A DNA stretch of 64,000 nucleotides from Oscillospiraceae bacterium (GCA_031271865.1 JAISUW010000044.1:589-64588); one strand, 5' to 3'. Numbered from the stretch's first letter, positions 1-64,000 are shown. Notes: generated from the sequence alone by a model not told the origin. A program made the numbers and translations.

Positions 1-1
1 C

Positions 2-1552
2 GTCACCAAAGGCTGGATTGCCTCCGCAGATGGTGCGTATGTCTATTTCGTTCGCCAAGGTTCTGTGCGGCTTTGGCGCGCTGCGGATTCTACGGATACC
101 CAGATACAGTCCGGCGGTCAGATGTACGGTGAAAGCGGATCCAAGGCCATATTCCTCACCGCAAAATCCGGCGGCGGTGTCCAAAGGATACAGCGCATTC
201 ACCCCGGTCAAGAGCCGCAGGAAATAGCCGCCCAAGCCGCAATAGTGTCGTTCCACAGCCAACCTGTCCAAGAACTGCTCCTCAAAGTCCCGAATGCAGA
301 CACAACCCAGTCCCTGCAAATCGTAACCGCTGACGGTGCGCCAACGACGATTGCCGCTGCGGTAACAGAAATTGCCGACAATTATACACCCGGAGGCAAC
401 CTATATTACCTTTCCTCCATAGTTCCCGCTACGGACACAACCGAAACCCCTGCTGCCGAAACCGAGGACGAATCCACCGACACCCCCGGCAGCAAGTATT
501 ACACCGACAGTTATAAAGAAGCAGACGCAAGAATAAAAAAGCCCAACCGTACTGATTATCCAAACGGTTGGCTTACCAGTTGGGGCGGCGACTTGCTTTA
601 TGAGAATGACATGAAGAGTTATCGAGCCAAGGAACGCCGTGACAGTGCCCGCCAAGCTGTCGAAGTTATCCTATCCGACCCCACATCTGTAACCACAGCG
701 GCGAGTGAACTCTGCGTATGGACCGGCAAAATGTCCTATAAGCTGACAGAGAACATTCTATCTCTGCAATTCCTCAACGCATATACGCTAAACGGATCCC
801 CGGCGATTGTTTATCATAAGTATCTCTTAGAAAGAACCGAGCAGGATAAGCCCTCCGTCGAAGAATTGGCCGCCCTTCTGGAGTCCGGCGGTCAGGAGGC
901 CGTCCGTGAAAGAATTCTCGGTGTCAAATCGGATCCGGCTGATTTGGGTATGTGGTTACTGCGCATTGTCAATGGCTCTCCGGTCGAGGTAGCTCTCCAA
1001 GAAAAGTCCGAAACCGGTGAATGGTCGTTTGCCTTTATCAATGGCGGAAATACGCTCCTTGCTCTGCAAACCAATGCGGACAAGACGACTTCTTCCCTTT
1101 ACGCAAGTGCCGTCACGGAAACGGCAATGGAACCATCTGTACTCCTGAACGCGGCTGTCCGCACCGACAACTGGAGCGGTTTAACAACTGACGGTTTGTA
1201 TTACAAATCATCAGAGGACGACGGCACGCAAGCGCTGTATTGGTATAACGGTCTTGAGAATAAAGAGCTGTTCCGCGCCGCAAATATGAACATTTATGTG
1301 GCACCCGGTACAGACAAAGCGCTGCTATTCGCAGATATGCAAGCAGAGGCAGCGCACCTTTGGCTCTGCGAGAACGGTGAAGCGGAAGAGTTGGCTTCGC
1401 AAGCAGCAAGCCCTATTTTAACCGATACGTATTGTTGGTTTATCCGTATCAATGCAGACGGCACTAAAGAAATCCTCCGCAGAGGCCCGAAGCAAAGTGC
1501 CCGCATAGCTGATAACGCAGATGCATTGATAAGTGTATGGGAGGAGCCATGA
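2..1552 (+). CDS. hypothetical protein, 5' end outside the window
   Basis: The frame is open from nt 2, with no stop before the first ATG at 65, so the ORF enters from upstream. I recognise no motif. The stop TGA (1550-1552) overlaps the next start as ATGA. Confidence 0.6.
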   Translation, partial: VTKGWIASADGAYVYFVRQGSVRLWRAADSTDTQIQSGGQMYGESGSKAIFLTAKSGGGVQRIQRIHPGQEPQEIAAQAAIVSFHSQPVQELLLKVPNADTTQSLQIVTADGAPTTIAAAVTEIADNYTPGGNLYYLSSIVPATDTTETPAAETEDESTDTPGSKYYTDSYKEADARIKKPNRTDYPNGWLTSWGGDLLYENDMKSYRAKERRDSARQAVEVILSDPTSVTTAASELCVWTGKMSYKLTENILSLQFLNAYTLNGSPAIVYHKYLLERTEQDKPSVEELAALLESGGQEAVRERILGVKSDPADLGMWLLRIVNGSPVEVALQEKSETGEWSFAFINGGNTLLALQTNADKTTSSLYASAVTETAMEPSVLLNAAVRTDNWSGLTTDGLYYKSSEDDGTQALYWYNGLENKELFRAANMNIYVAPGTDKALLFADMQAEAAHLWLCENGEAEELASQAASPILTDTYCWFIRINADGTKEILRRGPKQSARIADNADALISVWEEP

Positions 1553-1872
1553 CCGGAGATTTCTTTCGTACAGCCGTGAACGGCTTCCGCAAAGAGGACG
1601 TATTGGCCTATATCAAAGAATCCGAAGCTCGCGCTGAAGCCTTGCGGAAAGAGAATGACCGCCTGCGGCAAGAGCTTCTTGCGTCGGACAGTAAACGAAT
1701 CCGCAAAGAGCTGGAAGCAATACTCCACTCATTATACGAAGCCCGCGACCTTGCTGAGGAGCTGGAGCGCGAGAATCTGTTGCTCCGTGAGAAACTGCAG
1801 AAGTGTGAGCAGGAAGCAACTGCCGCAGATGACAACCTTCCCACTGCCGGTCAAATCCGTATGGAGAATTGA
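1549..1872 (+). CDS. DivIVA-domain coiled-coil protein
   Basis: The N-terminus FRTAVNGFRKEDVLAYI resembles the DivIVA N-terminal motif, followed by a heptad-rich E/R/L coiled coil. A GGGAGGA RBS precedes the ATG at 1549, so the track start at 1537 is less likely. Confidence 0.6.
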   Translation: MTGDFFRTAVNGFRKEDVLAYIKESEARAEALRKENDRLRQELLASDSKRIRKELEAILHSLYEARDLAEELERENLLLREKLQKCEQEATAADDNLPTAGQIRMEN

Positions 1873-1943
1873 CAATGGTCGCAGTAACAAGCGATTTGTT
1901 TATGCCGTAAAATTCTGAAACAGCACCTGGGGGAATACGATTT

Positions 1944-2489
1944 ATGGAACCGATAAGCATACGCACAGAGGAGATACGCACGCGAATGCCGCAACTGCGT
2001 TCCGGTCAACAGGTTCTCCTGTCAGGTACGGTCTATACTGCGCGTGACGCAGCACACAAGCGCATCGTTTCCATTCTTCGCGGCGAAAGCAGTGAGGCTC
2101 TCCCATTCCAACTGGACGGTGCGGTCATATACTATGCAGGCCCTACACCGACCAAGCCCGGCATGGTAATCGGCTCCTGCGGTCCCACCACAAGCAGTCG
2201 CATGGACCCCTATACGCCGCTGCTACTGGAGCAGGGCTTGGCGGGCATCATAGGGAAGGGAGAGCGTTCGCAAGCCGTGGTTACAGCACTCCAAGAGCAT
2301 CAGGCCGTCTATTTTTGCGCGGTTGGCGGCGCCGGTGCCTTGGCAGCCCGGCATATTATTGCTTGCGAAGAAATTGCATTCCAAGACCTCGGCTGTGAAA
2401 GCGTCAAGCAATTGAAATTCAAGGATTTCCCTCTGTTTGTGGGCATAGATGCCTTTGGCGGCAGTCTTTTCGAAAAGACGAACGAATAG
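1944..2489 (+). CDS. Fe-S hydro-lyase beta subunit (class I fumarate hydratase / L-tartrate dehydratase beta type)
   Basis: Contains LSGTVYTARDAAHKRI, GPTTSSRMDPYTP and IGKGERS, which are typical of the FumA C-terminal / TtdB family. Confidence 0.8.
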   Translation: MEPISIRTEEIRTRMPQLRSGQQVLLSGTVYTARDAAHKRIVSILRGESSEALPFQLDGAVIYYAGPTPTKPGMVIGSCGPTTSSRMDPYTPLLLEQGLAGIIGKGERSQAVVTALQEHQAVYFCAVGGAGALAARHIIACEEIAFQDLGCESVKQLKFKDFPLFVGIDAFGGSLFEKTNE

Positions 2490-2549
2490 AACAATCGATG
2501 CCGCGGCCCTATACGATTAACTGTAAATGATTCATAGTAAGGAGGCAAA

Positions 2550-3596
2550 ATGCCGTTCACAGCGTTCATCCAATTGGTTACAGGCAACCCGGTCATGGCT
2601 TTTACGGCAGTAATGACGTTGGGCGTTATCTTTGTCAATGGCTGGACAGATGCCCCAAACGCAATCGCCACCTGCGTTTCCACGCGTTCTCTGGAAGCGC
2701 GTAAAGCCATCGGGATGGCGGCGGTGCTGAACTTCCTTGGTTTACTGGTCATGACAGCTGTCAACGCTTCTGTCTCCCAGACCATATATAACATGGTAGA
2801 TTTTGGGGACGATGCCCACAAAGCGACGGTTGCCCTTTGCGCTGCCATGGTCGCTATTGTTCTCTGGGCCGTTATCGCATGGAAGTTCGGCATCCCGACA
2901 AGCGAGAGCCATGCGCTCATAGCAGGTCTGACAGGAGCCGCTATTGCAATCAACCACGGTTTCAGCGGCGTAAACGGTCATGAGTGGGTGAAAGTCCTCT
3001 ACGGGCTTGCCCTCTCGGCGATACTGGGCTTCGGCTTGGGCTGGCTTTCGGGGAAAGGCGTATTCACTTTGGCAGGCCACTTGAACCGTCTGCGCCATGC
3101 CGCCTTTTTTCGCGGCGGGCAGATTGCCGCCGCCGCCGGGAGCGCATTCATGCACGGTGCGCAGGATGGTCAAAAGTTCCTCGGTGTTTTCCTGCTCGGC
3201 ATAACACTTGCCGGCGGGGACGCAGGAACAGAAAATTTCACGATTCCGCTGTGGCTCATGGCATTGTGTTCAATCACCATGGCGGTGGGCACTTCTGTCG
3301 GCGGTTATAAGATTATCAAATCCGTCGGCATGGATATGGTGAAGCTGGAGGCGCACGAGGGCTTTGCTGCCGATTTGGCAGCTACGCTTTGCCTCTTACT
3401 TGCCACATTCGGCGGCGTCCCGGTCAGCACAACACATACCAAGACCACGGCCATTATGGGGGTGGGTGCCGTCAAGTCCATGCGCAGTGTCAACTGGCGC
3501 GTGGTCGGCGAAATGGCGCTTGCTTGGGTGATGACTTTTCCCGGCTGCGGGCTGATTGGCTGGGGCATGGCACTGCTGTTTTTGAAACTGTTCTGA
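2550..3596 (+). CDS. pit: inorganic phosphate transporter, PiT family
   Basis: Carries the GWTDAPNAIAT signature and a second TTHTKTTAIMGVG repeat, and is polytopic. A strong AAGGAGG RBS is present. Confidence 0.9.
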   Translation: MPFTAFIQLVTGNPVMAFTAVMTLGVIFVNGWTDAPNAIATCVSTRSLEARKAIGMAAVLNFLGLLVMTAVNASVSQTIYNMVDFGDDAHKATVALCAAMVAIVLWAVIAWKFGIPTSESHALIAGLTGAAIAINHGFSGVNGHEWVKVLYGLALSAILGFGLGWLSGKGVFTLAGHLNRLRHAAFFRGGQIAAAAGSAFMHGAQDGQKFLGVFLLGITLAGGDAGTENFTIPLWLMALCSITMAVGTSVGGYKIIKSVGMDMVKLEAHEGFAADLAATLCLLLATFGGVPVSTTHTKTTAIMGVGAVKSMRSVNWRVVGEMALAWVMTFPGCGLIGWGMALLFLKLF

Positions 3597-3625
3597 TTTA
3601 TATTCTGTTATATAGGAGATGCACG

Positions 3626-4249
3626 ATGCCCAAAGATAAGTATGATTACTTCCATAACCTCGAGGCGCAGGCAGCTTGCCTTTCCCGCGCAGCCAATGCA
3701 TTGGCGGATGCCCTGCGGAACTATGACTTCCTGCGGCACCCCGAAGTGCTGAACCTCCTGCGGGAGGAATTGCGCCAAAGCCGCTTCATTCGCCGCGCCA
3801 TGACAGAAGCCCTTATAGCGGACTTTCTTCCGCCCATGGAGCGTGCCGACCTCATGGATCTGACAGTTGGATTAGACCGCCTGACAGCTTCTGCGGAACA
3901 CGCCCTACGGCAAGTCTACTCACTTCAGGTGCCGGAAGTTCCGGATGCTGTCTCGGATCTTGCCGGGCACTTTGCCCGCCAGGCCGATTGTGTGGCGAAG
4001 CTCCTCGGGCTTCTTCCGCACCGCAAAAAAGTCACGGAGGATATGCTCCTCCTCACGCGCGAAATGGGCGACATCGAGGAAGCCTGTGATGAGATAGTCA
4101 CAGGTTCGCAGCAGACGTTGTTCTCTCATGAACCGAACACTCGCAGTCTCTTAGTCTGGACGGTCATCTTGGAGCAGCTCGTCACATGTACAGACTTAGG
4201 CAATCGTTTTGCCTTTACGGTAGAGGCTGCCGTAATGAAAAATATTTAG
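3626..4249 (+). CDS. DUF47 (PhoU-like) protein, the usual Pit partner
   Basis: A helical PhoU-like sequence adjacent to pit. The ATG at 3626 follows an AGGAGA RBS. The track start at 3389 would overlap pit by more than 200 nt. Confidence 0.7.
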   Translation: MPKDKYDYFHNLEAQAACLSRAANALADALRNYDFLRHPEVLNLLREELRQSRFIRRAMTEALIADFLPPMERADLMDLTVGLDRLTASAEHALRQVYSLQVPEVPDAVSDLAGHFARQADCVAKLLGLLPHRKKVTEDMLLLTREMGDIEEACDEIVTGSQQTLFSHEPNTRSLLVWTVILEQLVTCTDLGNRFAFTVEAAVMKNI

Positions 4250-4386
4250 ATTTTTTTTGTTACCGTTTGTAATTTCCATCTTGCCTCCGGATGAATGCCG
4301 AAGGCGTTGGTGATAGCATGAAAACGCTCTGTTTTTCATATATATACGCGAATAGGTGTGTATTTTTGACAGATGGGGGCGTACTC

Positions 4387-5031
4387 ATGAATAATCCATT
4401 TGATATAAGCCATGCGGATATACGGCAGGTGCAGGTTTTGGCAGGACCGACGGGACCGCAGGGCATTCAGGGTTTGCCCGGGCGGGATGGGGCAACCGGT
4501 CCCCAGGGCATACAAGGTCCCAGAGGTTTGCCCGGGCAAAACGGCGTTGACGGTCAGCGCGGACCGCAGGGCATTCAAGGTTTACCCGGAGCTGTCGGTG
4601 CTACAGGAGCGACGGGGGCAACCGGAGCGCGTGGGGAACGCGGTCCTGTTGGGGTTACCGGTCCTGCAGGTCCGCAGGGCATCTCCGTGCGTGGGGAAGT
4701 CGGGGAACCCGGTCCGACAGGTCCGACCGGTGCCACAGGCGCCACCGGACCGGCAGGCAAAGACGGTGCGGATGGTTACCACGGCCGTGACGGCGCTACC
4801 GGCGTGACGGGTCCAACCGGACCGCGGGGACGCGATGGCGCAACCGGTCCCGTGGGGCCGGCTCCGAATATGAACGGTTACCTCACTTCGTATCTGCGCA
4901 GCCCCGATGCTTATGCCATTATGCGCCGCGCCGCTCTGGAAGTTGTGCAGAAGCATATGTCCTCCCCGGAAGTCAATCAGTATATCCGGAGCATTGTCCG
5001 AAAGCACTTTATGGAGCTGCTGATGAAATAA
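4387..5031 (+). CDS. collagen-like triple-helix repeat protein
   Basis: About 45 consecutive Gly-X-Y triplets ([22 protein letters not shown]...) with one interruption (GISVRGEVG), then a ~55-aa non-collagen C-terminal tail. The ATG at 4387 follows GGGGGCG. Confidence 0.85.
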
Positions 5032-5060
5032 ACAAAACACGAAAAAAAACGCCTACCCCC

Positions 5061-5089
5061 TTGACATGAGCCGCCGACCATGGTAAAAT
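5061..5089 (+). promoter_or_regulatory. sigma-A type promoter for glcK
   Basis: TTGACA (5061-5066), a 17-nt spacer, then TGgTAAAAT (-10 at 5084-5089). Confidence 0.6.
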
Positions 5090-5122
5090 ATAAGCATTAG
5101 TTCATGATAAAGGGGAAACATT

Positions 5123-6070
5123 ATGTATACACTCGGCGTAGACTTGGGCGGAACGAACATCAGCGTAGGCGTGGTGGATGAGAAATTGGATATAGTGGGC
5201 AGAGGTGTGGTCAAAACCCGTGCCGGCCGCCCGGCAGCAGAAATCTTTGCCTCCATCAAAGAGGCTTGTGGCCTTGCTGTCCAAGATGCCGGCATAGCCA
5301 TGGAGGATGTCCAATCTATAGGGGTAGGCACCCCCGGCAGCGTCAATAAGGAGAACGGCTTTATTGAGTTCGCTAACAACCTGGGATTCCGGCAGGTGCC
5401 CGCTAAGGAAATGCTGGAGGCTCTCCTCCAAAAGCCTGTTTATCTGGACAACGATGCCAACTGCGCGGCGCTCGGCGAAGCTCTCGCGGGTGCCGGCAAA
5501 GGGACGCAGTCCTTTGTGGCCGTTACGCTCGGAACCGGCGTCGGCAGCGGTATTGTCATCAACAATAAAATCGTAACCGGTGTTAATGATGCCGCCGGCG
5601 AGATGGGGCATATGGTCGTCTGCATCGACGGTCTGCCCTGTAACTGCGGTCGGCGCGGCTGCTGGGAGAAGTATGCTTCCGCCCCCGCTCTCATTGACCA
5701 AACCAAAGAAGCCATGGAAATCCATAAGGATTCCAAGCTCTGGGAGATAGCCGGCGGTTCCTTGGACAATGTGGACGGCCGCACATCTTTCGATGCTTGG
5801 CGCGCCGGGGATAAAGCCGGTGTGTATGTCGTGGAACGCTATATGCATTACCTTGCGGTGGGATTGGGGAACATTATCAACGCCCTCCAACCGGAAGTTA
5901 TCTGCATCGGCGGCGGCATCGGTAATGAGGGGGAGAATCTTCTGAAGCCCCTCCGTGAGTTGGTCAAGAATGAACGCTACTCTATCTATGCCCGTGTTCA
6001 AACACGGCTTGTCCCGGCTGTGCTCGGTAATGACGCCGGTATCATCGGCGCGGCGGCACTTACCGAGTGA
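5123..6070 (+). CDS. glcK: ROK family glucokinase
   Basis: Contains the LGVDLGGTNISVGVVD ATP-binding motif and the ROK Cys motif CNCGRRGCWE. Confidence 0.85.
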   Translation: MYTLGVDLGGTNISVGVVDEKLDIVGRGVVKTRAGRPAAEIFASIKEACGLAVQDAGIAMEDVQSIGVGTPGSVNKENGFIEFANNLGFRQVPAKEMLEALLQKPVYLDNDANCAALGEALAGAGKGTQSFVAVTLGTGVGSGIVINNKIVTGVNDAAGEMGHMVVCIDGLPCNCGRRGCWEKYASAPALIDQTKEAMEIHKDSKLWEIAGGSLDNVDGRTSFDAWRAGDKAGVYVVERYMHYLAVGLGNIINALQPEVICIGGGIGNEGENLLKPLRELVKNERYSIYARVQTRLVPAVLGNDAGIIGAAALTE

Positions 6071-6203
6071 CGTGGGTATGGAGCAATGCTCCATCTTCGC
6101 CCCTTGCACCGAATGTATAAAGCACCGCCCGTGCCGCATACAATAAACAAGGGGCATCAGCCCTTTGGGTTGGTGCTGTCAAGCCGTCAAAAGGGAGACG
6201 CAC

Positions 6204-7106
6204 ATGGAGAATCGTTTTCAGAAGCTTTATCAGGCATTGGAGAACCAAGGCATACCCTATGCGAAAGACGTACCGATGTCCCAAAAGACAACATTCCGCA
6301 TCGGTGGTCCGGCGGCTTTGATGGTTTATCCGGGAGACGCGGCGCAAGTGCAGTCCGTACTGCGTCTTAGCGCAGAGGCAGGCGAAAGTGTATTCACATT
6401 AGGCCGCGGGAGTGACTTGCTGGTAAAAGACTCCGGTTTGGAGTGCGTGGTTCTCTCTACAGAACGGCTCACCGGCTTTTCTGTGAAAGGCAATACGGTG
6501 ACTGCCGGGGCAGGGGAGAAGCTGTCGGACTTATGTCTTTACGCGCAGCAGCAAGGACTGGCAGGCTTGGAGTTTGCGTTCGGCATTCCCGGTTCCGTTG
6601 GCGGCGGGGTATATATGAATGCCGGCGCCTATGGCGGCGAACTGAAAGATGTGTGCGTATCTGTCAAAGCCGTAACGGCGGATGGGGAGAGCACCCTCTT
6701 GGCAGAGGATTGCGCTTTCGGTTATCGGCACAGCTTCTTCACAGACCACCCAAGCTATGTTGTTACGGAGGCAAGCTTTGCCCTTTCTCCGGATGAACCG
6801 GCGGCTATAAGGGAGCGCATGGATGCCGTCATGCAGAAACGAAAAGACAAGCAGCCACTGGAATACCCCTCAGCCGGGAGCGTCTTCAAGCGGCCGCCGG
6901 GCTTCTTTGCCGGCGGACTGATAGAGCAGAACAATCTGAAAGGCAAGTCTATCGGCGGCGCACAGGTCTCGGAGAAGCACGCCGGCTTCATTGTCAACAA
7001 AGGCGGTGCTACCGCCAAGGATGTGCGCACACTCATAGCCCTCATTCAGGAAGTGGTTCAGAAGAATAACGGTGTCTTGCTGGAACCGGAGATAAAGTTT
7101 ATCTGA
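6204..7106 (+). CDS. murB: UDP-N-acetylenolpyruvoylglucosamine reductase
   Basis: Contains TTFRIGGPA, GRGSDLLV and the C-terminal SAGSVFKRP / GGAQVSEKHAGFIVN motifs. The ATG at 6204 follows AAGGGAG. Confidence 0.9.
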   Translation: MENRFQKLYQALENQGIPYAKDVPMSQKTTFRIGGPAALMVYPGDAAQVQSVLRLSAEAGESVFTLGRGSDLLVKDSGLECVVLSTERLTGFSVKGNTVTAGAGEKLSDLCLYAQQQGLAGLEFAFGIPGSVGGGVYMNAGAYGGELKDVCVSVKAVTADGESTLLAEDCAFGYRHSFFTDHPSYVVTEASFALSPDEPAAIRERMDAVMQKRKDKQPLEYPSAGSVFKRPPGFFAGGLIEQNNLKGKSIGGAQVSEKHAGFIVNKGGATAKDVRTLIALIQEVVQKNNGVLLEPEIKFI

Positions 7107-7140
7107 TGGATTCAGGCGGCTGAAAAATCTGCAAATACCT

Positions 7141-7169
7141 TTGACAAATGCGATTCAATGTGCTATAAT
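7141..7169 (+). promoter_or_regulatory. consensus sigma-A promoter for the paaK-like gene
   Basis: TTGACA (7141-7146), a 17-nt spacer, then TGcTATAAT (-10 at 7164-7169). Confidence 0.7.
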
Positions 7170-7184
7170 ATACGCATTGAATCG
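7151..7184. promoter_or_regulatory. perfect 10-bp inverted repeat bracketing the -10 box (putative operator)
   Basis: CGATTCAATG (7151-7160) and CATTGAATCG (7175-7184) are exact reverse complements separated by 14 nt that contain TATAAT. Confidence 0.5.
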
Positions 7185-7240
7185 TATCGGTCTGCCTAAC
7201 CGTTACTATTCCAATCACCGCACCGAAAGGAATGAAGTCC

Positions 7241-8569
7241 ATGGGTATGTTTTATCAACCGGAGATTGAATGCGCCTCCCGCGACTATCTCCATCACATC
7301 CAATCCGCACGTCTGATTCAGATGACCAAAAACTGCTATGAAAATGTCCCGTTCTATAAGAAGAAATTTGACGAAATCGGACTCTCGCCGGAGGATATTC
7401 ATTCCATTGACGATTTGCATAAGCTTCCCTTTACGGTGAAGCAAGACTTGCGCGACAACTATCCCTACGGACTCTTTGCCGTCCCGAAGGAGCGATTGAT
7501 TCGTATCCATGCCTCCAGCGGCACTACCGGCAAACAGACCGTTGTCGGCTATACAGCAGAAGATGTCCTCCATTGGGCAGAAGGGGCTGCCCGCGCTCTG
7601 GTAGCGGCCGGATGCACAAAAGATGACTACGTCCATGTATCCTATGGTTACGGACTTTTCACCGGAGGCTTGGGGCTGCATGACGGCGCCGAACTATTAG
7701 GCGCTACGGTCATTCCGGTAAGCAGCGGCAATACTGCCCGGCAGGTACAGATCCTGCAGGACTTCGGTTCGAACATTCTTTGCTGCACCCCTTCCTATGC
7801 CATGTTTATCGGCGAAACCATCGCACAGATGGGCATTGACCCGAAATCCCTCGCCGTGCGCGCCGGCATTTTCGGCGCCGAACCGTGGACGCCGGAAATG
7901 CGTGCCGGCATAGAAACGCTTCTGGACATCAAAGCGCATGATATTTACGGACTTTCGGAGATTGCCGGCCCCGGCGTGTCCTATGACTGCGAAGCCTTTA
8001 ACGGACTGCACGTCTGCGAGGATTACTTCTATCCCGAAATCATCGACCCCGAAACGCTTGAGCCGCTGCCGGACGGCGAATACGGCGAATTGGTCTTTAC
8101 CTGCATCGGCAAAGAGGCGCTCCCGCTGGTGCGCTACCGCACCCGCGACATCTGTGCCATCCACCGCGAAAAATGCTCGTGCGGACGCACACTTGTGCGG
8201 ATGTCCAAACCGGTCGGCCGTTCCGATGACATGCTCATCATTCGCGGCGTGAACGTCTTCCCGTCGCAGGTGGAACACGTCATCCTCCGCGAGGGCTACG
8301 AGCCGAACTACCTGATTGAGGTCAGCCGCCAGAACAATCTGGATGTTATGACCGTCAAAGTGGAAATGACCGCCGACAAGTTTACCGACTCTGTGCGCGA
8401 GATGGAGGCTCTGGAGAAGAAACTCTCCGCAGCCATGCTATCCACTTTGGGCGTGTCCGCTGCCATCAAGCTTGTGGAACCGCGCTCCCTCCCGCGCTCC
8501 GAGGGCAAGGCGAAACGTGTCATCGATAACCGCCACATCATTGATTATAATGTGGGCGAGAAGAAATAA
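7241..8569 (+). CDS. paaK: phenylacetate-CoA ligase family (PaaK-like aryl/indole-acetate CoA ligase)
   Basis: Contains NVPFYKKKFDE, LPFTVKQDLRDNYPYGLFAV and SSGTTGK. The start is ambiguous, with ATGs at 7232, 7241 and 7247. Confidence 0.85.
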   Translation: MGMFYQPEIECASRDYLHHIQSARLIQMTKNCYENVPFYKKKFDEIGLSPEDIHSIDDLHKLPFTVKQDLRDNYPYGLFAVPKERLIRIHASSGTTGKQTVVGYTAEDVLHWAEGAARALVAAGCTKDDYVHVSYGYGLFTGGLGLHDGAELLGATVIPVSSGNTARQVQILQDFGSNILCCTPSYAMFIGETIAQMGIDPKSLAVRAGIFGAEPWTPEMRAGIETLLDIKAHDIYGLSEIAGPGVSYDCEAFNGLHVCEDYFYPEIIDPETLEPLPDGEYGELVFTCIGKEALPLVRYRTRDICAIHREKCSCGRTLVRMSKPVGRSDDMLIIRGVNVFPSQVEHVILREGYEPNYLIEVSRQNNLDVMTVKVEMTADKFTDSVREMEALEKKLSAAMLSTLGVSAAIKLVEPRSLPRSEGKAKRVIDNRHIIDYNVGEKK

Positions 8570-8581
8570 TGCAAATACGAA

Positions 8582-8626
8582 GGGAAGCCCCTGCTGACTT
8601 TCGGGGGCGGGCTTCCCCTTTTTTTG
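8582..8626 (+). terminator. intrinsic terminator (possibly partial) between paaK and the ACT gene
   Basis: A GGGAAGCCC...GGGCTTCCC stem is followed by a T7 run. Confidence 0.6.
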
Positions 8627-8662
8627 TATCAATCCCTTATAAACTGACAGGAGGCATTCCCT

Positions 8663-9085
8663 ATGTCTAAGCAACTCTCCGTATTCCTTGAAAACGCACC
8701 CGGCCGCTTGGATGCTGTTCTCTCTACCTTGGCGGAAGCGGGTATCGACATTCATGCTTTCAGCATTGCAGAGCGTACCGAAACCGGCATTCTGCGGATG
8801 CTTGTCAATGATCCGGATAAGGGCGTCGCGGTTCTCTCTGCCGCCGGGATGACCAGCAAGGCAGCCGAGGTCATTCTTGTCAAAATTGGCGATGCGCCCG
8901 GTAGTGCCATCCGTCCGGTGCGTGTGCTGGCGGAAGCCGGTGTCAATGTGGAGTACGCTTTTGCCTACGAAAACCGCACCAAAGATGCCGCCATCCTTAT
9001 CCTGCGCGTCAATGACAACGCTCTTGCAGAAGAAGCCTTGTCCGGAGCGGGCATTGCTGTCGTTGCCCTAAGTGACATTTTTTGA
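8663..9085 (+). CDS. ACT domain-containing protein
   Basis: A 140-aa protein with two ACT-like beta-alpha-beta-beta-alpha-beta halves (LSVFLENAPGRL..., ILVKIGDAPGS...). It is a common neighbour of PaaK-like ligases in anaerobes. Confidence 0.7.
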   Translation: MSKQLSVFLENAPGRLDAVLSTLAEAGIDIHAFSIAERTETGILRMLVNDPDKGVAVLSAAGMTSKAAEVILVKIGDAPGSAIRPVRVLAEAGVNVEYAFAYENRTKDAAILILRVNDNALAEEALSGAGIAVVALSDIF

Positions 9086-9209
9086 CAAGCATACCTTATT
9101 TTAGTGTCACATATTGTCGAATATTTCCTGAACCTGTAAATTATTTGGTATTTGCTGATAACTATGATAATATTTACGGACTTTTTACAAAAAATCCGCA
9201 AATACTATC

Positions 9210-9238
9210 TTTACAAATGCTTATGAATGTGGTATAAT
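9210..9238 (+). promoter_or_regulatory. sigma-A promoter for the yerC-like gene
   Basis: TTTACA (9210-9215), a 17-nt spacer, then TGgTATAAT (9233-9238), inside a 250-bp AT-rich intergenic region. Confidence 0.6.
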
Positions 9239-9335
9239 ACTACCACAATTTAATGTATTAAATCAACCGAGCGGTATGAAACAGGTGGAGAGGGATTAAT
9301 ATCCATTTTTTGTCTGTGTTTAGGAGGAACCCCTG

Positions 9336-9659
9336 ATGAAAGAAGCCATTCACGAGGAGAGCATACAGCTTTTCTGTAAAGCCGTCCTGTCCCTGAAAAC
9401 AGAAAAGGAGATGCGGAGCTTTCTCGAAGACTTGTGTACCATGCCGGAACTCAAGGCATTTGCGCAACGCCTCATGGTAGCAAAGATGCTCAATGAAAAG
9501 CGCGTTTATGCAGAGATAGTGGACCGTACCGGCGCTTCCACCGCCACCATCAGCCGTGTCAACCGATCCTTGGTATACGGTAATGATACTTTCCACATGC
9601 TCTTCGAGCGCCTCTTCGGGGAGGAAGCCATCGCCGAGGCGAGGAGAAAAGTCGGCTGA
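9336..9659 (+). CDS. YerC/YecD family TrpR-related DNA-binding protein
   Basis: LCTMPELKAFAQRLMVAKML...GASTATISRVNRSL matches the YerC/TrpR-like HTH family. Confidence 0.8.
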   Translation: MKEAIHEESIQLFCKAVLSLKTEKEMRSFLEDLCTMPELKAFAQRLMVAKMLNEKRVYAEIVDRTGASTATISRVNRSLVYGNDTFHMLFERLFGEEAIAEARRKVG

Positions 9660-9723
9660 TGCAGCCGGCTGTAGCCAACTTACAGACCATTTTTGCTATG
9701 GATGTATGAAAGAGTAGGTTGCC

Positions 9724-10476
9724 ATGAGTTACAAAGCTTTAGCGCATTGCTATGACAGCTTCACCGGCAATATGAACTATGCCAAGCGCGCGGATTATGT
9801 GACGGCGCTTCTGTTGTCGAATGGCGTTCGCTCCGGCGATACGCTTCTTGACCTTGCCTGCGGAACCGGGGGGTTTACCTATCCCTTACAGCATCACGGC
9901 TTCGACATGATTGGTGTGGATGCCTCAGAGGAGATGCTTGCCTACGCACAGGCAAAAGCACATGCTGCAGAGGATGCCAAAGCGCCGATGTTCCTGCACC
10001 AGAGATTGGAGGCGCTTGACCTTTACGGTACAGCCCGCGGAGCCGTCTGTTTGACTGACTCCGTCAACCACCTTGCAGAAAAGGATTTGGCCACATTCCT
10101 GAAGCGATTGTATAACTTCTTGGAGCCGAACGCTCCCTTTGTGTTTGATGTCAATACCGAATACAAACACGAGAGCATCCTTGCAAACCACACGTTCGTT
10201 TATGAGGACGAAAGTACCTACTGTGTCTGGCAAAACGCTTGGGACAGAAAGAACGCTGTGACACACATACATATGGATGTCTTCTCCGTCAACCCCGCCG
10301 GTTTCTGGCTCCGCGAAAGCGAGGACTTTGCGGAGTATGTGCATAGTGAGCGCACACTCAAACACCTACTGAAGAAAGCAAACTTTGAACTCAAGTATGT
10401 GTACGGGGAACTAACCACAGATAAGCCGCCGAAACACGCCGAGCGCGTCTACTGCGTTGCCGTACGGCAACCGTGA
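9724..10476 (+). CDS. class I SAM-dependent methyltransferase
   Basis: Motif I LLDLACGTGGFT and the downstream acidic loop GVDASEEML are present. Confidence 0.8.
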   Translation: MSYKALAHCYDSFTGNMNYAKRADYVTALLLSNGVRSGDTLLDLACGTGGFTYPLQHHGFDMIGVDASEEMLAYAQAKAHAAEDAKAPMFLHQRLEALDLYGTARGAVCLTDSVNHLAEKDLATFLKRLYNFLEPNAPFVFDVNTEYKHESILANHTFVYEDESTYCVWQNAWDRKNAVTHIHMDVFSVNPAGFWLRESEDFAEYVHSERTLKHLLKKANFELKYVYGELTTDKPPKHAERVYCVAVRQP

Positions 10477-10533
10477 TTGCATGAGCAGGCCGCACAGGCC
10501 TGTTTTGACTTTATTGAACTGAGGAAAACGTAT

Positions 10534-12213
10534 ATGCTGAAATTACGAACCCGGCTGTATTCGTCATTGGTGCGGGTGCGCTCGGACAGTTTGCCCGACG
10601 CGCCGGAAACCACGGAGCTGACAGCGCTCTGCGGGGAGGAAATTTCCTTTCAGTTTGCCTTTTGGAGTGCGCAAGCCCTCTGTGCACCGATTCGCATAGC
10701 GCAGGAAGATGTTCCCGTCGGGGAAGTCCAATGCTTCCGCGTGGAGGAAGTACCGCTGAGCAAAGCGACACGCGGCAGCATCGACGATTGGTATGAGACC
10801 ACGGACGACGGCGGACAGTGCCCGGATGTTCTGCGCCCCTATGGCGGCGAGGCGTTGCTTATTCGTCCGGAGACATGGTACTCCATCTGGATTGCCGTTG
10901 GTTGCGACACAGCCGGGACGGCGCAGATTGCCGTTGAACTGGATGCGGGTACTACGCGCCTCACCCGTGTTTTTACGCTGCGCGTCATCGCTGCCGAACT
11001 GCCGGAGCAGAAGCTCATCTATACCGACTGGTTCCACTCCGATTGCTTGGCTACCTATTATAATGTGCCGGTATTCAGCGAGGCGCACTGGGATATTATC
11101 CGCCGCTACGTGCAGACAGCCGCAGACCATGGGCAGAATATGATCCTCACGCCGCTCTTCACCCCGGCTTTGGACACGGAGATTGGCACCGAACGCCCGA
11201 CGGTGCAGCTGACGGATGTGACCGTTCTCCCGGCGTCGGAAGGGGAGGGCGTGCAGTATGCCTTTGGCTTTGTGCGTCTGCGCCGCTTCGTAAATCTTTG
11301 CCACGCCGCCGGCATCCGTTACTTTGAGCTGTGCCATCTCTTCACGCAATGGGGTGCTCTCCATGCCCCCAAGATTGTGGATACCCAAGGGCAGCAGCTC
11401 TTCGGCTGGGATACCGATGCGGATAGTGCGGAATACGCCGCTTTCCTGCGCAGCTTTGCTGCATCTTTGCTCCCGGAACTGCGCCGTCTGGACATCACGG
11501 AGAACTGCTTTGTCCATGTCAGCGATGAGCCGAGCTTGCAGGATATCGAATCCTACGGCCGCCACGCCGCACTGATAAAGGAGATTTTCCCGGGCTTGCG
11601 CTGTATTGATGCGCTGAGCGAATACGAGTTCTACCAAACCGGGCTGATTGAAACGCCTATCCCCTCGAATTTGGCCGTAGAGCCGTTTATTGGGAATGTA
11701 CCGCATCTTTGGACGTATTACTGCTGCGGGCAAGGGGATAAGTATGTCTCCAACCGCTTTATGTCTATGCCCTTGGTGCGGACAAGGGTTCTGGGTCTGC
11801 AACTCTGGAAGTTCCGCTGTGAGGGCTTCTTGCACTGGGGATATAACTTTTGGTACTCGCAGCTCTCGAAAGATAAGCATATCAACCCTTACGAAGAAAC
11901 AGCGGCGGGGGGAGCCTTCCCTTCGGGGGATGCTTTCGTTGTCTATCCCGGCGAGGAGGGAAGACCGCTGGTGAGCTTGCGCCTGAAAGTATTTCACGAG
12001 GCCTTGCAGGACTACCGCGCCCTGTCGTTTTTGGAGGGCTTCATTGGGTATCATAATACACTTGCACTTTTGGAGGAGGGTCTGTCCGCACCCATTACTT
12101 TCCGTGATGTCCCGCACGACCCAGCGTGGCTTTTAGATACCCGCGAACGCCTGAATACGGTCGCTGCCTCCCTGTATCCGTTACCTGCCTTCGATGACCC
12201 GTTACCATTTTGA
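10534..12213 (+). CDS. DUF4091 domain protein (GH123-like glycoside hydrolase family)
   Basis: Its length and motifs (WFHSDCLATYY, HWDIIRRYVQTAADHGQNMILTPLFTP) fit DUF4091. The ATG at 10534 follows GAGGAAA. Confidence 0.7.
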   Translation: MLKLRTRLYSSLVRVRSDSLPDAPETTELTALCGEEISFQFAFWSAQALCAPIRIAQEDVPVGEVQCFRVEEVPLSKATRGSIDDWYETTDDGGQCPDVLRPYGGEALLIRPETWYSIWIAVGCDTAGTAQIAVELDAGTTRLTRVFTLRVIAAELPEQKLIYTDWFHSDCLATYYNVPVFSEAHWDIIRRYVQTAADHGQNMILTPLFTPALDTEIGTERPTVQLTDVTVLPASEGEGVQYAFGFVRLRRFVNLCHAAGIRYFELCHLFTQWGALHAPKIVDTQGQQLFGWDTDADSAEYAAFLRSFAASLLPELRRLDITENCFVHVSDEPSLQDIESYGRHAALIKEIFPGLRCIDALSEYEFYQTGLIETPIPSNLAVEPFIGNVPHLWTYYCCGQGDKYVSNRFMSMPLVRTRVLGLQLWKFRCEGFLHWGYNFWYSQLSKDKHINPYEETAAGGAFPSGDAFVVYPGEEGRPLVSLRLKVFHEALQDYRALSFLEGFIGYHNTLALLEEGLSAPITFRDVPHDPAWLLDTRERLNTVAASLYPLPAFDDPLPF

Positions 12214-12363
12214 GAAACGTATGAGCACATCAACGGGTTCTCGTACGTATTCATTAACGCGGAAAAATGTTCGAATTAATTAATTATTTCCAAAAGGAAA
12301 ATGGGAGAGTTGCACGACAAAAAAGTAACACCTCGTTAATACTTTATTGTCGGAGGAGAAATT

Positions 12364-12591
12364 ATGCAAGAGCATTGGAAGAAAATCTTAAAAACATTAA
12401 TTATCGGTTTGCTGGTAGCCATCCTGACCGTACAAGCTGTTGCATTTTCCGCCGATGCCGTCAGTGCCGCCGGAACGCTGGAAGAATGGCAGAGCAGTCT
12501 GCCGGATTGGCTGCAATGGGCGGCGGGGTTACATCCTGCGGTACAGTGGATACTGATCGTCGTTTGCTTCGGATGGATTTGGCTGTTTTGA
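12364..12591 (+). CDS. small membrane/secreted protein (hypothetical)
   Basis: A strong GGAGGAG RBS, an N-terminal signal/TM segment (LIIGLLVAILTVQAVAFSADA) and a C-terminal TM segment. No family was recognised. Confidence 0.5.
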   Translation: MQEHWKKILKTLIIGLLVAILTVQAVAFSADAVSAAGTLEEWQSSLPDWLQWAAGLHPAVQWILIVVCFGWIWLF

Positions 12592-12631
12592 CCTCTGCTT
12601 TTGGCGTTCACAGAAAATTTACTGCTTTCGC

Positions 12632-12660
12632 TTGCTTTTTCCCAACGGCTGTGCTATAAT
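12632..12660 (+). promoter_or_regulatory. sigma-A promoter driving the riboswitch and ATPase
   Basis: TTGCTT (12632-12637), a 17-nt spacer, then TGcTATAAT (12655-12660). Confidence 0.65.
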
Positions 12661-12667
12661 AGTTGTA

Positions 12668-12807
12668 GCGAAAAGGGGAGTAGCGAATTCCTGCCCGTCA
12701 ACAGCCGTTATACATACTGATGTATTTCTGGCGGACAGGCTCTGTGCATTCAGGGACGGCAAGACCTTTTGGCGGGCGTAGTACGTCTTGCCGAAGGTCT
12801 TTTTTTT
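12668..12807 (+). promoter_or_regulatory. yybP-ykoY (Mn2+) riboswitch with terminator expression platform
   Basis: The 5' AAAAGGGGAGUAGCG and 3' GGCAAGACCUUUU match the conserved halves of the yybP-ykoY aptamer. An internal GUCAAC and an ACAUAC-UGA-UGUAU hairpin are also present. AAGACCTT (12761-12768) can instead pair with AAGGTCTT (12794-12801), which is followed by a T8 run. Confidence 0.85.
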
Positions 12808-12875
12808 AAACAAGGCGCTTCTTTTCGCCTCTGCATTCCACGGTTCCCAATATGAAAGAAGGAGTCGACCACCCG

Positions 12876-15596
12876 ATGCAACACTATCTCGAAACGGCAC
12901 AGGATGTTTTTGACCACGTAAAAAGTACAGCGCAAGGCCTTACAAAGCAAGATGCCGCAGACCGACTTGCAGAAAACGGACCGAACAAGCTCAAGGAGGG
13001 CAAGAAAGAATCCTTGCTTGTCCGCTTTCTGAAGCAGATGACCGACCCCATGATTATCATATTGCTGGCGGCTGCCGGCATCTCCGCCGTTTTGGCCGTT
13101 CATGAGAAAGAGTTTCCGGCGGATGTGATTATCATCCTCGTTGTGGTACTCATCAATGCCATCCTCGGCGTGTATCAGGAGTCCAAGGCAGAGGCTGCGA
13201 TTGAGGCGCTCCAAGAGATGTCCGCAGCCACAACCCGCGCCATACGCGGCGGCGAAGTTGCAATCGTCCCCAGTGCGGAACTGGTAGTGGGCGATGTGAT
13301 TCTGCTGGAAGCAGGGGATGCCGTCCCGGCGGATGCGCGTGTATTTGAAGCCGCCTCCCTGAAAATAGAAGAAGCCGCCCTCACCGGGGAGAGCGTGCCG
13401 ACATCGAAGCTGATTGGGAAGCTCTTGGCGGGTGCCAACGGCGATGTAGCCTTGGGTGACCGCAAGAATATGGTATACATGGGTTCCTCCGTGGCTTATG
13501 GCCGCGGCCGTGCCGTAGTTGTGGCAACCGGCATGGACACGGAGATGGGGAAAATCGCCGATGCCATTGAGCAGGCGGAGGAAGGGCAGACCCCGCTCCA
13601 AATCAAACTCTCGCAACTCTCGAAGATTCTGACGTGGCTGGTACTGGGTATCTGCCTGTTCATCTTCGGTTTTGATATTGTCAATAGCCTCCTCCACGGC
13701 AAGGAGATTACCTTTACAGGGCTTCTGGATGTGTTCATGGTCGCGGTGTCATTGGCTGTTGCAGCAATTCCGGAGGGCTTGGCTGCGGTGGTTACGATTG
13801 TGCTTTCCATCGGGGTCACCAATATGTCCAAGAAGAAAGCCATCATTCGACGGCTGACCGCGGTGGAAACCCTCGGCTGTGCGCAGATTATTTGCTCTGA
13901 CAAGACCGGCACACTTACGCAGAACAAAATGACTGTCGTGGAAACGTATGTCCCCTCCGGTGACGCAGATTTGCTGGCGACTGCCATGGCACTTTGCACG
14001 GACGCTGAGTTGGTCGGGGAAGGGGAAGATGTGCAGACCGTGGGGGAACCGACGGAGGTAGCGCTGGTTAACTTTGCTTACAAGAGCGGTCTGTCCAAGA
14101 ACGAACTCAAGAAAGAGCTTCCCCGTGTCTGCGAGGCACCGTTTGACAGTATGCGCAAGATGATGTCAACCGTCCATGAAAAAACAGCGGACAGTAATAT
14201 AGTGCAGTATACCAAAGGTGCGCCGGATGAGATTCTGCGCTTCTGTACGCAGATTCTGGCGGCGGACGGTATTCGTCCCATTACGGATCCAGACAAGGAC
14301 GAAATCCGTGCGGCAAATAAGAAAATGGCAGACCAAGCCCTGCGCGTTTTGGCGGCGGCGCAGAAGACATATACAGAGGCACCTGAGCAAGGCTGCGAAG
14401 CCGCTTTTTTAGAGCAAGAGATGTGCTTCATCGGTCTGACCGGCATGATAGATCCCGAGCGCCCGGAGGTTGCGGACGCTGTCGCGGAGTGCCGCAAGGC
14501 CGGTATCCGTCCGATTATGATTACCGGCGATCACAAAGACACCGCCGTTGCCATCGCCCGCAAGCTCGGTATTCTGGAGGACGGTTTGGAGGCCATCACC
14601 GGCGCAGAACTCGACGGTATCAGTGAAGAAGACTTCGAGGAGCGCATCAAGCAGATTGCCGTCTATGCGCGCGTACAACCGGAGCATAAAACGCGAATCG
14701 TCAACGTCTGGCGCAAGCTCGGCAACATCACCGCCATGACCGGGGACGGTGTAAATGACGCACCCTCTATTAAGTCTGCCGACATCGGTGTCGGGATGGG
14801 AATCACCGGAACGGATGTCACCAAGAACGTGGCGGATATGGTCTTGGCGGATGACAATTTTGCGACGATTGTTTCCGCTGTCGGCGAGGGTCGGCGTATC
14901 TATACCAACATCCGCAAGGCGATTCAGTTCCTCTTGGGTTCCAATCTGTCGGAAGTGATTTCCATCTTTACGGCCTCGCTTCTGAGCATCACGATTCTCA
15001 AGCCCGTTCACCTGCTCTGGATTAACCTTGTTACAGACTGCTTCCCTGCCTTGGCTCTCGGTATGGAGAAGCCGGAGCATAATATCATGCAACAAAAGCC
15101 GCGCAATGCCCGCGACGGTGTTTTTGCCGGCGGGGTTGGGATTGATGTATGCTATCAGGGCATCATGGTGTCTGCATTAACCATCGGGGCGTGGTTTGCC
15201 GGTGTCTTCCTGCACTATGGTTCTTGGGACTTCCTCCGCGACTTAAGCGCTATCCCGGAAGGCATCAACGCCCACGGCATGATACTCGCTTTCCTCGTAA
15301 TGAATATGGCGGAGATTTTCCACTCATTTAATATGCGCTCCCAGCGCGGTTCGCTCTTTGTCATGACTGCCAAGAGCGGTATGAACTGGTGGATGGTCGG
15401 TTCTCTCGTGATTGCGTTTGCGCTGACCTGCGCCGTGCTGTTTATACCGCCGCTGCGCGTAGTGTTCTTCGGACCGGAAACCATTGTGGATGCGCAGGAG
15501 TTCGGGGTAGGAATGGCGCTGGCTTTTGCCGTTATCCCGATTGTGGAGGTCGTGAAGTTCTTCCAACGGCTTGCTGCGAAGGCTAAGAAGAGCTGA
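12876..15596 (+). CDS. P-type (P2A, Ca2+/Mn2+-type) cation-transporting ATPase
   Basis: Contains the CSDKTGTLT phosphorylation site, TGES, MITGDH and TGDGVNDAPS, with about 10 TM segments. The ATG at 12876 follows GAAGGAG; an alternative ATG lies at 12852. Confidence 0.95.
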   Translation: MQHYLETAQDVFDHVKSTAQGLTKQDAADRLAENGPNKLKEGKKESLLVRFLKQMTDPMIIILLAAAGISAVLAVHEKEFPADVIIILVVVLINAILGVYQESKAEAAIEALQEMSAATTRAIRGGEVAIVPSAELVVGDVILLEAGDAVPADARVFEAASLKIEEAALTGESVPTSKLIGKLLAGANGDVALGDRKNMVYMGSSVAYGRGRAVVVATGMDTEMGKIADAIEQAEEGQTPLQIKLSQLSKILTWLVLGICLFIFGFDIVNSLLHGKEITFTGLLDVFMVAVSLAVAAIPEGLAAVVTIVLSIGVTNMSKKKAIIRRLTAVETLGCAQIICSDKTGTLTQNKMTVVETYVPSGDADLLATAMALCTDAELVGEGEDVQTVGEPTEVALVNFAYKSGLSKNELKKELPRVCEAPFDSMRKMMSTVHEKTADSNIVQYTKGAPDEILRFCTQILAADGIRPITDPDKDEIRAANKKMADQALRVLAAAQKTYTEAPEQGCEAAFLEQEMCFIGLTGMIDPERPEVADAVAECRKAGIRPIMITGDHKDTAVAIARKLGILEDGLEAITGAELDGISEEDFEERIKQIAVYARVQPEHKTRIVNVWRKLGNITAMTGDGVNDAPSIKSADIGVGMGITGTDVTKNVADMVLADDNFATIVSAVGEGRRIYTNIRKAIQFLLGSNLSEVISIFTASLLSITILKPVHLLWINLVTDCFPALALGMEKPEHNIMQQKPRNARDGVFAGGVGIDVCYQGIMVSALTIGAWFAGVFLHYGSWDFLRDLSAIPEGINAHGMILAFLVMNMAEIFHSFNMRSQRGSLFVMTAKSGMNWWMVGSLVIAFALTCAVLFIPPLRVVFFGPETIVDAQEFGVGMALAFAVIPIVEVVKFFQRLAAKAKKS

Positions 15597-15626
15597 GCGA
15601 CGGGCAGGTCTTGCGAAACCAAGCGT

Positions 15627-15680
15627 CCCGCCGACCGCACTACAGGGTACTGCGGCCGGCGGGGTGCTGTTTGTTCTTAA
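15627..15680 (+). terminator. intrinsic terminator after the ATPase
   Basis: A 13-bp stem CCCGCCGACCGCA / TGCGGCCGGCGGG with one mismatch, followed by T-rich GTGCTGTTTGTTCTT. Confidence 0.6.
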
Positions 15681-15694
15681 TTATGGGGATAGTG

Positions 15695-15723
15695 TTGACT
15701 TTCCTTAAAAAATGGAGTATAAT
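15695..15723 (+). promoter_or_regulatory. sigma-A promoter of the 15769-24032 gene string
   Basis: TTGACT (15695-15700), a 17-nt spacer, then TATAAT (15718-15723). It overlaps the track ATG at 15712, which is therefore rejected as a start. Confidence 0.6.
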
Positions 15724-15768
15724 AATACCGATAAGCGGATTGTTATTCCATATCGGAAGGGACAAGCC

Positions 15769-16938
15769 ATGAGCAACCCACGCGCCTTCAAGCAAAACCA
15801 AACACGAAAAGAACGTGCCGCTGCAAAAGCCGCAGCACCCGCTGCGAAGGCACTTCCTGCTGAGCGGTTGCTTCGGTATGACAATTTGCGTGCGGTGGTT
15901 ATGTTCTTTGTGGTCCTGAACAATTTCTTTTTGCTCGACCTGACGAACCGTATGGGTGAGCAGGCGGAATTCTTTGCAGAGCACCAGGCAGTTTCCGCCT
16001 TCCTCGGCATGGCGGAGAGTTTGACACTCCCTCTCTTTGTTTTCTTTGCCGGATACTTCGGAAAGCGCTATCTCCAAAGTTCGGAGCGGCTCTATCGGCG
16101 GTTGGTGAATGTGTTTACCGTCTTTGTATTTACCCGTATAATCACGGTCATTTCCGCTTCCATTGTCGCCAAAGGCTTTGCTTATCAATATATGGGAGCA
16201 GATTTTTTCATGCTCGCTATGGGCTTGTGGCTCTTGATAGCATGGCCATTCCGAAAGTATCGGGGGACACCGGTGCTGACGGTTGTACTGTTGGTGAGCT
16301 GTTTTTTGACTCTTGTGCCTTATGAGAAAGTAGAAGACCAATTGCTCGTCTTGAAGTTTGTTTATATGCTTCCGTTCTTTTTTGCAGGGGTATACTGGAA
16401 AGAAGATTTTCTCCGTAAGCTCTCGCTAAAAATGCAGAAATGGCTGGGCTGCGGCGGCTTGGTTCTGTTGCTGGTGCTGTTTTATTTCCTGCCGAAAGAA
16501 TTTTATGCACAATACATTGGGAGTGAAGAGTCGCGGGCTTTCTTGGATCCGTACTTTGACTATTGGCAGCCGTTGATTCGACTGGGGCTGTATGGTTTGC
16601 AGTTTTTGTGCTGCCTTTGTGCGGTTTTAGCTATTCCAACACGCAAAGTGCCGATTCTGACAACCATCGGTCAGCGTTCCATGCAGATTTATGTATTGCA
16701 CATTCCGCCGATGCTCTTCTTCGTGAATCTGGGAGTCGGGGAAGCAATGGGACTGGAAACGATGCCGGTGACTTCTTTCGCTTGGATATGCCTCGGGATT
16801 TCGCTGGGTGTGGTATTGCTGTTACACCTGAAAGCCTTCGGTTTACTGCTTCTGCCGGTGTTAAAATGTGCCCGGTGGTTGGAAGTGAAGCTGAAAGAAC
16901 TCGATAGCAAACTTCGCTCTGCGGAGTATCAGATTTAG
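15769..16938 (+). CDS. integral-membrane acyltransferase family 3-like protein
   Basis: About 10 TM segments. RYDNLRAVVMFFVVLNN, FVFFAGYF and IGQRSMQIYVLH resemble the acyltransferase_3 layout. The usual His after the first TM appears replaced (VLNN). Confidence 0.5.
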   Translation: MSNPRAFKQNQTRKERAAAKAAAPAAKALPAERLLRYDNLRAVVMFFVVLNNFFLLDLTNRMGEQAEFFAEHQAVSAFLGMAESLTLPLFVFFAGYFGKRYLQSSERLYRRLVNVFTVFVFTRIITVISASIVAKGFAYQYMGADFFMLAMGLWLLIAWPFRKYRGTPVLTVVLLVSCFLTLVPYEKVEDQLLVLKFVYMLPFFFAGVYWKEDFLRKLSLKMQKWLGCGGLVLLLVLFYFLPKEFYAQYIGSEESRAFLDPYFDYWQPLIRLGLYGLQFLCCLCAVLAIPTRKVPILTTIGQRSMQIYVLHIPPMLFFVNLGVGEAMGLETMPVTSFAWICLGISLGVVLLLHLKAFGLLLLPVLKCARWLEVKLKELDSKLRSAEYQI

Positions 16939-16963
16939 CAAAAGTGTTCGAAAAGGAGACTAA

Positions 16964-18649
16964 ATGGATCCGGATGAAACCACCATTGGTGCCGCACTGA
17001 AAGAAACTGCGCAGAACCAACCGAAAGCGCCTCTCCTGCGCTATCTGGACAGCGGGTATACGCAGAATTGGGGCGATTTTGATGCCGCCTCCGATGCCAT
17101 AGCCAAAGGGTTGTTGGTGTTGGGATACAGAGGAGGCGCGCATATCGGCATCTGGGCTTCCAAGCGGCCGGTTTGGATGCACACGTTCTTTGGCATACTC
17201 AAGAGCGGCAACATCGCCGTCACTTATAATGACGGCTTTCACAAAGAAGCCTTTGCGTCACAGCTCATGCGCTCCGATACGGAGGTTCTCTTCTTCACAG
17301 AGGGTACGCCGGAGATTGACTTTGTCAGCGTACTGAATGCAGCCGTTTCGGCGCCGGCGGAAAGCAAGCCGGGGGAGATTCATGATGCGGCATTCCCTAA
17401 GTTGCGCTTGGCAGTATTCATGGGCAACGGAGCTTGCCCAAAAGACTTCCTGCCAATGGAGGAACTGATTGCCGCTGGGGAGGGCATTTCGGAGGAGGAC
17501 TATCTCTCCTACATCAACGCCTTGGATCCGGAAAGCCCTGCGGTACTGCAGTACTCCACCGGCACCACCGGTACGCCGAAAGGCATTGTGCATAGCCATA
17601 AAGCGCTTCTGGGTGCAACGGCCATCTATGCCCTTGCCTGCTTTCGTGAGACACCGGAGGCCGTTTTCCATCATGTGCTGCCCATGCACCACAACACAGG
17701 GATTATCACGCTTCTCGCCGCAATTCCGACCGGCGGTTCCGGTGTGCTGCGTGAATATGCCTCAACGGCACAGATGTGGGAGGATGCCAAAGCGGGAGGC
17801 ATCACCTGCGCTTATTACGTGCCGACGATCCTGACGCGCTTTTTGCAATTGGCGGAAGCGGAGGGCATCAACACGGACGGTCAGCATCCGGAGGAGAGCA
17901 AGAAAACCAATCCGCTGAAACTGCGTATCTGCGGCGTGGGAGCCGACAAATGTTCGCCGGAGATACTGTTTCGTTTTGTGAATACATTCTGTACGAAAAT
18001 CATTCACACCTATGCCCTCACGGAGAATTTGCTGACCACCGTTTTGGAACTGAATTATCCGCTGTCCGCACCGCCGGCGGAGGGCAGCATCGGCCGCACC
18101 ATTCCGGGGGTACAGTGCCGCATTACCGACCCCGCTTCCGGTGCCGTCCTCCCGGACGGTGAAGTTGGCGAAATCGAAATGCGCGGCTTTACCCTCATGC
18201 AAGAATACTATAACAATCCCATTGAAACAGACAAAGCCATCGGCGCGGGCGGGTGGATGAAAACCGGTGACCTTGGTGTACGCAACCCTGACCGTTCATT
18301 CACTTTCAAAGGACGCATGAAAGACCTCATCATCCGCGGCGGGGAGAATATCGCGCCGTTGGAGATAGAGGCTGTCCTTACAGGCCACCCCGCTGTTACT
18401 GAAGCCGCCGTTGCCGGCAAAGCCGATGCCGTGCTTGGCGAGGTGCCGGTAGCATTCCTTACTGTTTCAGCCCCTGTATCGCAAGAGGAATTGCGGACTT
18501 ACTGTATCCGGCATCTTCCCAAATCCCTTGTTCCGACAGTATTCCGAATCCTTGAATTCCTCCCGCGCAATACAATGGGCAAAGTGGATAAGAAAGTACT
18601 TCGGGAGATGGCGGCTGCCGAGGCAGAAAAGGATTCTGCTGCGGTATGA
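16964..18649 (+). CDS. AMP-dependent acyl-CoA synthetase/ligase
   Basis: The AMP-binding motif YSTGTTGTPKG plus GWMKTGDLG and the C-terminal GKVDKK. Confidence 0.9.
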   Translation: MDPDETTIGAALKETAQNQPKAPLLRYLDSGYTQNWGDFDAASDAIAKGLLVLGYRGGAHIGIWASKRPVWMHTFFGILKSGNIAVTYNDGFHKEAFASQLMRSDTEVLFFTEGTPEIDFVSVLNAAVSAPAESKPGEIHDAAFPKLRLAVFMGNGACPKDFLPMEELIAAGEGISEEDYLSYINALDPESPAVLQYSTGTTGTPKGIVHSHKALLGATAIYALACFRETPEAVFHHVLPMHHNTGIITLLAAIPTGGSGVLREYASTAQMWEDAKAGGITCAYYVPTILTRFLQLAEAEGINTDGQHPEESKKTNPLKLRICGVGADKCSPEILFRFVNTFCTKIIHTYALTENLLTTVLELNYPLSAPPAEGSIGRTIPGVQCRITDPASGAVLPDGEVGEIEMRGFTLMQEYYNNPIETDKAIGAGGWMKTGDLGVRNPDRSFTFKGRMKDLIIRGGENIAPLEIEAVLTGHPAVTEAAVAGKADAVLGEVPVAFLTVSAPVSQEELRTYCIRHLPKSLVPTVFRILEFLPRNTMGKVDKKVLREMAAAEAEKDSAAV

Positions 18650-18715
18650 AGGCGGTTGCTTTTTTGTTGCCGATTGTAACTATTTTATATTCATAAACAG
18701 TTTGGGGCGAGACGA

Positions 18716-19693
18716 TTGGCAGAGAATCATAAACCAAGCATACTGGAGCGGATGTTTGATGTACGAACCGAAGAACTGGCAGCCAGAGGTACAATCCGCG
18801 ATGCGCCCTTTGTACCCGAATGGATGAATTTGGAGCCGCACATTCCCGAACCTGTATTTGATTGGATTGAACGACGGTACGCGGATGTACCTTATGGCGC
18901 CGACCCGAAGCAGAAACTGGATATATACCTTCCGAACCGTTCTCCTTACCCGGCGGAAAAACTGCCTCTGCTTGTGTTGGTGCACGGCGGCGGGTTTTCC
19001 CATATGGACAAGGCGGATTGGCATGTCTATCCCGGCTTCTTTGCTCTCCGGGAGGGCTTTGGGCTTGCCTCTGTCAACTACCGCTTGGCACCGAAACACA
19101 AGTACCCCGCCGCTGTAGAGGACACCAAAGCCGCCTTGCGTTTCCTTGCTTTCCATGCAGCAGAATATGGCTTTGACACACAGAATGTGTTCTTGGTTGG
19201 CACCTCGGCAGGGGGGAATCTGGTATCCCTTGCGGCTCTGCAGCCGGAGGCCGCAAGCTATGGGTTGACTATCCAAGGGGTCGCCGCACTTTGTCCGGGG
19301 GCAAGTCTGACGGATATGTACGAACGCATGAAATCCGTCCGCAATCCGCTGGTGAAGCTGCTTATTCATCACACGGTGAAGCAGTACTTAGGCGTCACAC
19401 CGAAGAAAGACCCGCGACCCATGCACGAAGGATCTGCGGAGTTCTGGATTGCGGATGCTGCCGAAAGCGGCCGCCGTGTGCCGCCGTTTTTTATCCAGCA
19501 GGGGACGGCTGACCCGCTGGTCTTGGAGGAACACAGCCGCAAGTTCTATGAGCGCCTGCAAGCAGTCTTGCCTGCGAACGACTTGGTCTATGATGTCTTG
19601 CAGGGCGCGGGGCACGCCGGCGGCGGACCGGATTACTTTGAGGAGCGCAACATCATGGCTTTCGTAAACTTCTTTAAGGAGCATATGAAATGA
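18716..19693 (+). CDS. alpha/beta hydrolase fold-3 esterase/lipase
   Basis: The HGGGF oxyanion motif, the GTSAGG nucleophile elbow and a C-terminal His region. The TTG start at 18716 is uncertain; an ATG lies at 18752. Confidence 0.8.
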   Translation: MAENHKPSILERMFDVRTEELAARGTIRDAPFVPEWMNLEPHIPEPVFDWIERRYADVPYGADPKQKLDIYLPNRSPYPAEKLPLLVLVHGGGFSHMDKADWHVYPGFFALREGFGLASVNYRLAPKHKYPAAVEDTKAALRFLAFHAAEYGFDTQNVFLVGTSAGGNLVSLAALQPEAASYGLTIQGVAALCPGASLTDMYERMKSVRNPLVKLLIHHTVKQYLGVTPKKDPRPMHEGSAEFWIADAAESGRRVPPFFIQQGTADPLVLEEHSRKFYERLQAVLPANDLVYDVLQGAGHAGGGPDYFEERNIMAFVNFFKEHMK

Positions 19694-20496
19694 AAGACAT
19701 CCGTTTCATAACCCGTGCCGATGACGGCGGTTCCTCCCGCAGTGCGAACATTGCCATGCAGCGCATCGCGGAGAACGGCATAATCAAGAACTTCTCTATC
19801 ATGGCACCGGGTGCGTTCTGCGAAGATTTATATGGACGCATGGGGGCGCGGACGGATGTCTGCTTTGGCTTGCACCACACGCTCAACGCCGAGTGGGACA
19901 GGGTGAAGTGGGGACCTGTATCGGGCATTCCGGCTGATTCCCCCTTGACGGATGCACATGGTTTCTTCCGCGCCGACCCGAGGGACTTCGCCGGCACAAA
20001 ACCCGACCCCGCCTTGATAGTCAAGGAAGCCTCTGCACAACTGGACAAACTCACACGCATTGGCTTTGACATCAAGTACATGGACAGCCATATGTTTCCG
20101 GAGTGCTTCATTCCCGGCATGGACGAGGCCTTGCAGGAATTCATGCAAGCCAAGGGCCTTATCGACCATATGTACTTCTACAATCTGCCGCCGGGCTTTC
20201 TTGAAGTTGCTCGCGGCGAGGGCTCCGTTATACAAACGCTCCTGCACTTGCCGGAGGGGCAGTTCTTCACCGTCGCGCACCCGGCGCAGGCGTCTGCGGA
20301 GATGCTTTTAACCGGGAATGCCGCAGTTTCAGGGGAAAAGGTTTGCCGCGGGCGCAATCTCGAGGCAAAGCTTTACGCATCCCGCATTACCAAAGCACTT
20401 CTGCAACGCTTGGGTATCACTGCCTTGCGCTATGACGAAGCCGTGCCCGGCGAGAGAGCGAGAGTCTCCGACTTGTTGGTATTCTTTAAGGAGTGA
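19690..20496 (+). CDS. ChbG/HpnK (YdjC-like) carbohydrate deacetylase family
   Basis: The N-terminal ITRADDGGSS motif and the size fit YdjC-like proteins. The start overlaps the upstream stop as ATGA. Confidence 0.6.
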   Translation: MKDIRFITRADDGGSSRSANIAMQRIAENGIIKNFSIMAPGAFCEDLYGRMGARTDVCFGLHHTLNAEWDRVKWGPVSGIPADSPLTDAHGFFRADPRDFAGTKPDPALIVKEASAQLDKLTRIGFDIKYMDSHMFPECFIPGMDEALQEFMQAKGLIDHMYFYNLPPGFLEVARGEGSVIQTLLHLPEGQFFTVAHPAQASAEMLLTGNAAVSGEKVCRGRNLEAKLYASRITKALLQRLGITALRYDEAVPGERARVSDLLVFFKE

Positions 20497-20500
20497 TACT

Positions 20501-21313
20501 ATGCCAATGCTAAACTACAAAACGAAGTCTATCGCACCCGGCACTTGGGCGATTGAAGAGAAAAGCCCGGTGAGCCAAGGTTTGTGCTACCTTCTTTGCG
20601 GGACGGCGCAGGCGCTTCTGATAGACACGGGTTTCGGGTTCCCGGGGTTGAAATCCGCAGTGGAAAGCCTGACTGACCTACCGGTTACGGTCGTGAATAC
20701 GCACGGCCATGTGGATCATATCGGCGGCAACCACTTTTTCAGTAACATTTGGCTCCATGCGGATGACCGTGAAACCTTTGCCATGCACAGCAATATGGCT
20801 TACACCTCAAGTCTGATGCCCGGGCTTGCTTTTGTGCTCAAAACGCCGCTGCGACGGTTCCTAACCCAAGTTTTGACTGTGCCGCCCGGCGGCGAATATC
20901 ATTACTTTACTGATGGCCAAACATTTGATTTGGGCGGGCGCACTGTTGTGTGTATCCACACTCCAGGACATACCCCGGGTTCCTGCGTCTTTTTGGACAA
21001 GAAGCAGCGGCTGCTCTTCAGCGGCGATACGGTGTGCGCTTGGGGGGTACTCTTGGAGTTTCGGGAGTGCTGCCCGCCGGAAGTGTTCCTGGAAAGTATG
21101 GAGCGTCTGCTTGCCATACAGGAGAGCTTCGGCACCATTTGGCCCGGACACCATGCTTTCCCCATAGACAAGGGCTACCTCGCGGAGTACCGGGAGGGCG
21201 CACAAGAAATCGTAAACGGCACGGCGCAATTCATTCGCAAGGGGAAGCGCATCTTCGCCAAGCACGGCCGCATCTTGATTGCCCTGCCGCCGGACTATCC
21301 CAAAGGAGCATAA
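20501..21313 (+). CDS. MBL-fold metallo-hydrolase
   Basis: The HGHVDHIGG (HxHxDH) motif and a later HTPGHTPG. The ATG at 20501 lies 5 nt after the upstream stop. Confidence 0.85.
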   Translation: MPMLNYKTKSIAPGTWAIEEKSPVSQGLCYLLCGTAQALLIDTGFGFPGLKSAVESLTDLPVTVVNTHGHVDHIGGNHFFSNIWLHADDRETFAMHSNMAYTSSLMPGLAFVLKTPLRRFLTQVLTVPPGGEYHYFTDGQTFDLGGRTVVCIHTPGHTPGSCVFLDKKQRLLFSGDTVCAWGVLLEFRECCPPEVFLESMERLLAIQESFGTIWPGHHAFPIDKGYLAEYREGAQEIVNGTAQFIRKGKRIFAKHGRILIALPPDYPKGA

Positions 21314-21317
21314 CAGA

Positions 21318-22649
21318 ATGAACAGCACACAAACACAAAAACTGGGCGGGCGCATCTGGGCAAACATACTGCTCTTCGGTCTTATCGGGCAGGTGGCTTG
21401 GATGGTAGAGAATATGTATTTCAATGTGTTCCTCTATAAGACCGTCACCTATGACCCAAATGCCGCCGCCGTTATGGTCGCGGCCAGTGCCGTAGCGGCT
21501 ACGGTTACCACGCTCCTTATGGGCGGCTTGTCGGATAAACTGGGGAAGCGCAAGCTGTTTCTCTCCGGGGGGTATATCTTCTGGGGGTTCAGTATCCTTG
21601 CCTTTGCCTTTCTCACAAAAGAGAACGCGGCGCGGTGGTTCCCTGCCGCCAACGCCGCCATGCTCACGACTGTGTTCGTGGTTATCATGGACTGCGTGAT
21701 GACATTCTTCGGCTCCACAGCCAACGATGCCGCTTTCAACGCCTGGGAGACCGATGTTACAACGGAAGAGAACCGAGGACGTGCGGAGGGTGTGCTGTCA
21801 GCGATGCCGCTGATAGCCATGCTGGTTGTGTTCGGTGCCCTGGACGGCTTGACACAGGCGGGGAATTGGAAGGCATTCTTCCTGCTGGTGGGCGGCATTG
21901 TTTCATTGTGTGGGGTGCTGGGACTGTTCCTCGTCAAAGATGCACCGGGCTTGCAACCCAATCCTGCGCCGTATGTGCCGAATTTGGTCTACGGCTTCCG
22001 CCCGGCAGTTGTCAAAGACAACGGCAAGCTCTATTGTGTTTTCCTTGCCCTTGCCGTGAGCGGCATTGCCTCACAGGTATTCATGCCTTACTTGATGGTA
22101 TATCTGGAGTTCGGTTTAGGGATAAAGGACTATGTCATCCCGCTGGCATTGGTTCTCGTATTGGCGGCTGCGTTCAGCGTACTGGGCGGCCGCTTGGCGG
22201 ACAAGTACGGTAAACGAAAGTTTCTCCTCCCTGCGGGAATTGTATTTGCTATAGGGATGTTCCTGATGTACCTGCAAGGGCGGTTCCATACACAAACGCC
22301 GCAGCGCTTACAGCTTTTGCTTCTGGTGGTTTGCGGCTGCATTCTTATGGGCGGGAGTCTGCTGCTGGCGACAGTCTTGGGCGCCTCGGCGCGGGATGCG
22401 CTGCCGTCGGACAAGCGGGGGCATTTCTTAGGCGTGAAGATGGTGTTTACCGTCATGTTGCCCATGCTCATCGGACCGTTTATTGGTTCGCTCTCCATCC
22501 GCGGCGCCGCTACCCAACTCGATGCTTACGGAGAAGTGCAGTACATCCCCCATGCCGGGATGTTCCTTTGGGGCGGCTTTGTGGCTCTGCTGCTTCTGCC
22601 GCTGCTGGTTGTTATCCAACGCGCTGAAAAAAGACAAGAACAGGAATAG
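21318..22649 (+). CDS. MFS transporter
   Basis: A 12-TM profile and the loop motif GGLSDKLGKRK. An AAAGGAG RBS is present. Confidence 0.8.
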   Translation: MNSTQTQKLGGRIWANILLFGLIGQVAWMVENMYFNVFLYKTVTYDPNAAAVMVAASAVAATVTTLLMGGLSDKLGKRKLFLSGGYIFWGFSILAFAFLTKENAARWFPAANAAMLTTVFVVIMDCVMTFFGSTANDAAFNAWETDVTTEENRGRAEGVLSAMPLIAMLVVFGALDGLTQAGNWKAFFLLVGGIVSLCGVLGLFLVKDAPGLQPNPAPYVPNLVYGFRPAVVKDNGKLYCVFLALAVSGIASQVFMPYLMVYLEFGLGIKDYVIPLALVLVLAAAFSVLGGRLADKYGKRKFLLPAGIVFAIGMFLMYLQGRFHTQTPQRLQLLLLVVCGCILMGGSLLLATVLGASARDALPSDKRGHFLGVKMVFTVMLPMLIGPFIGSLSIRGAATQLDAYGEVQYIPHAGMFLWGGFVALLLLPLLVVIQRAEKRQEQE

Positions 22650-22661
22650 GGAGGACTTATT

Positions 22662-24032
22662 ATGGAAACCCAACTCATGCGAACCGATTCCAAAGAACGG
22701 TGGGGATTTGCTCTGTTCATGTCGGGGCAGGGGATTGTAAACACGTTCGTCGGCAGTTACTATCAGATGTACCTGACGGACATCGGTGTGACAGCTGCAC
22801 AGGTCGGTATGCTGTTCTTGATTGCCCGCGTGTGGGATGCCGTCAACGACCCCATTTTCGGTGCCATCCTCGACAAGGGCAAGCTGAAAAAGGGGAAGTT
22901 TCTTCCCTATCTACGCGCATCAAACATCATCCTGCCGCTGGCGGTGCTGGTGCTTTTTACCGTTCCCGGCGCATTGCCCGGCTGGGTGAAACTGCTGTGG
23001 TCTTTCGCGGCATATCTACTGTATGATGTAGCCTATACCATGTGCGATGTGCCGATATTTGCCATGACCTCCGCTGTCACCGACCAAGTGCATGAGCGTA
23101 TCGGCATCATGAGCCGGAATACGGTTCTTGCGGCTGTTTCCACCGTGCTGGTGATGGTTGCTGCGCCGCAGGCTTATGAACACATCGGTGCAACGCTGAC
23201 AGCGGTTATCTGCGCAGCCCTCTGCGGCTCCATGATGCTCATGATGAGCCGCCACGCCAAGGAACGTTTTGTAAACAAGGACGAGGAGCAAGTCACGGTC
23301 AAGGCCATGCTCCGCTATGTTAAGGACAATAAGTATCTGCGCATTGGTTTTCTCGGGATTATGACGCTGTCTATTACCAGCATGACAAACACTGTCACGA
23401 CCTACTTCGCCGTGAATTGTTTGGGAGATTTGGGTTTGGTGAGCATCCTCTCTGCCGTCCTTGCTGCACCTGCACTGGTCATCGGCATACTCATGCCGAC
23501 TCTAACCAAACGCTTCGACAAATTCCACCTGCTGATGGTCGGCATCGTCGGGCAGATTGTGTTGGGTTTGGTTTGCTATGCGGTCGGGTATGAGAACTTG
23601 CCTCTATTCACAGCCATCATGGCATTCCGCAGCATCTTCTATGGCTTACAGATTATCCTGCAACTGCAGTTTACGGGCGACTTCGTGGAATACGGTGAGT
23701 TTATGACCGGAAAGCGTTTGCAGGGTACTGCTTACTCTATTCAGACATTTGTATTCAAGTTCATGAATGCTGTTCCCGCCGCTGCAGCGATGTTTATCCT
23801 CTCGCTGTTCGGTTTCATCGAGGGGGAGGGTGCCGTACAGCCGCCGCAAGCTGTGAGTGCCATTTGGGTACTGTTTATCCTCTCTCCCATGGTAGGGGGT
23901 CTTGCCTCCCTGCCTATCTTCGCCAAATACAAGCTCCGCGATAAGACTGTGCAGGTCATGGCTGCCGCAAATGCGGGAACCATCAGCCGCGAGGAGGCAG
24001 AGTCTGTATTAGGGGAATCTAATAAAATTTAG
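22662..24032 (+). CDS. glycoside-pentoside-hexuronide (GPH):cation symporter family
   Basis: The GPH signature LIARVWDAVNDPIFGAILDK and a 12-TM profile. Confidence 0.85.
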   Translation: METQLMRTDSKERWGFALFMSGQGIVNTFVGSYYQMYLTDIGVTAAQVGMLFLIARVWDAVNDPIFGAILDKGKLKKGKFLPYLRASNIILPLAVLVLFTVPGALPGWVKLLWSFAAYLLYDVAYTMCDVPIFAMTSAVTDQVHERIGIMSRNTVLAAVSTVLVMVAAPQAYEHIGATLTAVICAALCGSMMLMMSRHAKERFVNKDEEQVTVKAMLRYVKDNKYLRIGFLGIMTLSITSMTNTVTTYFAVNCLGDLGLVSILSAVLAAPALVIGILMPTLTKRFDKFHLLMVGIVGQIVLGLVCYAVGYENLPLFTAIMAFRSIFYGLQIILQLQFTGDFVEYGEFMTGKRLQGTAYSIQTFVFKFMNAVPAAAAMFILSLFGFIEGEGAVQPPQAVSAIWVLFILSPMVGGLASLPIFAKYKLRDKTVQVMAAANAGTISREEAESVLGESNKI

Positions 24033-24063
24033 AGCCGTTTTTGACCGGGTTATACTGTTGTAC

Positions 24064-24092
24064 TTGCAAATGAACGAGGATAGGTGTATAAT
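24064..24092 (+). promoter_or_regulatory. sigma-A promoter for brnT/brnA
   Basis: TTGCAA (24064-24069), a 17-nt spacer, then TATAAT (24087-24092). Confidence 0.6.
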
Positions 24093-24115
24093 AGTATTGG
24101 AAATGAGGTTTTTCT

Positions 24116-24391
24116 ATGATTTTTGAGTGGGATGAAAGAAAAAATCGCAGGAATATCGTAAAGCATGGAATTACGTTCGAGGAAGCTACAACAGTTTTCA
24201 AAGACGAGAATGCCTTTATTGTATACGATGAGGATAACGCAGACTATGAAGAACGCTTTAACATTATAGGCTTGTCACAGCTCACTCGAATGCTTATTGT
24301 TTGCCACTGTTACCGTGAAGAGGATACAATCATCCGAATTATTTCCGCGCGCAAAGCGGAACCACATGAGGTTGCTGAATATGGGAGGTAA
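24116..24391 (+). CDS. brnT: BrnT family toxin (DUF497)
   Basis: FEWDERKNRRNIVKHGITFEEATTVF ... RIISARKA is the BrnT pattern. Confidence 0.85.
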   Translation: MIFEWDERKNRRNIVKHGITFEEATTVFKDENAFIVYDEDNADYEERFNIIGLSQLTRMLIVCHCYREEDTIIRIISARKAEPHEVAEYGR

Positions 24392-24395
24392 CACA

Positions 24396-24575
24396 ATGCG
24401 CAACAAAGAAATCATTGAAATCGAAGACTTCACTCTCAACGAGGAGAGTTTTCGTAAGCTTACAACTGCACTGAAAGAGGGCAAAATTGTCCGCAACCCT
24501 TTTGCCAGGTTACTTGCTGATGAGAATGCCCAAGTAGAACTGCAAGTTGACCAACCACAGGAGCAAAGTGCGTGA
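24396..24575 (+). CDS. putative BrnA-like antitoxin
   Basis: A 59-aa ORF immediately after brnT, with a GGGAGG RBS 7 nt upstream of the ATG at 24396. The family call rests mainly on position. Confidence 0.45.
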   Translation: MRNKEIIEIEDFTLNEESFRKLTTALKEGKIVRNPFARLLADENAQVELQVDQPQEQSA

Positions 24576-24603
24576 ATAGTATCTAAATAAGAGGATTCGA
24601 TTT

Positions 24604-25467
24604 ATGCTGTTATCTACCCAAACGGAAGGTCTCCAGCGATTGTTTGGTATGGAGGAAGCCGTCCGGATTATTTGCGAAACCGGTTTCGATGCCATCGACC
24701 TCTCTATGTTTATGGGGTCAGATGACAAGCGCTTCTTGGAGGACGGCTACAAAGACTTGGCTCTGCAACTCAAAGAGATAGCTGCAGGGTATGGCGTCGT
24801 CTTCAACCAAGCCCATGCGCCCTTTGCCTCCCAGAAAGAGGGGGATGAGGCATTCAACGCCATGCAGTTTGACCGCATTGTGCGCAGTATGGAGTGTGCT
24901 GCGTTGGTCGGTGCGGAAAGCATCATTGTTCATCCCATACACACCCAAAGCGGCGAGACGGATTGGGAGTGGAACCTCGAATTTTATAACCGCCTGCTTC
25001 CCTACGCGAAGCAGTTCGGCATCAAAATAGCGCTGGAGAATATCTGGGACCGCAACCCCATTACGGACAGAATCAAACCGCTGGAGGTGTGCGGTACGGC
25101 GGAGGGAATGGCAGCGTTCTATGATGAACTGGATCCGGAATGGTTTGTCTGCTGCTTGGATGTCGGGCACTGCGCAATTGTCGGGAGTGACCCGCCGCAT
25201 TACGTACGCACCTTAGGGCATGACCGCCTGAAAGCCCTCCATGTGCATGACAATGACCTCTACGGCGACCAGCACCAGCTGCCGTTTCTCGGCAAAAACG
25301 ACTGGGAGAGCTTTACGAAAATATTGGCTGAGATCAACTACGACGGCGTGTTTACCTTTGAGGCGGATGATACCTACCGCAAGTTTCCGAAAGAGCTTGC
25401 CCCATCGCTCTGCAGGTTTATGCATGCGGTGGGGCGGTATCTGATTGGTCAAATAGAAAACGCTTAA
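24604..25467 (+). CDS. sugar phosphate isomerase/epimerase (xylose isomerase-like TIM barrel)
   Basis: HAPF, IVHP, ALEN and DVGH metal-ligand style motifs in the typical order. Confidence 0.8.
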   Translation: MLLSTQTEGLQRLFGMEEAVRIICETGFDAIDLSMFMGSDDKRFLEDGYKDLALQLKEIAAGYGVVFNQAHAPFASQKEGDEAFNAMQFDRIVRSMECAALVGAESIIVHPIHTQSGETDWEWNLEFYNRLLPYAKQFGIKIALENIWDRNPITDRIKPLEVCGTAEGMAAFYDELDPEWFVCCLDVGHCAIVGSDPPHYVRTLGHDRLKALHVHDNDLYGDQHQLPFLGKNDWESFTKILAEINYDGVFTFEADDTYRKFPKELAPSLCRFMHAVGRYLIGQIENA

Positions 25468-27245
25468 AACAACCGCATCCAGAGCCGCGAAATCCATTCT
25501 GCAAGCCACTCCACCGCTTTTTGGAAGTCGGTCTGGGCTGCTTTGGGTGTGAAGCGCCCATATTTTTCAAGCAAGTCACTAAGCACTTGGGTTGCGGCAG
25601 CGGCTCTTTCTGCATCGCCGACGGTAAGGGCACGGACAGCTTTGCCTTCGGCAATTGCCGCGAGGAGTTCTTCACGGTCGGCTGCCGTCAGTTCCGGGGG
25701 GTAGTCTGCCAAGAGTGTCTCGGCGGCGGCAATGCGGCTGCGGCGCAAGTCATTGGTGAGCATAAAGTAATTGAATTGCGGATAGTTCTCCGGGTCGGAG
25801 TGTATGTTCTCTATCTTATTTGTGAGAAGGGCTGCGGCGAGATTCAGGACGGCATCATTGCGCCCGACCTCATGCGGTTGGTCGAGGAATACCCATGTGT
25901 TATCGGGGAGAAGTGCCGTGGAGGCATCTATCTTGCCATCGGGGCTGAGGTAGCCTTCCGCTTGGGGTTCATAGTCAGCAGGGAGGGTCTCCCCGGGGGC
26001 GGCACCGGTTGCGCCCATCGTAGCACCAATAAGGTCTATAATGCCATCGGAGTTGAGGCGAGATTGGGCAATCCGGAAGAATGTATACTCCCCCTCCCCA
26101 TAATAGAGATTGGAGCCGGAGATATTGTTGACTTTTACGCCGGCGGCGACAGCTGCCTGTATGTTTGAATATAAGTTCATTTGCGCTTCATGGAAGCGGT
26201 CGGTCATATCGCGGACAGCGGCGTGCTCTTCACCGGAAAGGTATTTGTCCGCAATTTCATCATAGCGATCCCGCGGTATGAGTGCCAAGAACTGCGAGCA
26301 ATTGAGGATTACCGTATCGAGTATGGCTTGCCAAGCTGCAGAAACAGATTTGTACAAAAGCCGCTTCGGAAGAATACGCAGTACCACGTTGAGCGCATAG
26401 CCAATGGTTCTGTCCCACCCGGTTGCGATTTTGATGTCGTGCTCCACAATCTCGGGCAGCCAGACATGACGGGTGAATTCCTCATCTTGGATGGCTTTGT
26501 GGTCAATCAGATCCGCGAACATATTGGAGCCATCTACACAGGAAACAACATTGACTACTTGGTCGAGCTTTGCATGACCGTACTTTTCGATATACCCGGT
26601 GAACACGGTTCCCCCGAGGCTCACGTTGATGAGATTCACTTTGTCGTGTCCGGTTTCGGCACGAACTTTGTCGATAAATGCCTCCAACCCGTCTACATTG
26701 TTCCATATGTCATCCACCAGATTGAAGCTGTAGAAGTAGAGGTGATCTTCCCCAATCTCTTCCATGAGTACATGCGCAGGTACGTTGACATTCAGGTTCA
26801 GGTGGCGTTGCGAATCATTCATTTCAGAGACGCGGGGGATGGGGTCGGTGCGAAGGTCGTTGACGAAGTGCCCGGTGCTGTCCACGCGCTGCGGCTCCAG
26901 CATGGCGCAAAGCAACTTGTATATGTTCGATGAAAGGCAAATATCAAACCGCGTCAGGATGGAAGCAAGCAGGGAGCCGATTACCGGCAGATAATTCTGA
27001 TCACCGTCCGGAAAGATAATCCCGGAGCCTAAGTTGGTACGCTCACCGTTTTCATATAAGTAGGTTACGGACTGATTGATTCCGGGCACGATGATGGTCG
27101 GGCTGTATCTGCACGGATTGTCTTGTGTGCAGCCATTTGGATTCACATAAGCAGCGGAGGCGCGGGTAGGCAGCACAGAAACAGACAGTGCGGCGGCAAG
27201 TACCAAAGCGGCAGTTTTTTTGGCACGGCGGTGTATGCGGGTCAT
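25464..27245 (-). CDS. secreted protein, possible alpha/beta-hydrolase (lipase-like)
   Basis: A signal peptide (KKTAALVLAAALSVSVLPTRASA) and a possible nucleophile-elbow-like NVSLGG. The functional call is weak. Confidence 0.45.
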   Translation of the reverse strand: MTRIHRRAKKTAALVLAAALSVSVLPTRASAAYVNPNGCTQDNPCRYSPTIIVPGINQSVTYLYENGERTNLGSGIIFPDGDQNYLPVIGSLLASILTRFDICLSSNIYKLLCAMLEPQRVDSTGHFVNDLRTDPIPRVSEMNDSQRHLNLNVNVPAHVLMEEIGEDHLYFYSFNLVDDIWNNVDGLEAFIDKVRAETGHDKVNLINVSLGGTVFTGYIEKYGHAKLDQVVNVVSCVDGSNMFADLIDHKAIQDEEFTRHVWLPEIVEHDIKIATGWDRTIGYALNVVLRILPKRLLYKSVSAAWQAILDTVILNCSQFLALIPRDRYDEIADKYLSGEEHAAVRDMTDRFHEAQMNLYSNIQAAVAAGVKVNNISGSNLYYGEGEYTFFRIAQSRLNSDGIIDLIGATMGATGAAPGETLPADYEPQAEGYLSPDGKIDASTALLPDNTWVFLDQPHEVGRNDAVLNLAAALLTNKIENIHSDPENYPQFNYFMLTNDLRRSRIAAAETLLADYPPELTAADREELLAAIAEGKAVRALTVGDAERAAAATQVLSDLLEKYGRFTPKAAQTDFQKAVEWLAEWISRLWMRLF

Positions 27246-27386
27246 ATTCTTTCAACTCCTCAGCAAAATGGCGGGTCTAGGTTGTATGCCTTTCCTTTTT
27301 TACATTATATCACATTCTGTAATGGCTTGCAAGGGGTAATTTGCATTTTGCATTACCCTTTGCAAGGTTCCATTTTATGGCAAGTG

Positions 27387-27415
27387 TTGACAAAACCGGG
27401 AGGGCGTGCTATAAT
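27387..27415 (+). promoter_or_regulatory. sigma-A promoter
   Basis: TTGACA (27387-27392), a 17-nt spacer, then TGcTATAAT (27410-27415). Confidence 0.65.
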
Positions 27416-27449
27416 CAAAGTATAAAAACGGATAAAGGAGGGATTTGTC

Positions 27450-27926
27450 ATGAAACGGACGCACAGAATACCTATGGTGGTTCTTGTCTTACTTCTCTTG
27501 GCGGCCTTCTCCGTATCCGCTGCGGGGATAACCGGCTATGTCTATCGGGCGGGAGATGATTCTGTTACGGGGGAACCTTCCTATTGGTTTTCTACAAGCC
27601 TTTGGATGACGGATGTCTTTGACTTGCGGTGGAATCTGCACTCCAATCCGGTAACATCTTCCAATCCTGCGGTTCTGACACTGGATGGTTATACTACGGG
27701 AGATGGTTCCTACTGTTACAAAATCGCTTTCACAGGTAAGGCGGGCAAAGCCGAGATTTTGGATACCGTCACAGGCGAGACGGTGGAGGCGTTTACCGTC
27801 CACGCGACTGCCGTCGGTTTGTTTATTGATGACCTATTTACGATCATTACATACCCTTTCCTGCTCCTACACGCTGTGATAGAAGCCTGTATTATTCAGC
27901 CGCTGATACTCCTTTTTGCGTCTTAA
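27450..27926 (+). CDS. hypothetical exported/membrane-anchored protein
   Basis: An N-terminal signal peptide, a beta-rich middle and a hydrophobic C-terminus. An AAGGAGG RBS is present. Confidence 0.6.
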   Translation: MKRTHRIPMVVLVLLLLAAFSVSAAGITGYVYRAGDDSVTGEPSYWFSTSLWMTDVFDLRWNLHSNPVTSSNPAVLTLDGYTTGDGSYCYKIAFTGKAGKAEILDTVTGETVEAFTVHATAVGLFIDDLFTIITYPFLLLHAVIEACIIQPLILLFAS

Positions 27927-27927
27927 A

Positions 27928-37800: not shown

Positions 37801-38367
37801 ATTGCAAATCTCTTGGACACATCCAACGAAACCGGGCAGGGAATGTATAAGGATAACCAATCCGTTAAGGTGCTGTGCGCCGTTACATCGGTGCGAAAGA
37901 AAGTGCTGAAGGACGGAAAAACCATGGCATTCTTGGACATTGAGGACCGCACGGGCGTGATGGAGTGCTTGGTCTTTGCTTCCGACTTGGAGAGGCATAT
38001 CAACCTCTTGGCGGAGGGGCGCATTGCCCTTCTGACCGGGCGGCTCTCCCTGCAAGAGGGGAAAGAAGCGAAGCTGCTCCTGCAAGACATCGCCGATGCC
38101 GAGACTCTCCCGCTCACATTGCCGCAGTCCCTACCGCCCAAACCGCAAGCACAGCAGCGGCTTTTTCTGCGTGTTCCATCGGAAAAGGATGCCACAGTAG
38201 AACGTGTGCGCCGCTGGCTGGATGTATTTGATGGGCAGATGCCTGTAATCTTTTACTTCTGCGATACGAAGCGTTACGGCGGTTTGCCGGTCGGTGTGGC
38301 TTGGAACCCGATGCTTGCGCGGCAATTGGTGGAAATGTTAGGACAGGAAAATGTTGTTATCAAATGA
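34897..38367 (+). CDS. dnaE: DNA polymerase III alpha subunit (DnaE type)
   Basis: The PHP domain start FTHLHVHTEYSLLDG, the PDFDIDF catalytic motif and a length of 1156 aa. Confidence 0.97.
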   Translation: MPFTHLHVHTEYSLLDGVCRLDGLMERLQELGQTACAITDHGNMFGVIDFYRKAKAAGIKPILGCECYVAPRSRLSKEAGEDNTRYHLTLLAGNNTGYANLVKLVSKAWVEGFYTKPRIDRTLLEKYHEGIIALSGCMQGEPAQALLAQDYKKAREVALWYNAVFGEGNYYLEIQNHGIAEQKTLNARLLRLSQETGIPTVATNDVHYVQSEDASLQQVLICVGTNRTLGEGGGLEFRTDQLYLKSEAEMAAGFPECPEAIANTQVIADRCNVEITFGETKLPHIEITSWEGRHPAYLHRLCGEGLAKLYPNPGGTLQRDGDVPLGVVPIERLNYELDVIERMGFVDYFLIVRDFVVWAKNNGIPVGPGRGSGAGSLAAYCLGITGVDPLKYNLLFERFLNPERVSMPDFDIDFCHRRRHEVIDYVIEKYGADHVAQIATFGTLKARQAIRDIGRAMGLAYNAVDQVAKRIPNDFNITIEDALAQSPELKAQYNGDREVKKLLDTAMRCEGMPRHVSTHAAGVVITRDPVDSYVPLAAQDGAAMTQFTMTTLEELGLLKMDFLGLRPPTIISKACQMAGIAEIEITDGDQAAFSVFARGDTEGIFQSESAGMRNLLMQMQPNRLEDIIAAISLYRPGPMDSIPKYLENRRHPEKMRYAAPQLEPILSVTYGCLIYQEQVMQVCRELAGYSFGRADIVRRAMSKKKHSVMEKEQAAFLEGCAKNGISAAAAEQIFADMASFASYAFNKSHAAAYALVAYRTAWLKAHYPKQFMAATLDSWMESSGKIAEYVAECGRLGIRLLPPSVLVGEADFTVEADGIRFGLLAVKSLGQAFIRALLSERRQGAFRSYYDFLRRAHKLSGFNRRAAEALVKCGALDGLPDRPNRREMLLGMEDMLDALGSESRMNVPGQIGFFELTQRASDEPTLPRREEFAPEDLLLYEKETMGFFFSGHPLDRFEPIRLRTNGAFIANLLDTSNETGQGMYKDNQSVKVLCAVTSVRKKVLKDGKTMAFLDIEDRTGVMECLVFASDLERHINLLAEGRIALLTGRLSLQEGKEAKLLLQDIADAETLPLTLPQSLPPKPQAQQRLFLRVPSEKDATVERVRRWLDVFDGQMPVIFYFCDTKRYGGLPVGVAWNPMLARQLVEMLGQENVVIK

Positions 38368-38412
38368 TTTGCGTTACACTTGTGACATATAGACACAAAA
38401 CAGAAAAAATTA

Positions 38413-38450
38413 GCGCCGAAAAATTTTCGGCGTTTTGCTGTATTTTTTTT
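38413..38450 (+). terminator. intrinsic terminator of dnaE
   Basis: A CGCCGAAA / TTTCGGCG stem followed by a T-rich tail ending in T8. Confidence 0.75.
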
Positions 38451-38578
38451 CATGAACTTGTGCATTTTGCATAAGTATCACCCGAATCGGAGGCGATAAA
38501 TATATACAATCACGGCACCGAAAAAATTTCGTTCGTCAAATTGCACAAAAATGACAGTCCGTTTTTGTGCATATTGCC

Positions 38579-38607
38579 TTGACAATCCCCATAAATCAGA
38601 GTATAAT
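38579..38607 (+). promoter_or_regulatory. consensus sigma-A promoter for the micro-protein pair
   Basis: TTGACA (38579-38584), a 17-nt spacer, then TATAAT (38602-38607). A 9-bp perfect hairpin GCACAAAAA/TTTTTGTGC lies just upstream. Confidence 0.65.
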
Positions 38608-38719
38608 ATGCGTGTAGGGGACACCCAAGCATCCGATTGAATCCGGAAGCGCGGGGCAAACTACAAAAACAATACCGGGCAGACACATCTGACCCACTTT
38701 CAAGAAGGAGAGATTTACC

Positions 38720-38872
38720 ATGAACCGCTACTATGACGACCGCGACATCTTCCGCGCAGAGGAAAAGAAACTTATGAAAGCCATTTCCAAGCAGAAAGGT
38801 TTCAGCCTGCGCAAACTCGGCAACATCATCAAGCTCAATGCCGTCCTCGACCAGCTTAGCCGCAACGCTTGA
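38720..38872 (+). CDS. 50-aa micro-protein, paralogue 1 (not in the ORF track)
   Basis: A GAAGGAGAG RBS lies 8 nt upstream of the ATG at 38720. Translation: MNRYYDDRDIFRAEEKKLMKAISKQKGFSLRKLGNIIKLNAVLDQLSRNA. It shares an LM+.I..QKG.(S/T)LRKLG..I+L block with the next ORF. Confidence 0.55.
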   Translation: MNRYYDDRDIFRAEEKKLMKAISKQKGFSLRKLGNIIKLNAVLDQLSRNA

Positions 38873-38961
38873 GGATGTCTCGGCAGCCGGGAGGTTTGTC
38901 ACCTCCCGCAGGAAACGCGCCGACAATCCACCCACACCAACGAAAGGAGCCGCAATCCCCA

Positions 38962-39132
38962 ATGGTATTTGAAAACGTGTACGATGTGATTTCCGCAGAA
39001 TCCCGCCGCGCCTACTGTGACAGCTTACCGGAACAGCGCCGTTTGATGCGCGAAATCGGTGCGCAAAAAGGTCTTACCCTGCGCAAACTCGGCAAAGCCA
39101 TCCGCCTGGCGTGCCTCGTGAACGCGAAATGA
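38962..39132 (+). CDS. 56-aa micro-protein, paralogue 2
   Basis: Translation: MVFENVYDVISAESRRAYCDSLPEQRRLMREIGAQKGLTLRKLGKAIRLACLVNAK. An AAAGGAG lies upstream. The track start at 38869 is an unsupported extension. Confidence 0.55.
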   Translation: MVFENVYDVISAESRRAYCDSLPEQRRLMREIGAQKGLTLRKLGKAIRLACLVNAK

Positions 39133-39158
39133 GAGCGAGCTGCACAAAAGAAGAATGA

Positions 39159-39192
39159 CCGCTTTCGTCTTCGGACGGGGGCGGTTGTTTTT
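39159..39192 (+). terminator. intrinsic terminator with UUCG tetraloop
   Basis: CCGCTTTCGTC-TTCG-GACGGGGGCGG (11 bp including three G-U pairs) followed by TTGTTTTT. Confidence 0.7.
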
Positions 39193-39237
39193 CAATTTGT
39201 AATCCTTCCTTGAATATGTTGTTCATAAACAATTTAC

Positions 39238-39266
39238 TTGTAAACTGTTAGATTATGTGCTATAAT
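39238..39266 (+). promoter_or_regulatory. sigma-A promoter
   Basis: TTGTAA (39238-39243), a 17-nt spacer, then TGcTATAAT (39261-39266). Confidence 0.6.
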
Positions 39267-39316
39267 TTACGAGAGAAATGCTGTGAAGGCTATAATTACA
39301 AAGGAGGGTTCAGGCA

Positions 39317-40789
39317 ATGGCAGAAAACCAATATGACGCAATCGTAATCGGAGCGGGTCCAGGGGGAACCACAGTGGCTTCCCTGCTTGCCAATGACGGC
39401 AAGCGCGTACTGCTGGTGGATAAGAACAGCAGTGCGGGCGGGAAGATGATAACCATCCACCGCGATGGCCACTATTATGAGATGTTCCCCCTTAACCTCA
39501 TTCCGTATGGTCCGTCGCTCTTTGAGAAACTGGCGGAAACCATCGGCAAGGCAGACAAGGTGCGCAACGTTGCGGCTGCGTTCCCGGATGACAAGGTGAT
39601 CATTCTTTACCATGACCGCGAGGGGAAAATTCATACGCTGGATTCCGGCGATATGGCTACGTTCAAATCGTTGGGCATGAGCTTGCCGGACATTGTAAAG
39701 TCCATTGCAGCTGTCGTAAAGATGCTCGCCATCAGTGCCAGTCCCAAGAAGCTGGCATCCCTCAATCATATCTCCGCGCTGGATTACATGAACAGCCTCA
39801 ACATCCCGGAGATCACCCGCGTGTTCATCACCGCCGCTTTCGGGGAGGGTGCATTCGAGATGTCGAGTGATAAGGTGCCGGCTTCCCACATGATTCGAGC
39901 ATTCAAGCTGGGGATTGACAGAAAGAACCACCCCACACCGCGCTATTATGAGGGCGGCGTTGGCGGGTTCTTCACGACCATGGCGGAGACCGTTCCGGAA
40001 CATGGCGGAAAAATCCTGTGGAATACCCGCGTCCAATCTGTCAATATCGAAGACGGCAGAGCGGTAGGTATCACCACAGAGAGCGGCGAGACTTACACCG
40101 CGCCGTTGGTTATTTCCAATGCCGGCATCCGGCAAACCGTGGTGAAGCTGGTTGGCGAGGAGCATTTTCCGAAAGCGTATGCTGGGCGCATCAAGGGCTT
40201 GCAATCCAACCTGGCGGATGTAGGCTGGCGGTACTTCACAACGGAAAAAGTGCTGCCGTCCTCCACGTTTGTGTATTTCCCTTACAACTGCCTCGAGCCG
40301 TGGAGTGCATTTGAAGAGATGAAAGACGGCAAGAAGAAACCGACCTCAAACTACATTTACATCGGCTCCAAGTCCGTCTACCCGACCGTTTCACCGGAGG
40401 GTAAACAGGTCATTTATGCTGTTATGAGTTCCCATCCCGATCCGGAGCAGGATTTAACGCAGTATTTAGACTACATAGAAAGTAAGATGCACTTGCTCTT
40501 CCCCAAGCTTTTTGAGGACGGTGTTTTGGAACGCAAAGAAGTCATGGGTTTGCACGAGGTGTACGCTTTGGGTGTGGACAAGATATTCGATGGGCAGGGC
40601 GGAGAGAGCTACGGTATCGCAAACTCCATTGGGCAAAGCGATGAGGATCGCCCGACCTGTGATCTGCCCATACGCGGCTTATACTGCGTCGGCAATGACA
40701 CAGAGGGCTTCGGTGTCGGGACGCACCGTGCTACGGAGAGCGGTTTCCTGACCTATCAGAAGATTACCGGGAAGCAAATTCCGGTCTGA
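39317..40789 (+). CDS. NAD(P)/FAD-dependent oxidoreductase (phytoene desaturase/CrtI-like family)
   Basis: The Rossmann motif DAIVIGAGPGGTTVA...LLVDKNSSAGGK and a size of ~490 aa. Confidence 0.8.
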   Translation: MAENQYDAIVIGAGPGGTTVASLLANDGKRVLLVDKNSSAGGKMITIHRDGHYYEMFPLNLIPYGPSLFEKLAETIGKADKVRNVAAAFPDDKVIILYHDREGKIHTLDSGDMATFKSLGMSLPDIVKSIAAVVKMLAISASPKKLASLNHISALDYMNSLNIPEITRVFITAAFGEGAFEMSSDKVPASHMIRAFKLGIDRKNHPTPRYYEGGVGGFFTTMAETVPEHGGKILWNTRVQSVNIEDGRAVGITTESGETYTAPLVISNAGIRQTVVKLVGEEHFPKAYAGRIKGLQSNLADVGWRYFTTEKVLPSSTFVYFPYNCLEPWSAFEEMKDGKKKPTSNYIYIGSKSVYPTVSPEGKQVIYAVMSSHPDPEQDLTQYLDYIESKMHLLFPKLFEDGVLERKEVMGLHEVYALGVDKIFDGQGGESYGIANSIGQSDEDRPTCDLPIRGLYCVGNDTEGFGVGTHRATESGFLTYQKITGKQIPV

Positions 40790-40807
40790 GTGCGCAAGCA
40801 GCCACAT

Positions 40808-40837
40808 ATACAGGGGCGGCGAATGCCGTCCCTGTAT
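40808..40837. terminator. hairpin between convergent genes
   Basis: An ATACAGGG / CCCTGTAT 8-bp stem with a 14-nt loop. Only a weak T tract follows. Confidence 0.4.
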
Positions 40838-40840
40838 GAT

Positions 40841-41365
40841 TTAGATTCGCAGTATCATGAATCCCAACGGGATGTACCCCAGAAAGAGTATTGCTAGCAG
40901 GATATACATTACAGCGGCAAACACCAAACCGCATAGAATCAGCGAGACCGTTCGCTCTTTTCTCTTCCAAAACATTTGGACTGCCTTAAAAAACAGGATG
41001 CCAATCAGACCGCCGCATACATTAAGAATCAAGTCTGTTACATCCGAGCGTCCGACCGCAAGCATGTATTGAATGAGTTCCAAGAGAAAGGAGAGGCAGA
41101 ATACGGTAAGAACATTCCTGCCAAATCTGCAAGTGGGGTTAGCAGCACCTAAGCAATACCCGGACGGTATGAACAGAATCAGATTAATCTGAAGCTCCCA
41201 TTCCGCATTTGCGCGAAACGGGATGAGATTCACACTCCGCAGCGAACCGTCACCGATGAATGGAGTGCCGCACTTCCATAGGATAGCCCATAGAAGAAAC
41301 AGTAAGTACATCAGGCTCCATATACAAATGAGCGTGTCCGGCAGGCGCTTCTTGGAAGATTTCAT
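40841..41365 (-). CDS. VanZ family membrane protein
   Basis: Four to five TM segments and the VanZ-like NLIPF motif. Confidence 0.7.
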   Translation of the reverse strand: MKSSKKRLPDTLICIWSLMYLLFLLWAILWKCGTPFIGDGSLRSVNLIPFRANAEWELQINLILFIPSGYCLGAANPTCRFGRNVLTVFCLSFLLELIQYMLAVGRSDVTDLILNVCGGLIGILFFKAVQMFWKRKERTVSLILCGLVFAAVMYILLAILFLGYIPLGFMILRI

Positions 41366-41376
41366 GACTTGTTTTC

Positions 41377-41958
41377 CTAAATATTGATCAGCTCTTCTTG
41401 CGCGGCGTGATTGAATAGTTCAACAGTCCAACGCCCGGCATCGTAATGCAGGATGGTGATGGATGTGTTTACCAGCCGGAATTTCTTCCCCATCCATGTG
41501 GGGTCAGTAACCGCCAGTAAACGGCGGATGAGTCCGCCATGGCAAACGACAATCGCGTTTTCAGCCTCGGGAAGGTTCCCCAGCATATGTATGCACTGTT
41601 CTGCGCGGTGCCTGACGGATTCATACGGCTCCCAGTCATCGCGGAAGTTTCCGGTGGGGTAGCGTTTTTCGCGCTCGTCGGAGGTCAGACCTGCGCATTT
41701 GCCGTAATCTATCTCCACAAGCGGAGCATAGGTCCGTACAGATAAACCGAGCTCATCAGCAATAATCGCTGCGGTTTCCCGAGCGCGGGAGAGGGGACTG
41801 CTGATAACCGTGTCCCAACTGCCGTTTGCCGTGAGCCACCGTGCAACTGCACGCGCCTGCTCCCTGCCCGTTTCATTGAGGGGGATGTCTTCCCTGCCCT
41901 GCCAGCGACCCTCTCGGTTCCAATCTGTCTCACCGTGGCGCACAATGCACACCCGCAT
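41377..41958 (-). CDS. histidine phosphatase family protein (phosphoglycerate mutase-like)
   Basis: The catalytic RHGETDWN motif at the N-terminus and a later CHGG. Confidence 0.85.
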   Translation of the reverse strand: MRVCIVRHGETDWNREGRWQGREDIPLNETGREQARAVARWLTANGSWDTVISSPLSRARETAAIIADELGLSVRTYAPLVEIDYGKCAGLTSDEREKRYPTGNFRDDWEPYESVRHRAEQCIHMLGNLPEAENAIVVCHGGLIRRLLAVTDPTWMGKKFRLVNTSITILHYDAGRWTVELFNHAAQEELINI

Positions 41959-41974
41959 CGCCTATTCCTCCCGA

Positions 41975-43573
41975 TTATTTGAAGCTCATGAGCTTATTCA
42001 CAGCGTTCAGATACGCCAAAATAGAAGATTCAATAATATCCGTCGACAAACCCCTCCCGGTGACGAGAACCCCATCGTCTTCCCCGGTATTGGAAGACAA
42101 ATCGAGGCGGTCGGACTCTTCATCCTCTGCCTTTGCTTTGGCGGCTGACCGACATCTGAGCTTGACGACGACCTCTCCCAGCGCATCTTTGCCGTCCGTG
42201 GCGGAGTGGATGGTGTAGGACTCGAGTTCCGGTTTCTCGCCGTCTTGGCAGGCGATGCCTGTAATCTTGTCGATGGCATTAAACGCTGCGTCAACCGGTC
42301 CGTCTCCGAGAGAGACATCCTCCAAAAGCTCTTCGCCTTTCTTCAGCCGCAGGGCACAGGAAGAACGGATGCCGTTTCCGGTATTGACCGCAAAGGTGTC
42401 GAGGGTAAAGAGGTTTTCTACATATTCGCGGGACTGCACGATGGCTTCCAAGTCGCCGTCCGTGAGTTCCTTTTTCTTGTCGGCGAGGTCTTTGAACTTG
42501 GCGAAGAACTTATCCAGTTCCGCCGGTTCGATTTTGTAACCCAACTCTGACAGGCGTTGCTCAAAGGCATGGCGGCCGGAGTGCTTGCCTAAGACGAGCG
42601 AGTTCTTCGGTACACCGATGGACTCCGGCGTCATAATCTCATAGGTGGTTTTTTCTGCAAGCACGCCATGCTGGTGGATGCCGCTTTCATGCGCAAAAGC
42701 GTTCTTGCCGACCACAGCCTTGTTGCGCGGGATGCTCTGCCCGATGATGTTGGAGAGCAAGCGTGATGTACGGTATATCTTCGTGGTGTCTATACCCGTC
42801 ACGGCATCATAGAAGTCGGCGCGCGTGCGCAGTGCCATGACGACTTCCTCAAGCGCGGCGTTCCCGGCACGCTCCCCAATGCCGTTGACGGTGCATTCAA
42901 TCTGCCGCGCCCCGGCTTTGACACCGGCTACGGAGTTCGCGACAGCCATCCCCAAGTCGTCGTGGCAATGCAGGGAGAGAATCGCCCGGTCGCAGTCCGG
43001 CACGGTTTCGCGCAGGTAGGCGATGAGTTCCCGCATTTCCATGGGCGTCGTGTAGCCCACGGTGTCCGGAATGTTGACGGTTGTGGCACCGGCGTTGATG
43101 GCAATCTCCACGACCTTCGCCAGGAACGCCCGGTCGGAACGCGTGGCATCCTCCGCCGAGAACTCCACATCTTCACAGAAGCGGCGGGCATAACGTACCA
43201 TCTTGTCTGTGCGCTCCAGCACCTGCTCCGGGGTCATGCGCAGTTTGTATTTCATATGCACGTCACTTGTCGCCAGAAAGACATGGAGGCGCGGATTGGC
43301 GGCATTCACCAAAGCCTGCACCGAGGCATCGATGTCTTTTTCCAGGCACCGGCACAGCGAGGCTACGGTGCAGTTGCGTACGCTCTCGGCGATCGTCTTT
43401 ACAGATTCGAAGTCCCCGGGGGAACTGACGGCAAAGCCGGCTTCAATGATGTCTACGCCCAGCGTCTCCAAGGCGCGGGCGACTTCAATTTTTTCCGCGA
43501 GATTCATGGAGCAGCCGGGGCTTTGTTCTCCGTCGCGCAGGGTGGTGTCAAAGATTTTTACTTGGTTAGGCAT
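41975..43573 (-). CDS. leuA: 2-isopropylmalate synthase
   Basis: [27 protein letters not shown] and the C-terminal LeuA dimerisation/regulatory domain. Confidence 0.95.
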
Positions 43574-43577
43574 AATG

Positions 43578-43691
43578 TTACACTCCGTTCGTTCCTATAG
43601 TAAAGTCTGTGTTGTAAAGGGGGAAGAAATTCACGCGGCTTGCAGATAATCCCCATAGTCGGAACGGTGTGTGGGCGTGGTTGGTCTTCAT
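43578..43691 (-). CDS. 37-codon upstream ORF abutting the leuA start
   Basis: GGAGG lies 5 nt before the ATG (43691). Translation: MKTNHAHTPFRLWGLSASRVNFFPLYNTDFTIGTNGV. The TAA stop (43580-43578) lies 4 nt before the leuA ATG, inside its RBS region. It is not Leu-rich. Confidence 0.3.
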   Translation of the reverse strand: MKTNHAHTPFRLWGLSASRVNFFPLYNTDFTIGTNGV

Positions 43692-43707
43692 AGATTCCTC
43701 CGTGATG

Positions 43708-43747
43708 TGATAAACAAGAACTCCCCTTCAGCGTTTGCCGGGGAGTT
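43708..43747 (-). terminator. terminator-like hairpin inside the leuA leader (putative attenuator)
   Basis: On the minus strand: AACTCCCC-(12 nt)-GGGGAGTT followed by CTTGTTTAT. Confidence 0.5.
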
Positions 43748-43915
43748 TCGTGTATATAAAGTAGTATGCACCTTATACCCGCACTCTGCCGCAAACGCCG
43801 ACCCTACCGCCGCTCAATAGCGGCAGCCAGAATAGGGGGAGATAGCGGTACATCGTGTCCATGCAGGTGTCCTCATATTGAACTTTGCTGATACATAGTA
43901 TGCTGAAGTATCTAT

Positions 43916-43944
43916 ATTGTAGCACGTCCGGCGCGATTTGTCAA
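43916..43944 (-). promoter_or_regulatory. sigma-A promoter for the leuA leader
   Basis: On the minus strand: TTGACA (43944-43939), a 17-nt spacer, then TACAAT (43921-43916). This gives a leader of roughly 340 nt. Confidence 0.6.
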
Positions 43945-44010
43945 GGGGGGAAGGTGAAAAATTTGCAGACTTCCCGGTGATAGAGGAATCGATGATTTGA
44001 AATCGACCTA

Positions 44011-44039
44011 TAGACAAATCTAAAAGAAAGTGCTATAAT
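44011..44039 (+). promoter_or_regulatory. sigma-A promoter for the glycyl-radical fusion gene
   Basis: TAGACA (44011-44016), a 17-nt spacer, then TGcTATAAT (44034-44039). Confidence 0.55.
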
Positions 44040-44115
44040 AAAGGTAACACCCTCAAACTTTCTTTTCGGACAAACTGTCTGTATGGAAGAGTATATCAAA
44101 GGAGATAGATGCCCC

Positions 44116-47100
44116 ATGTCCGTAGCCGTTATCCGCAAAACAAGCCGAACCGATACTTCTGCTGATACCCATACCATTGCAAAAATCCAGCGTACCTGTG
44201 TCCATGACGGTACCGGACTGCGTACGACCGTGTTCTTCAAAGGCTGCGGCTTACGCTGCCTGTGGTGCCAGAACCCGGAGAATTTGACCGCCGAACCGCG
44301 GGCGGAGGATTTGCATCTCACCACCGCCGAACTGGTGCAGATTCTGAAGAAAGACGCAAAGTACTACAAAGCTACCGGCGGAGGCGTGACGCTTTCCGGC
44401 GGGGAGCCGCTTTTGCAGAAGAAAGACTTCCTGCTGGAATTGCTGACAGCCCTGAAAGCCGAGGGTATACATACCGCTGTGGAAACAACGCTCCATGCGC
44501 CGTGGGAAACCATTGAAGCCGCGGCTCCCCTCGTGGATTTGTTTCTTGTGGACTTCAAAGTATGCGGCGATATCGCACTCCACGAAAAACTGACCGGACA
44601 AGCCGACACGCGCATCCGTGAGAATGCCAAGAAGCTCACCGACCTGCGGGGTACAGAAGGTATCCGCATACGAATGGTTGTAGTACCGGGCTGCAATGAC
44701 AGCGAAGCACAACTGCATGATGCGGCGGAGTATGTGCGTTTTCTCGGCTTTGATACCATAGAACTGCTCCAATACTGGACATTCTATGAGGAGAAAGCAG
44801 AGAAATTCGGTATCAAAATTCCGCAGCTCGGTATCCCGCAAAAGAAAGCATTGTCTGCTCTCCAAACCGCCGCTGCCTACTTGCGCGGCACAGGGCTCAA
44901 CGTTTGGAGCGACTCACTGCAGCCGCCGCCCTACCATGCGCAGTTCACGGATCGCGTGAAGCGGATTCGGCAGGAGCTGTGGGAGGCTCCGCGGGAGATT
45001 TGCTTTGAGACTTCTTTCCTCAAGACGGACTACTATAAAAAAGGAAAGGGCTTCTCCAAGCCCGTACCCATTCATCGCTCCGAACGGCTGAAGTATGTGC
45101 TGGGGAAGCGTACCATTCATGTCTACGATGGGGAACTGCTGGTCGGGAACTTTACGGCGAAGCGTGTAGCAGGGCAAATCTGGGAGGAGCAGTACGGCGC
45201 ACTGTATGTCACGTTCCTATACAAGGCCGCTCGGCAGACTCCTGTGAGCTTCTTTTCCACGAAAGAGGAGCGCAGCCGTTTCTATCGGGACGTGCTGCCC
45301 TACTGGCTCCCCAAATGTATAGTCGGCAAGTTCTTGGGTGCCAACGGCATCAAAGGGGCGTTGCAGACGTTTTCGAGTGTGGCGGAGCAGAAAGTGGGAT
45401 TCCTGAACAACTTCGCGGCCATTGCCCACTTTGTGCCGAACTACGAGCGTATCTTGGAGAACGGCACTACGGGTTTGAAGCGGGAATGCCTTCGCCTCAT
45501 GAAAGAGCATCCGGAGAATAACACAGACTTCTATAAGGGTGTCTATATCGGGCTGGACGCTTTGGAGCTGTTTGGTGCCCGCTACGCAGAGGAACTGAAG
45601 CGTCTGGCAAGAGACTGCACGGATTCCGTCCGCAAGGCGGAGTTGGAGCAGATGGCAGAAACCTGCGCCCGCGTCCCGAAGTACCCGGCTCGTACGTTCC
45701 GCGAAGCACTGCAAGCCATCACGTTCCTGCAGATTGCCCTTTGCACGGAAGCCTACGAGAACGCTGTGAGCTTTGGCCGCTTCGATCAATTGCTGAATCC
45801 CTACTATGAGCGGGATGTCGCCGCCGGCATCATTGACTACGAGGGAGCGAAGGAGCTTCTAGCCCTCTTTGTCCTGAAAATGGATGAGTGTATATTGGTC
45901 AATGACGGCGACAGCCTGCTGAATATCGGCAAGCTCTTTGAAACACTTTCCACCGACCAATCCATGACTTTCGGCGGTGATAAGCCTGATGGTACGGACG
46001 GTACAAACGACATCACCTATATGCTCTGCGATATATGCGAGTTGACACCCTTGGCGGTCAATATGTGCGGACGCGTCAGCCCGAACAGTCCGCAGAAGTA
46101 CCTCGACCGCTTGGCACAGCTCTATGTGGGCGGTTGCCCAATGCCGGAGCTGTTCAGTGACAAGGAATACTTCGATGCCCTGAAGCGGCATTACCACGAA
46201 TCGGATGCCAACTGCCGCGACTGGCCTGTCATCGGCTGCGTGGAGCCGTTTGCCAGTCACGAGCATTTCGGCAACACAGACAGTGCCAACATGAATGTTA
46301 CCCTCCCGCTTCTGCAAGCAATGAAAGGGCAAGAGAAGGATTTGTGGAACTTCGGGCTTGTTGAGCAACTCGAAAAGTTCGTGACCCGTGTTTTGGAGTT
46401 TTCTTTCTACAACAACAAGGAGAATGGCATCCGTACATGGCGGGAAAACCATGACGCTTGGCATGACAAGCTGCGCGGCTTGACGAACGTTAACCCCGCC
46501 GCTTCCATGGAGCAACTGGAGCGCCGCTACCAAGCACGATTGACGCACTTGGCGCAGTCCATCCTCGCCGATCAACAGAAGCTGGAGGCTATGCTGCAAA
46601 AGGATTTCCAGACACCGCTGGCCTCCTGCCTATACGAATCTTGCATGGAGCGCGGGAAAGATACATACGAGGGCGGTGCTGACTATAACTCCGCCGGCAT
46701 CCAAGCCGTCGGCATAACCGATGCCGCCGAGAGTTTCTATGTCATAGAAAAACTTGTGTTTGAGCAGCAGAAGTACACCATGGCAGAACTTATTGAAGCC
46801 GTGGATTCCAACTTTGCCGGGGGAAAAAATGAGCAAATCCGTTCGGACATACTTGCCCTGCCGCGCTTCGGCGACGACATGGACGACCGTGTGAACTACT
46901 GGGTGACGCGCGTCATGCAGATGTATAACATAGCCTTGGCACAGTGTCCCTTTACCGTGCGCCGCCGAGCACTTCCCGATGCGCGTGACCGCCGCGTCCT
47001 GCCATGCTATGCGGAGGATTTCACAGGCGATATTTACGATACACCTGCGGGCAAATCCGTCAACCCGCCCAATGCCTGCTTCACCGCAGGGTATTATGCG

Positions 47101-47541
47101 CTTAATACCTCCGACCGCTACGGCAAGTACAGCGGCGCGCTCCCGAGCGGCCGGCGCAAGGGTCTATCCCTCGCCAACAGCGTCATGCCGGACCATGGTG
47201 CGAGCTATGACGACCTCCTCTCCGCGCTGAATGATGTGGCAAAAATTAATTTTGCAGACTTCGCCGTCAATGGCACTACGCTTACACTGACCATTGATGC
47301 CGCGCTCTTCCCCGGCGAGGCAGGGGTACGCAACCTTTCGGAGATTTTCAAGACCTACCTCACTACCGGGGGGATGCAAATTCAGCCGAACGTGGTCAGC
47401 CGAGAATTGCTTTTGGAGGCCTATGAGCATCCCGAGAAGCACCCTTACCTTATGGTCCGCGTTGCAGGGTACTGCGCTTACTTCCAAGAGCTTTCAGATG
47501 AGCTGAAGAAGATAATAATAGCGCGTACGTGTTACAATTAA
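44116..47541 (+). CDS. fused glycyl-radical enzyme activase (radical SAM) and PFL2-type glycyl radical enzyme
   Basis: One uninterrupted ORF (the longest form starts at 44083; the ATG at 44116 follows AAAGGAGA). The N-terminus has GCGLRCLWCQNPE (CxxxCxxC) and GGGVTLSGGEPLL. The C-terminal ~870 aa have the GCVEP Cys loop and the MVRVAGYCAYF glycyl-radical motif. Confidence 0.85.
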   Translation: MSVAVIRKTSRTDTSADTHTIAKIQRTCVHDGTGLRTTVFFKGCGLRCLWCQNPENLTAEPRAEDLHLTTAELVQILKKDAKYYKATGGGVTLSGGEPLLQKKDFLLELLTALKAEGIHTAVETTLHAPWETIEAAAPLVDLFLVDFKVCGDIALHEKLTGQADTRIRENAKKLTDLRGTEGIRIRMVVVPGCNDSEAQLHDAAEYVRFLGFDTIELLQYWTFYEEKAEKFGIKIPQLGIPQKKALSALQTAAAYLRGTGLNVWSDSLQPPPYHAQFTDRVKRIRQELWEAPREICFETSFLKTDYYKKGKGFSKPVPIHRSERLKYVLGKRTIHVYDGELLVGNFTAKRVAGQIWEEQYGALYVTFLYKAARQTPVSFFSTKEERSRFYRDVLPYWLPKCIVGKFLGANGIKGALQTFSSVAEQKVGFLNNFAAIAHFVPNYERILENGTTGLKRECLRLMKEHPENNTDFYKGVYIGLDALELFGARYAEELKRLARDCTDSVRKAELEQMAETCARVPKYPARTFREALQAITFLQIALCTEAYENAVSFGRFDQLLNPYYERDVAAGIIDYEGAKELLALFVLKMDECILVNDGDSLLNIGKLFETLSTDQSMTFGGDKPDGTDGTNDITYMLCDICELTPLAVNMCGRVSPNSPQKYLDRLAQLYVGGCPMPELFSDKEYFDALKRHYHESDANCRDWPVIGCVEPFASHEHFGNTDSANMNVTLPLLQAMKGQEKDLWNFGLVEQLEKFVTRVLEFSFYNNKENGIRTWRENHDAWHDKLRGLTNVNPAASMEQLERRYQARLTHLAQSILADQQKLEAMLQKDFQTPLASCLYESCMERGKDTYEGGADYNSAGIQAVGITDAAESFYVIEKLVFEQQKYTMAELIEAVDSNFAGGKNEQIRSDILALPRFGDDMDDRVNYWVTRVMQMYNIALAQCPFTVRRRALPDARDRRVLPCYAEDFTGDIYDTPAGKSVNPPNACFTAGYYALNTSDRYGKYSGALPSGRRKGLSLANSVMPDHGASYDDLLSALNDVAKINFADFAVNGTTLTLTIDAALFPGEAGVRNLSEIFKTYLTTGGMQIQPNVVSRELLLEAYEHPEKHPYLMVRVAGYCAYFQELSDELKKIIIARTCYN

Positions 47542-47563
47542 TTAATTAATTGATTCCCAACCC

Positions 47564-47591
47564 TTGACAAATCAGCCGAATGTGGTATAAT
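47564..47591 (+). promoter_or_regulatory. sigma-A promoter for the transketolase genes
   Basis: TTGACA (47564-47569), a 16-nt spacer, then TGgTATAAT (47586-47591). Confidence 0.6.
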
Positions 47592-47633
47592 AATCAGAGT
47601 GCAAAGAAACCAATAAGCGGAAAGGATAAGACT

Positions 47634-48476
47634 ATGACACCCGAACGCGAGAAAGAATTAGAGGTGCTGGCTTGCAAGGCAAGGCTGGGCATTCTCGAGG
47701 GCGTTTTCAACGCCAAATGCGGCCATCCGGGAGGCAGCCTCTCGGCGGCGGAAATTCTGACGTACCTGTACTTTGAGCAAATGAACGTGGATCCTTCAAA
47801 CCCCAAAGCAGAGAACCGGGATCGCTTCGTCCTCTCCAAGGGTCATGTGGCACCGGGACTGTACGCTGTTTTGGCACTACGCGGCTTCTTCCCGGTGGAA
47901 GATTTGAAGAGCTTGCGCAAGAACGGCTCCTACTTGCAGGGGCATCCTTCCATGAAGTTATGTCCCGGTGTAGATATGTCCACCGGTTCCCTCGGACAGG
48001 GCATTTCTGCGGCTGTCGGAATGGCACTTGGTGCCAAGGTTGCTGGGAACGGTGTGCGCGTCTATACGCTCTGCGGCGACGGCGAGATTGAGGAAGGTCA
48101 GGTTTGGGAGGCCGCAATGTTCGCCGGGAATAAGAAACTGGATAATCTCGTGGCAGTCATTGATTACAATGGCTTGCAGATTGACGGCTCTCTGGAGGAA
48201 GTGAACTCTCCCGCACCCATTCCGGAGAAATTCGCGGCATTTGGTTGGAACGTATTAGAGATTGATGCCCATAGCTTCCCGGCAATTGAGGCGGCTTTCG
48301 CACTGACCCCCTCCGCCGACGGCAAACCGACGTGCATTGTCGCTAAGTCGGTAAAAGGCAAGGGTGTGTCGTACATGGAGAACCAAGCTTCTTGGCATGG
48401 TGCGGCTCCCAACGCAGAGCAGTATGCCCAAGGGAAAGAAGAACTCGAAGCCGCCTTAGCGGCCCTGACAGCATAA
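47634..48476 (+). CDS. transketolase, N-terminal (TPP-binding) subunit
   Basis: GHPGGSLSAAE, LSKGH and the GDGEIEEG TPP motif. A split-type transketolase. Confidence 0.9.
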   Translation: MTPEREKELEVLACKARLGILEGVFNAKCGHPGGSLSAAEILTYLYFEQMNVDPSNPKAENRDRFVLSKGHVAPGLYAVLALRGFFPVEDLKSLRKNGSYLQGHPSMKLCPGVDMSTGSLGQGISAAVGMALGAKVAGNGVRVYTLCGDGEIEEGQVWEAAMFAGNKKLDNLVAVIDYNGLQIDGSLEEVNSPAPIPEKFAAFGWNVLEIDAHSFPAIEAAFALTPSADGKPTCIVAKSVKGKGVSYMENQASWHGAAPNAEQYAQGKEELEAALAALTA

Positions 48477-48490
48477 GGAGGATTTGAGGA

Positions 48491-49444
48491 ATGGCTGAGA
48501 TTAAAAAGACCGCTACCCGCGATGCCTACGGTAAAGCCCTTGTAGACTTGGGCGCACAGAACGAGAAACTCCTGGTGTTGGATGCCGACCTTGCCGCTGC
48601 CACCAAGACCGGCGCGTTTAAGAAAGCCAACCCCGACCGCTTCTTTGACTGCGGTATTGCAGAGCAGAACCTGATGGGCGTTGCCGCAGGACTGACGACC
48701 ATGGGTTTTACCGTGTTCGCCTCTACGTTTGCGATGTTCGCCGCCGGCCGCGCCTTTGAACAGGTGCGCAACACCATAGGATACCCGCACATCCCCGTCA
48801 AAATCGGCGCGACCCATGCCGGCATCTCCGTTGGGGAGGACGGCGCTTCCCACCAATGCTGTGAGGATATAGCCCTCATGCGCACCATTCCCGGAATGAC
48901 CATTATTAACCCTGCGGATGCCCGCGAAGCCTATACCGCTGTTTTTGAAGCGGCAAAGCTGGATGGTCCTGTGTACCTGCGCTTCGGCCGCTTGGCTGTC
49001 CCTGAGGTGTTCGGCGAGGACTATACGATAGAAATCGGAAAGGGCGTGGAGTTGAAGCCCGGTACGGATGTGACCATCGCCGCCACCGGACTGATGGTCA
49101 ATGAGGCAAACATTGCCGCCGAGCAGCTCGCTGCTGCGGGCATTTCGGCGCGTGTGCTGAATATCCACACCATAAAGCCTTTGGATACGGAGATTCTCAT
49201 CAAAGCCGCCAAGGAAACCGGCGCTATTGTTACAGCCGAAGAGCATTCTGTCATCGGCGGCTTAGGGGGTGCCGTGGCAGAAGCGCTTTCGGACATTTAT
49301 CCGGTGCCGGTGCTGCGCGTCGGTGTTCAGGATGTGTTCGGTTCTTCCGGTCCGGCTGTAGAGATGCTCCATGTGTACGGTTTGGATGCCGCGCATATTG
49401 TTGAAAAAGCGAAGGCAGCGATTGCCCTTAAGCAAAGGGCATGA
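48491..49444 (+). CDS. transketolase, C-terminal (pyrimidine-binding) subunit
   Basis: FFDCGIAEQNLMGVAAG and HAGISVGEDGASHQ. Confidence 0.9.
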   Translation: MAEIKKTATRDAYGKALVDLGAQNEKLLVLDADLAAATKTGAFKKANPDRFFDCGIAEQNLMGVAAGLTTMGFTVFASTFAMFAAGRAFEQVRNTIGYPHIPVKIGATHAGISVGEDGASHQCCEDIALMRTIPGMTIINPADAREAYTAVFEAAKLDGPVYLRFGRLAVPEVFGEDYTIEIGKGVELKPGTDVTIAATGLMVNEANIAAEQLAAAGISARVLNIHTIKPLDTEILIKAAKETGAIVTAEEHSVIGGLGGAVAEALSDIYPVPVLRVGVQDVFGSSGPAVEMLHVYGLDAAHIVEKAKAAIALKQRA

Positions 49445-49533
49445 GTCTTGCAATCGGCAAGAAACAATACTGTCCGGGAGGCGCATCCTTTGCGTCTCCT
49501 GTAAGCATTTTGGATAAAAAAACACTTGTACCC

Positions 49534-49562
49534 TTGACAAACCCTGCCAAATATGATACAAT
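49534..49562 (+). promoter_or_regulatory. sigma-A promoter for tRNA-Leu
   Basis: TTGACA (49534-49539), a 17-nt spacer, then TGaTACAAT (49557-49562). Confidence 0.65.
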
Positions 49563-49575
49563 TACAGAAAGTCAT

Positions 49576-49658
49576 GCGGACGTGGCGGAATTGGCAGACG
49601 CGCCGGTCTTAGGAGCCGGTGGGCAACCATGCGGGTTCAAGCCCCGCCGTCCGCACCA
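49576..49658 (+). tRNA. tRNA-Leu (anticodon UAG), CCA encoded
   Basis: Acceptor stem GCGGACG/CGTCCGC, anticodon stem-loop CCGGT-CTTAGGA-GCCGG, a long variable arm, T-arm GCGGG-TTCAAGC-CCCGC and a terminal ACCA. Confidence 0.95.
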
Positions 49659-49665
49659 TAATCTT

Positions 49666-49706
49666 GAAAGAAGCCTTGTTAAATATGGCTTCTTTTGTGG
49701 TTTTGC
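49666..49706 (+). terminator. intrinsic terminator after tRNA-Leu
   Basis: A GAAAGAAGCC / GGCTTCTTT stem followed by TGTGGTTTTGC. Confidence 0.65.
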
Positions 49707-49780
49707 TTGGCAGCTTGTCCGAATTGTGCAATAACCGGAAAAATTCGGTAACAAAACTATCAATTTTCACAGTTTATCTA

Positions 49781-49809
49781 TTGACTTTTCAAGTAAGAAG
49801 TTCTATAAT
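49781..49809 (+). promoter_or_regulatory. sigma-A promoter for the LRR surface protein
   Basis: TTGACT (49781-49786), a 17-nt spacer, then TATAAT (49804-49809). Confidence 0.6.
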
Positions 49810-49846
49810 TAAGGTAGCATCTTTCAAATTATATGGAGGGATTTCT

Positions 49847-51490
49847 ATGAAAACACACACACTCAGGCGCGCCCTTGCGGTTCTGCTTACCCTACTGATG
49901 ATTGGCGGCGGCGGTATAGGACTGATGCCCGGTGCATCTGCAGACGGTTTGGATGACTGGACCTTTGAAGTCAGTTCAAACAAAGCAACCATCACAGGTT
50001 ATACCGGTTTCGCAACCGAAGTCACGACACCCACCAAAGACGCAAACAATGTCGCCGTCACGGGCATAGAAACCGGGGCGTTTACAAGCACATCCATCAC
50101 GAAGCTCACCATCTCCGAAGGCATCACGAAGATTGCCAGCGGCTCTTTCGCCGGCAATACAGTTCTGGAAGAGGTCGTGTTTCCCAAATCGCTTTCCATA
50201 ATCGGAACAAGCGGGACGGGTGCCTTTGAGGGCTGCACCGCGCTCACCACCATCCGTTTTACCCGCGGTACGAGTGCGCCGACGGCCAGCATAGGTGCAT
50301 CTGCATTCAAGGACTGTACCGCGCTGGTTTCCATCCGCATCCCCTCGAATTTCAAGACCATCGGTTTGAATTCGTTCAATGGTTGCTCCGCGTTGACTTC
50401 CGTGGTTCTGGAAGAGGGCGGTTCCGGCAGTTACTACATTTATGCCGGAGCATTTGCCAATTGCCGGGCATTGACTTCTATCCACATCCCCACGCTTTTC
50501 TCTTCTATTGCCTCCCCGGATGCCTCCGCCACTCCGCCGGTAGTCGGAGCGTTTGACGGTAGTCCGGATGTTGAAATCTGCACCACATCCATGGAGTCTA
50601 CACCCTATCGTTACGCTGAACAACTGGATTTGGATCGCGATGTCTGTGTGGCAGGTTCCTCAAACCACGCGCAACCGCTCAAGAGTTACTCCATGACAGT
50701 CAAAAACTGGGACGGCTCCATTCTGGTAGCGGCAACGACACGTGAAGTCGGCGATACTGTTGAACTCCCCACAACCGAACCAACGCGTGAAGGCTATACG
50801 TTCGAGGGTTGGGTCGTTTCTTCCGGCACCGGCTCCGTTAGCGAGAGCGGCGGCGTATATACTTTCACTTACGCTGTGAATGCAACCACCGGAAATGTAT
50901 CAAATGCCATTGTGCAGCCGCAATTCGTCGGCTTGGATTACAGCTTCAGCATCTCCGGCGGTACGGCGTTTGTCAGAGGCACCCAGACTGCCGCCGGCAC
51001 AACAGCGAAAGCAGGCGATACATTTGACATCCGTGCCGGGGATGCCCCCGCCGGTAAGGTGTTTGACAAATGGGTAGTGTCTTCCGGTACCGTAACAACA
51101 GCGACAAACAAGAACACCATCTTCACCATGGGTGCCGGCAATGCTACCGTCACCGCGACCTATAAGACCGATGTCCCGACAGCAAAGAGTGCCACGACCA
51201 TTGTTATCCCTTATAAAGGCAGCGCAATGCTGGAAGTTGCAACTGCCAATTCCGCCACCAATTACACCTATAACTGGACGGCAAATGTAGAGGGCGCTTC
51301 TTTACAGCTGAACGCGCAGGACACAACAGCAAAAATGCAGGTTGCGTCCATCCGCGGTAGCGGTTACAGCGGAACCGCAACAGTAACTGCAAGCACCTCC
51401 GCCGGCACGGTAACATTCAATGTGACCGTCCAAACACAATGGTGGCAGTGGCTCATCATCGTCCTCTTGCTCGGCTTCCTTTGGTATTGA
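49847..51490 (+). CDS. BspA-type leucine-rich-repeat surface protein with Listeria-Bacteroides (InlB B-type) repeats and a C-terminal TM anchor
   Basis: Has a signal peptide and repeated ...I..IG..AF.GC.AL..I.IP units. TREGYTFEGWVVSSG-type repeats follow, and the C-terminal segment is WWQWLIIVLLLGFLWY. The track start at 49619 overlaps the tRNA and is rejected. Confidence 0.85.
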   Translation: MKTHTLRRALAVLLTLLMIGGGGIGLMPGASADGLDDWTFEVSSNKATITGYTGFATEVTTPTKDANNVAVTGIETGAFTSTSITKLTISEGITKIASGSFAGNTVLEEVVFPKSLSIIGTSGTGAFEGCTALTTIRFTRGTSAPTASIGASAFKDCTALVSIRIPSNFKTIGLNSFNGCSALTSVVLEEGGSGSYYIYAGAFANCRALTSIHIPTLFSSIASPDASATPPVVGAFDGSPDVEICTTSMESTPYRYAEQLDLDRDVCVAGSSNHAQPLKSYSMTVKNWDGSILVAATTREVGDTVELPTTEPTREGYTFEGWVVSSGTGSVSESGGVYTFTYAVNATTGNVSNAIVQPQFVGLDYSFSISGGTAFVRGTQTAAGTTAKAGDTFDIRAGDAPAGKVFDKWVVSSGTVTTATNKNTIFTMGAGNATVTATYKTDVPTAKSATTIVIPYKGSAMLEVATANSATNYTYNWTANVEGASLQLNAQDTTAKMQVASIRGSGYSGTATVTASTSAGTVTFNVTVQTQWWQWLIIVLLLGFLWY

Positions 51491-51516
51491 TCTGTAATTC
51501 TGATTTAGAGATAATG

Positions 51517-51554
51517 CACAGCCCGCGTCGTTGACGCAGGCTGTGTGTGGTTTT
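51517..51554 (+). terminator. intrinsic terminator between convergent genes
   Basis: A CACAGCCCGCGTC / GACGCAGGCTGTG stem (one mismatch) followed by TGTGGTTTT. Confidence 0.65.
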
Positions 51555-51565
51555 GCCGGATTGGA

Positions 51566-52258
51566 TTACTTAGAAGCTGCAAATGCTTTCTGCAAGCCTT
51601 GGATGACTTTCTTCTCAATGCGGGATACATAAGAGCGGGAGATGTTCAGCTTTTTGGCGACTTGCCGCTGCGTGTGGTATTCATTTCCGTAAAGACCATA
51701 GCGCATGATAAGTATTTCTTTTTCCCTGGCTATCGGCATTTTTTCCACATAATCATAGAGCTTCTCAACCTTTATCTTTAGGTCAATTTCGTCAGCTATG
51801 GTGTCGTCCATGAAGATAACATCCATGAGCGTCAAGGGATTGCCTTCGTTATCAATGTCAATCGGCTCGGACATGGACACATCCTGCGCTGTTTTCTTCT
51901 GGTTGCGGAAGCACATGAGGATTTCGTTGTCTATGCAGCGGGCAGCGTATGTCGCGAGGCGGGCACCTTTTTCGATATTGAAAGTATTTATCGCCTTTAT
52001 GAGACCGATGGTACCGACACTAATGAGGTCGTCTTGGTCTGTGCAGGTCGCATAGTATTTCTTTATCACATGAACCACGAGCCGCAGGTTGTGCTCTATC
52101 AGTTTGTCTCGGGCGGCGCGGTCATTGGCGGCAGCGCGGTGCAGCAGTTCGGTTTCTTCTTCTGCGGATAGCGGCGGCGGGAAAGAGGATGTATTGGTTA
52201 AGTGGAGTGCCCAGAACAAGAATCGGGAAGCTATTGCGTCAAGAATGGCGTGGAACAT
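51566..52258 (-). CDS. sigK: sporulation sigma factor sigma-K (pro-form), uninterrupted
   Basis: A hydrophobic pro-sequence followed by SFPPPLS. IEHNLRLVVHVIKK, ATYAARCIDNEILM and ISRSYVSRIEKK match SigK more closely than SigE. Confidence 0.75.
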   Translation of the reverse strand: MFHAILDAIASRFLFWALHLTNTSSFPPPLSAEEETELLHRAAANDRAARDKLIEHNLRLVVHVIKKYYATCTDQDDLISVGTIGLIKAINTFNIEKGARLATYAARCIDNEILMCFRNQKKTAQDVSMSEPIDIDNEGNPLTLMDVIFMDDTIADEIDLKIKVEKLYDYVEKMPIAREKEILIMRYGLYGNEYHTQRQVAKKLNISRSYVSRIEKKVIQGLQKAFAASK

Positions 52259-52370
52259 ACCGTATCGTCCCTTTCACATAACGGTGGATTTACTCTAACC
52301 TACTCTATGAAAGGGACAAAGTTTCACATACCGCATTTTTGTATGCCTTTTACGCTACTGAAAAAACTTC

Positions 52371-52399
52371 TTGACAAATGCATAGAATTGTTTTAATAT
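52371..52399 (+). promoter_or_regulatory. sigma-A promoter
   Basis: TTGACA (52371-52376), a 17-nt spacer, then TAATAT (52394-52399). Confidence 0.55.
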
Positions 52400-52441
52400 A
52401 TAAGTAAAAGAGCTTCAGTTTGAACAGAGGAAGTGACCGCA

Positions 52442-53974
52442 ATGGCTGAACCGGAAACCAACTCGTCGGAGAGCGTACCATCCCCGGAACCTACGCAGGT
52501 AAAGACCAAATCCAAGCGCTATGTCGGATCCCGTGAGACTCTCGCATACATACTCTTTGATGTGGCAGCCTCTGTCGGAATCGGCAAGCAAGGCGGTGAA
52601 TTCACAGACCGCATCTTGAACATCAGCAAAGGCTGGCAGGCTGCCGTCACGCCGATAACGACAGCATGGGACATTATCAATGATCTCTTTGTTGCGGCAT
52701 TTGTGGAGAAGACACGCACGCGCTTCGGGAAGTTCCGCCCATGGCTCATTGCATACCCCATCTACGGTATACCGATGACCATGATGTCCTACCTCTTGCC
52801 ATACATCTTTTGGGGGACGGATGCCGGCTTTCTCCCGAAGATTATTACATGGGCTGTCCTCAATATGTTCAACGAGATGACAGGCACGCTTAATGGTATC
52901 TGCCGCACGGGCATGGTGGTCAATATCACCCCGGATCCCGGAGAACGGTTGCTGCTGATAAACAAAGCAAACTTCTGGAGCATGTTCGGGGAAGAGTTAC
53001 CGCAGCAGATTTTCAGCATCCTCATGGATGTCATCGCCCGGCAGACCGCGAAGTTTACCAAAGAGATGATTAACCTCAAGATGCGCCGTTGGTTCCTCAT
53101 CTTCGGCGAGGGCACGATTATCATCTCCGGCTTATTCAGCCTCTGGTTTGCGTGGGTGTCGCGGGAGCGTGTGGTCGGAACGGAACAAAGCCGCGAGAAG
53201 CCGCCGACCATTCGGGAGTCTTTCATAGCCTTGCGCAAAAACCGACCGCTGTTTATGCTTATGATTTCAGAGATTTTGGGCGGTTTTTCCATCAAGGGAC
53301 AGATGAGTACCTATACCAACTCCATTCTGAACTTCCGCAACTTCGGAACGGTAATGGGTATTCCGGGAGCACCGATTTCATATATCGCCTATGCTTGGGT
53401 GCCGCCGCTGCGCCGAAAGTTTTCCACGAAATTCCTCTGGTTGGCCGGCAATCATATCATGCAGCCTTTTAATATCATTATCTACTTTTTAGGACTGATA
53501 CGCCGGAAAGGGCAGCCGCTTTTCCTTCAGTTGGTTCCCATGCTGATTATCTACGCCGTTTACAATTGTATCCATATGTGTGTCTGGCCGCTCAACAAGG
53601 TCATCGGCGAGGAAATTCGCAATGAGTGCATAGACTATGGCGAATGGAAGTCCGGAATGCGCTCCGAGGCAATGGTCGGCACCCTGCGCTCTTTCCCTTC
53701 GAAGATTACCAATGCCGTCGGCAGTACCGTTACCAATGCCATCATGGAAATGATAGGCTTTCAGACAGGCTTAGATTATAACAACCAATCGGAAAAAACT
53801 GCACAGGGCGTTTTCGCTATGGCAACGATTATCCCTACCCTCTCCGGCTTGATTGGTCTGATTCCGAAACTCTTCTTCAACATCAACCAGAAAGACCGAG
53901 AACAAATGTATGCCGAACTCGCTGAGCGCCGCGCCCGAATCGCTGCCGAGATGAACGCACAAATCGGGGAGTAG
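52442..53974 (+). CDS. MFS/GPH-like transporter
   Basis: A polytopic 12-TM profile and a GPH-like N-terminal region (DIINDLFVAAFVEKTRTRFGKFRPW). The ATG at 52442 follows AGAGGAAG; the track uses the GTG at 52433. Confidence 0.7.
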   Translation: MAEPETNSSESVPSPEPTQVKTKSKRYVGSRETLAYILFDVAASVGIGKQGGEFTDRILNISKGWQAAVTPITTAWDIINDLFVAAFVEKTRTRFGKFRPWLIAYPIYGIPMTMMSYLLPYIFWGTDAGFLPKIITWAVLNMFNEMTGTLNGICRTGMVVNITPDPGERLLLINKANFWSMFGEELPQQIFSILMDVIARQTAKFTKEMINLKMRRWFLIFGEGTIIISGLFSLWFAWVSRERVVGTEQSREKPPTIRESFIALRKNRPLFMLMISEILGGFSIKGQMSTYTNSILNFRNFGTVMGIPGAPISYIAYAWVPPLRRKFSTKFLWLAGNHIMQPFNIIIYFLGLIRRKGQPLFLQLVPMLIIYAVYNCIHMCVWPLNKVIGEEIRNECIDYGEWKSGMRSEAMVGTLRSFPSKITNAVGSTVTNAIMEMIGFQTGLDYNNQSEKTAQGVFAMATIIPTLSGLIGLIPKLFFNINQKDREQMYAELAERRARIAAEMNAQIGE

Positions 53975-53980
53975 GCGCAG

Positions 53981-54049
53981 GCGGCCGCATTGCGGCCGCA
54001 AGATAGGGACCGCAATGCGGTCCCCCCGCCGGGCGCGCAATGCGCGCCC
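53981..54049 (+). repeat. REP-like triple-hairpin element, copy B
   Basis: GCGGCCGC-ATT-GCGGCCGC (53981-53999), GGGACCGC-AAT-GCGGTCCC (54006-54024) and GGGCGCGC-AAT-GCGCGCCC (54031-54049). The pitch is 25 nt, with a CCCGCC linker before hairpin 3. Confidence 0.85.
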
Positions 54050-54082
54050 CTAGGCAGGCGGTAAACACATAGATTCTGTTTT

Positions 54083-54982
54083 TTACTTCGTATTGAACTC
54101 CACGCGGACATCCGCATTGACCTGCGGGAATTCAGAGGCTTCGAAGAAGAGAACTTTAACCAAAAGCCCGGCGCAGCGCATACCCATATCGTAGCCCCAA
54201 GAGCCGGAGATGACTTTACCGGTTTCGGCATTTACTGTCACTTTTATGACAGCATTGGTGTACTTGAGTTTGATGGTATCGCCGGCATTCTGGATGTCAA
54301 TTCCGAGGTTCTTCATATTAGCCAGCGGCTCTGCAATGCCGTCCAAGACGGCAATTCCGCGCCCCACGCTGCCTTCATTTGTTTTGCCGTTGATGCCGTC
54401 GGTTTGGTCTTTGAGTTTGAGTGTAATGACAGTATTGCCGTCTTTCGTTTCGGCTGAAGCGGATTTAATATCGCTTGCTTTCAAGGCTTGCGGAGAACCT
54501 GGGAAGACGGTAAGTTCTTCGGCATATCCGCCTACAATGCTCTTGAATATCGGCGTGGCGGCCTTGCTGATGGCTGAGGTTTCGCCGTTTTCACCATAGA
54601 TCTCTCCTTGCAGGACGCTGGATTTGGACGTGGCTATGGCGGCGTTAGCGGCGGCGACTCTTTTGTATAACGCCAGTACGGAAGCGATGTCTGTGCTTGC
54701 CAGCTCATAGGGAGCGGTAGGTTTGGCTGTTGAAGCGGTCGTTTCGGCAGCAGTAGGAACAGAGGTTGTGCTTATAGAAGCGGAAGTGCTTTCCGCCGCC
54801 GCGAGCGTGTTTTCGTTGGGGAGGGGGTATAAGGTGGTCTCCGACGGTGTCGTTTCCACAGCAGAGGTATAGACCTCGTCTGTAGCTGCGGTCAAATCAG
54901 AGGTTTCCTCCGGTGTATTGCCGCAGGAGATTAGACTGAGGGTCAGTCCGACGAGTAATAACAGAACAAGTGTTCGTTTCAT
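54083..54982 (-). CDS. lipoprotein (hypothetical)
   Basis: A signal peptide with the lipobox LSLISC, then a Thr/Ser/Ala-rich linker and a beta-rich domain. Confidence 0.7.
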   Translation of the reverse strand: MKRTLVLLLLVGLTLSLISCGNTPEETSDLTAATDEVYTSAVETTPSETTLYPLPNENTLAAAESTSASISTTSVPTAAETTASTAKPTAPYELASTDIASVLALYKRVAAANAAIATSKSSVLQGEIYGENGETSAISKAATPIFKSIVGGYAEELTVFPGSPQALKASDIKSASAETKDGNTVITLKLKDQTDGINGKTNEGSVGRGIAVLDGIAEPLANMKNLGIDIQNAGDTIKLKYTNAVIKVTVNAETGKVISGSWGYDMGMRCAGLLVKVLFFEASEFPQVNADVRVEFNTK

Positions 54983-55015
54983 AAATTCTTCCTTTCCAAC
55001 GGGGAGGCTGCTACT

Positions 55016-55044
55016 ATTCTACAGCAAATGTCGCAGAAAGTCAA
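55016..55044 (-). promoter_or_regulatory. sigma-A promoter for the lipoprotein gene
   Basis: On the minus strand: TTGACT (55044-55039), a 17-nt spacer, then TAGAAT (55021-55016). It is back-to-back with the iolC-like promoter. Confidence 0.55.
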
Positions 55045-55052
55045 GAAAATCC

Positions 55053-55081
55053 TTGCAAATTCCCGGCAAATGGTGTATAAT
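55053..55081 (+). promoter_or_regulatory. sigma-A promoter for the iolC-like gene
   Basis: TTGCAA (55053-55058), a 17-nt spacer, then TATAAT (55076-55081). Confidence 0.6.
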
Positions 55082-55124
55082 ACCTATATCACTCGGCGCT
55101 TATATTCTACACATGGAGGCTCTT

Positions 55125-56141
55125 ATGCCATATATTACTTTTGATTTCTCCCGTCCATATGATTTGGTATTGCTCGGCCGTGTAGCCATTGACTTTAACC
55201 CTGTCGACTACTTCCAGACTTTGGCGGAGAGTACTACGTTCAAAAAGTACGTCGGCGGCAGTCCGGCAAATATTGCTTATGGCTTGGCGCGGCTTGGAAA
55301 GAAGTGCGGCTTTTTTGCCCGCGTGTCCGACGACCGCTTCGGGGAGTACGTGGTCGGTGCATTTGAAAAAGAAGGTATTGACACTTCCCGCATCCGCAAG
55401 TGCGAGCATGGTGAAAAAATCGGTTTAACATTCACGGAGATCCTAAGCCGTGACGAAAGCTCCATCCTCATGTACCGAAATGACATCGCCGATTTGGCTC
55501 TGGAGAGCGGGGATATAGACGAGGCGTATATTGCACAAGCCAAAGCCCTCCTCATCAGCGGCACGAGTTTAGCGGCATCCCCCTCCCGCGAGGCGGCACT
55601 GAAAGCCGTTACCCTTGCCGTCAAGACCAATACACCGATCATTTTTGATGTGGATTTCCGCCCCTACAACTGGAAGAGTACGGACGAAACCGCTTTGTAT
55701 TATGCAACCGTGGCGGAGAAAGCCGACATCATCATGGGCAGCCGCGAGGAGTTTGACCTTACCGGGTCGCTCATCGGAACGCCTCCTGATGATGCGGGCA
55801 CTGCCAAGTACTGGCAAGGAAAGAATGCGAAAATCGTAGTGATTAAGCACGGCAAAAAAGGCTCCACAGCTTACACTGCCGATGGCAACTCCTATTCCAT
55901 CAAACCATTCCCGATTGAGGCACTCAAAAGCTTCGGCGGCGGCGATGGCTACGGTTCCAGTTTCATTTACGGTCTGTTAGAGGGTTGGGACATTATGGAT
56001 TGCTTGGAGCTTGGTTCCGCTTCCGCCGCGCTGTTGGTGGGGGCGCATGGCTGTTCCTCTTTTATGCCGACCTTGGAGCAGATTCAGTCCTATATCGCAG
56101 ACTGCAAAGCGAAGTATGGGGAAATGGTCGCCCGTGCATAA
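55125..56141 (+). CDS. iolC: PfkB-family sugar kinase, 5-dehydro-2-deoxygluconokinase (IolC)-like
   Basis: The N-terminus DLVLLGRVAIDFNPVDYFQTLAESTTFKKYVGGSPANIAYGLARLG is IolC-like, with a C-terminal GGGDGYGS motif. The ATG at 55125 follows GGAGG. Confidence 0.65.
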   Translation: MPYITFDFSRPYDLVLLGRVAIDFNPVDYFQTLAESTTFKKYVGGSPANIAYGLARLGKKCGFFARVSDDRFGEYVVGAFEKEGIDTSRIRKCEHGEKIGLTFTEILSRDESSILMYRNDIADLALESGDIDEAYIAQAKALLISGTSLAASPSREAALKAVTLAVKTNTPIIFDVDFRPYNWKSTDETALYYATVAEKADIIMGSREEFDLTGSLIGTPPDDAGTAKYWQGKNAKIVVIKHGKKGSTAYTADGNSYSIKPFPIEALKSFGGGDGYGSSFIYGLLEGWDIMDCLELGSASAALLVGAHGCSSFMPTLEQIQSYIADCKAKYGEMVARA

Positions 56142-56217
56142 GGATTCAGCCGATTGCGTATGCTTTGAGAGGTGCTTGGTACAATAATCATTATGCAAAC
56201 AAAAACAGGGGGCAGCT

Positions 56218-57177
56218 ATGGCCGGCTATGAGAAGCGTACACCGGAGGGAACCCGTGATTACCTCAGTCCGGACTGCGAGGCGCGGGAAAGGATTCGCCG
56301 CATACTGGCAGAGGTCTTCCAAAAACGAGGTTATACACCGGTAGAGACACCGCATCTGGAGTTTTATGATGTATTCCGCGCAGGGGAAGGTACGCTTTTG
56401 GAGAGCCTATACCCTGTGACGGATTACAACGGTCGGTTGCTCGTATTGCGGCCGGATAATACGTTGCCTGTGTGCAGGGTAGCCGCAACGCGGCTCGGGG
56501 CAGCTACGCTGCCGCTGCGCCTATGCTACCAGCAGAGTGTGTTTCGCCGCCGGCCGTTCTATGCCGGCTATAGTGATGAAATATCCCAATCCGGTATTGA
56601 GCTGATAGGCGCTGCCGGATTGGATTCGGATGTAGAAGTGCTTTCCATTGGCATTGAGTGTCTGCGTGCGCTCGGTGTGCAGCACCAGCGCGTGGAAATC
56701 GGACACGCAGGGATTTTTGCCGCGCTTGCCCAAGCACTCCGGCTGGATGCAGAGCAAACCCAAGAGATTGCCGCTGCCGTAGAAACGAAGAACATTCCCG
56801 CTTTAGAAAGCGCTTTGACCAAGTTGCCAAAAAGCAGTGAAAGCCGCCTGCTGCGTGAGTTGCCGCTTCTTTTCGGCGGAAGTGATTCCATTGGTCGGGC
56901 AAAGGAACTCTGCCGCAGTCCGAAAGTATGCGCCGTCCTGGGGGAACTGGAAGAGATTTATACCGCACTCCGCGATGCCGGTTTTGGGGATGCCGTCCGC
57001 TTGGATTTGGGATTGGCGCACGGGCAAAGCTACTATACCGGAATCATGTTCCGCGGCTATACAGACAGAAGCGGGACATATGTTCTTTCCGGCGGCAGGT
57101 ATGACGAGACCATGGCGCATTTCGGGCGTCCGGCCCCTGCGGTTGGTTTTGCGATTAACACCGATGAATTACGATGA
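56218..57177 (+). CDS. hisZ: ATP phosphoribosyltransferase regulatory subunit
   Basis: HisRS-like but lacks the anticodon-binding domain. Contains TPEGTRDYL and LRPDNTLPVCR, and sits directly upstream of a short-form hisG. Confidence 0.85.
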   Translation: MAGYEKRTPEGTRDYLSPDCEARERIRRILAEVFQKRGYTPVETPHLEFYDVFRAGEGTLLESLYPVTDYNGRLLVLRPDNTLPVCRVAATRLGAATLPLRLCYQQSVFRRRPFYAGYSDEISQSGIELIGAAGLDSDVEVLSIGIECLRALGVQHQRVEIGHAGIFAALAQALRLDAEQTQEIAAAVETKNIPALESALTKLPKSSESRLLRELPLLFGGSDSIGRAKELCRSPKVCAVLGELEEIYTALRDAGFGDAVRLDLGLAHGQSYYTGIMFRGYTDRSGTYVLSGGRYDETMAHFGRPAPAVGFAINTDELR

Positions 57178-57191
57178 AGGAGGTTCTACCC

Positions 57192-57821
57192 ATGCGCAAC
57201 GTACGGATAGCTCTCACGAAAGGCCGCTTGGAGAAGCGGTCTGTAGAACTCTTTCAGCAAATCGGGTTCGATTGCTCGGCATTGATAAACAAAGGACGCC
57301 GGCTGATACTGCCCATGGACAATTTTGAAGTGGTGCTGGCAAAAGCCAACGATGTTATCACCTATGTAGAACACGGTGCCTGTGATGTTGGTTTTGTCGG
57401 AAAAGACACGATTGTTGAGGCCGGCGCGGATTGCTATGAAATGCTGGACTTAGGTTTCGGCAAGTGCCGATTTGCGTTGGCCGGGAAAGCCGGCGTAGAT
57501 TTTTATTCCGGCTACCATGAACGGATTGTTGCCTCCAAGTACCCAAATGTTGCAAAGGCCTTCTTCGCAAGCAAAGGCATGGATGTACGCGTTATTAAAA
57601 TTGACGGCTCTGTGGAACTGGCACCCTTGCTGGATTTCGCGCATGGAATTGTGGACATCGTTGAAACCGGCAGCACCCTGCGAGAGAATGGCTTGGTGGT
57701 CATCGAGGAGATTATGCCTATCTCCGCCCGTGTAATCGTCAACAAAGCGAGCCTCAAACTGCGCCGGAGTGAGATTGAAGGCCTGCTCAGCGACATCGCT
57801 GTCGCTGTGCAAGTATTGTAG
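57192..57821 (+). CDS. hisG: ATP phosphoribosyltransferase (short form)
   Basis: IALTKGRLEK, the DIVETGSTLRENGL motif and a length of ~209 aa. Confidence 0.9.
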   Translation: MRNVRIALTKGRLEKRSVELFQQIGFDCSALINKGRRLILPMDNFEVVLAKANDVITYVEHGACDVGFVGKDTIVEAGADCYEMLDLGFGKCRFALAGKAGVDFYSGYHERIVASKYPNVAKAFFASKGMDVRVIKIDGSVELAPLLDFAHGIVDIVETGSTLRENGLVVIEEIMPISARVIVNKASLKLRRSEIEGLLSDIAVAVQVL

Positions 57822-57833
57822 TATATTATATGT

Positions 57834-57937
57834 ATTATAATATAATTAAAATGCTATTATTATACATTTTATTATAATATAATCAATGAGCTATTATTAT
57901 ACAATTTATAATATAATTAAAATACTATTATTATACA
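57834..57937. repeat. three tandem 33-nt extremely AT-rich repeats
   Basis: ATTATAATATAATTAAAATGCTATTATTATACA (57834-57866), ATTATAATATAATCAATGAGCTATTATTATACA (57871-57903) and TTTATAATATAATTAAAATACTATTATTATACA (57905-57937). Confidence 0.9.
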
Positions 57938-58011
57938 CTAAATACCATTGCCAGCCCAGACCTTGAAACCCTGCGGGTGCTATCCCGCTTATATATTGGA
58001 GGACAAGCCCT

Positions 58012-58815
58012 ATGGAACTCGGACTCATTATTGATGCTAACAGCAAGGCGGACTTTGAGCGGCTCGCTTCTTTCGGTATCAAGTACGCCGAACTCTGCAT
58101 CAATGTCGGCACGGATGCAAAGAAATATCTCGACCGTGCGGAGGAAATCGCAGCTTGGACAGAAGAAACCGGCACCGCAGTGGCATCTATCGGCCGTTGG
58201 GGAACCAACCGTCTGAATCCCGATGGTTCTTTCAATGAACCTGAGTACCAAAATGATCTGGCACTCATCGCCCTTTGCGGGAAACTCGGTTGCACATCTT
58301 TTGTCTGCGGTTGCAATGAACCGCGTGAGGTCAAGAGCTTTGACGACCGTATTGCGTGCGCCGTAAAGTACTTCGCGGCTCTCATCGAAGCCGGAAAACC
58401 AAGCGGCGTACATATCAATGTCTACAACTGCGATTGGAACAACTTCGTCTGGGGCTATAAGACTTGGGATAAAATCTTCCCGTTGCTCCCGGAACTGGGT
58501 CTAAAATACGACATCAGCCATTGCCTGAACCGCGGCGGGGATTATATGCAGGAGCTCATGCAGTACGGCGTGAGGATCGGTCATTTCCATGTCAAAGGAA
58601 CCGTACGTGTCCATGGTCGAAACGTGCAAGATCCGCCGGCGGGCTTGGACGATATTCCTTGGGGTGCTGTGTTTGCCATCCTCTACCATCACAAGTATAA
58701 CGGCGTTTGCTCCATTGAGCCGCACTCCGGGATATGGAACACAGGTGAACAGGGGGATTGGGGGATTCGTTTCGCCAGGGACTTCATAGGAAAGTATCTG
58801 TTTCATGCCGGGTAA
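58012..58815 (+). CDS. sugar phosphate isomerase/epimerase family (TIM barrel)
   Basis: The size and the HFHVKG / SIEPH type motifs fit the family. A TTGGAGGA RBS is present. Confidence 0.7.
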   Translation: MELGLIIDANSKADFERLASFGIKYAELCINVGTDAKKYLDRAEEIAAWTEETGTAVASIGRWGTNRLNPDGSFNEPEYQNDLALIALCGKLGCTSFVCGCNEPREVKSFDDRIACAVKYFAALIEAGKPSGVHINVYNCDWNNFVWGYKTWDKIFPLLPELGLKYDISHCLNRGGDYMQELMQYGVRIGHFHVKGTVRVHGRNVQDPPAGLDDIPWGAVFAILYHHKYNGVCSIEPHSGIWNTGEQGDWGIRFARDFIGKYLFHAG

Positions 58816-58817
58816 GG

Positions 58818-58884
58818 GAGGCCGCAATGCGGCCTCAAGCAGCGGCCGCAATGCGGCCGCCCCTGCCGGGCCGTAATACGGCCC
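58818..58884 (+). repeat. REP-like triple-hairpin element, copy C
   Basis: GAGGCCGC-AAT-GCGGCCTC (58818-58836), GCGGCCGC-AAT-GCGGCCGC (58842-58860) and GGGCCG-TAATA-CGGCCC (58868-58884). A CCCTGCC linker precedes hairpin 3. Confidence 0.85.
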
Positions 58885-58914
58885 ACAAAAAAAGGCGCAC
58901 AGCGCCTCTTTTTG
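58885..58914. terminator. bidirectional intrinsic terminator
   Basis: An A-run, then AGGCGC-ACA-GCGCCT, then CTTTTT. It can serve both convergent genes. Confidence 0.75.
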
Positions 58915-58931
58915 AAGAATCCGTTTTCACG

Positions 58932-59372
58932 TCAGTCCGCTTTCACGAGAGTGAGCAGAGCGGAACGGCCCTGCACGGCACCTTTAAAGGGATGACGGAG
59001 TTCCAGGTTGACGACATCACCGGCTTCAAGGTCAACGAAGCCATTACCGGAAAAGAGTTCAGGGAAGAGATGCTCATCAAGGAGCAGCTCGGGTTCATGG
59101 TTCACGGTAAGCAAGAGTTCGGGGTCGCCCTCAGTAGAGGCGATTTCGCAGTGCCAGTAGTACATATAGCAGCCGGACTCGCCGACAGTAATCCCGCAGC
59201 CGATATGGTGCAGACCATCGGAGGCGGCGGCGGTCACAAGGGGAACGGCGCTTACTGTATCCGGGGAGAACTCAATATCGAATTCCCCGCAGTGACCGAT
59301 ACCGAATTCGCCTTTGATGTGCAGGTCTTTTCCGGCTTGCAGCATACGCATCATGTTCGTCATGGAAATCAC
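58932..59372 (-). CDS. hypothetical beta-rich protein (possibly cupin-like)
   Basis: A GGAAGGAG RBS and a downstream terminator support a real gene. The LEAGDVVNLELRHPF segment resembles cupin motif 2, so the family call is weak. Confidence 0.5.
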   Translation of the reverse strand: MISMTNMMRMLQAGKDLHIKGEFGIGHCGEFDIEFSPDTVSAVPLVTAAASDGLHHIGCGITVGESGCYMYYWHCEIASTEGDPELLLTVNHEPELLLDEHLFPELFSGNGFVDLEAGDVVNLELRHPFKGAVQGRSALLTLVKAD

Positions 59373-59713
59373 TCCTTCCGGATTATCCGGGTTCTGGAGC
59401 GGGCAGGCATCATTGCCTCGAAAAGCAGCGGGACAACTTTGCGCCGGGCTTCGGAAACCTCTGGTTTAAGTATAGTCTTACGGGAGGCACCGTATTCACG
59501 ATTTGGCATCTTTATCGGAAGCTCCTGTCCGTTAGCCGCGACTTCCTGCTTCCGAGATTAAGACAGTTTGTCTACACTAACGGTTCCGATTCCGGCAAAA
59601 AAAATTATAAAAAATTTTTGCAAAATCGGGAACCTAACCAAGAGCTAACCTGTCCTATAATCATGAAGGGCTTACTTTGAAGGTATGGCCGGTTGAATGA
59701 TGAAGCATTAGGC

Positions 59714-59750
59714 GCGGCTCAGCGGTTGGCTGAGCCGCTTGCCTTTTGTT
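59714..59750 (+). terminator. strong intrinsic terminator 17 nt upstream of the tsaE start
   Basis: A perfect 10-bp stem GCGGCTCAGC-GGTTG-GCTGAGCCGC followed by TTGCCTTTTGTT. Confidence 0.7.
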
Positions 59751-59767
59751 CCGAGGGGGTATAAAAA

Positions 59768-60214
59768 ATGTACAAGCAAGTCTTTATTACCAAGAGTCCG
59801 CAGGAAACGGAGAACATAGCGGCTCGGTTGGCGGCCTCGCTGAAAGCCGGCGATTTGATCGCGCTATACGGTGATTTAGGTGCCGGCAAGACAGCGTTTG
59901 TGCGTGGGCTTGCGTGCGGGTTGCATTGCAGAGCGGAGGATGTGACCAGTCCTACCTACACGATTTTGCAAACCTATCCCGGTCGGATACCGCTTATGCA
60001 TTTTGATATGTATCGGATTACTTCCGCAGAGGACTTGGAATCAACCGGGTATTACGATATGCTTGGCACAGAAGCCATCCTTGCTGTAGAGTGGCCGGAG
60101 AATATTGCGGGCGAGCTTCCGCAGCGGCATTATACCGTTCATTTAACCGCAGGTGCAGCAGAGACACAACGCCTAATCGAGATAGAATCGCCGGAGGAGG
60201 AAACCGAATGCTGA
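59768..60214 (+). CDS. tsaE: tRNA t6A37 biosynthesis ATPase TsaE
   Basis: The GDLGAGKT Walker A motif, SPTYT and a size of 148 aa. Confidence 0.9.
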   Translation: MYKQVFITKSPQETENIAARLAASLKAGDLIALYGDLGAGKTAFVRGLACGLHCRAEDVTSPTYTILQTYPGRIPLMHFDMYRITSAEDLESTGYYDMLGTEAILAVEWPENIAGELPQRHYTVHLTAGAAETQRLIEIESPEEETEC

Positions 60215-60804
60215 CCTTAGGCATAGATACCGCTGACAAAGCCGCTTGTGTGTGCTTGGAGGCTGACAATCGGCTGCTTATAATGAAAAGCTACACCGGT
60301 GACCGGAAGCATTCAGAAGTGCTTGCGAGCTTAGTACAAGACTGCCTGACAGAAGCAGGTTTTGGTATTGCAGATCTCCGCCGCATAGCAATTACGAACG
60401 GACCGGGTTCTTTTACAGGCGTGCGCATAGGTGTGTCTTTCGCGAAAGGCTTGGCGGAAGGACTGGGGATTCCCGTTGCCGGTGTATCAACCTTGCAAGC
60501 GATGGCATCCTTGCATTGTACTGCGCATCCGGTAAAAAGAGAATTCGCCTGCGCTATGGATGCCCGGCGCGGGCAAGTATATGCCGCCGGGTTTGCACCC
60601 GATGGTTCGCGTTTGACGGCTGACGAAGCCATTCCCTTATCTGCGCTGGAGGGTAAGGACATCGTATGGCCGGACACAAGTATTGCTTATGGTGCGGTGT
60701 TGGCGGCATCCCCGATGGATTACCTTCCCGCCGCGGCGCTCCTTGCTTTCTATCTGCGCCCCTCCCAAGCGGAGAGAGAAAGGAATGAACGCCTTGCTTT
60801 ATAA
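60208..60804 (+). CDS. tsaB: tRNA t6A37 biosynthesis protein TsaB
   Basis: MLTLGIDTA..., GPGSFTGVRIGV. The ATG at 60208 overlaps the end of tsaE. Confidence 0.85.
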   Translation: MLTLGIDTADKAACVCLEADNRLLIMKSYTGDRKHSEVLASLVQDCLTEAGFGIADLRRIAITNGPGSFTGVRIGVSFAKGLAEGLGIPVAGVSTLQAMASLHCTAHPVKREFACAMDARRGQVYAAGFAPDGSRLTADEAIPLSALEGKDIVWPDTSIAYGAVLAASPMDYLPAAALLAFYLRPSQAERERNERLAL

Positions 60805-61579
60805 CATATTTGACTCCCACGCACACTATACGGACAGTCGCTACAATGAAGACCGTGACGAGCTATTGTGGACACTGCCGCAGTTAGGCGTCACCGGCAT
60901 TCTCACCTGCGGGAGTGATGTGCCGGACAGTGAAGCGGCTTTAGCATTGGCTGATAAATACAACTTTATCTATGCCGCTTGCGGCGTACACCCGCACGAG
61001 GCAAAGGATTTCGATGAAACAGCGAAGCGAAAGCTGCCGCAACTTTTATCGCACCCGAAGTGCATAGCACTCGGTGAGATTGGTTTAGACTACCACTATG
61101 ATTTCAGCCCGCGTAATACTCAGAAAGAGGTTTTTTGTTACCAGCTAGCCTTAGCGAAAGAGATAGGAAAGCCGGTCGTCCTGCATGACCGTGAAGCCCA
61201 TGCAGACACACTCCAATTGGTTCGGGAAGCAGGAAACACACGGGGCGTAATACATGCATTCTCCGGCGGTTCCGCACTTGCATTCGAGTGGTTGGCACTC
61301 GGGTATGCTCTCGGCTTCGGAGGACCGGTGACATTTAAGCCGAAGAAAGGCGAAGCGATGAACATGCCGCTCTCTGTAGCTGCACAGATTCCGTTGGATC
61401 GAATTCTCTTGGAGACAGATGCTCCCTACCTGACACCGCATCCGTATAGGGGCAAGCGCAACGATTCCGCAATGATAGCTTATGTCGCTGAAACCATCGC
61501 CGCCGCCCGGAATATGAACCCGCAGGAACTGTTAGACATCTCGGCAGATAATGCGAAACGCATTTTCGGGGTAGAATAA
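60785..61579 (+). CDS. tatD: TatD family metal-dependent hydrolase
   Basis: FDSHAHY, GEIGLDYHY, HDREAH and ETDAPYL. Confidence 0.9.
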   Translation: MNALLYNIFDSHAHYTDSRYNEDRDELLWTLPQLGVTGILTCGSDVPDSEAALALADKYNFIYAACGVHPHEAKDFDETAKRKLPQLLSHPKCIALGEIGLDYHYDFSPRNTQKEVFCYQLALAKEIGKPVVLHDREAHADTLQLVREAGNTRGVIHAFSGGSALAFEWLALGYALGFGGPVTFKPKKGEAMNMPLSVAAQIPLDRILLETDAPYLTPHPYRGKRNDSAMIAYVAETIAAARNMNPQELLDISADNAKRIFGVE

Positions 61580-62572
61580 ATGAAAGAGTATACAGCTTCT
61601 GCCAATGACCGGGAGCGGCGCGTCGATGCCTTTATGCAAAAAGCGGCGCCGGATTTACCGCCGTCCTTGCTTTACAAGGCTTTCCGCAAGAAAGATATCA
61701 AAGTGAACGGCAAGCCGGTGAAGCAGGATTACCGTTTGCAGGCAGGGGATACAATTCGCGCTTATCTTCCGGAGGATGTCCTCGCCCCGCCGCAGTACCA
61801 ATATGATTTTATGAAAGCCGGGCGTGAGTTGCGTGTGTTGTACGAGGATGAGCGGCTTTTGGTGGCATACAAACCCTCCGGTCTGCTTTCTCACCCGGAC
61901 GGGACGGAGTATGCAGATACACTGCTTTCCCGTTTACAGCGTTACTTATATGAAAAGGGAGAATACCACCCGCAAGCAGAGAACGCCTTTGCTCCGGCTC
62001 TTTGCCACCGCATCGACCGCAATACGGAGGGTATAGTCCTGTGTGCCAAAACGGCTGAGGCACTCCGCGAAACCGCCGCCGCTATTAAGGCGCGGCAAGT
62101 GCGCAAGTTCTATCTCTGCGCCGTATACGCCGACAGAAGCGAATCCCAACTGCTTATGGATTGGAACTGTTTGACGGCAGACGACTGGCAGACCGTCACA
62201 CACTACCTGCTGAAAGACGAGAAGTCCTCCGAGGTTTGTGTATATGACAACCCAAAACCCGGAGCCAAAGAGGCGGTCACTTCGTACAGAGTTCTTGCGC
62301 GACGTTCCGACGGCATAGCATTGCTCATGGTCGAACTCCACACCGGCCGTACGCACCAGATTCGCGCACAGTTAAGTGCCATCGGTTTGCCGCTCGTAGG
62401 TGACGGCAAATACGCCCCACGTGCAGTATATCAGGAGTCGCGGCGTTTGGGTTACAAGAATCAATGCCTCTGTGCTTTCCGCTTGGTATGGGGGGAACTG
62501 GATATACAAATCCCGCCGCATGAGATCGCTTTCGTGCGGGAGCTGTTCCCGAAAAATGAAAAACACCCCTGA
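61580..62572 (+). CDS. RluA family pseudouridine synthase with N-terminal S4 domain
   Basis: The catalytic HRIDRNTEGIV motif, GRTHQIRAQ and an S4-like N-terminus (KDIKVNGKPVKQDYRLQAGD). Confidence 0.85.
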   Translation: MKEYTASANDRERRVDAFMQKAAPDLPPSLLYKAFRKKDIKVNGKPVKQDYRLQAGDTIRAYLPEDVLAPPQYQYDFMKAGRELRVLYEDERLLVAYKPSGLLSHPDGTEYADTLLSRLQRYLYEKGEYHPQAENAFAPALCHRIDRNTEGIVLCAKTAEALRETAAAIKARQVRKFYLCAVYADRSESQLLMDWNCLTADDWQTVTHYLLKDEKSSEVCVYDNPKPGAKEAVTSYRVLARRSDGIALLMVELHTGRTHQIRAQLSAIGLPLVGDGKYAPRAVYQESRRLGYKNQCLCAFRLVWGELDIQIPPHEIAFVRELFPKNEKHP

Positions 62573-62593
62573 TACCATTGTATGGGGGTGTGG

Positions 62594-62669
62594 TGGTGAT
62601 CCATCCGCGACTCGAACGCGGGACACCCTGATTAAAAGTCAGGTGCTCTGCCAACTGAGCTAATGGATC
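62594..62669 (-). tRNA. tRNA-Lys (anticodon UUU), CCA encoded
   Basis: The reverse complement folds as acceptor GATCCAT/ATGGATC, D arm GCTC-AGTTGGCA-GAGC, anticodon arm CCTGA-CTTTTAA-TCAGG, T arm CCGCG-TTCGAGT-CGCGG and ACCA. Confidence 0.95.
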
Positions 62670-62683
62670 GTTTCAACCTTAGT

Positions 62684-62712
62684 ATTATAGCACATTCTGC
62701 GGCAAAAAGCAA
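62684..62712 (-). promoter_or_regulatory. sigma-A promoter for tRNA-Lys
   Basis: On the minus strand: TTGCTT (62712-62707), a 17-nt spacer, then TGcTATAAT (62689-62684). Confidence 0.65.
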
Positions 62713-62813
62713 GTGTTTTTTGAAATTTTCTTTGCCCGGCGGCGCGATGCACACATGCTTCACCTGACAGTAACAATCGGTAACAAAAAATGCATCTTTT
62801 GGGAGGAGCAGCC

Positions 62814-63896
62814 ATGGAATCGGAAACTCGTGTTCTCCATGTTATCAACTCTATGAACCTCGGCGGCGCAGAGACGCTGATTATGGATTATTTTCGCCGT
62901 ATGCCACCAAACATACGTTTTGATTTCCTTGTCCATGTCTTAGACAAGATGTACTATGAGGAGGAAATCGGTGCATTGGGCGGACGAGTTCACCGTATGG
63001 ACAAACTCCAAACCCAGGGCATCCCGGCGTACTTTAAGTGTCTGCGCACGTTCTTTGCAACGGAGGGATACCATATTGTGCATTCTCACTTGGAAACAAC
63101 GACAGGATTGATTTTGGCGGCCGCAAAGTCAGCCGGTGTGCCTGTACGTATTGCGCAATCCCATAACACACGCTATACACGCAAAGGAATCAAAGCCCTC
63201 CCGGAGAATACCGTAAAGAAAACCCTGCGCTTGCTCATAAACCCGGCAGCCACAATAAAGTTAGCACCCAATGCAGCTTCAGCCAAGTGGCTTTACGGTC
63301 ATGCTGCCTATACGCTCTTTCCCAACACGATAGACACAGCGAAGTTTGCTTTCTCGGCAGAAGCCCGCACCGCGCTGCGGGAGAAGTTTGGCATAGGCAG
63401 CAGTTGCAAGGTATTTCTGAACATTGCCCGTTTTTCTCCGCAGAAAAACCACGCGTTTCTTCTCGAAACCTGGCGGCAATACACGTTTTCGCATCCGGAG
63501 GATATGCTCTTCCTTGCGGGTGCCGGTGAACTCATAGAAAAAATGAAAGCACTCAAAGTCCCGAATGCCGTCTTCTTGGGGTTGCAATCCGATATACCGG
63601 CACTCCTCTCAATGGCAGATGTATTCTTGCTACCATCCCTCTTTGAGGGATTTCCGGTGTCTTTGGCAGAGGCGGCGGCAGCCGGTCTGCCCTGCCTAAT
63701 CAGCGATACGATTGACGGTGGGAGTCTTCCCTGCCGAAAGCTTCCCCTTGTATATGATGCGTGGTTTACTGCAATGGCAGAGAGGAATCCGGTTTCTGTA
63801 GCAGAACGGGAAAATGCCGCATTGAAAACGGCCGAGCAAGGCTATGATATATCATACTCCGTTTCTAAGCTGAAGGAGATTTATGCACAAGCCTGA
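62814..63896 (+). CDS. glycosyltransferase family 4 (GT-B, group 1)
   Basis: The N-terminal VLHVINSMNLGGAE and the C-terminal LPSLFEGFPVSLAEAAAAGLP (E-x7-E region). The ATG at 62814 follows GGGAGGAG. Confidence 0.8.
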   Translation: MESETRVLHVINSMNLGGAETLIMDYFRRMPPNIRFDFLVHVLDKMYYEEEIGALGGRVHRMDKLQTQGIPAYFKCLRTFFATEGYHIVHSHLETTTGLILAAAKSAGVPVRIAQSHNTRYTRKGIKALPENTVKKTLRLLINPAATIKLAPNAASAKWLYGHAAYTLFPNTIDTAKFAFSAEARTALREKFGIGSSCKVFLNIARFSPQKNHAFLLETWRQYTFSHPEDMLFLAGAGELIEKMKALKVPNAVFLGLQSDIPALLSMADVFLLPSLFEGFPVSLAEAAAAGLPCLISDTIDGGSLPCRKLPLVYDAWFTAMAERNPVSVAERENAALKTAEQGYDISYSVSKLKEIYAQA

Positions 63897-64000
63897 ATAG
63901 ACGCTACCAACCGCGGCAAAAAGCCCGAATACCGCGCCGCTTTACGGTCATTGGCAATGAACTGCCTCAGTACACCCGGCAGACCGACAAGAATTAATAA

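Follow-up and report, generated by a model that had tools for sequence, protein, structure and literature searches.

A single gene in the window (the whole 64,000-nucleotide stretch of Oscillospiraceae bacterium DNA analysed here) encodes a radical-SAM activase and a PFL2-type glycyl radical enzyme (GRE) in one polypeptide. The activase-GRE fusion in this gene is confirmed as real, and it is fairly likely that the product is a functional single chain in which a radical-SAM activase, an ordered connector of ~10 residues, and a PFL2-type GRE are joined head-to-tail. The fused architecture is not unique to this genome but is that of a populous, conserved, and generically annotated family, and the novelty lies in this uncharacterised family rather than in the single gene. 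The features of the locus are as follows.

44011..44039, + strand, promoter-like site TAGACA-17 nt-TATAAT, 11/12 match, TG-extended (consensus scan)
44098..44105, + strand, Shine-Dalgarno sequence AAAGGAGA, 10 nt before ATG 44116 (read from the sequence)
44116..47541, + strand, likely CDS of the fused activase-GRE, 1141 aa plus stop (sequence and the 1141-aa database protein P0001)
44116..44910, + strand, radical-SAM GRE-activating module, aa 12-276, PflA-sized, without a ferredoxin-like insert (Pfam and NCBIfam profiles, PflA alignment)
44245..44268, + strand, CX3CX2C in GCGLRCLWCQNPE (C55, C59, C62), ligands of the SAM-binding [4Fe-4S] cluster (translation, alignment)
44377..44415, + strand, GGGVTLSGGEPLL, SAM-binding 'GGE' motif, aa 99-111 (translation, alignment)
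44911..44940, + strand, inter-module connector SDSLQPPPYH, ~10 residues, aa 277-286 (alignment, AF2)
44941..47538, + strand, PFL2-type glycyl radical enzyme module, aa 287-1152 (profiles, alignment, Foldseek)
46234..46248, + strand, Cys loop GCVEP with C719 as thiyl-radical site and E721 as general base (alignment to glycerol dehydratase)
46972..47079, + strand, ~36-aa insertion, aa 964-999, specific to the window protein (alignment, AF2)
47458..47475, + strand, glycyl radical motif RVAG1129YC (translation, alignment)

Translation gave a stop-free frame of 1152 codons at 44083..47541 (+), as the preliminary description had claimed. The frame stands, but its start at 44083 does not: the second ATG at 44116 (M12; 33 nt, or 11 codons, inside that ORF) is the likely start, given the ribosome-binding site AAAGGAGA just 5' of it and the match to the 1141-aa database protein P0001. 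Residue numbers here follow the 1152-aa numbering, and a start at M12 lowers each of them by 11. The gene had been proposed to have its own promoter, and the consensus scan did find a promoter-like site upstream, with about 77 nt between this putative promoter and the likely start codon. An Rfam search of 43400-44300 for leader RNAs returned no match. The neighbours are those originally described: upstream lies a divergently oriented LeuA gene and downstream a split transketolase, for which a consensus scan found a perfect sigma-70 consensus of its own at 47564-47591.

The fusion is not the product of chance or error: the identical 1141-aa protein, flanked by the same genes, is present in an independent Logan assembly, and the four-domain fusion is preserved in 119 more homologues (50 to 67% identity). 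The chance that neighbouring activase and GRE genes were merged by a sequencing or assembly artefact, for instance an indel, is negligible. Such an artefact would fit with distant relatives that carry adjacent activase-then-GRE gene pairs, some of which share one reading frame interrupted only by a stop at codon ~295-299, and with the frameshifted copies seen in long-read assemblies. However, the protein recurs in the independent assembly, fusion with a junction of fixed length extends through all 119 homologues, to identities as low as 50%, and the one core-family gene inspected that seemed to be split (P0126/L087, a stand-alone activase on a long contig) proved to be a frameshifted fused gene. 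Other candidates for naturally split core-family versions were short stand-alone activase matches that lie mostly on short contigs, several of them annotated as 'partial', and these look like fragments. Many distant 'full-length' matches were likewise rejected as fusions on account of the in-frame stop at codon ~295-299.

The N-terminal part is recognised as a radical-SAM activase, as had been proposed. Pfam places Fer4_12 at residues 42-147 and Radical_SAM at residues 50-209 of the window protein, and TIGR02494 (PFLE_PFLC) scores 213.4 bits, above its curated cut-off of 174.35. In contrast, TIGR02493 (PflA) scores 144.7 bits, below its curated cut-off of 231.75. Judged by score, the module is of the PFL2-type lineage and is PflA-like in size only. 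The positions of C55, C59, C62, and the SAM motif agreed with translation and coordinate arithmetic, and every one of the 119 sequences spanning the three Cys positions has Cys at each of them. Across the family alignment GGEP is conserved, and mean column identity over the module is 55 to 75%.

The module had also been called PflA-sized and free of a ferredoxin insert, and both points hold. There is no Cys among the 36 residues between C62 and G99, the TIGR02494 match falls into two stretches that skip profile positions ~45-104, and the ferredoxin-like insert of ~8 Cys after CX3CX2C is absent. All of the nearest stand-alone activase relatives (33 to 41% identity) have Fer4 domains. Because the module scores higher as PFL2-type than as PflA, its small, PflA-like size is best explained by secondary loss of the ferredoxin-like insert. 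E. coli PflA (3c8f) and NrdG are radical-SAM-only proteins with no ferredoxin-like domain (PMC13450708). Residues 14-221 of PflA align to aa 40-251 of the window protein (E = 1.8e-25) with a similar CX3CX2C-to-GGE spacing, but PflA is a separate protein.

The junction between the modules is 46 aa long in 116 of 120 sequences. In the AF2 model (pTM 0.86 for the entire model), pLDDT is ~90 for the connector and 89 to 95 for the junction; the surroundings of the Gly loop were modelled at low confidence (pLDDT 52 to 63). The insertion at aa 964-999 is absent from 113 of 120 relatives, and AF2 predicts it to be disordered.

The C-terminal part, described from the outset as a GRE, matches PFL-like (PF02901) from aa 289 at 398.6 bits and Gly_radical (PF01228) over aa 1031-1134 at 75.6 bits, both far above the Pfam cut-offs; a PFL-like barrel domain followed by a C-terminal Gly_radical domain is the make-up of the glycyl radical enzyme superfamily (PFL-like / IPR004184). 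The Cys codon of VIGC719VE721P (46237-46239) and the Gly codon of MVRVAG1129YCAYF (47467-47469) lie where they had been placed. H449, C719, E721, D733, and G1129 are invariant in 120 of 120 sequences, as are the GCVEP loop, RVAG1129Y, and a family-specific Cys at G+2 (RVAG1129YC). The preliminary description took the Cys loop to be of the eliminase type rather than the CC type, and the alignments agree: C719/E721 align with glycerol dehydratase (GDH) C433/E435, GCVEP aligns also with propanediol (PD) dehydratase and 2f3o, and the single-Cys-plus-Glu (GCxE) eliminase signature is present. H449 aligns with GDH H164 and D733 with GDH D447. The best-scoring GRE model, TIGR01774, covers aa 288-1150 at 435.2 bits, below its cut-off of 678.2, and the GRE module reached none of the NCBIfam equivalog cut-offs. 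GDH H281/S282 ('GHS'), which we take from the 1r8w/1r9d literature to be the substrate-binding His-Ser pair, are replaced by N560/A561 ('YENAVS'), and GDH Y339 is replaced by D625; all of these replacements are invariant in the family. With the Asn-Ala pair and the invariant Asp625, the reaction could differ from known eliminations.

The best PDB and NCBIfam matches are PFL2-type eliminases throughout, and the AF2 fold of the GRE gave TM-scores of 0.83 to 0.89 against eliminase-type structures in Foldseek. PFL2-type eliminases (1r8w, 5i2a/9rco, CutC, HypD) have the same ten-stranded barrel (TM 0.83 to 0.87) and share GCVEP, RVAGY, and the equivalents of GDH H164/D447 with the window GRE, at 21 to 26% identity in the Foldseek alignments. 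Their activases belong to the same TIGR02494 lineage but are separate proteins with the 8-Cys insert, whereas the window activase is fused N-terminally and has no insert. The window GRE also differs from these eliminases in that neither an operon partner nor microcompartment genes accompany it. Archaeoglobus fulgidus PFL2 (2f3o) is both the best PDB sequence match (E = 6e-88) and the structure with the best target TM-score (0.89, at 26% identity in Foldseek), and it shares YE[NQ]A[VI]S with the window GRE in place of the dehydratase GHS. However, 2f3o is unfused, has Asn where the window family has the invariant Asp625, and gives no substrate assignment for the window GRE.

The neighbours had been said to give no clear substrate clue, and this is so in the window and in 54 related loci. 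Gene context was surveyed in 54 core loci by simple ORF calling and clustering, with Pfam searches of 87 flanking genes; the census is approximate, as this caller wrongly placed antisense ORFs over the transketolase gene of the window. No recurring metabolic partner was found near the core loci among these 87 flanking genes and 134 Pfam families. The only recurrent neighbour gene, a FadR/LldR-like GntR regulator, is directly upstream in 10 Syntrophia loci. MFS_2 transporters are encoded near 6 Clostridia loci; MFS_2 genes are common in the window's genome, and two are in the window itself. Links to sulfoquinovose/transketolase and ether-lipid pathways were set aside for want of consistent support.

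Taken together, sequence and model are probably best read as a self-contained GRE that activates itself in cis or in trans across a dimer, as the preliminary description had suggested. We infer that the fused module installs the radical. Under anoxia, the N-terminal module would bind a [4Fe-4S] cluster via C55/C59/C62, plus SAM, and the reduced module would split SAM to form a 5'-deoxyadenosyl radical. This radical would take the C-alpha hydrogen from G1129 of its own chain or, in the trans mode, of the partner chain of the GRE homodimer. The glycyl radical on G1129 would in turn give a thiyl radical on C719, and the enzyme, using E721 as its general base, would presumably then act on a small hydroxylated substrate by a 1,2-elimination-type reaction. 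The fusion would then be a one-gene unit with 1:1 stoichiometry and no required partner gene. This agrees with the way the gene stands alone, in neighbourhoods unrelated to one another, and with its distribution over distant phyla. Because activases are normally catalytic, a 1:1 fusion is not required for function. It is possible, though on balance unlikely, that activation is obligately intramolecular or intradimer, that the connector pre-docks the minimal activase, and that the GRE, with its distinct active site and no pathway partners, catalyses a reaction new to its class on a metabolite common to anaerobes from Clostridia to Asgard archaea. A pre-docked activase would allow re-installation without a partner protein and would make the lost auxiliary clusters dispensable.

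Against self-activation, the window module has no ferredoxin-like domain, which HPAD reportedly needs for a lasting radical according to work relayed in PMC13450708. The N-terminal module could instead be vestigial, regulatory, or trans-acting on other GREs, with a separate activase serving this GRE, but we consider this improbable. The ferredoxin-like domain that the module does not have is found in nearly all eliminase-type activases, and a second activase beyond the 64-kb window is conceivable. However, invariant cluster and SAM motifs and strong conservation of the module are not expected of a vestige, and the junction is fixed in length and ordered in the AF2 model. Neither the 64-kb window nor the regions flanking the related loci contained a second activase or GRE, and PFL-AE and the class III RNR activase function without a ferredoxin domain (PMC13450708).

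As to the reaction, there is a small chance that the protein is an ordinary PFL or B12-independent glycerol/1,2-propanediol dehydratase that happens to be fused. The JGI annotation is 'formate C-acetyltransferase', 1,2-propanediol and glycerol dehydratases head the list of structural matches, and GCVEP, H449, and D733 match their GDH counterparts. A PFL is contradicted by the single Cys in VIGCVEP, with no CC dyad, and by the TIGR01255 (PFL) score of 99.9 bits against a cut-off of 994, from the C-terminus only. A dehydratase is contradicted by the family-invariant replacement of GDH H281/S282 and Y339, by an identity to dehydratases of only 23 to 26%, and by the absence of nearby genes for aldehyde dehydrogenase, 1,3-propanediol dehydrogenase, or microcompartments; every equivalog cut-off was missed. 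Less probable still is an X-succinate-synthase-like GRE that forms C-C bonds on hydrocarbon- or lipid-derived substrates. The closest solved structure by sequence, A. fulgidus PFL2, has been proposed to act in alkane oxidation (as relayed in PMC13450708), the family is common in Smithella/Syntrophia, where 10 loci have the FadR/LldR-like regulator directly upstream, and lipid genes lie upstream in one spirochaete locus. But matches to BSS/MasD (E = 1e-25 to 1e-35) are far weaker than those to eliminases (1e-88), no gene for a beta or gamma subunit lies next to it, saccharolytic Clostridia carry the family equally, and the regulator scores below all NCBIfam cut-offs and so gives no effector assignment. 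With its distinct active site and no reaction assigned to it, the family probably represents a GRE chemistry or substrate yet to be discovered.

In a genome scan, 592 genome stretches were confirmed to hold a relative. The best 80 of these include 53 core-family loci, hosted by Clostridia, Syntrophia, Myxococcota, Spirochaetota, Hydrogenedentota, and Asgard archaea, and the family occurs widely among anaerobes of gut and sediment, syntrophic anaerobes, and Asgard archaea. No cultured hosts of the fusion were found. A full-text literature search returned no description of a PFL-type activase-GRE fusion, although a passing mention in a review is possible, and the words 'fused' and 'fusion' are both absent from a 2026 GRE review. 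Eukaryotic NrdD-NrdG fusions do combine a GRE and its activase in one ORF, and their authors suggest that fusion may help transferred prokaryotic operons become fixed in eukaryotes (PMC3019208). These fusions are of the RNR class and eukaryotic, and they are not homologous to the window fusion as an event; the NrdDG naming suggests a module order opposite to that of the window protein.

It has long been asked how an activase gains access to the glycine buried inside a GRE. To our knowledge, the only activase-substrate structure is that of PFL-AE with a short peptide. If activation by a pre-docked module is true, the family would offer, for the first time in a natural system, a complete activase-GRE activation complex to trap and view by cryo-EM or crystallography. 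A 1:1 fusion with a fixed junction and no ferredoxin domain offers a single-gene system for both activase access and the role of the ferredoxin-like domain, which is still undefined in most activases (PMC13450708), and might be of use in engineering as a portable GRE encoded by one gene.

The architecture is not a one-off: besides the populous family described above, there are at least two other fused lineages. These prokaryotic fusions, the L056/L058/L062/P0243 clade and P0244, are each encoded by one stop-free ORF in the same activase-then-GRE order as the window protein. However, they keep the 8-Cys insert, with 94 aa between CX3CX2C and GGEP, and are only 32 to 37% identical to the window protein. 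The matches to L070-L072 (cultured Gammaproteobacteria, Sphingosinicellaceae) spanned query residues 24-1138 and hence looked fused at first; they were rejected as canonical GRE-then-activase pairs in different frames. A rough NJ tree gives P0244 as the closest sister to the core family. The L056 clade falls within a set of unfused activase-then-GRE gene pairs.

The preliminary description reported an uninterrupted 1152-codon open reading frame (ORF) with its own promoter. Such a frame was found at 44083 to 47541 on the plus strand, with a promoter-like site upstream and with every motif named at the residues and nucleotides reported; only the start at 44083 did not stand. The first ATG has no ribosome-binding site (RBS) before it, the second ATG (44116, M12) is preceded by AAAGGAGA at 44098-44105, and the database protein P0001, 100% identical to the window protein, is 1141 aa long. 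The CDS of the fused gene is therefore most likely 44116-47541. Residue numbers here follow the 1152-residue ORF. Profile searches recognized both modules, the N-terminal radical-SAM activase and the C-terminal glycyl radical enzyme (GRE), with all four Pfam domains scoring well above cut-offs. The features of the locus are as follows.

41975-43573, minus strand: leuA, divergent
44011-44039: promoter-like site TAGACA-17-TATAAT, upstream of the fused gene
44245-44268, plus strand: CX3CX2C motif, translated GCGLRC59LWC62QNPE with C55
aa 99-111, plus strand: activase motif GGGVTLSGGEPLL
46237-46239, plus strand: Cys codon of the Cys loop VIGC719VE721P
47467-47469, plus strand: Gly codon of the glycyl radical motif MVRVAG1129YCAYF
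aa 42-147: Fer4_12 (Pfam)
aa 50-209: Radical_SAM (Pfam)
from aa 289: PFL-like (Pfam)
aa 1031-1134: Gly_radical (Pfam)
47564-47591: transketolase promoter, perfect TTGACA-16-TATAAT with TG extension, within the 93-nt gap that follows the GRE gene
47635, downstream of the fused gene: most likely start ATG of the N-terminal half of a split transketolase, RBS GGAAAGGA

The possibility that an assembly indel had merged two genes was ruled out. An identical 1141-aa protein is found on an independently assembled Logan contig (run SRR14710912), where its neighbors are the same LeuA and split transketolase, and fused homologs are conserved at 50 to 67% identity, with further relatives in the genome scan. 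Among 5.8 billion proteins searched, 573 relatives were retrieved, and all four Pfam domains are present in 119 of the best 120 of these (1073 to 1143 aa, 50 to 67% identity), the sole exception being a truncated 1001-aa sequence; close homologs thus keep the fused architecture. In the genome scan, in which each GTDB species is represented by one genome, relatives were confirmed in at least 592 genome stretches, and 53 loci of the best 80 belong to the core family of close fused relatives (47 to 65% identity). Core loci occur in bacteria (Oscillospiraceae, Christensenellales, Smithella/Syntrophaceae, Desulfomonilia, Myxococcota, Bacteriovoracaceae, Spirochaetota/Leptospira, and Hydrogenedentota) and in Asgard archaea (Promethearchaeota, Sigynarchaeum), a distribution that tracks taxonomy only in part. 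By these searches, the fused architecture is not unique to this genome. When 1.84 billion representatives at 50% identity were searched, a single full-length entry stood for the core family (P0241, 1219 bits), and scores then fell sharply to 599, 480, and 427 bits; the family forms a compact, well-separated clade on a long stem.

Most short "stand-alone activase" matches near the family come from short contigs, and several bear the annotation "partial," which points to fragments cut off at contig ends. The match examined on a long contig, protein P0126 from locus L087 (6001-9346 on a 1.07-Mb contig), was rejected as an unfused member: its 292-aa "activase" and 778-aa "GRE" are a fused gene broken by a single frameshift near 6752-6789, with homology that resumes in the second frame and overlaps at the break. 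The break probably reflects a long-read indel or marks a pseudogene, and calls of this kind could lead surveys to miscount unfused members.

The neighbors are those previously named, a divergent leuA upstream and a split transketolase with a perfect promoter downstream. For the N-terminal half of the transketolase, the mechanical ORF starts at 47580 and the Logan gene call is a 280-aa product; the most likely start is the ATG at 47635. Between the two genes (47541-47640), no site resembling a terminator was found. The wider window contains housekeeping and sugar-utilization genes, and no second activase or GRE was found in its 64 kb. In a census of the nearest upstream and downstream genes at 54 non-redundant core loci, 87 flanking proteins matched 134 Pfam families, and only a GntR/FCD regulator recurred. 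In 10 Syntrophia/Thermodesulfobacteriota loci (L016 [7200-7922], L018, L019, L022, L026, L027, L033, L039, L052, and L053), the gene for this ~235-aa protein is on the strand of the fused gene, 15 to 134 nt ahead of it. The protein resembles LldR, PdhR, FadR, and NanR about equally, scores below all of their NCBIfam cut-offs, and is a possible handle on an effector or substrate. MFS_2 transporters lie 0.1 to 5 kb from the fused gene in six Clostridia loci and are common in such genomes anyway. Since no metabolic neighbor recurs, the fused gene behaves as a stand-alone unit without a conserved metabolic partner, and its context yields no substrate, in line with the earlier reading of the window.

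Several arrangements were noted in passing. leuA has a leader of ~340 nt (43574-43944, minus strand) downstream of a promoter-like site at 43944-43916; Rfam gave no match to it at E ≤ 0.1, neither a T-box nor any other known leader. In a spirochaete genome (L006/L007, 1741-7818), the fused gene is preceded by a lipid-type gene run not observed at other loci: FAD_binding_4/FAD-oxidase_C (alkyl-DHAP-synthase-like), ABHD18-like, AMP-binding plus acyltransferase, and DUF1295/steroid-reductase-like. Within 29285-34879, the window also has two tandem DUF4474 paralogs (29285-31411), after which come an MFS_2 transporter and a GH2 glycosidase. After the transketolase, it encodes a 623-aa LRR_5/Flg_new (BspA-like) surface protein (49619-51490), and a giant LRR_5 protein of similar kind lies near the fused gene in Christensenellales L003-L005.

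The activase module had been described as lacking the Cys-rich ferredoxin-like insert normal in eliminase-type (PFL2) activases, and this is borne out by its match to TIGR02494, the PFL2-type GRE activase model, which falls in two stretches and skips profile positions ~45-104. This match scores 213 bits against a cut-off of 174, while the PflA model scores 145 bits, below its cut-off of 232. The nearest stand-alone relatives of the module (~300 aa, 33 to 41% identity, E ~1e-48) all have Fer4 domains. According to a 2026 review, the vast majority of GRE activases carry an eight-Cys ferredoxin-like domain, and PFL-AE and the class III RNR activase alone lack it (PMC13450708). PFL-AE shares the absence of this domain (PMC13450708) but differs in profile class, as the window module fails the PflA cut-off and passes that of TIGR02494. 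Together, these data indicate that the module is best read as a PFL2-lineage activase after secondary loss of the insert.

A distant tier in the genome scan (25 to 33% identity), fused-looking by query coverage, proved to be a mixture of true fusions, gene pairs, and loci in GRE-then-activase order. In L056, L058, and L062 (8001-11250), the ORF is truly fused and still carries an insert of 94 residues with 8 Cys; two more fused proteins, P0243 and P0244, have Fer4 domains. These fusions, at ~32 to 37% identity, keep the 8-Cys insert, whereas the window protein lacks it. Many other distant-tier loci hold activase and GRE as a gene pair in that order, interrupted by an in-frame stop at codon ~295-299 or read in different frames. 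Thalassolituus marinus, Parahaliea mediterranea, and Sphingosinicellaceae M-36, all cultured isolates, were rejected as fused because in them the GRE gene precedes the activase gene, the canonical order. A rough NJ tree built on the GRE domain places the L056/P0243 clade within unfused activase-then-GRE pairs, which suggests that fusion probably arose more than once from such pairs. In the same tree, the core family has as its closest sister P0244, a fused protein that keeps the insert, which hints, as far as a distance tree can, that fusion may have preceded insert loss in the core lineage.

Database names for the family are generic ("radical SAM protein," "pyruvate formate lyase family protein," "formate C-acetyltransferase"). 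Full-text searches of the literature gave no description of a PFL-type activase-GRE fusion, passing mention in older reviews being possible, and the words "fused" and "fusion" are absent from the 2026 GRE review. The only GRE-activase fusion found described is the eukaryotic NrdD-NrdG, for which a similar transferable-module idea was raised (PMC3019208). The chemistry and both folds are already known; a conserved fusion that lacks the insert, is rigidly joined, and has a distinct active site appears to be undescribed. The interpretation in the preliminary description is supported.

Conservation was assessed in an alignment of 120 family members. Cys occupies positions 55, 59, and 62 in each of the 119 sequences that cover them, H449, C719, E721, D733, G1129, and C1131 are invariant in 120/120, and the GGEP motif is conserved. 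Mean column identity is 55 to 75% in the activase module and 70 to 90% in the GRE core, and both modules are evidently under selection. From K239, the last activase anchor, to A286, the first GRE anchor, there are 46 residues in 116 sequences and 45 in the other 4. This segment is mostly a C-terminal element of the activase itself. Residues 14-221 of PflA (3c8f, 245 aa) align on aa 40-251 and residue 4 at the GRE N-terminus of 2f3o aligns at aa 290, which leaves a true connector of only ~10 residues (SDSLQPPPYH, 277-286). An AlphaFold2 model from a 39-sequence alignment (mean pLDDT 81.6, pTM 0.86) has pLDDT 89 to 95 over residues 251-290, and the junction is modeled as ordered rather than as a floppy linker. 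With a connector this short, ordered, and constant in length, a defined geometry of activase and GRE is more likely than loose tethering of the catalyst. Confidence is low over the N-terminal 15 residues, the Gly-loop surroundings (pLDDT 52 to 63), and a 36-aa insertion at aa 964-999 (46972-47079, with PDARDRRVLPCYAEDFTGDIYDTPAGKSVNPP; pLDDT <50). The insertion is not present in 113/120 relatives, in which the surface segment bearing it has 18 aa versus 54 aa in the window protein. At this position three close relatives carry insertions of smaller size, which makes the site an indel hotspot.

By sequence and fold, the best matches of the GRE module are all PFL2-type eliminases or relatives of unknown function. 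Archaeoglobus fulgidus PFL2 (2f3o; E 6e-88, target TM 0.89) is accompanied by 1,2-propanediol dehydratases (5i2a, 9rco), glycerol dehydratase (GDH; 1r8w), PflD, YbiW, HypD, and CutC, and Foldseek identity to the top-matching structures is 21 to 26%. These matches agree with the 1,2-eliminase-like Cys loop proposed earlier, as does residue alignment, in which C719/E721 fall on GDH C433/E435, H449 on H164, and D733 on D447. However, the dehydratase "GHS" pair H281/S282 is replaced by N560/A561 ("YENAVS," resembling "YEQAIS" of 2f3o), and GDH Y339 is replaced by an invariant D625. The GRE module reached no NCBIfam equivalog cut-off and missed the TIGR01774 subfamily cut-off (435 versus 678 bits). 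Pyruvate formate-lyase was rejected because the loop contains only one Cys and the TIGR01255 score is 100 bits versus a cut-off of 994.

In the mechanism that we propose, the N-terminal module would bind [4Fe-4S] and SAM to generate a 5'-deoxyadenosyl radical, which would take hydrogen from G1129, either in its own chain or in the dimer partner. The radical would then pass from G1129 to C719, and E721 would act as a base in an elimination-type reaction on a small substrate. Self-activation by the fused activase is predicted as probable. The 1:1 stoichiometry, stand-alone position, and partly non-taxonomic distribution are all consistent with a transferable one-gene module that is sufficient in itself. 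The family offers a natural way to study the activation complex of activase and GRE, which is still unsolved, and the part played by the ferredoxin-like domain.

The glycyl radical domain also contains two invariant, family-specific cysteines, C1131 (47473-47475; G+2 in RVAGYC) and C1150 (47530-47532; C-terminal RTCY), and C528, C554, and C652 of the GRE module show little or no variation. These conserved cysteines might form a disulfide, bind a metal, or serve as an electron path.
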